Notes under the pieces: generated by a model
Seen by the model: only the letters and a program-made list of their open reading frames with translations
Told to the model about the DNA's origin: nothing
The model's database searches: none
Shown here: in pieces, positions 1 to 64,000 of the stretch
How positions within the stretch are numbered: the first letter of the stretch is position 1
Layout of the letters: every line of letters begins with the position of its first letter
Origin: Camelus ferus
Taxonomy: Eukaryota
Reading direction: 5' to 3'
DNA: 64,000 bases
Assembly: GCF_009834535.1 (NCBI RefSeq)
Contig: NC_045696.1
Span: 33,420,001-33,484,000 of the forward strand
Translations under genes and position numbers: made by a program

Positions 1-254
1 AATGTGTAAAGGAGTACTTTTCCACCTGGGAGTTCTCAGTAAAATGATCAGACTGCAGCTAATCTGTACTTGTGTTTTCTGCATTGCCCCATCCATGGCC
101 CCAGGGATTTCTAAAAGAGAATGGCCCAGTCTTGCTTCAGTCTTTGTCAGATGGCCATCTCCTTGGGTTTATAAATGGACTTTTATCTAGCTATGTCCTC
201 CAGCAGTAGAATGCAAATAGGAAATCCTTATTGAATCCTCCCACAACCCTTCTC

Positions 255-350
255 AAAGGAAAGTAAAACTTTCAACTTTACAGGTCAGGAAACTGAAGCT
301 CAGACAGGTCAAATAATTTTCCTAAGATCATGCAATAGTTCAAATTGCTT
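255..350. mobile_element. MIR SINE fragment
   Basis: MIR core-like text tttacaggtcaggaaactgaagctcagacaggtcaaataattttcctaagatcatgc. Confidence 0.65.
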
Positions 351-849
351 CCAGACTTTTCCCTTTTTGTTGTATTTCTTCTGGCCAACAATATATATTG
401 ACTTCTGGTCCCAGCAACATGGTGGCATGAATGAAAGAGGACTTTCTACAATGAGGATGAAGAAAAAAAGAGGGTTTAAGCCAAGAGCAGAAATTCTGCT
501 AACTGATGTTACATGAACACAGATAATACTCAATCAGATAGAAGCACTAGAAGAGAGGGGGTCAGCTTTTAATGCCCACGGAAGAATAAATATGCTTGGG
601 CCTGTCCAAACACAGACAGTAAATTTGTATTCTATTTGTCCAAAAAAGAGATTTAAAAAATGCATGTATCTGCCTAGACTTTGAGTAAAGGAAAAAATAG
701 TCATTAAAAGTATCCAAGACCCAGCCTTTTGTTACACTTTAACAGTGAGTCCAGTTTATATAACCCATGTTGCTGGTCCCTCTAAATTAAGAAATTAATC
801 ACTTAATCATGGGCCTGTAAAAATTGTAAGATACCTGAAAAAGCAGATA

Positions 850-1250
850 AAAACCAATTCTGTAAAATGATTTCTCCACCTAGGATGAGTGTGTTTCCAT
901 AGGAAAAATTAAAAACTTTTAATAAAGAAGAGCTAATAATAAAAAATTAAGACCCACAAGGAAATGTTCCTGAAGTGTCAACTGACATAACATAGAATTT
1001 GAAACTCCAAGTTATGATAGTAGAAGAAGCTGTGCAACATAATAAAATTAGAGTATTTAATTGATTACACATAAAAGGGACTATAATGTGGAATTTAGCA
1101 GAGATTTTTTAAAATAAGCAAATAGAATTTCTAGCACTTAATGTGTGTAATAATAACACTTAAACACTGAATAAATAGATTAGATATAGCTAAAGAGAGT
1201 CATGAGAATAGAAGACAGACTTGACAGAACATAAAATGTCTATCAATCAG
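850..1250 (+). mobile_element. Old L1 ORF1-region fragment
   Basis: A-rich, degenerate ORF1 coiled-coil-like sequence (aaatagaatttctagcactt...aataaatagattagatatagctaaagagag). Confidence 0.5.
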
Positions 1251-2068
1251 GTGCGAAGTTCCAAGCATATGTTAGGAGTATACCTGACTGTAATAGTCAC
1301 AATTTACAGGAAGTTAAGAAGTTTGCTGACTATAAACAGAAGCCAAAATGATAAATAATGGCAGCTTTACTGACTCTGTACTCTTCCTAGGACATAATTT
1401 CTAATGACTCAAAAATTTCCCCTATAATGTAGCATAATATTGAAGGGATTAAATGCTCTTTTGTGCTTCAATACTTTCATAAAAATTCTAGATTTTAGAA
1501 AACACCTTTTCCATGGAACACCAAGAATATATGACATCTTTTTTTTGTGACGTTTATAAGACAAATCTTTGCCTTGATTTTTATTATTTATTTGTTGCCT
1601 TTCTTTGGAGGATTAAACATCACACTCCAAGTAGAGTATCTAGTATAGCACTTGCCCCATAATCAGAACTCAATAATATGGTAGTTCTTTTTTATTTTAT
1701 AAACAAAATCTAACATATTACAAGAGGTGGACTCACTAAATATTTTAGAAAATTTCCAATAAAATAAAATTTGTCCTACAATCGAACTTAAATGGTGGAT
1801 GTATATTCATATTCTACCATATGCAGGAGTCCTGCATCCCCAGTTAACTCCATGACACATACCAATATCCTTCAAATGCAGCTATCACCTCCTCTTTCCT
1901 ATTCCAGAACTCTCCACCGTAGCAGCTAGGTGTCTTACCAACATTTCTCTCTACAGTTTCCCTTCTTCAAACTTGTAGGTACTGTACATCTTCTATTTAA
2001 AGAATTGCTGCCTCCTACAGTGTCATAAAAAAAAGAGATGATATTGAAATTTTCATTTTAGAGATTAA

Positions 2069-2645
2069 TGTCATCATTTTCTATTGCTGCATAGCAAATT
2101 ACTGCAGACCTATTGGCTTAAAATAGTACCTATTTATCAGGCAACAGTCCAGCAGGGCAGAAGCTTGGATACAGCATGACTAGGTTTTTGGCTCTGGTTT
2201 TTGCAAAGCTAAAACCAATGTTTAGGTCAGGTTGCATTATCACCAGGAGTTCAGAGTCCTCTTGTAAACTCATGTGGTTGTGTCAGGTGTAGGACTGTGG
2301 TCTTCATTTCCTCGCTGGCTGTCAGCTGGGGGTTGTTCTCCACTCCTAAAAGCTACCCACATTCCTTGGCATGTGGCTTCCTCCATCTTCAAAGCCAGCA
2401 ACAAAGAATTTCCCTTGTGATTCAAATCTTTAATGCCAGAAAGCACCATCCATTCTAAGGGCTTACCAGATTTGGTGAGGCCACCAGATGATCTTATTTT
2501 TTAAAGTCACCTAATCTGGGATCTTAATCACTCAAAAGTCTTTAATAGCAGCATATAGATTAGTATTTGATTGAAGAGAGAGAAGGTGGATGAACATCAG
2601 AGTAAAGAAATCATGGGGGCCATCCTAGAATTCTACCTACCATCA
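2069..2645 (-). mobile_element. MaLR LTR, MLT1E/F-like
   Basis: Starts ttttctattgctgcatagcaaattac; ends gggggccatcctagaattctacctacca, the reverse complement of the MLT1E-type 5' end (recalled). Confidence 0.75.
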
Positions 2646-2929
2646 CAATTTTAAAACTTATGCTCAGATAAAAGTTATGTGCCAAAGGTCATATGATTAG
2701 TGAAAAAAATCAAGTCTATATAATTTAATTAATGCAATATCACCATGACACACCTTCCCTTTCTTGTGCTCTTCTGAAGTTTTTTAATTACTTAAAGAAA
2801 TTAATTAAACACATATTTTTTCCTATTTCCCTCTCATATTTTTTTCTTTTACTCCCCCCTATACTCCACAGATTGTTTAATTTATTTCTTTGTCAAGAAA
2901 TAAATAAAAAAATGCTTACTCCATCTGTC

Positions 2930-3666
2930 CCTGGGAGAATCAAGGGTTGGGAAGTGAAGATGAAACAGGAGAATTATTAGGAAGCTATTACAATAACGTA
3001 GGCAAAATATAATGATTACTTAGACTAGGATGATGTGAGTGGTGATGAAGAGATGTGGTTAGATTCTAGATTTACAGGTAAATTGGATATGGTAGGTGAA
3101 AGAAAGAAAGAAGTCAAGAATGATAACCAGGTGGTTTTTGGCCTAAGCTTATGTGTTAGAATACAGATGCTATATGCAAAGTCAAGACAGATTCAGGAAT
3201 GGGTAGATTTTAAAAGCAAGTTATAAGAAGAATTAAAAATTTTGGATGTGTTTATTTTGAGGCTCCTAAATTCTCAATTGTTGAACAGGCAGTTGTGTAT
3301 GTGAGTCTCACAGTTAGGAAACAGAGCAAGCTTGTTAGAAACATAAACTGGGGAGTCTTTGGCGTAGGGAAAATATGTAAAAGAAAATTTAAATAGAGAG
3401 TATAGAGACCCACAAATTGATTCCTGGGTTGCTCCAATATTTCGAGGTTAGAAGGATAAGAACTTTGCAGCAAAGTAGACTAGGAATTGGGGGAAGACTC
3501 AAGATGCAGAGTATTTCAAATGCCAAGTAAACAACGTATTTTGAGAAGGAAGTGATACACAACTACTTAAAATGTTGCTGACAGATGGATTAAAATAGGA
3601 CCTGAGAAAGTAACCATTTAATATGACAATGTGGATGCGACTGGGAGAGCCATTTCAGTGGAGTAA
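2930..3666 (-). mobile_element. L2 fragment, left part (interrupted by an LTR)
   Basis: Typical antisense L2 text (ggaagctattacaataacgtaggc...gatgtggttagattctaga; gagccatttcagtggagtaa); resumes at 4276. Confidence 0.75.
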
Positions 3667-4275
3667 TGTGGGAGCCCATGATTGGGTTAACAAATTGTAA
3701 CAGATCCCAGCTGCCTGTCTCCTTAAAGAATATGTGCTTAGTAACTGCCTTGAGGTTTTAGCAATGACCCAGGCCCCCGGCTATAAACACTGGGCGTGCC
3801 TGCTGTTAGTCTTCTATCCCCAAAACAGCCTTGGGCCAGAATGGTAAACAACTAAAAAAAGCTGCAGACTCAGAGGTGAGAAGGCTGGTTAGCCAATGAT
3901 GGGTAAGATCCCCTGAGGGGGGCAACCTAAGACAGGCACAGCCGCCTGAGTCCAAGTTGTTAAGCAGCTGATTCCCATACGTTCCGCCCTGATAAGCTGA
4001 AAGGCTCAACAGAAACATGATTCACCAAAACATAAAGGGTCTTCTGACCTTGAGCCAAACACCAACAATAAACAAAGCCTTTGTACTCACTGCAATCCCA
4101 CACTGTCCTTCCCTAAATTCCTGCATGCCTCCTTTGACTGTACTCAATAAATATGGGAGCATTTGAGAAGCTCCTGGAGTTGGCTCCCAACTCCCTCTCG
4201 CTCTCTTGACTTTTTCTACAGAGTCTCAAGTAATTCATTCCATCTCAGTGGGACTTCTGCCGGCCAGAACCCACA
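3667..4275 (+). mobile_element. Solo LTR, ERV2 (betaretrovirus-like), young-looking
   Basis: Perfect inverted termini TGTGGG...CCCACA; exact 6-bp TSD GAGTAA (3661-3666, 4276-4281); several CpGs retained; contains a CTE-like motif; splits an L2. Confidence 0.88.
3867..3952 (+). promoter_or_regulatory. CTE-like RNA export element (single NXF1/TAP-binding internal-loop hairpin)
   Basis: AGCCAATGATGGGTAAGA (3891-3908) and CAACCTAAGACAGGCACAGCC (3923-3943) each differ by one base from the MPMV/SRV CTE core as I recall it; nested stems GACTCAG/CTGAGTC, GGCTG/CAGCC, GCC/GGC, GGT/ACC, TCCCC/GGGGG. Confidence 0.75.
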
Positions 4276-4650
4276 GAGTAATGGGAACCAAATAGATTCA
4301 TGAGAGAATGGAAAGTCAGGAATTGGAAACAATGAGTATAGAAACCTTTGTTGAGGAGTTTTGCTATGTAAGTAGAGCTGAGACATGAGACGGAGGTGAT
4401 CACTTAAGTGAGAAGGCAGAACAATTTTTTTTTTGAAAACTGTGGGTTATTATAGCACGTTTGTATGCTCTTGGGACTGAGACAATGGAAGGGGAAATAG
4501 ATGATATTTGGGAAGAAACATCTTCAGAATTGATTTCCTTAAGTGAAGAGTGGATGTGATCCATTGCAAATTAAGTAGTTGCCTTGGAGAATTTCTCTTC
4601 TGATTGCCCTTTTATTAGAGATATACGAATGCGAAGTCATCCTATTGCAT
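4276..4650 (-). mobile_element. L2 fragment, right part
   Basis: gagagaatggaaagtcaggaattggaaacaatgagtatagaaacctttgttgaggagttttgct continues the L2 after the TSD. Confidence 0.65.
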
Positions 4651-5829
4651 CTTTTTTCAGTGATATAAAAAAGCAAGCACAGTAGCAGAGAATAAGGAAT
4701 TGGGAGGAGGTTTTGAATTTAAAATAATGCTAGTCAGCATCATTATGTGGGATGCCGTGGAGTAGCAAGTTTCCTGTGGTGACGACCCAGAGATGAAGAG
4801 CTTGATGGCATATAATCCTGACAGCTGATTAGGCAGATTCTGTGGACACAACTGTGACTATCTGTGGAGATGGAGTAACTGGGAGAATTTTACTAAGATG
4901 ACTTAGAGCTCTGAGAGATTCCACTTGAGGAATTCTGAGAGGCAGTGTCATTGTGGCTGTTCCTGTTGGAGCTGGTAGAGGAATAGAAATATGGAAAAAG
5001 CACCCAAAATCAATCTCTTCTCTAAAGACACATGAAGTTGCATTCCTAGAGGACACTAACTTGTTTTTGTCTTTATTCAATGTTATCACAAAAAGTAAAT
5101 ACCCATGCATAGTTTTTTTGTAACTGCTAGAAATGCAGAGGAAATTTGACCAACAGCCATTACCCTAATAAACAAAGAGGAAACACTGTTTGGGGGAATT
5201 TGGTTATTAATAAATTGATAACTAGTAATATAATTACACTACCTCTTCCAGAATAATCTGGGGGTACAGAAAAATTTATCTTTGTTAGAGTGAATCTAGA
5301 AACATGGAGGAAATACTGTGTGCGGAGCCTTACGGATCAAAGGACAAATCACGGTAATAAAGCAATTTTCTAGTTTTGCTAGAGAATTACGTAGTGAGAA
5401 AAAGATTCGTATTATTCTTTAAGATAACATAGAAACTCTTTCAATTTTATACTCTAATGGTCTTAGTCCCTCTCAAAGTACATTATTTCCTGTGCATAAG
5501 AAGCTGTTATATATTTGTTTTGTCTACAGATACATAAGTGTGGTTTTTGAATTACATTCAATATAAAGCTGGCATTAAAAGGGGACACTGCAAATTAAGG
5601 TATTCATCTTATTGAGCCTTTTTGATAAAAATAGGATTGTATATTGGGAAAGTAGCTTCTTCTTACAAAGTTACAATTTAAAATGACATTGAGCTCCACA
5701 CTACTTTTCATCATTTTTCATTAGAAATAAATATAATATGAGACATGGTTATAAAATATTAAGCTTGATTTTAATATGCCAGACATATGTTAGTGATCTC
5801 CTTTCAAAGATGGCCATTATTATGTTGCC

Positions 5830-5960
5830 CTTTCTCAAATGGTTTTCGGAAAACTCCTTTTGAAATTGTCTTCAGAATTTTTTGGAAAATGGCAAGAGTG
5901 GTGGCCGCATATTTTTTGAATCTTGCCAAATCTCTTAATATAAGTGGAGGGACTAGATAA
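5830..5960. mobile_element. Ancient Mariner (MARNA-like) fragment
   Basis: aaactccttttgaaattgtcttcaga...attttttgaatcttgccaaatct resembles the recalled MARNA consensus. Confidence 0.35.
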
Positions 5961-7231
5961 GATAATAAAATTAAGCACATGTTTTCAAAACTGACAACAA
6001 AACTGTATGAGAAGGTATTCTTAAAACTACAAATTGTAAGTAGATAGGGTTAAACTGGCAATACATAATAACTGTGTGTTGCATTCATCTGGTGAGAGGG
6101 GAGCAATGGGGTTACAGATGGAACAAAGAGCATGGAGCCACAGACTAAGCAACAAGTACCCATGGAAGGCACGGGAGGTCAGCTGGAAATTGGCAGCTGA
6201 AACTGGAAGGGGTTTTGCTCACTCCAATAATGGGTGCATGCATGCAGTTCATGGAAAGTGCTGAAGCTGCCTGAGCATTCTGTATCCTGTGAACTCTTAA
6301 AACCAGCCAGCCAACATTCCCTTCTGGGAGGGGGTCACAGTCTAAGCAGAGACCGCTTAAGGAGTAATAAATTAGGCAGGATAGGAATAACAGAGATGAA
6401 GGAATGAGAAGATCTCTTTGAAAGTGGGCTTGGGAACACAGCCAGGAAGTCTCATAAAATAAGCCATTATTTTTTTTTTAACACTACCCAAAACTTCTGT
6501 GAAGTTAGAAAAGCTATCTCATCCAAGCCCCCTTCTTACAGTTCAGGAAAACTAAAATCACGTACATGTGAGCAACAGAAAAACATCAGTGTCAAATCCC
6601 ACGCAAAGTTACTGTAAGGAAAAAAGGAATAAGGAGGAGAATAACTTCTTTATAGACAATGAAATCTCACCAGAAAGTCAGGCTCAAAACACAAGAACAA
6701 TTAAAACTGTACTGTACTACTTCAAAATACGCTGAAGTAAATTAAGAAAAATGATACAATATATGAAAGAAAAACACTTTTCAAATGAGAAAACCCTTAG
6801 AAATAAGGTACCAGACTCAAGAAAATTAGAAGTGAAAGAAAACATATATTATACAGGAAATCTAAGCTAGAATGAACAAAAGAGGAAATAAACTTAATAC
6901 AGCCTTTTTAGAACTATAAGCTAAAAAACAAAAAAAAAAGATAAAAATAATAAAGAGGTGGTAAAAATTTGAGAGAAAGTGACAAATATTGACAATAAGC
7001 AAATAAGATCAAGAAGAAGTGAATCTCAAGAATTTCATCCACACCTGGATCTCTTCTAAATTGATAAATCTTCAGTCCTGAGCCTGAGCCTGATGTTAGA
7101 TGAGATCAAACTGTTAGGTAATTTTATAAATAAATGAGTGTATAAATGATAGAAGAATGTATGTAATGCTTTAGATAGAGAGTAGGTTAGGAACTTTTAA
7201 AACATGGCTGCAAATTTTTTGAGATTTCTCC

Positions 7232-7719
7232 TGCTATAGATGAAACATTTGTGTCTTTTCAAATTCCTATGTTGAAACTTAAATCCCCAGGGAGATGGGA
7301 TTTAGAAGTAGAGCCCTTTGGAAGGTGATCAGGTCATGAAAGTAGAACCCTCATGAATGGGATTAGACCTTGGAGACCTTTAAGAGCTCCCTTGTCCCTT
7401 CCACCAGGTAAAGACACAGCTACAAAATGGCAGTCTATGAATTAGGAAGCGGACCCTCAACAGACACCAAATCTGCCTGCAACCTGATCTAGGACATCCT
7501 AGGCTCAGAACTGTGACAAATATACTTCTATCGTTTAAAAGCCACCCAGAGGAAAGGGTAAGACTAAGTGGTAGAATGCCTGCTTCGTATGCACAGGGTC
7601 CCTGGGTTCAATCCCCAGTACTGCCATTAAAAAAATAAAGAAAGAAAAATAAAGAAAATTATAGCAAGCAAGCCACTCAGTCTATGCTAACTTGTATACC
7701 AGCCTGACCAGCTAAGACA
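7232..7719 (+). mobile_element. MLT1A-like MaLR LTR
   Basis: tgctatagatg...caaattcctatgttgaaac...ccctcatgaatgggattag...ctaagaca termini and core. Confidence 0.8.
7550..7669 (+). mobile_element. tRNA-derived SINE (camelid Vic-1-like)
   Basis: Degenerate A box, B box GGTTCAATCCC, A-rich tail; TSD aagccacccag (7539-7549) / aagccactcag (7670-7680). Confidence 0.85.
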
Positions 7720-8627
7720 GCAACCAACAACAGGGATGCAGTTGGGGAACTGTATCCTTTCTTCTTTAATTTGGAAAGACTTGTGACTGCTTTGACCATA
7801 GTGTATGAAGAAATTTATGAAAGACCTTATAGCTTCCCCTTTATTCCTGGGAATAAAGGGGCCCTCAGTGTCCATGTAAAGTATCAATAACGCTGAGACC
7901 ACCATCTGTAGAAACGACACATAGGTGCTCCAAGTCCAGCCACCAGGTGTAAGTGAAGAAACTATCTTAGTAATCTGTTTTCCAGCCTCAAACATCATGG
8001 AGTAGAGATGAGGTGTCCCCTCTGTATATTTTCCAAGTTTCTTTCTCACAAAACTTGTAAGCCTTGTAACGTTAGTATTTTGGCCACTAAGTTTTGGGGT
8101 GGTTTGATACGCAACAATATATATGTGGGACATCAGCACATAACCTAGCACATTTCCTGGGATTTAAACAAAAGGAAACATAAATCTTTTGGATATCCAG
8201 GGGGAAAAATGTGAATTATGTGGAAAATAAAATTAGATTATCATCAGGCTTTCCAAAGGCAGTGTTTTATGTTAGAAGAAAACAGAGTAAACATGTAAGA
8301 CTCCCATAGTAAGAAAATGAGATAAGCTATTTATCCACTAAAACTGACCTTCAATTATGAAAGTCACAAACTGGTATCAACGCACAAAACTCAATGAAGA
8401 TAGTTCCCTTGTTCTCATCCTAAAACATAGAGTAAATCCCATAGAGAGTGAGATTCAGAAAGCAAAAACGACTAAAGACACACTGATGTGATGACTTGTG
8501 GTGTGTATTCAAGATAAGGTTAGGTGTTAAATTGAAACTAAATGAGGGTTAAATGGGAAGGCATATAATATTTATTGACTTTGAAATCTGATGACATAGA
8601 TATGATTAAATATTAAAATATGCAATG

Positions 8628-9249
8628 AATATATCTGGAGGTAACTGTAATTCCAAAAGATACATGCACCCCAATATTCATAGGAACACTATTTACAATA
8701 GCCAAGACATGGAAGCAAGCTAAATGTCCATCCACAGATGACTGGATAAAGAAATTTTGGTATATTTATACAATGGAGTACTATTCAGCCATAAAAAAGA
8801 ACAAAATAATACCATTTGCAGCAACATGGATGTACCTAGAAATCGTCATTCTAAGTGAAGTAAGCCAGAAAGAGAAAGAAAAACACCGTATGATATCACT
8901 CATATGTGGAATCTAAAAAAAGACAAAAGAAGACACTAATGAACTCATCTACAAAAGAAAAACAGACTCACAGACATAGTAAACAGTCTTATGGTTACTG
9001 GGGGGAAAAGGGGTGGGAAGGGATAAATTTGAGAGTTTGAGATTTGCAAAGGTTAATCACTATATATAAAAACATAAAAAATAAAAATCTGCATAACACA
9101 GGGAACTATATCAATATCTTATAATAACATTTAATGAAAAAGAATATGAAAATGAATATATGTATATATACATGCATGACTGGGACATTATGCTATATAC
9201 CAGAAATTGACACAGCATTGTAACTGACTATACTTCAATTTTAAAAAAA
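8628..9249 (+). mobile_element. 5'-truncated lineage-specific L1 (ORF2 end + 3'UTR)
   Basis: aaaagatacatgcaccccaat...caatggagtactattcagcc; G-rich tract; ends gtaactgactatacttcaatt plus A tail. Confidence 0.9.
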
Positions 9250-9315
9250 GGCCTATAGCCTAACTTGAATTGGAAATATCAGTATGAACTCTAGAGATAT
9301 TTTATCTTTAAATAT

Positions 9316-9670
9316 ATTGCATCAGGTATCTATCGCCATGTAAAATACCACCTGAAAAGTGAATGGCTTACAACAACCTTTTTTATTTGCTCATAATTTT
9401 TTGGGTTTAGTGATTTCGGCTTAGCTGGGTGGTTTCTTACCAGTGGTCTTTTTGGGAACATTAACACAGTGAAAGTCAGCTGGCAGCTGGAGGTGGGGCT
9501 GGGCGGGGTGAGTTGTGATCCAAGATGGCCTCACTCACATGTCTGATGGTTGGGTCAGCTTTCACCTGGCCCCTCCCTCCATGTGGTTTCTTAGCCTCTA
9601 AGGGGCTAGCCCAGATGTTTTTCTTGGGGTTTGGGCAGCGAGAGACTGCTAAGAGCATGCACAAGATCTC
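9316..9670 (-). mobile_element. MLT1 (older subfamily) LTR fragment inside an old L1MC-like 3' fragment (about 9250-9920)
   Basis: aatggcttacaacaacc...tttgctcataatttt...atccaagatggcctcactcacatgtctg; flanks aacttgaattggaaatatcagtatgaactc and aaatatttatcctgcctttgct. Confidence 0.65.
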
Positions 9671-10029
9671 TGGGTAAATGAGAGTAAAGAATCAAATATT
9701 TATCCTGCCTTTGCTATTGTTGTACAATTTTAAAGAATGGACTATAGAGTAATGTCTAAGAATGCACACTTGGATAATAAAAATCATAAAGAAAGGCAAA
9801 GATGTTTCTAATGACAAAAATCAGAATAGTGTTATTTTTAGAAGGAGAGAGAACATTGTTTTCAGGATGGAAAATAGAAGGACGCTTTGGGGTGCCAGAC
9901 TCAAAGTTCCATTTTTGACGAGGAAGAATGTATGATGAGGTTGTGGGACAGTGATGACATGAATATATTCTTTATAGATAAAGATTTACAGAAATTCAAC
10001 GAATCTATAACAGGTATTCAAGTTAATTC

Positions 10030-10190
10030 TCCAGGAAAAATTCAAAATATTCTTTTTTTGCAAAGTGGCAGTTACTTTTGAATAAACACATAACCTATGA
10101 AAGTGACTATTTTGAAGGTATTAACAATATCTAGATGCATATATTCTACTGTTTATTTACAAATTCACAATTCTTAGAGCCACATATAAT
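10030..10190. mobile_element. MARNA-like Mariner fragment
   Basis: gcaaagtggcagttacttttgaataaacacataacctatgaaagtgactattttgaagg resembles a Mariner 3' end. Confidence 0.4.
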
Positions 10191-11354
10191 ACATTAATTT
10201 TCATAATGACTTATATAGCGGAGAAAATATAATCATGTTGGTATGGAGGGTTGGAAAATTTTATATGGAAATGCATATAAAATATTTTATGTACAAAAAA
10301 AAAGTGTTGCTAGAGTTCATTTCTGATGCATATATGTATTCTCTGTCTAAAAATGAGGGCTATCTTTTTTAAAGAGTGTTTGCAAGAATAAAATAAGAAA
10401 ATGTATGAGGTCTAGACATTTTGAGCAATGGTGCTTAAGAGAGTGGAACCGTCTAACAGAGAGGACATTTGATTGACAGGCTTGGGAATGACTCAACTTG
10501 TGAAGAGAAGGATAACAATAGTGCTTCAAGCAAACTTTCTATTTCTGCTTGGATTATTTGAGAAATTCAGGCAAAATTCAAGCAGTCGCTTCCACTGTTC
10601 ACATCACTTCTGCAGTAGCATAAGGCTATGCTGGGAAAATGAAGCACACTGATTTAATAACTGACAAGGATGCAGGATATGTAGAAAGTACTGGTGACTG
10701 GCATCACTGTGCAAGTGCTCTGACTTTGATTTTCTGTAACTTAAGAGCAAAGTATAAATGTAAGCTAATCAATTTTGACATTCTATAAATTATGTTTTTC
10801 AACTCTCCTAATATTGCAATTAAATGTGGATGTAAATAACTAATCAAAAAGCTTTGGTGTTAAGATTTCGTTGTAAATGGTGCCAAGTATCTCAGAAATT
10901 TTACTGTAATTTGTTGTGGAAGATAACGGTGTAAACACAACCTTTTCAAAGCAGCAGAGTAGCAAGCAAAGGGATGCTGTCTTTTGAAATATGTTCAGAT
11001 AAGGCAAAAGAAAAAAATCTTAAATTAAAAAAAAATGAACGTGCGAGACAAAAAGGCATAATAGCAAGAATTTCTTTAATAGAATTGAAATTGGTTTTCC
11101 CTGGACTAAAATACTAAGGAAGGTAATGAACTAGAAAGTCTCTTGGCCAAAATCAGCCAGGAGGTTATTGCCGTGTATCTGAGTTGTCTATTCCATCCAG
11201 GGGAAATTCAAGGGTGTAAGAATAGATCACACTCATCTGACGCTAATCTTAATGTGTTTGGACCCAAATTGCAACCAAATTGTTGCTTTTGAATAGCGGT
11301 CCCCTCTTACTGCTTCTGCATCTAGGCTTGAAAATTGTATGGCTTCTCCTTCTC

Positions 11355-11401
11355 ATCTGTTTTACTGCTCCTGCTAACCCTGGTTACAAAAATTCCTTTT
11401 C
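11355..11401 (+). repeat. 47-bp dispersed direct repeat, copy 1
   Basis: atctgttttactgctcctgctaaccctggttacaaaaattccttttc; 46/47 identical to 12431-12477. Confidence 0.95.
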
Positions 11402-11879
11402 AGTTAAATTTGCATTATCTTCACGCATCTATGCATTTTTTCTTTCTAGAGGAATAAATGCAGATTTACACGAAAATGAGCTTTCATTGCAGAAGGAAAA
11501 AAAAATATCTTGGGAGTGTCTTCAGCAATCCTTACTATCCATAACTTTTACACCAGATTGACACTTTTGTTAAAAGTGTCATTATCTCCATTATCTGATA
11601 ATTAAGTGATCCATTTTATTGTATGTTTTAAGTTTTGCTTCTTTGTGATTATAAACTGAACTGCAGTTTTCCAAACAATATAGTCAGATCGTCTGAAATA
11701 GTAATGAATTAATACATATTTCTGTATGTGGACTCATCTAAGTTACATTGGATAATAAATAAGTCTATTAGTCTATTTTGTACTTATACAAATGTGTGTA
11801 TGTATGTATAATATTGGTCTAGATGCTAAATAATATGAATTAATAAAAATATATATCTAATAGATATTAATTTTCTCTG

Positions 11880-12060
11880 TTCTGCTTTGTATGATGTTGA
11901 AAAAAATTAGTCTTCAGTTTCATCATGTGCAAAATGGGCATGGTTATTATAATGACTATTTCACTGGATTTCACTTGGCAAAAAAATACACATAGTTGTA
12001 ACTATAATTAAACCTTTAAATGAGTATCTGTATGTTAAATATGTGCTATAGACAAAAGTT
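11880..12060. mobile_element. MIR fragment
   Basis: tcttcagtttcatcatgtgcaaaatgggcatggttattata. Confidence 0.55.
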
Positions 12061-12430
12061 TTCTCAGGGAGATGATGACAACTTTCAAGATTACCTTGGT
12101 AAAAATGAGAATGGCTTTTGTAGGCACAAAAGTCTTCTTCATAATACATACTTAATGTTTGATAACAGTTATTACTACATTTACTCAGTCTGTTTTTAAT
12201 AATAAATATAATTTTAAATACATGGAAAAATTCTTTAATTAGCAGAAACTATTTCAAGTGGGTAAGATAGAGATTAGCCAGTTAAATTCAGTAAGTCAGA
12301 ACTCAACCCTTAGTGTAATGTTATTATTTTGGGGGAGAGTTTAAATAAAGGGGTATAACCTTGTTCATGATATGATTGTCAGAAGCAGTTTTAACTTGCT
12401 GTCCATTAATGAAGATACTCTGAAATAGGA

Positions 12431-12477
12431 ATCTGTTTTACTGTTCCTGCTAACCCTGGTTACAAAAATTCCTTTTC
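12431..12477 (+). repeat. 47-bp dispersed direct repeat, copy 2
   Basis: atctgttttactgttcctgctaaccctggttacaaaaattccttttc. Confidence 0.95.
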
Positions 12478-12659
12478 CTGTTTCACAACTGCTCAAGGAT
12501 ACCTCCAAAAAGCTGGCTACTTCTGCATCTCAGACTCCAAACTCTCCTTTGAGACCAGACTGCCTTCGGAACACACTTTTAACTCTGATAAGAGAGCAGC
12601 AAACCTGCACCAACACAAAAACACACCTAACTCTAAATCCTTTTAAAACTTTGCCACTC

Positions 12660-13012
12660 AGTAGAATAGTAGCTGCCAGGGGGCTGAGGAGTGGGGAAAA
12701 TGGGAGACGGTCAAAGGATACAAACTTTCAGTTATAAGACAAATAAGTTACTGGGATCTAATGTACAGTATTCTGACTATAGTTCACAAGATTGTATTGT
12801 ATACTTGAGTGTTGCTATGAGAGAAGGGCTTTAATATTCTCACCATAACACCACCACCAATACGATGGTAATTATGTGAGGTAAAGAATGTGTTAATAAA
12901 CATTATTGGGGGTAAACCATTTGCAACACATGCCTTATCAAATCATCGCATTGTACACCTTAAACTTACACAACATTGTATGTCAATTATATATCAGTGA
13001 AGCTGGAAAAGA
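12660..13012 (+). mobile_element. L1MA/MB-like 3' end
   Basis: gtagaatagtagctgccagggg...caaaggatacaaactttcagttataagac...gtacaccttaaacttacacaac; possible degraded TSD aaaactttgccactc / aaaacttcaccaccc. Confidence 0.85.
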
Positions 13013-13706
13013 AAAACTTCACCACCCAAGATATTCTATAAGGCTGACTTTAAAAAACACACATCAACAGTCTTAGCACCAACAGATTTAAAGGACTGCT
13101 TTGTGTAGAATTTCCCCAGCTTGTTTCCCTGAGTTGAATTTCATCTCCCTAATTATATGCATATAGGAGACAGTAAAATCACAGAAATCAATGTGAAAGC
13201 TAAACAGATGACAAATGCTAAAGCAAAAACTTGTATGTGTGCATGTGATTATACCTGTATCCCATCAAAGACACAGTGTTCTTTGCTGAAATGTTATCAC
13301 TTGGAAAACCATTTTAATGGCTGCTCTGCCATTAGGAATGATCTTTTAAAAACACTTTCTTATACAAAAATAATATGTAACTAATGAAGACACCCATCCC
13401 CTGGATTCTAAAGCACCTTAATGAATAAATACCACAGCAGGAAAAAGATCACTTTGGGTTCCAGGGTTCTAATGTGGTTTCTAGGTCACTGTAGTACCTT
13501 TTAAGAGAAAGAATGTGACAAATTGACTACATGGGAAGCAATCAATCTATTTCGTAAATTAATGAAAAAGCTTCCATGATTCAGTTATATATTGAAATAC
13601 TTCCTTATGTTTTTCATTTGTTGATCCTTAAAGCAGCAAAGCAGGGGGAAAAAACTAGGTTGATGGGAATCCTAAATACAAAGTTTTCTTCAAGTTTTTT
13701 ATCCTT

Positions 13707-14614
13707 AAATGAATATATGTATGTAAATGCATGACTGGGACATTGTGCTGGACATTGTGCTGTATACCAGAAACTGATACATTGTAATTGACTGTATTTC
13801 AATAAGTTTTTTTTACCTTTTTTTTATTGAGTTATAGTCATTTTATAATGTTGTGTCAAATTCCAGTGTAGAGCACAATTTTTCAGTTATACATGATAAT
13901 ACACATATTCATTGTCACATATTTTTTTGCTGTGGGCTACCACAAGATCTTGTATATATTTCCCTGTGCTATACAGTATAATCTTGTTTATTTATTCTAC
14001 ATATGCCTGTCAGTATCTACAAATTTTGAACTCTCAGTCTGTCTCTTCCCACCCTCCTCCCCCCTGGCAACCACAAGTTTGTATTCTATGTCTATGAGTC
14101 TGTTTTTGTTTTGTAGTTATGTTCATTTTTTTTTTTAGATTCCACATATGAGCGATCTCATATGGTATTTTTCTTTCTCTTTCTGACTTACTTCACTTAG
14201 GATGACATTCTCCAGGGACATCCATGTTCTGCAAATGGCATTATGTTGTTGTTTTTATGGCTGAATAGTATTCCATTGTATAAATATACCACTTCTTCTT
14301 TATCCAGTCACCTATTGATGGACTTTTAGGCTGTTTCCATGTCATGGCTATTGTAAATAGTGCTGCTATGAACATTGGGGTGCAGGTGTCTTTTTGAAGT
14401 AGGGTTCCTTCTGGATATATGCCCAGGAGCGGGATGACTGGGTCATATGGTAAGTCTATTCCTAGTCTTTTGAGGAATCTCCATACTGTTTTCCACAGTG
14501 GCTACACCAAACTGCATTCCCACCAGCAGTGTAGGAGGGTTCCTTTTTCTCCACAGCCTCTCCAGCATGTGTCATTTGTGGAAAATTTTTTTAATGTAAA
14601 TGCAAAAAAAAAAA
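13707..14614 (+). mobile_element. Short young L1 3' end (about 100 bp + tail) containing an antisense L1
   Basis: 13707-13803 matches the L1 terminus at about 9150-9240; poly-A near 14604-14616; exact 15-bp TSD aagttttttatcctt (13692-13706, 14615-14629). Confidence 0.85.
13807..14582 (-). mobile_element. Young L1 3' end, antisense, different 3'UTR subtype
   Basis: Poly-T then ttattgagttatagtcatt; reverse-complement ORF2 C-terminus (ggctgaatagtattccattgta; ccaaactgcattcccaccagcagtgtagg). Confidence 0.92.
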
Positions 14615-14637
14615 AAGTTTTTTATCCTTGCATTTTT

Positions 14638-14764
14638 TGGGGGAAGGGGGAGGTTAGGTTTGTTTGTTTGTTTGTTTAATTTTAATGGAGGTACTGGGGA
14701 TTGAACCCAGGACTTCATGCATGCTAGGCACACACTCTGCCACTGAGTTATATCCTCCCCCAAG
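14638..14764 (-). mobile_element. tRNA-derived SINE (Vic-1-like)
   Basis: Reverse complement gggggaggatataactcagtggcagagtgtgtgcctagcatgcatgaagtcctgggttcaatccccagtacctcc, (AAAC)n; TSD ccttgcattttt (14626-14637, 14765-14776). Confidence 0.92.
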
Positions 14765-15121
14765 CCTTGCATTTTTATGAAAGGAAAAAATATCAGAATG
14801 TGTCTCCATGGAGCCACTGAATCTAGGGTTTTGATTGAAATTATCTTTTAAAAACTTTTTATTCAAAGATAATTTTAAAGAGGATAAAATGGTGTCTTTA
14901 TTAAACATGTCATTCTATATTCAGAAATTAAGGATTTGGGGGCTCTCATAGAAGTCAAGAAGATATGAAGTGTGAGTGAGTGTGTAGGGGTGTGTGTGTG
15001 TAAGTGTTAAGGAGGGGTGAGAAAACAGACAAATGTAATTTATACACAGTATTTATTATAGACACTATTCTATACTTTTCTCTGGCTGGTTATGAATTTC
15101 TAATCAAATCTCATAGCTCTT

Positions 15122-15299
15122 TTTTTTCTTATTGAAGTATAGTCAGTTACAATGTGTTAATTTCTGGTATGAGAACTGGTTAAAGAAGCTGTGGTGTATT
15201 TATACAATGGAATACTACTCAGCCATAAAAAAGAATAAAATAATGTCACTTGCAGCAACATGGATGGATCTAGGGATCATCATTCTAAATAAAGTTAAG
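15122..15299 (-). mobile_element. L1 with 5' inversion/deletion (twin priming)
   Basis: Antisense terminus 15122-15170 joined to a sense ORF2-end piece at about 15175-15299; TSD tcatagctctt (15111-15121, 15300-15310). Confidence 0.9.
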
Positions 15300-16650
15300 T
15301 CATAGCTCTTAAAGTGGAAGTAACTTCCTATCTTTTGTGAGCCTGATTAAATTTAGCATTCATGATATGCAAGATTTTAAAACAGAAGAGCATATTTGAC
15401 ATGAAGAAACTTGATTAGGAAACACAGCACCGATTTCCTTTCTCCCACCTCTTCCCACACCTCTATTCTAAGTTTCTAGAGATAGTATCTTGTACTGAAG
15501 GGGCTCTGTAGGGCCTGTTCCTTTATTGCAGGAACTGTGAAAGTGATGGCATTGACCTATCCTCAGGCTGACCTTGGATGAGTGGTTGGCTGTTTTTTCC
15601 TCTTGGAAAAATGTCCTCCTGGAAAAATTTAGATATCCTCCAAAATCCCAGGAGAGAAAAGAAGACTGTGGTAGTTTGAGCCACACAAATTGATATTTAT
15701 AGAATATTGTATCTCCAAACATCAGGAAACACATTCTTCTCAATTGTACATGGACTATGCACTAAGAATGGGCAATACATCAAGTCTCAGTAAGTTTCAA
15801 AGAATTAAATCATATAGAATGTTCTCAAAATCTTCAAATATCAGAAATTAAGCAATCCACTTCCAAATAAATATGTTTACAGAATAAATCACAGTGAATA
15901 TTTAAATACTATTTCTAAACAAATAACAAAGAAAACGCAGTACTTCAGTTTATCCCAGTTAGGCAATGTTTGGAGGGAAATATATTTTTTTAAATATCGC
16001 TATTAGAAAAAAAAAGATGCAAAATCAGTTATCTATGCTGCCAACTTAAGAGCTATATTAAAAAGTCAAATTAAAATGAAATTAATAAAAGAAATAAAAA
16101 GAGTGGAAATTAGTGAAATATAAAAGAGATAGACAATAGCTAAAATCAACAGTCAGAAATTGATTCTTTGATAAAGTTATTAAAATTGTTAAATCCTTAG
16201 GAAGATTGATAATACAAAAAAAAGAGAAATACAGAGGGAAAAAACACGAATTACCAATGTTGTACTAAGAGAGGGAACAACATTACAGGTGATACTGACA
16301 TTTAAAAGATTATAATAACATTGTGCCAATAAAATTGACAACTTATGTGAAATGAATGTAGTCCTTGAAAATCACAACTTGCCAAATCTGAATCAAGAAT
16401 TAGAAAATCTGATTAGCCCTATACATGTTGCTGAGTTTTTTTAATTAAAAAAAAAAAACCCACAAGAAAATTTCAGACACAGATTGCTTCACTGGTGAAT
16501 TCAATGAACACTTGAGGAAGATTAATACCATATCATGCAAAGCTTTTAAGAAACTAGAGGAGGAGGTATAACATCTTCCTTAAAGATGAGGATTGGTACA
16601 GAACAGACTAAGTCAGATGACCTGGGGATACACTGAGCTGCCCCTAATGA

Positions 16651-16779
16651 AGTTCTTGGCTTAAATTCTTACTTACGACCTTACTAATACTGCTAACTAT
16701 ATTATTTATATTTTGTCTGTTTTACAAAATTGTTGTTTCTTGCATTACCAGATATGTGACTGAGCCTCTGATAAAATAA
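16651..16779 (+). pseudogene. env: ERV env membrane-spanning domain remnant
   Basis: Translates SSWLKFLLTTLLILLTILFIFCLFYKIVVSCITRYVTEPLIK*, upstream of an ERV1-like LTR segment. Confidence 0.55.
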
Positions 16780-17039
16780 TGACTAGGCAACTTGAAACAG
16801 TAGACCAGGTATATACTTGTGTATGAGCCTAATGATTGTAATAGTGCAACTCTAGATATGGGAAGAAGCAACAAGAGGGAGTATTTTCCTGGATCACAAC
16901 AGGCTAGTAATACACGTGGTCCAGAGACGTTTTTGCTACTGTTAATAAGGCCTAGTCCCATAATAGCACACTGAGTGGCCTATCAATAAAATCCTCGCCT
17001 GACCTAGGAATAAACATTCCTAACACTGTGGGATGAAAT

Positions 17040-17357
17040 GGTTGTGCCAAGCCATGGTCAAATTTGTGATCATGAGGGCACTCGCCATCTCCCTCTACAA
17101 GGACTGGATCACGTGGGCACTTGCCATCTACCTCTGCTTGGATTAAATCATGAGCCGCTGCAGCTGCTGACCTCCAACAAACCCTGAAAGGAGTGCAGGG
17201 TGACAATCAGGAATGAGGCGCTCTGTGCTCTGGGAAAACTGGCTGAACAGGCCTTCAGATAGATGTTTTCAGAAGAAGATTTTATGAGCCCAAATTCTTG
17301 CATCTCCTCATATCTAGAAAAGCACTAAAGTCATTAACAGTGACATCTGCTTTGGCC
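17040..17357 (+). mobile_element. Cetartiodactyl ERV1 LTR U3 part
   Basis: gctgcagctgctgacc...ccctgaaaggag...caggaatgaggc...ttcttgcatctcctcatatctagaaaagcactaa recalled from bovid/camelid ERV1 LTRs; internal tandem duplication of about 39 bp. Confidence 0.65.
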
Positions 17358-17603
17358 ATTAAGGAGAAAAAAATGCATTTGAAAATCAAAATGGAATAGC
17401 TGTAGTTCAGACATCCAAGGTAAAACTAGGTAACCAGTGTAGACGTGATTTCAGACAAGTTTCTGTATTGACGAGAACTTGGGTTTTCTGAGCGATGTCA
17501 AAATTAGAATGCCACCAGCCATTCTCAGAGCAGTGTCTGCTGGCCACTTGTAGCTACACCCTTATGGGTTTAAGTTCTCCTCTTGTAGTTATTGAGTTTC
17601 TGG

Positions 17604-17838
17604 ATTCATTCTGCCTGTTGTACTTTCATACCAGATGAATCCAGGAGCATCACAACTGCCCTAGAGGACATGAAGCAACACATTCATAATGTAGGGGGTT
17701 CAGATGCATATGTGTGAGAAGTTACATCTCCGGTTAACAGCTGGTTTTCTGGCCTCTTTTCGTGTATACCTCAAGGTCTCAAATCCACTCTTACGGGAAT
17801 TCTACAGGTTCTGTTATCACTTCTGTTAACAAAAGTTG

Positions 17839-17839
<1 letters not shown>
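17604..17839 (+). pseudogene. env: Second ERV env TM ectodomain/TM remnant
   Basis: Translates IHSACCTFIPDESRSITTALEDMKQHIHNV...(TGA 17715)...SWFSGLF...ILQVLLSLLL; the CC-TFIPD text fits the end of a gamma-type CX6CC motif. Confidence 0.65.

Positions 17840-17899
<60 letters not shown>
17840..17899 (+). repeat. (GATA)15 microsatellite
   Basis: 15 perfect GATA units. Confidence 0.97.
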
Positions 17900-17900
<1 letters not shown>

Positions 17901-19229
17901 AATTTAGACTAAAAAAAAAAAGAAACTAGAGGAGGAGGAAACACTTTCCAACTTGCTTTTTTGAAACCCATATAACCCTGATGCAAAAATCAAAGTTATT
18001 AGAAGCAAAAAAAATTGCAGACTGATATTCCTTGTGAACGTAAGAAAACATCAGTAAATCTCATCCAACAATACATAAAAAGGATAACACCATGACCAAA
18101 TAGGTTTTATCCCCGGACTGTGAAACGTTTCACATAAAAAGTCAATCAATGTAATCTGCTACCTATTTAAAAAAATCATGTAATGACATCAATAGGTACA
18201 GAAAATACCATATGACAAAAGTCAACACTGATTCATGATAAAAGCTATCAGCAAACTAAGAAGAGGGTATTCTGATCTAGAAGCAGGCAGCTGTCACAAT
18301 CTATAGCTCACATCATACTTAAAGAGGAAATCCTAAACACTCCCTCCACCTTAACGTTGGGAATAACGAAAGACTGTCTTCTTTCAGCATTTCTATCCAA
18401 CTTTGTACCATAGCTATGGAAGTGGGATCACATCTGTTTAAACGCTTCTGAAGGGAGTGGTGTCACTAGACAGACACTATTATGATTACTTGTAGCCAAA
18501 CTTTTCTGTAGGGAATACACTAATTTTAGTCAAAAAGTTTCTAAGAAAATGTAGCCTGGACTTACTGTTACACAGGTGAATCATGGGGTCTGGTGATGAA
18601 AAAATGTAGGTTCCCTGGTTTTCTGAAATCTGTTTAATGGTAAATGAACCTCAAGTTTAATCCATCCCATTAGTAAATGGCTGGATCAATAAGTCTTTGC
18701 AAAGGACGTCGAGGTTATTTATTAACCATAAAAGCACACACAAAGGGAGTAGGATAAAACTTCATAATCTCACATTAATTTGATTTGAAATTTCTACTTG
18801 GTTGGTGAAAGATAATTCAATACATGTGCTTAGTGTATAATAATTTGGGAGATACAACAGAATATTTTATGATATCAGTGGAGGTTTATTAATCATAATT
18901 TTGCAAAACAGTGTAGACAGTTATACAGAAATCAAAGAAGCCACGTGGCAATTATTTATTTTGCAATAGTAGAAAATTTCCCATTGCTACTCTAGTAGGG
19001 ATCTAGATGGATACAAGGCACTTTCACAGTGCTGTTTCTCAGTCAAAAGAAGGAATAAACATCATCCACCAGAAACAGCCAATAAACATTGTATTGCATT
19101 TAAACAAAATGTGTAGTTGTGCATTTAAATAAAATCTGGAGTATAATTTGAGCTGCAAAATACTGTGCTAATGCATTGGAAAAAGGTGAACTGTTGAATT
19201 TTATGAATGGGCTTGCACAGCCTGATTAC

Positions 19230-19990
19230 AGTCATTCACTCATTTTTCCTTGAGCAATTCATTATTGAGAAACAACCATATGCTTGACACTGAGTTTGGT
19301 AATGAAAACTGGAAATAGAAAAAGTAGACAAGACACGGACACTCTCTTCTCCAGTATAAGAAATAGATGAGGACATTGGGAAATTTGTGTAATAGCATCT
19401 TGTAGTGACTGTGGCAGATACAGATGCTGCAGGCTACACAACACTGAGTGAAGTCAGGACTTGAAGAGGAGGAGCACTGTTACCATGGGATTCTTTCTCA
19501 CTAGCTTGCTTTAAAGGCACATGGGCACTGAAAACTGGGAGTTTGTTAAAAAGAGAGAAAGAAAAGGAGAAAGACCATTCCAGGTTGAGGGGGGAAGAAA
19601 AGCTTCTGGAGGTACTAAATGCTGCCTAGCTTGAGTGTGAAAGATTGAAAGGCTGAGTCCTGGGAGCCTGCCTCGTAGAAAGCAGGAGGAGAGCTGAAGT
19701 AACGGCAGAGAAAACATAAAGCTTGACACAGAGCTGCAGCAAGGTCGCAAATGACGTTCAAGCCTAGGAATAAGTGGGAATTTATCCCATCGACAAGGGA
19801 CAGGAAAGAGCTATTTTAAAACCAGGAAGTTATGTGATGAATTATGTTTTTAGGGAGACTCTTTTGTGGCAATTTATCAGACGGATTTGACTAGTGAGAG
19901 GCTTGTAGCGATGCAGCCAGTCAGGAAACTGAAGCAGTATTTCAAGTGAGAGATGAGGACCTGGACTGAACACAGAGATAATGGCAGCAT
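19230..19990 (-). mobile_element. L2 3' fragment
   Basis: cattcactcattt...ttattgag tail; ggaaactgaagcagtatttcaagtgagagatgagg. Confidence 0.7.
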
Positions 19991-21224
19991 CTAAAATGAA
20001 ATTTTATCCTATTGCTATGTACGTGGGCACTGTTGATTTTTTTATGCAATGCATAGGAATGATTTTACCATGCACAATCCTTCTACACTGTTCCTGTGTG
20101 TCTTCATTTGTTTCTTTATTAACTAATTCCCCTTTCCCTTCCCCTCTAAGCTAAACTCTCATCCTTTATGTGATGGGAGTGTTAAAATGATCGACACTTG
20201 ATTCTCAATGTGAGCATCTTAACGGTTTAAAACAACAGCATTCTAATGGGAGAGACTGGAATTTCTCCAGCATGTGCTGAAGCACTTTTTAGAGCTAAAA
20301 ACCCCTAATAATGGCAATCTTCTTCCCATTCTCTTTCTATTTGATTTTGGTGAAGGAAGAAAATGATACAATAAGAGGTTTATGATTTTTCTCTGCAAGA
20401 ATTATACTTTTATGCTCTTGCAAAAACAGTAGGGCGCATGTGTACATTTGAGTGTGAAGCTGATGTTTGCTACTAATCATTTTACCAACAGGGGAAAGGA
20501 ATGAGATCAAAGGTCTAAACATTGGATTTTTTTTCTTTAACTTGCAGTTTTAAAAATAATATACATATCTTAAATTGCTGAGGTAACTTTTTTTTTTAAT
20601 TTTGCAAAACCCAATGTTTGGCAAAATAAAAGGTATATAGTGATGGTGGTGTTTGTTAAAAGTCTGGTTCTTGATGGAATTTCAACAATACAATACTTAG
20701 AATTACTATGCTCAGAATTTCAGTATTTCCCTAGCCTGTTCCTTTCAAAGTCAAGTAGATAGTCTAGTTGGCAAAGGACAACGGTCTATTTTCCAGGGAA
20801 CCACATCTTAGTCAGGAAGTCCTGTTTCTGTGCTCAGAGAATGTGTGATTCCTAGGGGTGTGTGCAGCCCTATAGGTATAGGTGTGAAGAATAAGAGAGA
20901 GGTGCATTCTCCCACTGCGGCTTATGACAGGCTGCTGTAACCTCCTACCAGAGAGAACTGGTCGGTTTGTGCAGCCTGGTGATAACCCTTAGCCTTCGCA
21001 TATATATCAGCTCAGTGAGACAGAGGGGCCATCATTCTCATCTATGTATCTTACACAGTCTTGAATATGGTAGACACTCAATAATTATTCCATCAATCAA
21101 ATTAGTCTAAAGTTCCAGAGTGTCTAACGTATGAAGCATTTTCCCTAACTTTCCAGTCTCAAAGTTATGTTAAGAGGGATGCCTTGAAGGAAAAATAAAA
21201 TCTATATTTTAAGAAGGCAGTCTT

Positions 21225-21360
21225 TGAGGTGAATGTGGCAGAAAGCTGGCCCTGAATGAATCTTTGATTTGACTGCCAGTCCTGCTGCACACTGACTTTA
21301 TACCAGAGACAAGTTTCCTAGCCCTGCTGAACCTCAGATTCCATACCTGTACTCAAAGTA
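21225..21360. mobile_element. MIR fragment
   Basis: gacaagtttcctagccctgctgaacctcagattccatacctgta. Confidence 0.55.
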
Positions 21361-22411
21361 GCTGATTCTTCCATCTCATCCATGATATGACACTGATTCC
21401 CCAAGACTGAATTGTGATAATGGCCAAGGCAGGGAGACAGGGGACATTAGTGTCGTGCACACACAGCCCACATACTGGTACCCATGACAGAGGTGTCTAC
21501 CACCTCGGGACACTTTAGGCAACAGAGTCACTAGCTTTCTCCTGGTTATTCTCTACAGCTTCTCACGAGTCTCTGTGAGGATGTGCACTGGTTGAGGTCA
21601 CCACTTACACTGCAAGTAACACAGAGCCACTCTATCCAGAGGCATCGGCTTTCATTTTCTTTGCTAGTTCTACATCATGATTTTGATTCCTCTGTCTGTT
21701 CATGTTGTATCATAATAAAGGTGAGACTGCTTGGGATATTGAAGATATAATTCGGCCAAGTATAAACAGGCGTCAAAAACTGCTGAACAGGAGGATGATT
21801 ACCCTGTCAGCTGAGTGCGAGTCTGGGGCTAGCAAGTAATCACACTATTCTATCAGCTGACTCTCCTCCTCTGCTGCCAAGGAGCAGCTAGTGGTGTTTA
21901 ACTCCTTGCCAGCTTTGTTACATCAAAGTGTATATACTGGGTTTTTTTCAATGATGTTATGAAGTTTTTTACACCTTCTGATATATTTTCACTTCCCATT
22001 ACATCACAAATATAAGTTGTTTATATTATAGTGACGATCTAAATCAAAAAGTTTTGCAGACATATAAGAAAAAAAAACACAAACATATGTGGAGAATGGT
22101 CTTAGATACATTTCTAAATAACCTTTTTAATACTGAAAAAGATAGGATAACTAAAAAATAACAGTTCGGTGATTTTAGAATTAAACCCAGCATATGTAAA
22201 ACTGCAGACATACTCTATGTCACCCCCTTCAAGTCATGATTTATAGTAGAATTCCTAAGCACTGGCAGGTCATCTAAGAACCGGAAGACTTTCTTGCAGT
22301 TTTCCAAAACTACCTGGCTTCAAAGTCATGGATATTTCTTAACACTAGAGACACCAGAAGTCTCGGGGTCCCCTGTGTTCCGGGGAAATCTTTGCAAAGA
22401 GATGGTGTGTT

Positions 22412-22580
22412 CCTGTTCTTCTCAAAATGTAACGTGTGTTTGAAGTATCTGGGGATCTTATTAACATGCAGATTCTGGTGCAGTAGCTCTTGGATGGGGC
22501 CTGAGAGGAGGGCTGTAATAAGGTCCCAGGGGAGGCAGGTGCTACTGGATGGTGGAGTACACACTGAGTGGCAACGATAT
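22412..22580. mobile_element. MER5A-like hAT-Charlie DNA transposon
   Basis: ttctcaaaatgt...ctggggatcttattaacatgcagattctg...gatggggcctgaga...cacactgagtggca. Confidence 0.75.
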
Positions 22581-23701
22581 AGACTCCTCTCCTGCCAGGT
22601 AACACCAAGTTAGCTGATTTCTTAGTATATAGCCTACATGAAAGATGAAGCTGTGGACCCTTGTTTTGGCCTGTCCTATAGCAACAGATGATCTCTACTA
22701 GCACAGTGCCTGGCATATGTTAGTATCTACTTGATGAACTACTAATCTAGACCCTAAGTTCTGTTACAAACCAGGGCCATGTTTAAATAGCTATCACCCC
22801 CATGACACAGTAAGGACTCTACTAAATAGTAAGGATAATAAGGACTGTGACAAGTGAGGAGCTGTGTGTAATCTCTGACGAAATACTGCTTAAAAGTAAA
22901 CAGTCACAAGATGTTTTTCTTTGATTGATACAGCTATTAATTCATGTATCATTATGGGAAGCAAACTGAGCTTTTGGAGTTGTAGGCGTGTGGAGACTTT
23001 CAATTATAAACTTATTTTAAGTTTGTGTCAAGCTGTGCTATACCAAATTACGTGGGTCATTTTAGAGGTCTTCATGAGTAATTATTTAAACATCTCTTTT
23101 AAATAAATACAGAAACTTTAAATACCACAGCTAATGTTACAAAGGTGTCAACATACGGGCAAACACAGATTCCTAATTCTATTTTTTAAGAAACAAACCA
23201 GTCTACTAAATATATCATACTCCATCAAAAAAGAATTTCCAATATACTCTCATAGTTACTAACAAAGAAATTCAGAGGTCTTCTAGAAGTTAGGACATGT
23301 TTTTCAAGTGACTAGATAATATGAGTATGGAAGCTGTGTAGTTTGAAATTTTCTTGGTAAGTAATGAAGCTAAATAGGTATAACAATAATATGAAAAGAA
23401 GAAAATACTGACACAATATCTATTTATACACTTCCTTTAGTGTTATTGACATTTGATAAATTGAAGCAAGATTAAAACCAGCATGCAAATTATAAAATGT
23501 GTCCATTTACTGCATCAAAAGGAATTACGATAAACTTAATTTTAGAACTGTTTTTAAATAAAAAGTTGTTAAACCCATTTACGTGGTTTATTATTTTCCT
23601 TTTAATTTAAAAAGGGTTTGCTAAATTGACTTCAAGTTTCTGTGACTGTTTCTTTTACAAGCATAGAGCACTTTGTTTCAAATTTTAGACTATGTAGATA
23701 A

Positions 23702-23720
23702 TGGCTCCCTCTACCGGTCA
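23702..23720 (-). promoter_or_regulatory. Candidate CTCF site
   Basis: Reverse complement TGACCGGTAGAGGGAGCCA resembles the CTCF core; GC-rich with an intact CpG in AT-rich unique DNA. Confidence 0.4.
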
Positions 23721-25629
23721 AACTCTGTCAGTGATGTGTATGTAAAGTTATTTGAACGACCCAAATTTCAAAACACTGAAGAACAAAATCATTTGGTGCT
23801 CATAAGAATATTTGTAGACTGAAGTAGCACTACACTGTAGTGACATGAAAACAAAAAGAATTGGATATGTAGTGATACACTGGTTCTTTCATTTATATGA
23901 AAATCTAATGCTCTTCCTTATTACAAATTAACTAGAAGATATTTCTAAAATAATAAAGGTATAGTGATAATTTAAAACTTATTAAATTACAAAAAAGCAC
24001 TTTGTTTTTTGCAGCAATTATACCCCTTTTCTCAGCTAAATGATTCCACAGAATATCAGCTTTCTTTTTCTGAAATTCCAGATGTCTAGATTGCCTCCAA
24101 ATGAGTAATATTTATTTTGGATCCACACGGTTTATCTTTCCTGCAAGATTATGCATTTTCTGAATGGAAGGGATGTCTCATGTTCCTAATTTAATGCTGG
24201 AAATTTTAACCAATTCAATAACTTTTCTAAGTTTTATAAATTTAGTACAACTGACTGTTTTGTTTTGTTTTGTTTTTTCATTTTCAAATGCCCACAAATT
24301 TCAAATCAGAAAAAAGAGATACTGTAACTTATCTCAGTGCTAATATGTAACCACATTTCAGACCCATCTGGAGCATACTAAGAGAATTTTAAAAATATTC
24401 TCATAGTTTATCACCTTTTTCTTATTTAATACAGTTTTATTTATAATGTTCTCTCTTTTTAGAGATCTGGTTTGTCATCAAATCAGGAGTTTTGAATGAC
24501 TTTCAAAAATTAATAACTTGGCAAATCTCAAGCTTTTGTTCTATGGCTGTAACAGTAATCAAATTCTTCTATGTTGGAGAAAAAACAGCACAAGCATGTG
24601 AAGTTATTGTCCCAGCAAAATTCACATAGTTATTACTTGGTAGATTGCCTCTTGAATGTCAAATCAGAGTTCATTCAACTAGAACCATTTTAGTGATGCC
24701 TTTTAAGGTTTATAGGACCAAAGTTTTGCTACACCTGGCATTCTTCAACATCCCTCCACAAAAGACATTTCTATACCCAAATTCAGATTTTGAATTCAGC
24801 CTATCTTTGTGGAACTAATCATTTTCTTTTTGAATTATATTAATTTTTATTCTTTTTATTCTTCCATTCCTTAATCCATCAACAGTTGAACTTCCAGAAG
24901 ATTTATACACATAATTTACAATTGAATTGCATTCTCAATACAATCTTTCAGAAACTTATAGATTCAGGATTCTTCCCTCTGCCTCAAATCTCTTAAAAAT
25001 ATTATTACAGAAATTTTCATAATCTTATCTTGCAAATAAAACATTGGTAACCATTTAGGTGATTATATTACATTAACTGCAAATGATACATCATTGGTAT
25101 GAATACAAGTCAAGCTTATAAAAATTGCAAATTCCTCCATTCATCATAAAGTTTTGCTCTTTTGAATACTGCCTTAACAAGAGGATGTGAAAGAACTGTG
25201 TTTCTATGTATAGATTATAAATCTATTTAAAATTGTAATGGCCTTTGAGCTTATCTGAATATAAAAGTATTACCATAAACTAGTCTCAAAGCAAAAAAGT
25301 ATTATGCAAACAAAATAGGGCTCTAGAATTAGAACTCTGGGAGCAGGTGGCTAGCGGTATGAAAAAATTTAACTGGTGCTGAACATTTAACAAGGGAATA
25401 ATACTACTTTTTCTGAAGTTTCTTTCTGATGGAAGAACAGGTTCAATAGCCAAAAATAGCCTTTAATTTTTAATTAAATGTAAGTCTAAAAGGTATGCCA
25501 TTTAAAGACACCACAGGGCATGATTTAATAGCCCATTAATACTTGTATGAATCTTGTGTTTCTGTTTAGCACACATTAATGGAACTCAAAAAATATTTTT
25601 AGACTGTATCTATATATAATTTAATTGAT

Positions 25630-26030
25630 ACAATCCTAGAATTTTTGACATCTCTTAGAGGTCACCTAATGCAACTTTAGTTGATGAATCAATCCTACAC
25701 CATTTATAACAAATAGTTATCTAGGTTGTGCTTTAACATTTTTAGTAATGGGTAGCTTACAACTTTTTTAAGATATTACTGTATCTTAAAAAAGACTTTA
25801 AGTAAGTTTACCTATATGTTATGAAAGAAATAACTCCTTTAAACGTCTACCCACTGGTCCCCTTTCTTCCCCTCAGGAAGAGTTGGTGGTTTTAATTCAT
25901 ATTCATTCAACAATTTCTCATAAGACATATTTTCAAAATATTTATTATTTTGATTGCTTTTCTCTAAATGTTTCTTAGGTTTTTTTTTTAATGTTTTCCT
26001 GAAACAAGTCAGGAATTGAGCAATTCATCA
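25630..26030 (-). mobile_element. Ancient L3/CR1 fragment
   Basis: tatctaggttgtgctttaacatttttagtaatgggtagcttacaact...ctacccactggtcccctttcttcccctcagg resembles the antisense L3 3' end. Confidence 0.5.
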
Positions 26031-26188
26031 CTGCAATTTATAAAAATAAAGAATATAGAACAAATGGATTCATCATTGCAAATAAATCTCTTAAATGTGT
26101 ATATTTTGTATCATATCCATATGCTCAAATATACTTACAACATTTTCTTATAAATAAAAATAAATAATAGCACTTAGAATAGTTATTA

Positions 26189-26251
26189 ATAAATTTGGGA
26201 GTTTGAGATTTGCAAATGTTAGCTACTATATATAAAAATAGATTTAAAAAA
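26189..26251 (+). mobile_element. About 63-bp internal L1 3'UTR fragment
   Basis: ataaatttgggagtttgagatttgcaaatgttagctactatatataaaaa matches about 9024-9075; possible degraded TSD agaatagttatt / agaacagcttatt. Confidence 0.8.
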
Positions 26252-27415
26252 AGAACAGCTTATTGTTCATGCTCATAACATTTCACAAAAATTATGTAGG
26301 CTATTGAGATAAAGCTGCAGAAACTGATAATTATAAAATCTATTGTGGAATTATTAAAGAGATTCATAGTTTCTTTTAATTAAAAATGAGGCTCCAAACA
26401 TACAGTCTTTCTCTCAAAAGAGTCATTTTTACCAGTCTATGTGCACTTCATCCCATAAATATTGTAGCAACTACTGCTGTATGAGAATGTTTTCTCTCAT
26501 AAGAATAAGTTTTATATAATTCTATATGTAAATAAAGTAATGGACAGGTGTATGACGATGAGGGAAGAAGAAACGGAATTATCTTTGAGATTTGAATCGC
26601 CTTTACTTTGACATTTAATCATTTCATGTACATAAGAAACAGGATATTTACCCTTTAGCCTTTCTAGCTTCAAAGACGGTAAGGATAAATCTGTTTCCTG
26701 CTGGGAAAATTTTCAAAGAAGTTATAGAGTTTTCAAAATAGTTATAGCCAACAATTCTAAAGATTTCCTTCTCAAATTGTGTGAGGTGGTTTGCAAACTA
26801 ATCATTTGACAGAGATTATAGTTTTTTCTATAGAAAATGGGTTTTTAGGTCTAAATTGTCAGGGCTGCACTGTGTCTTTACTTATTACTTTGATTGTTTA
26901 TAGATATTACGATTGCCCTTGGACATAGAAATTTCAGGAAGAGTGATAATAGTTTCACAATGAGTAGATGGACTTACAACTAGGTTCTCTGGAAGATTAC
27001 ATGTACTGAGGAATACACTTGGCTGAATTCATTTTATCCTTAAATAATTGTTGTTGAACACAAGTTCTTGAGTAAACAAGTGCCAAAATCTACTCTTATT
27101 TTGTTCTTATTTACTCATTTTTACATCTAAAAAGAAACGAAAGTTAATTTATACAACATAAAATGTCAAATTACAACTTTGTACGTGCTGTTGAATGTGT
27201 AAAGTGAAAAGGTTTTCCTGATATTTGGACATTAGTAGTAAAAATGTATTTTCTAAGTTATACTATTTTACTAGATATTTCTGTCTCTGTAATATAAGTA
27301 AGTCTTGTAGAACCCCCTTTTTGGAAATTCATACATTTGTATATAATATTGGTGATTATCAGTATCATTGTGATTTAAAAGTAAATGTTCATAGTTTTTC
27401 AATTTCTTATTGTAT

Positions 27416-27810
27416 TGTCAGGCCACCCAAGATGTCTGTTCTCTTGCTCTCTGTTCATTCCCTGCTCAACCAGTGCCAGCTTCACCTATACCTTACTCAA
27501 ATGACTGACCTTCCTATATACTTGCCTGTGCCCCAGCTAGAGATTGTTCTTATCAAACAGGCGGTGAGCGGCATGCCCCTATGTTGGTTTCCCTGGTAAC
27601 CAATCAGCCAACCTGACCTAAGTCCCCCTATAACTGGTAACCACCCCCTGCTTTCTCCTGCTCACCACCCACCACACACAGTGGTGGGGAGTTGCTCCAG
27701 AACCTTGGTTCAGACATTTAAGATCCCACTATCCATTAAACCACTGATGTCTCTGTCACTCACTCCGGGCTCTTTCTTTGTTCTTAAAGCTGGGTGAGTA
27801 AAGCCCAACA
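27416..27810 (+). mobile_element. Solo LTR (ERV1/ERVL-like, family not assigned)
   Basis: Termini TGTCAGGC...GCCCAACA; ccaatc box; ATTAAA near 27735 followed by pyrimidine-rich U5-like sequence; TSD not clean. Confidence 0.65.
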
Positions 27811-27864
27811 CTTATATTCACTTATTAAATTCTTGTTGCTCATTAGGGGATATTTACTTTCTAC

Positions 27865-29230
27865 ATGTGTAAAAAGGTAAATGTTGCTCCAAGTGGATCA
27901 TAGATCTAAATGCAAAATACAAAACTATAAAATTCTGAAATATAACATAGAAGAAAACCTAGATGACCCTGAGTTTGACAATGGCTTTTTATATAAAACA
28001 ACAAAGGCAAGATCTGTGAAAGAAATCACTGATGAGCTGGACTTCATTAAAATTAAAAACTTCTGCTCAATGAAATATACGGTCAAGAGAAGGAGAAGAC
28101 AAGACATAGACTGGAAGAAAATACTTGTGAAAGACACATCTGATAAAAAAATGTTATCCAAAATATACAAGTCTTAAAACTCAACAACAACCAATAAAAA
28201 GTTTAATTAAAAATAGACCCTAACAGACATCTCACCAAAGAAAATGAACAGATAGCAAACATGAAAAGATGCTTCAAATCTTAAGTCATCAGCAAAATGT
28301 GAAATAAAGCAAAATGAGATACCACCACATTTATATTAGAATGGCCAAAATCAAGAACACTGACAACACCAAATATTGGCAAGAGGGAAGAGTAACAGGC
28401 ACTCTTACTTATTGCTGGTGGGGATGTAAAATGGTACAGCTACTTTGGAAAACAGTTTGGTAGTTTCTTACAAAACATACTCACCAAATGATTTAGCAAT
28501 TACACTCCTTGGTATTTACCCAAAGAAGTTGAAGTTTTATGTCCACACAAAACCTGTACATGGATGTTAATAGCAGATTTATTCATAACTGCCAAAATTT
28601 GGAAGCAACCAAGATGTCCATCAATAGATGAATGGATAAACAAACTAAAGTACATGCAAACAATAGAATATTATTTATTGCTAAAAATAAATGAATCTAT
28701 TTAAAAATAAATCAAGCCACGAAAGGACACAAAGGAAGCTTAAATGCTTAGTACTAAATTAAAGAAGCCAATCTGAAGAGGTTAAATACTGCCTGATTCC
28801 AGTTATACAACACTCTGGAAAAGGCAAAACTACAGAAATAGCAAAAGATCATTGGTCTCCTGGGAACAGGAGGGAAAGAGGGAGGAATGAATAGGTGGAG
28901 CACAAGAGAATTTTTAGGGCATTGAAACTATGGTGTTTGATACCATAATGAGGGATATATGTCATTATACCTTTGTCAAAACCCAAAGAACACACACCAC
29001 CAACAGTGAAACCCTAATGTGAACTACAGACTTTAGATGATATGAGAATCTATGAAGGCTCGTCAATTAAAACAAATGTACCACTGTGGGGCAAGATGTA
29101 AATAATGTGGGAAGCTCAGAGTGTTTGTGGAAGGGGAAAGGGGTATAAGGGAACTCTGCACTTCCTGCTCATGTATGCCAGGACCCGAAAACTGTTCTGA
29201 AAATAAAATCTATTTAAAAGCAAAATAATA
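27865..29230 (+). mobile_element. L1MC1-like ORF2 3' end and 3'UTR
   Basis: ORF 27881-28177 is ORF2-like (LDFIKIKNFCSMKYTVKRRRRQDIDWKKI); 3'UTR gtcattatacctttgtcaaaaccc...ccctaatgtgaactacagac; AATAAA and A-rich tail. Confidence 0.9.
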
Positions 29231-32200
29231 AATTGTATAAATATACAAATAAATAAATTATATTAAAGTAAGATAAAACTCTAAAAATAAAAAGAAATAT
29301 TTTACTTCTATATCTCCATGAAGATAATAAAACATACAGCTACTTTGCATTTTGGCAGTTATGGTAAATATATTGTGTGAAAGACATAACTAATATAGAC
29401 ATCAAGAATTTCTTTAGACTTCTGGTTTGACTTTGAATTTTCAGCATGTATTGTTTTATTTGTTGTTTCAAGATGACTTTAGAATTCAAATATATAAACC
29501 AAACATTTTTTTAAAAGGTAACATTATTAAACATTTTCATTAGGGAGAGCTAAACTTGCTGATTTTTAATATTATATTTTTAAGATAGAGCATTCAGAAA
29601 ATATACAAAATAGTAGAAGAAAAATCAAAACAAAACAAAAAAGAACATTCCTTATCCCTGAAATTTATTTCTTAAGCACTTTTTCTTGACTAGGAATTTT
29701 ATATAGATATTATACTTTTTAAAAAAAATCACATTTCAATAATGGTTAATTTCTCATGTTTTCAGTCATAGCGAGAAGCAAGCCTTAGGCTAGATTAGGT
29801 CTGGAATTGAGGTTATTGATCTTTCCCAAGGAATAACAGAGAAGGAAGAAAGAGAAAGCTGAGAAATTATGATACTGGATGAACAGGCTGGTGAAGCTTC
29901 TTTCCACTAATACTGTGCTACGCCTTGCAAGAAGTTTTTACCAACTACAACTAAGATTTTATGCTCAACAGAACATACTACTTGTAGTCAAACTGAGTAA
30001 GCACCAAAAAAAAAAAAAAATTAACAAAGCAAATTTCTTTAAAAAAAAATCACAGTTTAATCATGGTAAATCTATTGTATTTACAAATCACAGGAAATGG
30101 TATTTTAATACCAATGGGCAGAAAATAGGTACTATCTTCCCACAGCAGCTCTATGATGGGGAATTTTGGAAGGATCATACCCTTTATTTCCTAAATTCCA
30201 CTCTACAATAACTTTATAGTTGACTATATTGATGGAAGAAGTTATTTTACATGAAAATAATTTATTTGCTTATGGGAAAGTTCTAAAGTTTTCTGGAAGA
30301 TTTGAGCCCATTATTCTCTGAAGGAACATTCAGAGGGCAAAATAAAATGTAATATTGATGATGTTATGTTACTTAAATAATTAAAATAAAAAAGCAAACA
30401 TGGATAATTCCTACAGAGGAAATATATATATAATTTTTGCAATATCAGAGGGTGGAATTAACAATGGGCTCAATAAGACCCAGGATAATGGCACTTATGC
30501 TTTAACTCTGGGAGATGTAGGTTTTGACGTAGGATGATGGCTGCAACCTGCAAAGCTAAATGGAGACTGGAAGAGCAAGACCAAGAGAGGCTTAAAATGG
30601 GCCAGAATTGGAGAGATGCCCAGGCACCTGCGAGAGGAGAGCCAGAGAATCAGTCTGAGATTAGCTACACAGGTATCCCATGCAGAAAGTCTGATCAGGA
30701 TATGAGATGGCACGGCATAAGAAACAGAAGTCCACAAATCGAAAAAGACTGGCTAATATGGAGTCCCAAGGCAAAGTGTTTATGGTTATCTTTTCATTAA
30801 TCCAGGGATCAATCATCTCTAAGTAGGCATTGCATGCAAATTTGAATAACTAAGATCTTGTCAGTTAAGTCAGTGAATGTTGCTTAACCTGTACTTCTAC
30901 ATTTCAATGACAGACTGGCTAACTGCCTAGATAACTGAACTGGGCATAACTCAGTGTGTAGAACTTCCTCGTGCCTGGGGAATTCACATAAGCAAAGTAG
31001 TTTTACACATATTCTATCATTTAGTTTGCTAACACGGATTATGGAGTCAGGTGTTTAGATTAATACTTTTAAAAGGACAGACTTTCTATTAAGGATTTAG
31101 GTAAGCTCTTATTGCTATTTAGTTATAAAGATACAGCATATTTAAATTTCATAACAAAATTATATGAAAGATGCTTTATCTTTAAATATAAATATCAATA
31201 TTACTTTTGAAATTAATTTTTTCTGGTTTAAAAATCTCAAGACTCAAAAATTTTATTTTCAATAGTGTTTTCTAACAACTAACAAATGGTTACTTATAAA
31301 ATTCAGAAACTATGTTATATTAAAATTCTAAAGTGATGAAACTATAGCTCTAATCCCTGCAGTATCTACTTCTGTGATGCTCTGGGGATATATATGGGTA
31401 TCATTCTCCCTTTCCTAAAACTAATGGTAATTTTAAGAAAGATTAAAAATATTAATTTAAAAGGAATTTTTAATGTGATTTAGTAATATCTGATCATTAT
31501 CAATAAATTATTAATTAAATGGTCATTGTTATTATCCATGGTGAGAGATCCAAGCTTAGAGCAGGAAGGTACAGTAACTTTATACATTGCTTATCTTTGA
31601 ATGATTTACCTCACTCATAGTACTAACAGCTTAGTTTCTGGATATTACTTTCCTTGCATGAGCAGAGCTCTAAGTGATCATCAAAGGCCACTGCAGTGCT
31701 AAATTGGGGAAAAGTTTTCATGTACCGCTCTTTTTTAGCTGATTTCCTCATGAAACCTAATGTCACTCCCCAGCCTCTCTAGAAATTAATTCCACATGAT
31801 TGGAAACTCATCACATTTTGCATTAGCTGGGGCATGCCTGAGAATTTTAACTATGGAAAAATACATATTACTTGTTTCAATCCCTAGCCCACCCCACTGA
31901 TGAAGTGAATACTGACTTAGCAGAATTCTCTTCTTGGGACCCTTACAGGACTCTGAAGATATACCAGTAAATGCAGAAGATTGTAAACTAAAGACAAGAG
32001 CATCATACCTCTAGCATTGCATATAAGGTGATGGCTGAATGGGACATTTTTGTTCACAGGAATAACTGATCTTATATGGCATTATAGTTACATAAATGTG
32101 AGTCTTTGATTTCAAGAAAGATGATGTTTAAGTGTCTGCTTAATTTGCTTTTGTTTTGTTTTTAAATTACTCTTTTTGGAAACATTACAAACATGGCTGT

Positions 32201-32870
32201 AGAAAAGTATTATTGTATAATTTTTTAAAACTTTATAGACCATATTGGCTTGAGTTTAGAAGTTTCTTAAAGATTTGAAGATAAAGGGGGAATATTATTT
32301 ATATCACTTATAAGCACAGAAAAAGCAAATTAAAATGCATGAAATTCTGAGAAATGGAAAAGGAATTTTTCAAAAGATTACAATACAGCAGTACTAAATT
32401 TAGAGTGATACTATATAAATTAATTTTGTTTATAAAATAGGAAGAAAACATCTTTCCCTCAGACTTCCCTTGCAAATGAAAAAGCATCAGGCATTTATGA
32501 GAAATAGTTTATGAAGATGATCCTTCTTTGATAGTGATGAACAACACTAATATTTGCCTTAAGATGATTATTTTAGCAAACCATGCCACAACCAATTATT
32601 TTTATTAATCTATTTTGTTCTGGAATATATGATTTGCTTTTTGTGATACACAATTATATAAAGGACCAAGCCATATATTAAGAGACATTTATTATGTTGC
32701 AAAAATAAACTTTGAATATCATGTCAAGATAGAGACTCATTTAGGGCTGGCTGAAAAACAGTGTGGCACAGACGTAATATTTATTTTGGCTCTGAGACTT
32801 TAAAAGTCTTTGAAATAAAATTTGAAGTTAGCTAATTCATAGGCTTAAAAGACTTCAAGAGTGTTTTGCA

Positions 32871-32907
32871 ATGGCTATAACTCAATAAAAAAATGTTTAA
32901 CAAAAAA
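32871..32907 (+). mobile_element. 37-bp L1 3'-terminal micro-insertion
   Basis: atggctataactcaataaaaaaatgtttaacaaaaaa matches the terminus of the 13807-14582 L1 subtype; exact 14-bp TSD aagagtgttttgca (32857-32870, 32908-32921). Confidence 0.88.
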
Positions 32908-33386
32908 AAGAGTGTTTTGCAGACAAGGCAAGTGTCTTTAGATTTTTTCTTTCATATATAATTTAGATACTCGATACGGTCTTAGTGTATATTAAGTACT
33001 TGTTTATATGGAAGCCCTCACTAACAATTTTTAAAGCAATTTAATAGATTGAAATTCTTTTGGTTAATTCTAGCAATAGGTTAAGGACTGATGGAGTGAG
33101 ACAAGGCAGAGTATTCCAATTTATACAGAGCTGAGATGATTACAGAACAGTGCAGATATTTTTATTTGTACAAAAAACCCTATTTCCCAACATTTAAAGT
33201 ATATTTTTGAGTTTGCTTTAACAAACGGTATGGATAAGGAATTATATCTACTATAATAGTAGATATATATATATACACATATACATATACAATTATACCT
33301 ACTATGCTGATATGTAAAACTGAAACAGAGCAGAGATTCTCCACTAAATCCTGTTAAATCCTATTATTATAAACTCTTGGTATGAA

Positions 33387-33392
<6 letters not shown>

Positions 33393-33416
<24 letters not shown>
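33393..33416 (+). repeat. (TC)12 microsatellite
   Basis: Perfect TC run followed by a degenerate pyrimidine tract. Confidence 0.9.
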
Positions 33417-33417
<1 letters not shown>

Positions 33418-34019
33418 TTCTGTTTCTATTTCTCTCTCTCCTTTTATCTCTGTCTCTTTTGGAGGAGCTGAGGATATTGACTTTCTTCAGTGAAGCCCAC
33501 ACACATCAAGATAATCTTTAATCTGTTGTATGTTTAGATTATAGTGATGAGTTAGGTTGTTGCAAAAATTATGTATTTGCCAGATCTTCTCCTTATTCAA
33601 AGGCTATCAGTTCACTTCAAACTGGTTTTAACTGAGTATGGTTACAGTCTCTTAAATGGGATGATACTTGTATTATGCTGACTTGATTGAGTTTAATGTA
33701 TTTCAACTGTTTATCAAGAAAGAAAGGCATATAGAATAGTTAGGCTAGTTGACTCCCTTTCCTCATCTACCTTCTTCAAAAAATTATTTTAAAATAAGTA
33801 TTTCAAAATAAACATGAATCTAATTAATTACATTAAATATAAATATAAAACTATATTTAAAATTTTTTGAGCAGCTCAGTTTTATAGCACATTTCTTTCT
33901 AAATAGCATGAAAGGATATTATTCAATTTGTATTACGGACTGAGGGCACAGTTGTCAACAATGTTATTTGCTTCAGAGTCTCTTAGTATCAATAATTACA
34001 GGATACTCCAGGTACAATC

Positions 34020-34290
34020 AAAATAGCAGCATGGTTAAAGAACAGACTCTGAAACCAGAGTCAGAATTATATTTTAGAGTTATAAGTCAACTTAACCACC
34101 TTGCTTCTCATCTCAGTCACTTCTTAGCTCGGTGACCTCGAGCAGTCATTTAGCCTATCTGGATCTCAGTTTTCTCACACTGGTAAATGGGAATAATAAT
34201 AATAGTACCTATATTTTATACTTATTTTGCAGCCAAAAGCATTAATATAAGTAAAGAACTTATATTGGTGTCTGAAATATATTATATACT
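34020..34290. mobile_element. MIR
   Basis: tagcagcatggttaaagaacagactctgaaaccaga...gtgacctcgagcagtcatttagcctatctggatctcagttttctc. Confidence 0.75.
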
Positions 34291-36232
34291 ATAGTAGTTT
34301 TATGAATATTTTCCCCAACTCTGTTTTTTTACTTTTTCACCGCTCAGCCCTGAAGAATTTACATGCCAGTAGACTACAACCAAAATAATAGATATCATAA
34401 ATAATTCTACCTTACAATACACTTTAAGGGAGATTGCTTTATCTTCCTTTACTAAAAAACATACATGCTTACTCTTAATTAAAATTTATGATGTATATAA
34501 TGTTTCTGCATGGAATAGGTCTAATTTCATGACATTTCTCTAGCTTCGTATTAACATTATCTAATAACATTAATGCTTGAAATACTGCAGAATTTTTCAG
34601 AATTTGACATTGGTTTTAAACCTATACCAATGATTAGAGACCTTCTACTCAAACACTAGCGATACTTTAATTCCACGTAAACTGTTATATATATTTTAAT
34701 CTTTACAAAACACAGATTGCTACTAAAATATTTAAATAATACAATATCTAAAATGGTGATTTTTTTTTTTGCCTTAAGATATACTGTTATCCAAAAGGAT
34801 TGCCGTGTACATGGTATTGTCATGGAACACTTAGATTCAAGGAATAGGGAATTTTGTTATATATCAAGACTGCAGGATAACTGACAAGATTCTTGGCTGA
34901 AAATTAATAGTAATAAAAATAATGTGTTTTTATAAGTTGTACCCTATTGAAGGAACAATTTATTACAAAATAAAATGGAGTTCACTAACTCATATGCCAG
35001 CCAAAAGGAAAATTACCAAAAATATTTTTGCTAGCAAAGGAGTTTTTAATCTACCCTATTAGCCCTTATTTTTTTCCTCAACATATAATGGGAATATAAA
35101 TTAAATTTGCTATTTTTAAGTGACAGAAAATCAATCAGTAAAAATGCTAAGAATAAATCATATTATTTTTGCCTTTGTTCATTCGATCACTGATGTGATA
35201 TTTCCCCTGAGTGATTTACTTTACATTATTTTTATTACTATCCATATAATGCCATCCTTTGTTTATTGCTGTTATGTAACAGTTGATTTTAACAACATGG
35301 TATCTATTTACCAACTATTAAAATCTTTACTCTTATTATATGTAGAAATAAAGCTTTTCCTTCAGAAGAGAGAAGGTCTGTGAAGGTAGAATGATAACAT
35401 ATTTTAGAGTTACATGCCAACTTTGACCTATCTTATACTCAATGAATGGAGTGTATGTTCATTTTAATAAAGATGTGAAAAGTTAAATGTGAGTTTTTTT
35501 ACAACTGCTCTTTACCTGTTTCACTTGTAGTAAATAAAAGAGATTTGAGGCATGGTTCTCTAAAGGCAGAGGTGGGATCTGGATTGTGTGGCCAAGTTAT
35601 AGTAGAGGCTCACACTGAAATTAGCAGGGGCCTTTCTGCACTAAAAATTAAATTGTTTGCTAAGAAGTTAGCTTTGAATGAATGAAATAGTTCAAAATTG
35701 TATATGATTTTTCTTTTTACTCATCTTTCTCCCCTCTTCAACTCATCCTCTTAGAAGAAAATGTCCATATTCAGAAAACCATCATTTAAACCTTGCCTGA
35801 TGTATTTCAGAGATAAGGGAAGACATACCACTATCTTTTCACCCTTGGTCAGATCATTAACTGGAAGCTGTATGGTCAGTACCCATCTGCACAGATTTTC
35901 TGAGCTGTGATTGGTGTCCCCATCCTTAAATATGCAGAATCAGGACATGTCTACATTGGTACCATTTGAGACCTTTAAACATTCTTACATAGCAATGACT
36001 TACCCTCAATTGTTAGCCCCCCAGGAATAAGAAAAGCAAGAAGCAAAACAAAGACTCAAGAAATATTCATTGTACTAGAGGACAAAGGACAACGAATATT
36101 CAACATAGCTAGTGGGTACTGTAGATCCTTTAACCTGACATCCATTCTTTCCTGCTCCCTTCTAAATAGAACTTTTATTTTCACCTACTCCTCCATTAAG
36201 TCGAGGCTCTTAATGTTCTGAGTCATCTAACC

Positions 36233-36437
36233 CAGTGCTTCTCAACTGGGAGAGACTTGTCCCCAGGAAACATTTGACAATATCTGGAGATATTTTTGAT
36301 TGTTATGATTTCTGGGGTGGCATCTCATGAGTATAGGAAAGGATTTTGCTAAACACTCTACAAGGCACAGGAGATTTCCCAGCAACAAAAAGGTATTTGA
36401 TCCAAAATATCAGTAGTGGAGAGGTTGAGAAGCCCAG
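36233..36437. mobile_element. MER20 hAT-Charlie DNA transposon
   Basis: cagtgcttctcaactggg...catttgacaatatctggagatatttttgattgttatga...caaaatatcagtagtggagaggttgagaagcccag; TIR-like ends. Confidence 0.85.
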
Positions 36438-36499
36438 GTATGATGGGACAGAGTAATCTGTCTGGTCTGAAACACAGCTCTGCACATCCTGGCTGAGTG

Positions 36500-36850
36500 A
36501 TTTTCTTTTATAAATAGCTTATAGAAGGTATAACTGATATGCAAAAAAGCCTGCACATATCTAATTTGTACAATTTGATGAATTTGAACATACACAAACA
36601 TCCTTGATCCCATCAATGTTAAAGACATACCCAGCACCTCCCAGAGTTTCTTTATGTTCCTGTTGTTTGTTTGTTTGTTTGCTTGTTTTTTGTTTTTGAT
36701 AGTAAGAGCACTTAACATAACTACCTTCTGAACGAAGTTTAAAGTTTGCAATACTGTACTGTTACCGATAAGCACAGTACAGATAGAATACAGCAGATCT
36801 TTAGGACTTACTCATCTGGCACAACTGGAACTTTATACCCATTGAATTTC
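36500..36850 (-). mobile_element. L1MA/MB 3' end inserted into a MIR (MIR parts about 36440-36500 and 36855-37010)
   Basis: gtataactgatatgcaaaaaagcctgcacatatctaatttgtacaatttgatg...cagcagatctttaggacttactcatct; MIR tail gcactcagtaaatgttagctatta. Confidence 0.8.
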
Positions 36851-38299
36851 TTAACAGTGTACTTAATCTTTTAGTGTCTTAGTTTCCTCATTTGTCAAAT
36901 GATTATATTAATAGTTCATATTTCACAGAATTGCCTTAAATATGTCCACACATATAAATCATCAAGAGTAGTGATGGGCATGCAAAGCACTCAGTAAATG
37001 TTAGCTATTATGAGGTTTTTCAAGAATCAAGGAATGAGATGGCCCCCCAAAAAAAAAATATGGTTGATTAAAAATATAAAGTACTATTGATATAATTCAG
37101 CTTTCTCATTTACTTTTTTAGGGTTCTGGCCAGTGTACATGCTTATATTTGAAATTTACATTATATTGTTAATCTGAGAAACTAATTTTTCCTAAAATGT
37201 ATTGGGTTTAGAGGAAGCTACAATTTTCACCCTTATAGTAGCTTGAGTTTGCAAACATACTTGAACCTATAATTAATTTGGACATTGAAAATTTTGACTC
37301 TCTAGGGCTTGGCCAAAATGTGTGTTTCATAGACTAAAGAAAAAAGTTTACTAATCCTTCAAGATATCACAAGAGAATAATTATGTTTTTCAGGATTTAA
37401 GAAATTGCTCAAGTTTTTAAAAATTCTTTATATAAAATAATGCACCAATTACAAATACTTCTTCTACTTTTTCATTCTATTAAAGCAAACTATTTTTTCT
37501 GGAAGTCCTTTGATATAACCACATCCCCATTCTTCAATTACTTATCATATTAAAAAGATATTTTCCTGCATTGTCTATGAAATAGTGAATCTGTGCTTCA
37601 CTTAAGAACTTAAACCAGAAAATAAACTACAGGGGGAAAAAAACATATACATACTACATTCTTTATTACTACATTGCAAAACAAAATTATTTTAAGAGTT
37701 ACCAAATGCAGACAGATGTTAAATAGTAATATTGATGATATCCTTATATGTATTTAATATTTAAACGTTGAAACTGGTATATTTTAATTTTAAATTATGC
37801 TTCAGAAACTATCACAATTAGACTTAGAAAATGTTAAGAGAGTTTATGTATAAATATTTACCTGAAAATATTGTTTTACTATGGAGTATCATACTATTGT
37901 CCAGAAAATTTATCTTTGGAAAAAAATCCCAAATTACATTGAAATTTTGGGTTTGGCTATCAACACTGTAGAGTAGACAAAAGCGATTGAATGGATTTTT
38001 GTTGTTGTTGTTATATGGTTCCAAAATTCAAGAACCAAAAAGGATCTGTGTGGAGTGTCACTTCATATTTTCATCACTCATGAATCAGAATCTTTTTTTA
38101 ATTTTAAAGTTCTCCCTACACATAGACACAGAAATAATGACACATCAATATACAGACAATGTTGTATATCAATGCCTTTTTTAAAGAACCATTTTCCTAT
38201 TCTTTTACCTTTTCTAAACTTTGCTTTTTCTCTCTCTCTCTTTCCTTTTAGCTTCAAAGTAACTGCACCATCAGATGAACTTTGAGAGTATTATGCTAA

Positions 38300-38772
38300 G
38301 GGGAATATGCCAGGTAGAAAAAAACACTGTATAATCTCTCTTATATATGGAATCTAAAACCTAAACCAAACCAAAACCTTAAAGCCAAGCCCATAGATGT
38401 AGAGAACAGATAGATGGTTGCCAGAGGTGGTGGGAAGGAAAGAGATGCATAGAGGATCAGAAGGTAAAAACTTCCAGTTATAAAATAAACAAGTCATGGG
38501 ATGTAAAGTACAGCATGCTGATTATAGTTAATAACACGGTATTGCCTATTTGAAAGTTGCTAAGAGAAGAGATCCTGAAAGTACTTACCACAAGAAAAAG
38601 AATCCCTAACTATGTAAGGTGATGGATGTTAACTAGACTTATCGTGGTGACCATTTCACAATGTATACAAATATCAAATCATTATTTTGTACACCTATAA
38701 CTAATATAATGTCATATGTCAATCATATCTCAAATTTAAAAATAAATATTAAAAAAATAATAATAAAAACAA
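38300..38772 (+). mobile_element. L1MA9-like 3' end
   Basis: gagaacagatagatggttgccagagg...aaacttccagttataaaataaacaagtcatgggatgta...atcaaatcattattttgtacacct; A-rich tail. Confidence 0.88.
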
Positions 38773-38859
38773 GCACCTTCAGAATGTCCCTACCTTTTTT
38801 TTTAGGAACCAGTTAACCACCTAATATAGACCCACCTCTATTTTCTTCATGCTTATATA

Positions 38860-39230
38860 ATTTTATACAGATATTTTATAACTGTGTGTATACATGCACA
38901 TATACATACAAAGGATTTTATGTGCACTGGGCATTTTACAAAAAAACAAATAATGTAAAGATGTAAAACATTGCACTCTCTTGCACCTTGTTTTTTCACC
39001 AATGAGTACTTCCTTGTTAACTCTCCTAGACTACTGTTACTTCAGTCTGTCCTGCTGATGGATACATGATAGTCATGCAACGGCTGTAGCTAATTCATTT
39101 AACCTTTTCTTATAGATGGTCTTTTAGTCTGTTTCCAGTGTTATCTGTCTGACACAACCTACATGCATATATGCATATAACTGTAGCTACTAGATGCTGT
39201 TTTCTTTTCTATAACACTGACTCCCAGATG
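38860..39230 (-). mobile_element. Old L1ME-like fragment
   Basis: aattcatttaaccttttcttatagatggtcttttagtctgtttccag. Confidence 0.4.
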
Positions 39231-42200
39231 ACAGTGAAAACTAATTCAGTTATTTAAAAGAGGTGTGTGAAAATAAATATAATAAAAATACTTATGAAAT
39301 GATCTTATGGAGTGAAAAGGCTACACAGCTTATAGATCATGAGAAACAGAAACATAATTTGTATTCAGAAAATAAATCACAAATATTAAAATACTGAAGT
39401 TAATTTCAACTCTCCCTGTTAAGGAACTAGAGAAAACCATTTATTTGCTTGGTGAGTCAAGAAAAGTTTCTCTAAATTACTCAAGTTCTGTTGATATGCT
39501 TTTGTGTCATCCCTCTGACATTCTTCTCCCAGGATAATCTACACTGATGCTTTCTTTTATTATTTGGAAAAAATCTGCAGCCTGTGTTTAAACACTTTTT
39601 CAACCTCCATATTAGAGACAGACTATTATTAATTCTATGCTGAGATTTTTCCTCCCTTTAATATGCTCAGCTGATTGTACACCACGAGTTACATCCACTG
39701 AAGACAAGCTTGTCTTTCTACTTTCATCTTCTTACTGCTCGGCAATCTGTGTCCTTCTCACTCACTGCCTCTATGGTCTGCAGTTGCTACTGTAAAGGGA
39801 GGGTTTCTCTCCTGCCAGCTTTTAACACAAAGAGGGCTTTTTTGCAGACTGAGTCTGGAGTGAAAGCTTCCTTCGTTGAGCACAAACATGGTCTCATGCT
39901 TCCTGTGTACTCCCATTACACAGCCTCCTGGTCTGGTTAATGAGTTTGTGCTCACAAATTACATCAGCTTCACTTTCACACACTTTTATAAGGTTTCTAC
40001 CCCGACCCCTCTAAAAAAATTACATTAATTCTGCCTCTGTTGAGTCTATTGGATAAGTGTGATAAATATTTACTGAAAGAGTAAATGTTAAACAATTGCT
40101 TATTTACCCTTTCACATAACCTCTACCTAGATTCCCTACTAAATAGAATAAACCTGTGATATAGTAAATTAAAGGACGAAATTTGAACCTAGAATCATTT
40201 ACCATTATAAAATAGGATCAAAATTAGACCCAAAATTACATTTTCTTACATTTTGTGAACACTCAAAAATGTCTTTTAAAGTTCCACTAAATGCTGTCAT
40301 TCATATCCCAGCGCTGTTAGAAAAATATTCTTTGATCTAAGGATGTAGAACATTTAGTATTTATCTTCATTCACAGATTATAGCTTTACAAATCTTGAAC
40401 TAGGGCCTTTTTAAAATTTGAAATTAGCCCAGGAACTAAGTAATTCCTAAAAAATAGTAAAAATTGATTCAGAGATGCAATGTTTTTGACAAGCTTCGAT
40501 CATTTTATTTTCAGCATGGCTGTTTTTACCCACCATGTCATCCTCTCTGCATAGCCAGTGTTGGACACACAGTAGGCATTCTATGAGTGTTGACTAGAGA
40601 ATAAGTCAATGACTGTTTTGGTTTTGAAAGTAATTAGAGTAAATTTTTCAAGACAGACGTTACCTTCTCCTCTATTCCCCACCTAAAGACAATACTCATC
40701 AAAATGAAACACACCCACTGAATTTCTCTCTCTTACTGCCGAGATCAATTTCTCTCTTTAAACATTCAAGTAGTCTGTATTATTTCGTCCTGTGGGCACA
40801 CACAGAGATGTGTTCTGGCACCACCAGTAGCACAAATCAGAGACACCTTAAAAGACAAGGTGTCCTGGTATCTTCTGCTCGTTTTTCTGGGGCGTAAGTG
40901 ATGAGCGCTAGTGAAATCCAATCATAATTCTGTTACCTTTTCTGAAGCAGGTTCAGCAGGCACATTTTTTTCTACCAGACACATGAACTTTCAGACTAGT
41001 ATAGATTGGGACAAAATAGTTCAGAAGAATACTGCAAGCCTAAAATATAGCTCTCTTTTTGCAATTTATCACTTGTGACCTTCTTGATAGTTGTATTTAA
41101 AAATCCCAATGTTTCCCCCCAAAAGAGATAAAACAAAGAAAATTTATTAACTGTTCTGTGTTAATCAGAGATTTGTATAATTGCAAAGGAAAACTAGACC
41201 AGGAACATCACAGACAAGCAGTTTTCTATTCATTTGTAAATTATATTTATGAAATAGGTATACTTCTAAAAATAACTACATGAATAAAATTTTTCTAAAT
41301 TGAATCATAGTTTAATGGGCTTAAGGTTCTTATTGTTAGAGGTAAGCAAGGAATGGTTTGTAGTGCTGATTATTACTTAACTTCATTAATAAGTGAATGC
41401 ATTTGTGTACTAGGTTTCACTGAAAGAGATAAAAACGTACCTCCCCACCATGTAATATAATTATTTCATGTATTAGCTATTTTTAGAAAGCATAATCTCA
41501 ATATAATTAATTACTTATTGTTATATCCCTCATGATCTCATTATCATAATAACCTCCTTAGGAAGCCATAGTTTGAAACTAACCACCACACCAGATCTCC
41601 AAAGTTGATGGTTTAAGGCCAAATGTCATTTTGTGCAGAGTGACAGTCAAGCTATACTGGAATGTGTTCTGATTTTTAAGTCAATCTTAATTTTCTCTTC
41701 AGCAGCGTGTCTGGTTCTTTACCCTGACATGGTGAATACAATGACTCAAACTTTCATCCTAAGAAGAAGAAGCGATCATACCCTAACACTTCTGAAGGGA
41801 GAGACGATCTACTTGTAACCACATCAAGGTCAAGAGAATACATTACTACTTGACTTTGATCATCTTGCTGGAAACAGTGGTACAAAACTGGCCAAATATG
41901 TACTTTTTTGTATTTATCTACATTTACAAAGCATCAATGTGACTCTGGGAGATAAAGTCAAGTTCAATATGTTTCATTTACCTAAAAAAAATTAAAATAG
42001 AATATTTATAAATACTGAAAAATAACTACAATTGTGAGAACAGAGAAGATAGGAAAATTAGAAGAATCACCAGATTCTATATCCTTGAGAAAACTTAAAT
42101 TCTCTGTGATTTTATAGCGATGTATATTATCATGTTTTGGAATTTATAGCTCATGCCTCAAAGCTAATTAACCCCATGATATTATTGATCTCTTTGGCTT

Positions 42201-44239
42201 AACTCTAGGAATAGAGCGAGTAGAGAATTTCATGTTTCATATTAGAATTGTGTCTGAGGGATGACTGAAGCCTTCATTTTCCTGCTGTTAATGACAGGAA
42301 ACTGAGAGCTCATAGTTCCAGAAACATCCTCCATGATAAAAACAAAATTTAGGACAGGGACTTAGGCCAGAATAGACTGCAAAGAATGAAAGTCCAAACC
42401 TGAATTACAAAGTAGGTCTAATAATTATTCAAAGAAGTTACTAAAGATAGTAATTGAATTAAAATTTAGAGAGAAGATATATTCTCTTTGATTGAAGCTA
42501 ACAAGACACACTATGCTATTTTTGAATGAATGAATGTACAAAGGTGAATGAACAAATGAATTAATATTTAGAATCAGGTGTTTGAGAAAACACAGAAATA
42601 ATTCATGCTATAATTTGGACAAAACTTCTTTATAAAATTAATGAGATTTTTCTATCATAACTTGAAAAAATTAGACGGCAGAAATGAATATGTCTTGTGT
42701 CTTGAAAGAAAAAGAAGAAATATAATGTTAAATACAACAGAAGGATGGGGTATTGAAGGATAATGAGTTAGAGCTTTGTTAGTTTCTTCGGTATCCTCAA
42801 GAAAGATTGTATTTCTCATGATTGATCTCTTTCCTTTAAACTTTCTCTGCAGTGGAAGCAAGTTATTTTCAGTTAGGATAGAGAAATCCTTTAAAAATAT
42901 TCTACTCCTTTTCTATAACACAGTGTTCACCAGGCAACCTCCTGATCTTTATTTATTTATCTGAATATACCTACTTACTTGGAAAGAACTGTGGTGAGCA
43001 GATGCCAAATTCTCCTACCCAGTTGTAAATTATCAGCATTCTGGCTTATAAATCAGTCTCCTAAACATGATCACTGAGAATCAGAGAATGGTCACACTTG
43101 GATACACTGACAAAAGTGAGCATCTGAACCAGCAAAGCTGGGTCATGGTGAATCTATGAAGATGTAACTCCCCAGTAAAGCCTGGCCTGAGCAATCAGCT
43201 GGCTCTACCCATCACATTATTATCTGGAGGTCTAGGAAGCTTTCACATTTCAAAGCCACACTCCTGGATAGCAGAATGGTAATGAAAGGTACCACAAGCT
43301 CTGTGGGTTTATGGAGTCAGAATACTACAGAATTAAAAAGCCAGCAGCCTAGTGAGTGCACTGGAGACTGGAGTGAAAGAATGGATTAATAAAAATAAAT
43401 ATCCATGGACTGTTTCAACCCACAGATTATTAAAAGCTTTTGGATGTCTATGGGACAGATAATTTGTGCAAAGATAGAAAAGCACGGCACTGAGCACTGA
43501 ATAACAAGAAAAGCTGGCTTGGTTATAACAAAATTTGAAATTACCTTGAGTTTACATATTTTTCCTCAGTTTCCTGGTTAAGGCAACTTACAACGCTGTC
43601 CTAAATGGGCCCAACATATTCAGTTAGATTTTAACAAGCAAAGTACTTTAAGAGATTTTGTGCCCAAACATTCTACTTGGATTATAGAAAACAAGCAAGT
43701 GATTCTTTTTAACTTTAGTTGACAAGAAACTTATTGATATATATCTCCTGTCAGTTATTGACATTGTTTACATAAAACAAAACAGGATGCTTTAGTTTGG
43801 GTTACAAAATCAAATTACAAGTTTGCCTGTGGATTCTACTAGAAAAGTACAGATGTTCTAAGTTAAATTTTAGGTGTAACGTTGTTTATGTTTATTAATA
43901 CCTAGACATAAATTTATCTAGAGAAGATGCTATAATTCCACACTTCGAATAAATGCACTAAATGGTCAGTGGTGTTCAGAAATAGTCATCTAATGCTATT
44001 GGATTGTATTTTTTGAGCTTCATAAGATTCTAAAGACTAAACCAAAAAAATTGTGAGACTGTTTTAAAAGAAATAATAATTCAACAATGACTTTAAAAGA
44101 TACTGTCGTTTTATTTTATTTAGAGCATGTGCTTCAAAGCCATAGTGATACAACAAGAAAATTCTTGGTCTGCCCGGAGCATAAGTCTAGCATAGAGTAG
44201 CTGCTAAATTAATGTTTATTGAGTCAATAGATGTCCTGA

Positions 44240-44400
44240 ATGTGAATTTTGATTCAACCACTTTTTGGCTCCATGGGACTTTGGGAATGTTATCACTCTC
44301 TAGGAGCCGCAGTTTTTCCATTTGACAGTTTTCAGACTAGATGAAAGGAACAAATAAACTCATTATATTAAAGTGTTCTGAAAATTATGAATTTATATAC
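44240..44400. mobile_element. MIR fragment, preceded by an L2 tail at about 44160-44235
   Basis: gggactttgggaatgttatcactctctaggagccgcagtttttccattt. Confidence 0.5.
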
Positions 44401-45962
44401 CTATATATTTGAATATTTTATAATGGTGTCTTTCAAATACTTGCATACATTTTAAAATATACTTACATGCAATTATTTACCTACTCTGAAAAAGTAGATA
44501 CAAAGAGGTCTGACAGTCTTATTTGTCACCCTATTGAAATCTAGGATTGATTTGGAAAATTTAAATACCTTAATTAGTGTCTCCTTCCTCTCTATTTCAT
44601 GTACTTCTCCCCAAAATGTCTCCCTTGCTTGAAATGTACAATGCATTCTCTCTCAAAGACATCCCTTGTATATTACTTTTTCCTAGATTAGGTACTAGAA
44701 TTACATTAAGTCATAGCTGACATTTAGCTGGGTACTGTGTACAAATGCCATTGACATGTATGCATCCTCCAGCTTTGGAACAGGATAAAGTTAACAGTTG
44801 GATGAAATCTGCACTCTCTCCTTCATTATCATAATGGTCTAAATTGTTATTTAATTGATGAGTATATGGACTTCAAGAGGGGAGGTGGGAGGTTTTCAGA
44901 AAAAGGACACAATGAAAGGATGCAGAGGTGAGGCTGTACCTAAGAAAACTGAGATCTTTAGCAAATTTTCTTAGAAGTGAGATAAAGGAAAGAGAAAGTC
45001 AATATTTGAGGCTGATCAAGAACTGACTTGACATTGAGAATAAATGATTTGCTTTTCATCTTATGGTAGTGGAGGTAACTTGAAGCTGATACGTGACTGG
45101 GATGATAGGAATGTGATAAGGCAACACAGCAGATAGGGAAGAAGGCTTTGGTTGCCATTTATTATTTAACTCATTTGGATTGGTTGAAGACTTAGACACA
45201 ATTAAATGAGGAGAAAGTAAAATAAATTCTGTGGAGCTAAGAATGTGCAATCTAAACTAAGTCAGGGCTTGAAACTGGGCCCAGATGAGGGAGAAGGTGA
45301 AACTTAGTAGATCAGCCAACCTCAGACCCTAGGATGGAGCTGCATCCCTGGGTGTGGTCCAGTCGTCCTAGCAGTTCTAAAGGAAAAGTGCCAGAGCAAT
45401 GGTCGCCAAATTAAATTGCATTTCCATTGCATAAAAAACCCCGCAGTGTTGAGCAAAAGGTTGAACAGGATAAGGTTAAAGATTCTTTCACATCTATTAA
45501 AGTCCCTATCAACAATAATTTCTTCCAATGTCAATTCTCTGGAACACAACTCTTACATGGAAGCTGTTTAAGTTGGAGCTTCTACGACCAGATTCCTGTA
45601 CCATCTCTGTGTATGTACCAACCCTGTTAAACATTACCATTTAGCAAGGGAAAAAGCACAGCCTTATATCTGAGCTTTTATGTATTCCCACTTACTCATA
45701 AGAGGTGGAAGTCTCTATGGCAGAACGTCCACCAGGGGGTTAGGATTTGTAAAGGCTGATCAGTGTGAGGGGATGCACAAAACGGGATGGTCGCGCATCT
45801 CTGAAATTGCACTGCTGCTCCAGCCACATGAGATTGATTTTGAAATTCTAAAATGTGAGCATCTCACACAATATAACATTGTTTATTTCTTTCTGTCTTT
45901 CTGACTCTTTTCCTGAAGTACTCTGACCAAGCCATGGAAGACAATGATTGTGGCTAATGTCC

Positions 45963-46430
45963 TGTATAACCTTCCTTGGACTGCTGTAACAAAGCATCAA
46001 AAACTGAGTGACTCAAAACAACAGAAATGTATTGCCTCACAATTCTGGAAGGTAGAAGTCTGAAATCAAGGTATCAGCAGGGCCATGCTCTCCCTAATGA
46101 CTTTAGGGGAGAATCCTTCCTCTCCTCTTCTAGCTTCTGCTGTCTGCTGTCAATCCTTACCATTTTTTGGTTTCTAGATGCATCACTCCGGTCACATGGC
46201 TGTCTTCTCCCTGCATGTCTCATATTGTCTTTCCTACATGAATGCCTTCTGTCCAAACCTCCTGTTTCTATGGGGATACCAGCCATATTAGATTAGGGCT
46301 CACCCTACTAACTTCATTTTATCCTGATCACCTGCATAAAAACCTTGTTTCCAAACAAAGTCACATTCTTAGGTACTGGGGGTTAGAACTTCAATACCTC
46401 TTTTGAGGGGAAAGAAGTCAACCCATAAAA
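45963..46430 (-). mobile_element. MLT1B/C MaLR LTR
   Basis: ctgctgtaacaaagcatc...aaacaacagaaatgtattgcctcacaattctggaagg...gattagggctcacccta...tcaacccataa. Confidence 0.88.
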
Positions 46431-47820
46431 GCCTGAACACAGTTTGTGGACTTGCATTGTTGTATGCTGTTTTTCCGAGCTGGTGGCTCTCTTTGTGAAT
46501 GTTTTTTTGCAAGATTCCAATGTGGTAAAGTAATTGTGGTTCAGTTCAGCAAACTTCTGCTCCAGGAGTTACGTGTTGGGGTGTAAAGATGGACTGAGAG
46601 GATTGAGAAAGATTGTTTTCTCTTTAATGTGGCTTGTGAAGGTCCAGAACACAGACTTTTCTCAATTGCTCAGTGTGCAGCACCACCAACACATAAGTCA
46701 GTGGAAATACGTTTAAATCATGAGACATGGCAAAACAAGGAGGAGGTAGATTATGAATGAGGTTTACTCAGGGAATGGCTCTGTCATTCTGTTCTTACCA
46801 CACTATTGTTCAAATAGAATGTCTTTCTTCTTGTCAATTTGCCCCCTTTGCTGAAAAAGGAAGTCTGACCTGACTTTTACAGTTACTATGAAGAGAACTT
46901 TGTTTTCTGTTACACAAAATGGCTCTAATATTAAAAGATTAATGCCTTTTGCCTCTAAACATATGATTAACCATAAATTATCACACTAGACCTGATCACG
47001 TCTTTTAAGAGCCCATTAAAAAACAAATTAACCTTTTCTCTCTAGGCTGAACTCCCTTGTTAATATGAAAATCAGGAGTAATTCAGGGCTCTTAGCTTTT
47101 GTTATCCCAGCCATATTCCTTTGTGGTTTTCAAGTTGAGTTGTGACTGGAGAGTGAGTCATACCAGCTTAATTAATTTAGCTACGAACCAATTAAAAGCA
47201 GTATTTTGTGCATGAGAAAACTTGTCTGAAGTGTTCTGAATTTCAGCAGGAGTTTCCTCATTACCCAAGCTTATGTGCAGATGGTTTGTGCCAAGAGGGG
47301 GAGAGGGACACTTACTTAGCAAGACATCCCTGATTTCATAATCATAAATGAATTCATATGTGTTTTCATTCTAAAGAATGTATAATTTATATTTACTCAT
47401 AAACATACCACACAACAAAATTATTACCAAATTTCTTATTGTTATAACAATGTAACAAGGTTTATTAGTAATTAACCCTTATATGTTCTTCCTCCAGTAG
47501 ACTAAATGATCTAAACAAGCGGTGTAGGAAGATTAAAGAGAGATGTACTCTCTCTGTATCCTTCCTACTCCATCAATTTGGAGAGAATTAATATGACGTG
47601 TTGTATTTTAAAGGTAATGTGGTTTAAAGTAATGTGGTCTTCAGGTTCCCGCCCTATAAAAACTGACATTGTTTAGACAAAGCATTAACACATGAGTCTC
47701 CTCACCATATTCTTTAGGCCCCTGTGTGTTATTCATACCTATGTATAAGGTGAATTCAGCAAATGAATAATGTATACTAGGAAAGAGCGGGAAAAGTATT
47801 AGACAGTGAACTGGCTGATT

Positions 47821-48021
47821 TAAGGCAGCAGATGTTTTCTGTAAAGGGTCAGATGTCTCTGTCTCTGGTCCTTGTCACAATTAACTCTGTAGTAATAGCA
47901 GGAAAACAGTCAGTGATAACATGCAAACTAATGGACATGGCTGTGTTTCAGTAAAACTTTGTTTACAAAAAACAGAAGAGGGACTGAATTTTCTCTGCTG
48001 GTCATAGTTTTCCAACCCCTG
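47821..48021. mobile_element. MER58A-like hAT DNA transposon
   Basis: ttttctgtaaagggtcagat...atggctgtgtttcagtaaaactttgtttacaaaaaacag...catagttttccaacccctg. Confidence 0.85.
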
Positions 48022-51000
48022 ATGTAGGCTATGGTAACGGCACTGATACCTGATGGATGGGCCAGACTTTCATCCCTCTGGTGCTCAGTATCCTCATCCT
48101 GCAATGAGGAGGTTAGAATAAGGAAGCCAAAAGAGCTCTCTAACTTTGCATTTCTAGGTACACATAGAGGGATGGTGTCTAGAAAACAGTCTAAGCATAG
48201 CTCTAGGGTCAGGCAGCTGATTCTCCAGTGCCCTCTTCAAAACAAACAAACAAAAAACCTCAAAGAAGGGAAAATATAGGAACGTCTTTCTTTGTGTATG
48301 GGTGTTATTTAGATTAAAAATAAAGAATTAAGAACAATCATGACATTAGTAACTTTGAATTCTCTTTTCTTTAGAGGTCATGTACTCTGTTGAAGAAGAA
48401 AGGGTAAATATAACTATTTAGAAAGATTTCCAAAAACCTTTACTTCAGAGTTAGAAGATGAGAGTCTTAGTGTTATAGACCTAAGTGAGGGTGGAAGACC
48501 GCAGGCTGGGAAGAGGCTTTCATAAAAACATTTCTTTTTTTTTTGAAGGGGTAGACTTCTCTGGGAAAAGTCTCTTTGCTGGAACACTTCATTACCCAGA
48601 AATGCGGGATAAATGGGGCATGCTCTCTACTGGTCTGCCGCCATAGCCTCTGTAACTAAACGTGGCCTAAGGCAAGTTCTACAAACAGGAGGGTCCCTGA
48701 ATGTTTAATTGCTGCTTGAATAATTTTCCATTATCATTACTCAGGGATCACAATTTCTTCTCTCACTAGATGTTACTTTAAACATACCCTTTGTATAGTA
48801 TCTTTCCAGCATATCAGAATCTGTCACCTATTATAACATCATCAAATAAAGACACTAGGAGTAATTCCACAGCAGTGTGATGCAAAACTGTAAATACACA
48901 AGAAGTCAGCCCTCATTTCTCAGTTCCACTGGCTTTAGGTTCTTGGATGTGTACATTTCACTCATGTTTAGAGTATCTCTATCACTTTTTCTTTGAACCC
49001 CATTCTTAATGAAGCTCCCTCTCATAACTCTCATAATGAGAATTCTATATATTTGATCTTGCAGGTCTCGCATGAGTTGAAATTGTTCTCTGTGAGATTA
49101 TTCAAATAGTGGCTTGACTGGAGTCTATTCACAAAATTGTTTTCTACTTTTTTCTTCTTTCAACATAGGGTCTACTACTAATGTCCTTTCAAGGAGTACA
49201 ACAGAGTGAGCTATATAATTTGACTTATAGCCTTCTTTTCATCAAAAGCAGCGTATGTAAAAACAGGTTAAAATTTAGTTACTATATACTTGGCCAGACC
49301 AACAAATACTGAGAATTCACGACACCTTTATGTTTCACAACAAGAAGGAGATACAAAAAATAATTTAATTATAATGGATACTTGGTGGCATGTTATCTTG
49401 GATCAGATTCACATGATAAATTACGTAAGTCACAAAGTCTGGTTCACCCTCCCCACCCTACCCCACTCCCCAGCTATTATAACATTTGACATTATTGCCA
49501 CTTTTTAAAATAAGGGTCCCTCACCAAATGTACACTGCCTACTCTATCAAAAAACTGTCTTTAATGTAACTATTACGTATCTGGCTAACATCTCCTGCCC
49601 ATCATAAACCACTTTAACTGATAACCCTAGAAGAAGTGAGATGGTTTGAGTGTATCTACTAAGCCACTTGTTTCATTTACACAGCTATTCAGAGTCTTGA
49701 CTGGTTTTTACAAAAGATTGAGAAGAATTACAAAAGATGGATGAAGCTGTAAATATTGAAATAATGGTTGAAGATTATATCTCTGTAAAGTATATCAAGT
49801 TATTTGAATGCTTATTTAGGTCTTTGTTCAGGGTGGCCTAAAATTATTTAAATTGCACAGTCCACATTAATTTTATAAGAATCCTTTAAACGCTTTAAAG
49901 TTCTCTTGCATACTCTAGCAGATCAAGAGGGACCATTAGAGGAAAAATATTAGATAGATGAAATAGAGAGAGAGAGAGGAATTACAGTAAGTATTGAATC
50001 TAGCTGACAAGGGAAAATCAGAATAGTGAAGGGAGAGGGAGGAAATCCACACTGATGTTTAATACATACTTCAGTTTACAAATACATTATACCCATTTAT
50101 CCTTTCTTACCTTCACAAAGGATATTTACTTTGGCCTGATTATATAATTTTTGAAAGTACATTATATAATAGTTACTTTTTCTAATTTTTGATATACCTG
50201 TAAATAAATTACCTTCCAGAAATTTTAATAAATCCCAGAAATTTTAATAATCCAATATTTAAAAGAAGAATGAGAATAGAATAAAGAAAAAACAATGATT
50301 CAAAATCCGTATCTCCTGGAAAACTCTAACTTCATAGTATTTTAGTGTGTGTGTGTTAATCTCTTTGCAGCTTTTAGATGATAATCTATGTGGAACTCTG
50401 ATTGGACTGACCGAAAACTCTATATAACCATAAACGGAGAGGATCAAAGGCAAAGCAAGATTTACAGTCTTGATCTTGAAAAATAAACCAAGGAAGCTGA
50501 GAAAAAATAACTGCCTGTTAGAAAAGAAATTATTTCTATTGGAGTGTATCCTTTAAAAAAGGTATTTTTACACTATCTATTAAAATTGTTCATCACCAAT
50601 GCTCTTTGGGATTATATCACTCGGAAGAAGCAATGCTTAAGGCAAAAGGCTGAAGATTTTCTTAACAAGAAAATAGCACTGTGAGATTTTCAAAGGAAAT
50701 ACAAAATGTTTCTCTAATAAGCGCATTAATAACTTGCAAATGTGTTGTCACATTTAGGGCAACAATTTATACTACATTTCTCCTTGAGTATAAAAAATTC
50801 CTGCATTTATTTAAGGAAAACATAAAGAACTGAAAACTAAGCAAAAATGCATGTTGAAAACAGTTTTAACTTTAAAACATAATTGATTCAATTCTTATTG
50901 AATTGAATTGCATGCATGAGCCCATGTTCCCAGTTGTTTATTAACAATTTAGTCTTATGATACCTTACACATATGCTCATATCGGAATTCATTTTATTGA

Positions 51001-51369
51001 GTTACTTTATGTCTAAGGCTCTTTTAGCCTTTTTGTTGTTGTACATTAGTTGGTTTATCACTCAGTTCCATTTTAAACCTACATAATAAAAACTTGCTTA
51101 TAAGCAGTTCAGAGTATCTTACACACTGACACATATCACCATGCCACAGAGTAAATGACTCAATTTTAATCATCATCATCACCACCACTGCCAACACCAC
51201 CTACCTGCAATGCTAGCAGAGTTGATGCTGCTATGGTTGCTTCTGATATTTTTTGAAGGCATTTAATATACTATACATGAGGTATATGTTAGAAGAATTT
51301 TGATTGCAAGTGTCAAAAACCAAATTCAAGGAAGATTAAGCACAAATGATGTATATTAAAAGGATACCA

Positions 51370-51620
51370 GTATAGAGTCACATATAAATGGTTAAGAGCT
51401 GAATTAAGTCTCAAATCTGCCATTTACTATCCATGTGACTTTAGAAAAGTTCCTTAACAAATCTGTGCTCCAATGTTTTCATCTGTAGGTGGAAATAATT
51501 ATATTGTCTGTTTCATAATATTACTATTGAATGACTTGTTTTTAGAAATATTTAGAACAGGGCTTACATGTTTAGTGCTGAGTGGCTGTTTATAATAAAT
51601 TATCACTGTTGTTGTTGCCA
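51370..51620. mobile_element. MIR
   Basis: aatggttaagagc...ctgccatttactatccatgtgactttagaaaagttccttaac. Confidence 0.75.
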
Positions 51621-51754
51621 TTGTTTAGGCATTTTTAAAAATTAAAAAGGAAATATGTATCTGTTCCTCAGAAGGAAAACAGGATCAGGGATGATGTAGG
51701 AAACATGCAAAGCCCTCTCCCACTTTGTACCTCTCTGTACAGCTACTTCAGTCT

Positions 51755-51890
51755 AGTGGATGTTGTTATTCCCATTCTAAAACTGTGAAACCTGAAGCTT
51801 AGAGAGGTTAAATACCTTTCCAAGGTCACACAGTTAAGTAACATAGACAGGCTCTGAAATCCAGTTTGTATAATTCCAAATCCTTGTTTC
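51755..51890. mobile_element. MIR, opposite orientation to the previous copy
   Basis: attcccattctaaaactgtgaaacctgaagcttagagaggttaaatacctttccaaggtcacacag. Confidence 0.8.
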
Positions 51891-52570
51891 CAAAAACTCA
51901 CTTAACACATTGACCAAGACTTCTTAAAGTTTCAAGCAATATCAAGTGATTCATCTAATATTTAATTGGTTACTCTTTAAGGAATTGATAAAAGTACTTA
52001 CAGGTGATAAGCTCAGATCTCCACTCAATTTAGCTGACTTTGCAGGAAGGGAGATAGATTTGTATCAGTGCGTTCATTCATATTCTATTGCTTGGTATCC
52101 TTGAGACCGATGGTCTCTATTGAGACAATATAATTTCATTACCTAAAATAATGAAGCAAATGAGGCTTTTAGTGACTGAACAAATTCCATCCACCATATT
52201 GAAACCATGTAATCTAACATTAATCTAAAGAAGCTGGGATGTGGAAAGCTGGTAAACTGGTTATTGATGACATCATCATGAGAAAATAATTAACTCTACA
52301 GCCAAAGGATTATTGGCACTACTGACAAAGCCCAAAGGGGAATTGAAACAAACACAAAATAGTGATCTGTCATAAACAGAAATAAAAAACATAACTTTGG
52401 AATGACTTTGGAGTGGCTCTGGGTCCAACATTTTTAAACTGTAATCTTAAAGAAACATTGAAAGGAGAATAAATAGACTTTATATTCTAGAATAAAATAT
52501 ATGGATTTTTCAATAACTGTGTGCAAACTATTAAAGCACTTGTAATAAAAAATTTCTATCTTGTGGAGTT

Positions 52571-55500
52571 GGGGGGTCTGCCAAGATGGTGGGGGACAAA
52601 GACCCTGAGCTTACTTCCTTTCACAGGCACACTGAAATCACAACTATTTACAGAACAACTATCAATGAAAAAGATCAGAACCTATCAGAAAAGATCTTCT
52701 ACAACTTAAGATATTAACAAACCACACAGAGACAGGTAGGAGGGGCAGAGCTGTGATACAGGTAAGTCCCACACCCCCAGGTGGGTGACCACAAATAGGG
52801 AAATAATTACAATTGCAGAGGTTCTCCCAAAGGAGTGAGAGATCCAAGCCCCGCACTGGGCTCCCCAGCCAGGGGGCCCTGCACTGGGAAGATGAGCCTC
52901 CAGAGCATTTAGCTTTGAAGGTTAGTGGGGCTTAATTTAGGAATCCCAGGGGGCTGGGGGAAATAGAGACTTCATTAAAGAATGGACACAACATCTCACA
53001 CTCTCAGGTACCCATGGCAGAAGCAGTAATTTGATAAGCACCTGGGCTCAGAACTACCTGATGATCTTGAAGAATCTCCTGGAGAGGCAGGTGGCAAGTG
53101 CAACTCAACCTGGGGACAAAGACATTGGCAGAAGCCATTTTGGGGAGCACCTTTGGCCATGTGGACACTGGTGCTTATGAGAACAATTTTGGAACCCACC
53201 CTCTAGCTTAGTAACTCTAGGACCCAGCCCTGGTCCTGGCTCAGCATTGTGTAGGGGCCAGTGCTGGGATGCCTCAGGCAAAGCACATAACTTGGCATGG
53301 ACACAGCCCCACTCACCAGCAGATAGGCTGCCATAAGACCCCCTTTGCACACAGCTGCCTCTGGACACATCTCTGCCCACTAGAGAGACCAGGACCCAAC
53401 CCCATGCAACAGTGCATAAGCACTAGACCTGAGACCCTAAGGACCCTCCAGCCAGAGACCATAGAATCCAGCTTTACCCATTAGTGGGCAGGTACCAGCC
53501 CCAGCACTCCCTAGGCCCAGCCTCACTCACCAAAAAGCCTGCTTTAGCCTTGGGACCAGCCCCACCCACCAGGAAGCAGACATCAGCTGTAGAAAAACCA
53601 CAGCACTACAAGCTACAGACCCAGCCCACCCACCAGCAGGCCAGATCCTGCCCTGGGATCTGCTGGGATCTGCTGGGCTCTGGCCTTGCATACTACCCAG
53701 CCAGCACAAGCTTCAAGACACCTTGGGCCACAGAGACATATGTGTCAGGAACCAGCCCCATCCAACCCACAATCCAATACCAGATCTGGGACACCTGGGC
53801 CCTGCACCAGCCCCCAGGATTCATCTCGGCTCACCAGGAGGCCAGCATTGGCCACAGTACCTGGAAATAGTCCCAGAGTCTCCTGGACCCTGACTTCTGG
53901 CAACCAGTAAATCAGCATTAGATGCAGGGCACCCCAGGGTTCTGCAGGCAGTCACTTTATGACCTGGTCTCACTAACCAATGGCCAGTAACCTCTGCATA
54001 AGGCAGGACCTGTCAACCAACCAGACCAGGGGCTAACCACACTTGTCAGCCCATCACAACAGAAAGACCTACACAGCCCTCATAGGGGAACCCCTAGAGC
54101 ATTAGCCCTGGTGATGAAGAGGGAAGTGTGCTGCTGGGGACATACAAAACATCACCTACAAAAGGAACTTCTCCAAAATCAGGAAACATAACCAACCTAC
54201 CAGATACATTAAAAACAAACAACAAAGAACTTAAGCAAACTGAGGCTACAGAGAAACATGTTCTGAATGGAGGAACAATATAAAACCCATAAAGTAGTTG
54301 AGATAGGCAATCTACCCAAGAAAGAGTTCAGGATAGTGATCATAAAGATGATCAAAGAACTCAGGAGAAAAATGGAGGCACAGAGGTGAGAAGGCAGAAG
54401 TGTTTAACAGAGAGTTAAAAAAGTAAAGAACAACCAGAGATGAAAAATACAATAACTGAAATTAAAAATACACTAGAAGGAATAAACAGTAGACTAAATG
54501 AAACAGAGGAATGGATCAGCAAGCTGATCACATGACACTAAAAAGAAAAAAGAAAAAAAGAATGAAAAGAAATGAGGACCATCTAAGAGAACTCTGGGAC
54601 AATTCTAAGCACCCTAGCATTCATGTTATAGAGGTCCCAGAGGAGAAGAGAAAGAAAGGAACTGAGAACATAAATGAAGACATAATAGCTAAAATTTTCC
54701 CTAACCTGGGAAAGAAAATAGACATCCAAGTCCAGGAATGGCAGAGAGTCCCAGTTAGGATTAACCCAAAGAGGAACATAGCAAGACACATTGTAATTAA
54801 AATGGCAAAAATTAAAGATAAAGAGAGAATATTAAAAGTATCAAGGACAAAACAGCAAGTTACATACAAGGGAATCTCCATAAGGTTATCACTGACTTTT
54901 TAGCAGAAACTCTGCAGTCCAGAAGGGAGTGGCATGATGTACTTAAAGTGATGAAAGAGAAAAACCTATCACCAAGAATAGTCTACCCAGCAAGTCTCTC
55001 ATTCAGATTTGATGTAGATATAAAAGATTGTAAGAGATTACTATGAAAAATTATACATCAATAAATGGACAACCTAGAAGAAATGGACAAATTCCTAGAT
55101 ATATACACTTTCCCAAGACTGAACTCCCAACAAACAGAAGTCCAGGGCCAAATGCTTTCACAAGTGAATTCTATCAAACCTTTAGAGAAGAAATAACACC
55201 TATTCTTCCCAACCTATTCAAAAAAAAATTGCAAAAGAAGGAACACTACCAAACTCATTCTATGATGCCAGTATCATCTGATACCAAAACCAGAAAAATT
55301 TATCACAAAATAAGAAAATTACAGGCTAATATCACTGATGAGCACAGATGCAAAACTCCTCAACAAAATATTAGCAAACCAAATCCAAAAATACATCAAA
55401 AGGATTGTACACCACGATGAAGTAGAATTTATCCCAGGGAGGCAAGGATTTTTCAATATCTGCAGATCAATCAATGTGATACACCACATTAAATAAGTGA

Positions 55501-56468
55501 AGAATAAAAGCCATGTGATCATCTCAATAGATGCAGACAAGGCTTTTGACAAACTTTAATGTCATTTACAATAAAAATTCTCCAGAACGTGGGAACAGAG
55601 GGAACACAACCAATAAAATAAAGTCCACAGCTAACATCATACTCAATGTTGAATAGCTAAAAGCTTTTCCTCTAAGATAGGAATAAGACAAGTATACTCA
55701 CTCTTGCTACTTTTATTCAACATACTATTGGATGTCCTAATCACAACAATCAGACAAGAAAAATAAATAAAAGGAGTCCAAATTGGAAAGGAAGAAGTAA
55801 AACTGTCACTGTCTGCAGATGACATGAAACTATACATAGAAGCCTAAAGAAGCCACCAGAAAACCATTAGAGCTCATCAATAAATTTGATAAAGTTGCAG
55901 GATACAAAAGTAATATGCAGAAATCTGCTGCAATTCAATACACTAGCAACAAAGTATTAGAAAGAGAAATTAAGGAAACAATCCTATTTGCAACTGCATC
56001 AAAAAGAATAGAATACGTAGGAATAAAACTACGTAAGGAGGTAAAAGATCTGTACTCAGAAAATCATAAGACACTGATGAAAGAAATTAAAGTCAACACA
56101 AATAGATGGAAAGATATACCAGTGTTCATGGATTGGAAGGATTAATATTGTTAAAATGACCATACTACCCGAGGTAATAGATTCAATGCAATTCCTAGCA
56201 AAATACCAATGGTAGTTTTCACAGAACAAGAACAAATAATTTTAATATTTGTAAGGAAAAGACCTCAAATAGCCAAAATGATTTTGAGAAAGAACAGAAC
56301 TGTAGGAGGCACACTCCCTGACTTAGACTATATTACAAAGCCACAGTACTTAAAGCAGTATGGTACTCGCCAAAAAAAAAAAAAAAAAAAAAAAAAACCC
56401 ACATACATAGATCAATGGAATAGGATAGAGAGCCCATAAAGAAACCTACACACTTATGATAAATTTAC
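52571..56468 (+). mobile_element. Decayed L1: 5'UTR, ORF1, internally deleted ORF2; 3' end missing
   Basis: gggggg...CCAAGATGG start; ORF 54511-54903 is ORF1p-like (FPNLGKKIDIQVQEWQRVPVRINPKRNIARHIVIKM); RT motif mutated to SADDM near 55812; stops at acacacttatgataaattta. Confidence 0.92.
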
Positions 56469-57400
56469 CAGTTGGAAAATGGACATATTTCCTCATTTTA
56501 CTTAATAAAGTGTAATCATTCATAAGTACAATTATAAAATGTTTTAACATTGACTTATGTCAGCACTATAATCTTTTTTGCTGTAATTGTAGTCAATATT
56601 TTTGAAAGTATTAATATGTTGGAAAAATATACCAAATATATGCAATAATAAAGTCTATTCTTTTAAAATTTTATTAGATTCTCAGTAAAGGAATACATAT
56701 ATTTTCTGGATACTTGGAAAATATAGACAAACACCAAACAACACAAGGAAAGTAAAGGGGAAATAATAAGTATTAATATCTCTCTTGAAGACTATCATTA
56801 AAAAATCAATATTTAAATTTATGACTTATTTGCTGCCTTAGAAAGTGTTCATAGACCATAAATAATCATATTAAAATTGAAGTTTCTTACTATATATTAA
56901 AATCATATTTTAAAATTCATCAAATTGTATATCTGAGATACGTGCAGTTTACTTGTACAGGAACCATACCACAATAAAGGCGTTAAAAAATTCTATTTTA
57001 GAAGATATGTATTTAATGATAGATTAAAAATTTAACCTGCTATTTAAGAACTAAATAGTATACTTTACGACTGTTTTAGGACTGATACCTTTGATCTGTG
57101 CTGCCAGATTTGCAGATTTAATATTTTAAAATATTTTAAATAGTTAATACACTTTGACATTATTGCTATTTCAAGTGTTTCTCTAAGATGTAAGTCAATT
57201 AGTATTTTTTAATGCAGAGACAATGAGATTTTAAAATTTTATTAGCAATGTTAACTCAATGTAGTTTTTACTGCTAACTTTGTTTTAATATATTAAACTA
57301 CTTGATATTTCTTTGTTTCCTAAGATTCATTTCCAATGTGCTTTTAAAATTTACTTTAAAGTAAGTAGAGTAGCAGCTGAACATAACCTATGCCACATAG

Positions 57401-57824
57401 TGTTATATGCTGTTTTATATTCCTTGAAAATTCATATGCTGGATTCCTAGTTTATAACACATCAATATAACTTTATCAAAATAAAGTATCTTTATTTGGG
57501 GATATGGTCTTCAAAGAAATATATTAAAATAAGATCATTAGTGTGGCACTAATCCAATAGGAATAGTGTCCTCACAAGAAGAGGAAATTTGGACACAAAC
57601 ATAAACAAAGTAGAGATGATATGAAGACACAGAGAGAAGACAGCCATCCACAGGCCAAAGAGAGTCTTGGAACAGATCCTTCCCCTGCAGCCCTTAAAGG
57701 AACCAGTCTTGCTGAGCCTTGATCTTGGACATCCAGCCTCCAGAACTGTGAGAAAATACATTTCTGATGTTGAAGCCACCTGGTCTGTGATACCTTACAA
57801 GAATTCACCTGGCAAACTAATAAA
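57401..57824 (+). mobile_element. MLT1B-like MaLR LTR
   Basis: aaattcatatgctgg...ctaatccaataggaatagtgtcctcacaagaagaggaaatttggacac...ccagcctccagaactgtgagaaaatacatttctg...gcaaactaata. Confidence 0.85.
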
Positions 57825-58109
57825 CTTAGTTAAAACTAAGAATTTAAACTTAAACTTAAGTATTTAAACTTAGAATTTACAGAACCAATAATTATTAAGG
57901 GCAGTAGTACCTAGTAACTTGCATGCATAAGTCTGAATACTAGATAAGGAAATCAGTCTCTACCAAAGGTTGTTCATTACAGATGTCATGTGATGTGTGA
58001 CCCACTTATCATTTCACAAATAGTGCAAACTGTAGAATTAACAATAATTCTGACTGATTTACATACACATTTATATTATTGTTGAAAAGATTATAGAACC
58101 TAAACGAAG

Positions 58110-58785
58110 AGCTCCACTTCCAGTTAAGGCAGCATGAGGAACTCTGAGGACGCCCACCATAGTGAAAGTGGTGAAAATTTAAAAAAAAAAAAAATTTTAA
58201 ATTTTCTGTAAATAGTCTTAAGGGCATATACCAAATGAAAAATATTTATTCAAGAAAATCTACTAAAAGTTGATAAGAACTACAAAAGGCTGTGTTATTT
58301 CAACCCAGACCCATATCGCCCCTCCAGCCTCCCAGCTCAGCTAGGCAGAAACTCCACTCTAGCCTGTACAACCAAGAACATAGTCTCATTCTCCATCCAA
58401 ATCTCAGCCATGGGGTAACTCTCCTAAAATAAGCAAGATATCAGCATTTCTCACCTTGCCCCAGCTACCTGTTGCTGAGGCTAAGTTCTGTGCCAGTGTG
58501 GCTGAGGAGTGGGCTCCCTTCATCTGCCCAGTTCCCACTTGTTGATGGAACTCTACCTTGGGAACAGCACTGCTATAGTGGGATCCTCATTGCCCATGTC
58601 CAGGGTTCTGGGTTGGGGTGATACAGTGAGAGAGGCAAGCCATAGAGACCTGGGACTTCTGCTCCATCCAGTAGACGAAGCGCTAGATTGGATGTCACTC
58701 ATGGTCCTCACTCACTCCCAGCACCAGGGTAGTGGCTCAAAGATTTTGTCCAGGAGGGAAAGCAGTCCATAGAAGAGAGCTCCAA
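58110..58785 (+). mobile_element. Old L1 5'UTR-like fragment
   Basis: cttccagttaaggcagc...atttattcaagaaaatctactaaaag resembles recalled L1M 5' ends. Confidence 0.5.
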
Positions 58786-58789
58786 TCCC

Positions 58790-59722
58790 CAAAGAAAGTC
58801 CAGAAATAAACCAACACACTTACATCAATTAATCTACAACAAAGGAGGCAAGAATAGACAATGGAGAAAAGACAATCTTTTAATAAGTGCTTCTGGGAAA
58901 ACTGGACAGCTACATATAAAAGAATGAAATTAGAACATTCTCTAATACCATATACAAAAACAAACAAAATGGGTTAAAGACCTAAATGTAAGACTGGATA
59001 CTATAAAACTCCTAGAGGAAAACATAGGCAGAACACTCTTTGACATAAATTTCAGCAACATTGTTTTTTGAACCAGCTCCTAGAGTAGTGGAAATAAAAG
59101 CAAAAATAAGCAATGGGACCTAATTAAACTTAAAAGCTTTTGCACAGCAAAGGAAACTGTAAATAAAGCAAAAAGACAACCTACAGAATGGGAGAAAATA
59201 TCTGCAAATGACATGGACCATCAAGGGACTAATTTCCAAAATATACAAACAGCTCATGTGCCTTAATATATATATAAAAAAAATTAACAAATCAATCAAA
59301 AAACAGGCAGAAGACCTAAATAGACATTTCTCCAAAGAAGACATCCAGATAGCCAATAGGAATATGAAAAGATGCTCAATACTGCTAATTATTAGAGAAA
59401 TGCAAATCCAAACTACAATGAGGTTATCACCTCACACCAGTCAGAATGGCCATCATTAAAATATCTACAACTAATAAATGCTGGAAAGGGTGTGGAGAAA
59501 AAGGAATCCTCCTACATTGTTGGTGGGAATGTAAATTGGTGCAGCCACTATGGAGGACAGTAGGAAGGTTCCTTAAAAACTAAAAATAGACTTACCATAT
59601 GATCCAGCTGATCCCACTTCCTGGGCATATATCTGAAGAAAACTACAATTTGAAAAGACACAGGCACTCCAACGTTCACAGAAGCACTATCTACAATAGC
59701 CAAGACTTAGGAACAACCTGAC
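58790..59722 (+). mobile_element. L1 ORF2 C-terminal fragment
   Basis: ORF 59208-59459 ([26 protein letters not shown]); [13 protein letters not shown] encoded from 59515; ends before the 3'UTR. Confidence 0.92.
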
Positions 59723-59932
59723 TGTCAACAGGTGACTGCCCTATTGTTTCTTAATTGTTCCTCTTTTGTTTCTGCATTCCCTCCTTTCCCTGATTAGCAA
59801 TTGTTTGAATTTGTCTTTTGGAACTCGGGGAAGGTCAAGGAGGCTGAATGAAGCCTTTTTCCTACAAACTGAAAAAAGGGAACTTCGAAAGATTTGCACC
59901 AGGAAGCACCCCACAGGGTCCTGCTTTGTATC
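59723..59932 (-). mobile_element. Cetartiodactyl ERV1 LTR 5' fragment
   Basis: ttccctgattagcaattgtttgaat...ggaaggtcaaggaggctgaatgaagcc...ccccacagggtcctgct recalled from bovid/camelid LTRs. Confidence 0.7.
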
Positions 59933-60308
59933 GGTTATGTTCTATAAATTCATTGCAAATGTTGAATTAGTGAATACTGAATCATTTTGCCCTAGGAGAA
60001 ATACAGGAGTAAATTCCTACGTCTGGTCACAACATTTTTCACATGGGATTGATTCATAACCTTGTTTTACGTGTGTTTTTATTTGAAGACATCAGTTATT
60101 TAATACATATTGTTGATTCATTAACAATGAACTCACATCCAACAGTGCTTATCTAACATATATATTCTCTCCCTAAGACACACAGAGCCCTCTTGTGTTT
60201 AGACACATTGTATAGCACTTAAGCACTATACTTTGGACCATTTTAAACAGCAAAATCACCAACATAAAGCACAAGAGCATGGCTCTAAATTCCTAAAAGG
60301 ACACTTTT
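59933..60308. mobile_element. MER82-like TcMar-Tigger fragment
   Basis: gaattagtgaatactgaatc...cctaggagaaatacagg...ctggtcacaacatttt...ccattttaaacagcaaaatcaccaac. Confidence 0.75.
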
Positions 60309-60511
60309 AGTGATCCTAATATATCACTGAAAACCTGTTGACTGGCATAGACTCATTCCATACAACATATGAGCTAATAATGTGAATATATGAATAATGA
60401 TTTTTCATTAAGCCCAATGAAATAAAGTTAAATAATTCAGAATGTCATAAGAATGTATGGCATATATTAATATGCATACATTAATATACCACAAATAAAA
60501 TGTTGAAATGG

Positions 60512-60715
60512 AGTCTAAGTCTGTTTGGGATGCCATGACAAAAATACCATAGATTAGGTGGCTTAAACAACAGAAATTTATTTCTCACAATTCTGGAAGC
60601 TGAGAAATCCAAGATCAAGGTGCTGGCAGACTCACTTTCTGGTTTGCAAATGGACACCTTCTTGCTGTATCCTCACATACTGAGAAAGAGAGAAAAGAGA
60701 GGGAGGGAGAGAAAG
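60512..60715 (-). mobile_element. MLT1A-like LTR fragment
   Basis: aaaataccatagattaggtggcttaaacaacagaaatttatttctcacaattctggaagctgagaaatccaagatcaaggtgctggcag. Confidence 0.85.
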
Positions 60716-60849
60716 AGGTAGATTCTACTTTGTTCCAAACACAGCACTTAGTTTTGGAGTTAATAATGAGAAAGAGATAATATCTCTGCTCTCAGGGAGT
60801 TTGTAGTTTATAAGGAAGATAACCATAAAGGAAGTAATTATGAGGGTAA

Positions 60850-61450
60850 TAAATGTTAGGAATCCTATAGAGAAATAAGAATCCAGAAGAAAAAATAGAA
60901 CAGAATCAACAAACAAATAATCGAATTAAATTTGCAAAAAATGGAAAGAGAAAAGTCAAATGACTGATATAAAGATTTCATTATGTCCCAGTAAATATCA
61001 ATAAAAGTTTAGCACACTTAGACACAAAACAAGGTAAAAAATTGAATTAAAAACACATATACATATCTTACATTCAATTAGGCACAAATGTATAACAGAA
61101 CAAAAATTAGGTATTTTAATTTTCATTAAATTTCTCATTAATTCTACAAAAATGGCACAATATTTCAGAGATTTGCTGGGAAAAAAGGTTTGATCTAATA
61201 ACTTATTCTCTCTGTGAAGAATAAGAAAGTATTTTCAAATACATAATGGTTCAAAAATTACTATACCTATAACCTTTATCTTAGAAGTAAAATGATGTAA
61301 AAATATACTTAATTGGAATATATATTAAAGTCATTAACTCAGGATTGGAAAAGTTGTGGTAACCTATAAAGTACTGTATAATAGTGTTAAACTAGAATAT
61401 AATACATCATTCATATGATATGTTCAAAGAGTTTTAAACGACCTGAGAAA
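60850..61450 (+). mobile_element. Very old L1 ORF1-like fragment
   Basis: A-rich degenerate ORF1-like sequence. Confidence 0.35.
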
Positions 61451-61454
61451 TAAC

Positions 61455-62011
61455 TGTCACCAGGAGGAGGAAAGTAAGTTACCTCGGTTCTTAGTCAATC
61501 CCATAAAAGAATTTTTAATAAAAGAAAGTGTGATATACACAGAAAATTTTATTAGTGAAGTAAAAAGTTAGAAAAATATAGTATACCTCTGAGAATTGGG
61601 GGCGGGCCAATCCAAGAGAAGAAAATGGTGCCCCTCCTTTGTCCTGTTTTATATCCTGGCTTAGGGGGCATTTTTGTGACTGACTGATGCATGGCTCATG
61701 TGCCTTGTGCTCAGGCATGTCCATCTCTTTTACACATGTTTTTACCCATGATACACACAGAGAAACCTATGGGAGGGGGCTCAAACTGCAATGTTAATTA
61801 CACTATAATGAGCATTGGGTCAAGTCAAGTCAGGACCTTCTCTTTACTGTGCAGCTGCAGCATTCGATTCTAGCTGGCTTCTTTGCTGGCCCTCATTTAG
61901 AGAAAGTAAAAAATTTCTGGGGCTCCTTAACCTAAGTGCAGGCATACTGTTATTTTCTGGGTTGCTCCTTTCCCTTTCCTCTCCCCTGTCCAGTGCTCTA
62001 ACTGCCTAACA
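61455..62011 (-). mobile_element. ERV1-type solo LTR
   Basis: TG...CA ends; 4-bp TSD taac/taat with one mismatch; on the minus strand a TATA (ggatataaa near 61650) lies about 100 bp before AATAAA (near 61550). Confidence 0.75.
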
Positions 62012-62029
62012 TAATTACAAAGTCTAACT

Positions 62030-62230
62030 GATATTAAAAACTTCCTATGTGCCAGATACTGTCCCAAGTATTTTATATGTATTACATCATTCAATCTTTA
62101 TACAATCTCACTAGCTTCATTTTACTTTTGAGGAAACTGAGGCACAAAGAGTTTAAATAAATTGTACATCCATGTATCTGGTGTTTGAACAAAAATAACC
62201 TAATTCCAAGGTCTACTCTTTATTTCTCAT
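62030..62230. mobile_element. MIR
   Basis: ctatgtgccagatactgtcccaagtatttt...gaggaaactgaggcacaaagag. Confidence 0.8.
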
Positions 62231-62287
62231 AATATGCTATTAAGAGGAGGAAAAACTGCAGAACACAATATCGTATGGTGTGATTTT

Positions 62288-62407
62288 TTCACTTTGTTCT
62301 TAAAATTGTTTATTTTTATTTATATTTATATTAATGGAGATACTGGGAATTGAACTCTGATTCTGTGCATGCTATGACACTCTACTACTGAGCAATACCA
62401 ACCCCCC
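62288..62407 (-). mobile_element. Older Vic-1-like SINE
   Basis: T-rich tail then aatggagatactgggaattgaactctg...actctactactgagcaataccaacccccc; TSD atggtgtgatttt (62275-62287) / atgttgtgatttt (62408-62420). Confidence 0.8.
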
Positions 62408-62679
62408 ATGTTGTGATTTTGATATCATTTATTTCAACCAATCTTTATAAAGGAATACCAAGAGCCATGCACTGTGGGTATCATACTTTAAATTTTCTAT
62501 AATTAGAGTATATTAACTGATAAAATGTTTCATTTTTAATTAAACAGAAAAATACAGTAAAAAGCATGTTAAAAAAAGTTTCATAATTAAAAGTGATTAT
62601 TTCTTTCAATTTTGACTTTATATAATTTTTCTTAAAAATAAAATATTATATGTAAACTCTAAGTCCCTTCTTCCCAATA

Positions 62680-63130
62680 AAATTTTAATTCCATTTCTCC
62701 ACGGTGACAAGAAGTAAGGAGTGGGTAGACTATCATAATTTAATGTAATACTTTATAATCCTTGTATTTATATTTTGTTTACCTATAAATATTTCTATAA
62801 ACACAAAGAGGAACTGTTTACATGATGTTATAAAGTTACATGAAGTCCTTCTGCAGCTTGATTTACTTACTTATTTTTTTCTTGAGATATAGCCAAACTG
62901 AGGTATGTACAACTAGTTTATTTTTAACTCCTACGTATTATTCAAAATATTCCGTTCTCCTGCTGAAGTACCCAAGTGATTTTCATGTGTTTTGAAATAT
63001 AAACAATGCTACAACGAACATATTTGGGTATATACTCTTATACACATTAGGAAAGCTTTCTCTAGGATGTAAATCTAAAAGTAAGATTGCAGGGTCATCA
63101 GAGATACACAGTTTTTTTCCCCCCAGTTTT
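62680..63130 (-). mobile_element. Old L1ME-like fragment
   Basis: ataaacaatgctacaacgaacat...ctttctctaggatgtaaatctaaaagtaagattgcagggtcatcaga; ORF 62983-63186 (DDPAILLLDLHPRE...MFVVALF). Confidence 0.65.
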
Positions 63131-63139
63131 ATAGGTATT

Positions 63140-63451
63140 GTTTTGCAGTTTCTAGTTACACATGTAAGAAGCTTGAAAGATACCACTTTATCCTAACAAT
63201 AAGTAAAAAGCTGAACAGACTGAAAAATCAACAAATCTTGTATTCATAAAAGAGAAGAGGACACAGGCAAACAACTGCCTCTATAATTGGAGGGTGAGAC
63301 AGGAAAATAAAGGAATCATGGCTTACCTGAAGCAGAGACCAGCAAGCAGAAACCACCCTGGGATCCTGTACTGGGACAGGAAAACCTGAACTTATTTCAC
63401 AAATTGCTGGAGGCTTAGTGTGGACGAGTCTGCGAGTTAAAAACTCCAAGC
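63140..63451 (+). mobile_element. Old L1 5' end fragment
   Basis: atgtaagaagcttgaaag...cctaacaataagtaaaaagctgaacagactgaaaaatcaacaa. Confidence 0.55.
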
Positions 63452-64000
63452 GGGGAAAGAAGGGCCAAGATGGCAGAGTAGAAGGGCACCTGTAGCTCAC
63501 TCTCCCACTAACAACACCAAGAGTGACATCCATGGACCCTCCCAGCCAATCAGAGCACCTGAAAAACTCTGACAGAACATCGCCTTCTTCAATAGACAAA
63601 ATACGCAACGAAGCTCATAGGAGAAAAGGAAAAAAGAAGGAAGAAAAAGCAAAACAGTGTGGGACCGATTCCGCGGGGAGGGAGCGGCAAAGGAGGAACA
63701 GCGCTCAGGTTGCTGAATCTCCCCCTCTCCAACGGAGAGGTCAGCGGGATGGAGGGGGAGCCTCTGAGGCTCGGATCTGTACAGAGTACCCCTTGACTGA
63801 CAGAACTAAGTTAAACGTGCACAAATGACCCCCAGCCCTAGACTCAAACCAGCAGGTGAGGGACGGAACAGGCTGCCCGAGCCGGGTGGACTCGCGCAGA
63901 CGCAACCTCTGGCGACTACAGTGCCCTGTGCGCGGTGCCTGGGAGGGTTTACAGATCAGAACAGCCTGGGTTCCCATAAAATACAAACAAAAAAAAAGCA
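63452..64000 (+). mobile_element. 5'UTR of a young L1 running off the window
   Basis: Follows TT/AAAAACTCCAAGC; starts GGGG with the YY1-like motif CCAAGATGGC (63465-63474); much richer in CpG than the rest of the window. Confidence 0.8.

Follow-up and report, generated by a model that had tools for sequence, protein, structure and literature searches.

The 1,353-bp insert at positions 16567-17919 of the window, by which we mean the whole 64,000-nucleotide stretch of DNA that was analysed, is on balance best read, with some reservation, as a 5′-truncated retrocopy whose template was a polyadenylated read-through RNA of a locus that held a mosaic of endogenous retrovirus (ERV) sequences. We favour this reading because of the exact flanking duplication, the A-tail, the spacing of a GATAAA motif, the target motif, the non-integrase ends and the lack of a match to the one L1 compared. 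L1 is already known to copy ERV-derived RNA, and precedents are provided by retrocopies of non-coding genes that carry L1 hallmarks (PMC7692494) and by TINEs, which are LTR-derived, L1-mobilised and polyadenylated internally (PMC5059674).

The insert lies inside a single old L1 ORF2 remnant and is flanked by an exact direct repeat. The flanking features are as follows:

16485-16547, forward strand: left part of the host L1 ORF2 remnant, aligning from 55153 onwards on a second L1 in the window (blastn E = 2e-5)
16548-16566, forward strand: 5′ target-site duplication, an exact repeat that follows TTTT, in L1-derived sequence
17920-17938, forward strand: 3′ target-site duplication, an exact repeat
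17939-18400, forward strand: right part of the host L1 ORF2 remnant, aligning to positions 55240-55760 of the second L1 (blastn E = 4e-11)

The right part is 68% identical to this L1 over 441 aligned bases. The left remnant extends further upstream of 16485. The two copies of the 19-bp repeat are identical at 19/19 positions, and the insert size and coordinates agree with the preliminary description; chance alone would give only about 0.002 such repeat pairs (at most 2 kb apart) over 64 kb. The paralogous L1 in the same window was used as a stand-in for the empty site. In the colinear alignment of the flanks to this L1, the left flank stops at 55241 and the right flank begins at 55222, so that a single interval, 55222-55241, is the counterpart of the 19-mer. 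Since the 19-mer is single on the homologous L1, the duplication was created by the insertion. The insert begins with TATAAC and ends in an A-run, and with its 19-bp duplication it has neither the TG..CA ends nor the 4-6-bp duplication of integrase-type insertions, as had been claimed. The further claim that it contains no L1 sequence agrees with the blastn comparison, in which no match was found to the single L1 compared (54000-59700).

The 3′ end of the insert consists of three elements:

17839-17899, forward strand: (GATA)15 microsatellite, measured as (AGAT)15.2 and 100% pure
17896-17910, forward strand: GATAAA and a 9-nt spacer, with a putative polyadenylation function suggested by the position of the motif
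17911-17919, forward strand: A-tail, short at 9 nt and adjoining the duplication

The A-run itself spans 17911-17921, with nine A residues assigned to the tail and two to the duplication. We take GATAAA to be a variant polyadenylation hexamer. The top strand at the insertion point reads TTTT/AAGA, and TT/AAGA has the character of an endonuclease site, with one difference from the TT/AAAA-type motif described in PMC5016936. The target site, the A-tail and the perfect GATA array followed by poly-A can all be read directly, as the preliminary description had stated. A tandem-repeat scan of the insert found the GATA array alone, and neither a VNTR nor a hexamer head. Taken with the duplication and the non-integrase ends, the target motif and the tail bear out the earlier proposal that L1 TPRT, rather than an integrase, moved the insert, and we regard this conclusion as well supported.

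The 5′ part of the insert resembles the 3′ end of an ERV1 element, here called ERV A:

16567-16782, forward strand: env remnant 1, moderately supported by its translation and by matches to Env tails
16783-17075, forward strand: non-coding stretch after env remnant 1, putatively the post-env untranslated region of ERV A
17076-17350, forward strand: putative U3 part of an ERV1 LTR, with both ends approximate, placed by its position

Env remnant 1 starts abruptly, and its frames are broken upstream of 16651; translation gives a hydrophobic, membrane-span-like frame at 16651-16776 that is followed by stops. The 5′ truncation of the insert probably falls within this remnant. The position of the membrane span was matched by 25 of 62 Env tails, compared to 0-14 of 62 for 20 control pieces, and the remnant scored above all 1,422 background frames with 3 of 13 Env queries. 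These counts speak for the first env membrane-span remnant that had been proposed, whereas its best E value (1e-4) speaks against it, being no better than that of the best control piece (9e-6). An atlas search gave a best score of 0.82 and one cluster in which GP41 is annotated on 11% of members, which serves as a lead only. The non-coding stretch contains two AATAAA motifs (16985 and 17009), both of which were read through. The putative U3 opens with a 35-nt direct duplication (17076-17110 and 17115-17149; 0/500 shuffles). The segment may resemble cetartiodactyl ERV1 LTRs, and its putative label and its right end, at a candidate junction near 17350-17357, come also from the preliminary description.

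The remainder of the insert upstream of the GATA array is composed of the following:

17351-17603, no strand assigned: middle piece, 253 bp, whose last ~26-29 nt form the outer left arm of a hairpin
17578-17668, forward strand: 34-bp imperfect hairpin across the junction of the middle piece and env remnant 2
17604-17838, forward strand: env remnant 2, a TM sequence starting at the end of the CX6CC region and running into the membrane span

No convincing match to the middle piece was obtained in Pfam, the Env tails, the protein search, Rfam or the metagenome motif scan, and the earlier 'LTR-like' label for it gained no support. Two identities for it were considered and rejected. As a third env remnant, its DNA alignment to env remnant 2 was equalled in 11/500 shuffles and the protein tests were at background; as a copy of the 5′ part of the insert, its alignments were equalled in 396/500 and 342/500 shuffles.

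The hairpin contains 17 A-U, 14 G-C and 3 G-U pairs, and its minimum free energy is -38.2 kcal/mol (z = -5.1, 0/200 shuffles), compared to z = -1.7 on the minus strand. Aligned to each other, its arms agree in 31 of 36 positions, and the alignment contains 10 gap columns. If the duplication had diverged to the same kind of extent, its 19/19 identity would have arisen by chance with a probability of 0.064 at 13.5% divergence and 0.014 at 20%. Since divergence is greater between the arms than between the two copies of the duplication, the junction of the middle piece and env remnant 2 is probably older than the insertion. We infer that this junction arose through an old fold-back, as an inverted duplication in the source DNA, and not through splicing. 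The suggestion that the RNA was possibly spliced is therefore weakened at the 17590-17604 junction, which the hairpin spans; splicing at 17603 is less likely because an inverted duplication in contiguous DNA explains the hairpin more easily than the joining of exons does. The hairpin itself may be a chance feature, since the inverted match at the DNA level over the full segments is not significant (54/500 shuffles) and a shuffle z of -5 or lower is also reached by three further tiles of the top 12 in a set of 2,324. As a pre-miRNA candidate, the hairpin at 17578-17668 matched no Rfam family, and the one Rfam match in the whole insert, to a snoRNA (E = 0.78), lies outside it.

The age of the hairpin arms also bears on whether the mosaic was built at the time of insertion, by ORF2p template switching or by ligation of two or three separate ERV-derived RNAs. 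The junctions are abrupt, and chimeric L1 retrocopies have been described (10.1101/2025.02.02.635956, PMC4476161, PMC2104539). However, a fold-back that arose together with the insertion would be expected to match the 19-bp duplication in preservation, while the hairpin arms are diverged and carry indels, and two switches would be required. We consider assembly at insertion very unlikely.

Searches with env remnant 2 covered 1.84 billion proteins and gave matches with E values of 1e-8 to 5e-4. Among the database fragments related to it, two show similarity to PF00429 (E = 0.005 and 0.0006) that falls short of Pfam's cut-off, and the profile reaches Env proteins of the PABLB/syncytin-Car1 type. 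The remnant was matched by 58 of 62 Env tails, and the 12 best alignments begin at 17601 or later. It contains an in-frame stop (17715-17717), and nothing remains upstream of the I-H residues. A direct Pfam scan of the insert's own six frames found no env family. As judged through the database fragments, we take env remnant 2 to be real and a class I (gamma-type) Env TM similar to PABLB/syncytin-Car1. The E values and the links to PF00429 and PABLB/syncytin-Car1 agree with the earlier claim of a second, different env TM remnant, and the two remnants are not alike at the DNA level (52/500 shuffles).

Four of the eight matches to env remnant 2 (P0001, P0002, P0004 and P0008) were dropped, all of them long multi-stretch matches; P0001, the sole one of the four that was inspected, is a repeat protein. 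Word-based protein searches confirmed 0 of 141 candidates for env remnant 2 alone and none for the frame across the middle piece and env remnant 2, and a protein-guided locus search of viral contigs confirmed 0/196 and 0/6 pattern matches. The protein collection contained none of the six insert ORFs. Three matches from a PDB search were judged to be due to chance. Motif scans, which also bore on the putative LTR segment, gave 0 matches in metagenomes, viral contigs and prokaryote genomes, and the 12 titles that matched sequence motifs in the literature have nothing to do with ERVs.

In the mechanism that we propose, the mosaic would have pre-existed at a source locus where ERV remnants were nested in one another or rearranged. 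An RNA polymerase II transcript would have crossed the 3′ end of one ERV1, taking in its env tail, untranslated region and part of U3, and would have proceeded via unrelated sequence into the second, PABLB-like env remnant, with polyadenylation just 3′ of GATAAA. The L1 endonuclease would then have nicked the bottom strand at TCTT/AA in the old L1, with priming on the A-tail, and L1 ORF2p acting in trans would have copied about 1.35 kb before halting in env remnant 1, with the 19-bp duplication as the result. The retrocopy would be dead and its copy number one or few. The origin of the duplication in the insertion, the tail, the target motif, the identity and left end of env remnant 2 and the hairpin are observed, whereas L1 as the enzyme, the 5′ truncation, the source locus, the fold-back and the low copy number are inferred.

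The recognisable parts of the insert all share the orientation of the tail, which speaks for the read-through retrocopy. One rival reading is an orphan 3′ transduction, in which an active L1 upstream of an ERV-rich stretch would have been read through to GATAAA and reverse transcription would have stopped before reaching the L1. Such an event would leave the same hallmarks, its contiguous genomic origin is compatible with the hairpin junction, and donor-element sequence is absent from the insert, as compared to the L1 at 54000-59700 only. Both L1 and SVA are known to produce orphan transductions, and TE fragments are present in 68% of SVA transductions, with several in 13% (PMC12593883). Nothing speaks directly against a transduction; all recognisable parts are in sense to the tail, and the bypass of the two AATAAA motifs is no easier by L1 read-through than in an ERV-driven RNA. 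An orphan transduction is unlikely, though it deserves some weight.

Microsatellites can expand in place, and the length of the GATA array may therefore be local. This would suit a history that began with the insertion of a simpler retrocopy and continued with other insertions and deletions in place. Against it, ERV A is not resumed after the middle piece and env remnant 2 has no upstream part, so that extra deletions would be needed, and the intact duplication allows little time. Of the readings considered, such assembly in place is the least probable.

The presence of insert words in sequencing runs was also examined. Fourteen genome-sized runs, from nine studies and under three organism labels, contained 0.49-0.54 of the 140 sampled insert words, which indicates that some insert material exists outside this assembly. 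One of these runs may be the source sample of the assembly. The plateau near 0.5 is common to all three labels. It also fits a multi-copy family with private variants lost from contigs, and this brings in the proposal of a camelid composite family, similar to TINEs or SVA, of ERV-derived retroposons that parasitise L1 and whose members would have an internal hairpin as well as a GATA tail. A ceiling of 0.49-0.54 is as expected of a copy about 2.0-2.3% from a collapsed family path, and in TINEs, dead LTRs with internal polyadenylation seeded ~30,000 L1-mobilised copies (PMC5059674). On the other hand, the word share can be explained otherwise, for example if the ERV-derived part alone is missing from contigs, no second copy of the insert was found within the 64-kb window, and a camelid TE survey names no composite element ('composite' has 0 occurrences). 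The insert also has no VNTR, and the SVA-like composite family that the preliminary description had offered gained no positive evidence. We regard such a family as doubtful. The insert or its parts could be among the entries of the camelid repeat libraries of PMC8605555.

Two RNA-seq runs labelled reproductive system contained 0.32 and 0.30 of the insert words, two possible RNA runs contained 0.31 and 0.27, and two more contained 0.12 and 0.05. The RNA-type contig sets comprise 178-937 million letters, and their word shares roughly track size, with the four largest sets 1.2-1.8 times above the size trend. These shares may be genomic background, and no evidence of expression is drawn from them.

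As a single retrocopy, the insert would be a fossil of an ERV-derived transcript of the germline or early embryo, and would be a camelid example of retroviral RNA being copied by L1 in trans, as is known for HERV-W. It could be used, together with its microsatellite, as a presence/absence marker, which is useful and ordinary. Its importance would grow if many loci turned out to share its junctions, since the literature searched yielded no account of a camelid composite ERV family that depends on L1. It is improbable, though conceivable, that the insert belongs to such an undescribed family, which would be transcribed from a master locus in reproductive tissue and polyadenylated behind the GATA array, and would have spread at a time that corresponds to about 2% divergence. 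The content of this family, equally conjectural, would be the two env remnants, the U3 piece and the junction hairpin, carried as a hitch-hiker on L1. If true, artiodactyls would have a counterpart of TINEs and SVA, and the hairpin could supply dispersed small RNAs against the parent ERVs.

Among known systems, HERV-W processed pseudogenes share with the insert an ERV1-class RNA copied by L1, poly(A), a TT/AAAA-type target, a duplication and an incomplete LTR (PMC5016936; see also PMC5537654). These pseudogenes are colinear with one proviral mRNA, end in U3-R and a tail, and have duplications of 5-15 bp (PMC5016936). In the insert, by contrast, there are two env remnants that differ from each other, the sequence turns from the putative U3 to something else, and the duplication measures 19 bp. 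It is not colinear with a single proviral mRNA, since a TM remnant lies downstream of a membrane-span-like remnant and a putative LTR part, and its tail follows env remnant 2 and (GATA)15 instead of U3-R. Tarsier TINE1-3 are likewise L1-mobilised transcripts of dead LTR elements with an internal polyadenylation signal, but they are short, of single-LTR origin and present in thousands of copies (PMC5059674), whereas the insert is a 1.35-kb multi-source mosaic. Retrocopies of the MIR302CHG type resemble it in having L1 hallmarks on a non-coding RNA and a possible hairpin; their parents are known, their exons are joined and their miRNAs are real (PMC7692494), whereas neither a parent nor intron loss nor an Rfam family was found for the insert. 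Orphan 3′ transductions of L1 and SVA share a tail and duplication around TE-fragment-rich, non-L1 sequence, and what defines them is that the source lies immediately 3′ of the donor element (PMC12593883). Unlike SVA/LAVA, the insert has no detected central VNTR or hexamer head and a different order of parts, while the Alu-like domain is not expected in a camelid element. SINE-R consists of HERV-K env and U3 sequence. What SVA/LAVA (PMC12593883) and the insert have in common is a composite make-up, an apparent dependence on L1 and the combination of an env tail with a U3-like piece.

An exact 19-bp direct repeat (16548-16566 and 17920-17938) was recovered by a repeat search of the window, where the chance expectation for such pairs less than 2 kb apart is about 0.002, and it encloses an insert of 1,353 bp. 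The left and right flanks belong to an L1 ORF2 remnant (the host L1), and both matched the reference L1, the other L1 of the same window, via blastn; this paralogous copy served as a stand-in for the empty site. When the flanks were aligned separately, the left one stopped at reference L1 position 55241 and the right one began at 55222, so the 19-mer corresponds to a single stretch of L1 and was duplicated by the insertion. The right part of the host L1 is 68% identical to the reference L1 over 441 bases, which indicates that the host is old. The top strand at the insertion point reads TTTT/AAGA, one base off the TT/AAAA motif of L1-processed HERV-W copies in the available text of PMC5016936. 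The insert begins with TATAAC, terminates in A, and contains the following features:

17578-17668, + strand: 34-bp hairpin (MFE -38.2 kcal/mol, z -5.1, 0/200 shuffles)
17715-17717: in-frame stop of env2, the second env remnant (17604-17838)
17839-17899: (AGAT)15.2 array
17896: GATAAA, followed by a 9-nt spacer and the 9 A that close the insert

These results bear out the preliminary description of a 1,353-bp insert in an old L1 with an exact 19-bp target duplication, a TTTT/AAGA site and a 3′ A-tail. TG..CA ends are absent, as it states, and its claim that L1 sequence is lacking agrees with the absence of a blastn match to the sole L1 compared (54000-59700). Our data indicate that the insert is a genuine retro-insertion of the L1 type, carrying a mosaic of ERV-derived sequence.

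None of the insert's six frames matched an env family in Pfam. When 17610-17837, with X at the stop, was searched against 1.84 billion proteins, eight matches were returned, four of them short fragments with 42-49% identity. The other four were dropped as long multi-stretch alignments; the one inspected is a repeat protein. Two of six env2-related database fragments matched PF00429 with E values of 0.005 and 0.0006, which fall short of the curated cut-off. A profile of the six fragments, scored against 8,000 candidates, picked out 56 proteins; almost all of them carry PF00429, and the top-scoring named ones are PABLB-like Env or syncytin-Car1. The segment was also matched by 58 of the 62 Env tails used as queries, and the 12 best of these alignments all begin at 17601 or later. 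Because of these matches and alignment starts, env2 is judged to be a genuine class I Env remnant, left-cut at about 17604. For env 1 (16567-16782), the frame 16651-16776 was matched at the membrane span by 25 of 62 Env tails versus 0-14 for 20 control pieces, and with 3 of 13 Env queries it scored above every one of the 1,422 background frames. Its best E value (1e-4) was no better than that of the best control (9e-6), and hydrophobic composition may contribute to the matches. The identity of env 1 is less secure than that of env2. Thus, of the two different env remnants proposed earlier, the second stands and the first is upheld in part; the two have no likeness at the DNA level (52/500 shuffles). 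The bases after the array, 17897-17911, read IKFRL in one frame and loosely resemble IKLLL of one env2-related fragment, past its aligned end, a weak hint that the array may have expanded within env2 sequence.

The region between the env remnants includes 17076-17350, a putative U3 of the kind found in cetartiodactyl ERV1 LTRs. For this piece, motif scans of microbial and viral collections gave no matches. At the putative LTR start, a 35-nt direct duplication lies within 17076-17149 (0/500 shuffles), no clear TG start follows the purine-rich stretch there, and rearrangement of the LTR 5′ end is possible. A long-range inverted repeat (16830-16874 and 17295-17336; core 33 nt, 79%; 0/500 shuffles) joins the post-env region to the putative U3 and might have served for base pairing in the 3′ RNA of the parent ERV. 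The 253-bp middle piece (17351-17603, with a putative left junction near 17350) matched nothing in Pfam, Rfam, the protein search, the Env tails or the metagenome motif scan, which leaves its earlier label of LTR-like unsupported.

The best explanation, which we consider somewhat probable, is an L1-made copy of a polyadenylated read-through RNA from an ERV mosaic. A Pol II RNA would cross the 3′ end of ERV A, the putative ERV1 that supplies env 1 and the U3, traverse the middle piece, enter env2 and be polyadenylated after GATAAA; L1 ORF2p would then nick the A-rich site in the old L1 and prime on the A-tail, and copying would halt inside env 1. Of this scheme the target duplication, the A-tail, the target motif and the boundary of env2 are observed directly, and the enzyme, the truncation, the source and the copy number are inferred. 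An orphan transduction, rather unlikely in our estimate, would leave an identical insert and is distinct solely in its source; such events and TE-rich transduced sequence are on record in the available text of PMC12593883.

The hairpin across the middle/env2 junction is absent from the preliminary description and is new here. Its minus strand gave z -1.7, and among 2,324 window tiles the one overlapping it ranks lowest in composition-corrected energy. The hairpin is suggestive rather than proven, because three others of the 12 re-tested 111-nt tiles also reached z <= -5 (13751+, 18151- and 25686+) and simple alignment of the full segments in inverted orientation gave no significant match (54/500 shuffles). 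Its location gives it extra weight: the first codons of env2 make up the inner 9 nt of the left arm, while its outer 26-29 nt lie beyond env homology and mirror downstream env2 sequence. A fold-back primed by the inner complementarity would yield this anatomy. The arms agree at 31 of 36 aligned positions and their alignment has 10 gap columns. By contrast, the two copies of the target duplication match at 19/19, an outcome with a probability of 0.064 at 13.5% divergence and 0.014 at 20%. If the fold-back is real, the junction is older than the L1 insertion and was part of contiguous DNA, which speaks against both splicing at this point and template switching during insertion. Template switching, like in situ build-up, requires more events and fits this age contrast poorly; we regard the former as very improbable and the latter as slightly more so. 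In all five substitutions between the arms (17575-17612) the left arm carries T, and the three transitions all preserve G-U pairing on the + strand; these numbers are too small for significance.

Compared with the read-through copy, membership in a camelid composite retroposon family is unlikely, and it is the main alternative worth testing. A run index queried with 140 words sampled from the insert found 24 runs, among which 14 genome-sized sets (3 organism labels, 9 studies) contain 0.49-0.54 of the words and none more. RNA runs were left out of the evidence. At least part of the insert material thus occurs beyond this assembly, although one run may be the assembly's source. The ceiling equals a uniform difference of 2.0-2.3%; it could mean that in contigs the path of a close family or source takes the place of this copy, or that just the repeat-rich part was lost. 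The words "composite" and "retroposon" do not occur in the available text of a camelid TE survey, whose supplements may hold parts (PMC8605555), and no description of such an element was found in the literature searched, which held few subscription papers and no Repbase.

Other repeats lie in the window. A 47-bp direct repeat (11355-11401 and 12431-12477; 98% identity, 1,076 bp separation) may mark a further insertion flanked by a duplication, or else a local duplication. L1 3′-end fragments occur in both orientations (13816-14588, 8629-9251 and 15121-15302), with inverted pairs around 14184-14308 and 15175-15302. The reference L1 (about 52570-59740) is decayed and near full-length. Its 5′ part is GC-rich, it has internal deletions, a run of 26 A lies at 56372, and the stretch from about 56450 to 58790 is unrelated sequence.

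An SVA-like composite, as proposed earlier, is unsupported: SVA requires a VNTR, and the tandem-repeat search of the insert returned none. Retrocopies that bear these hallmarks also arise from non-coding genes, MIR302CHG among them, according to the available part of PMC7692494. In the accessible text of PMC5016936, processed pseudogenes make up 135 of 213 HERV-W loci, correspond colinearly to a single proviral mRNA and terminate in U3-R. The insert works like these copies but has neither colinearity with one proviral mRNA nor a U3-R end, and it therefore falls outside that type. Tarsier TINEs, as described in the available portion of PMC5059674, derive from dead LTRs with internal polyadenylation, were mobilised by L1 and number about 30,000 copies, and membership of the insert in such a class would hinge on its copy count.
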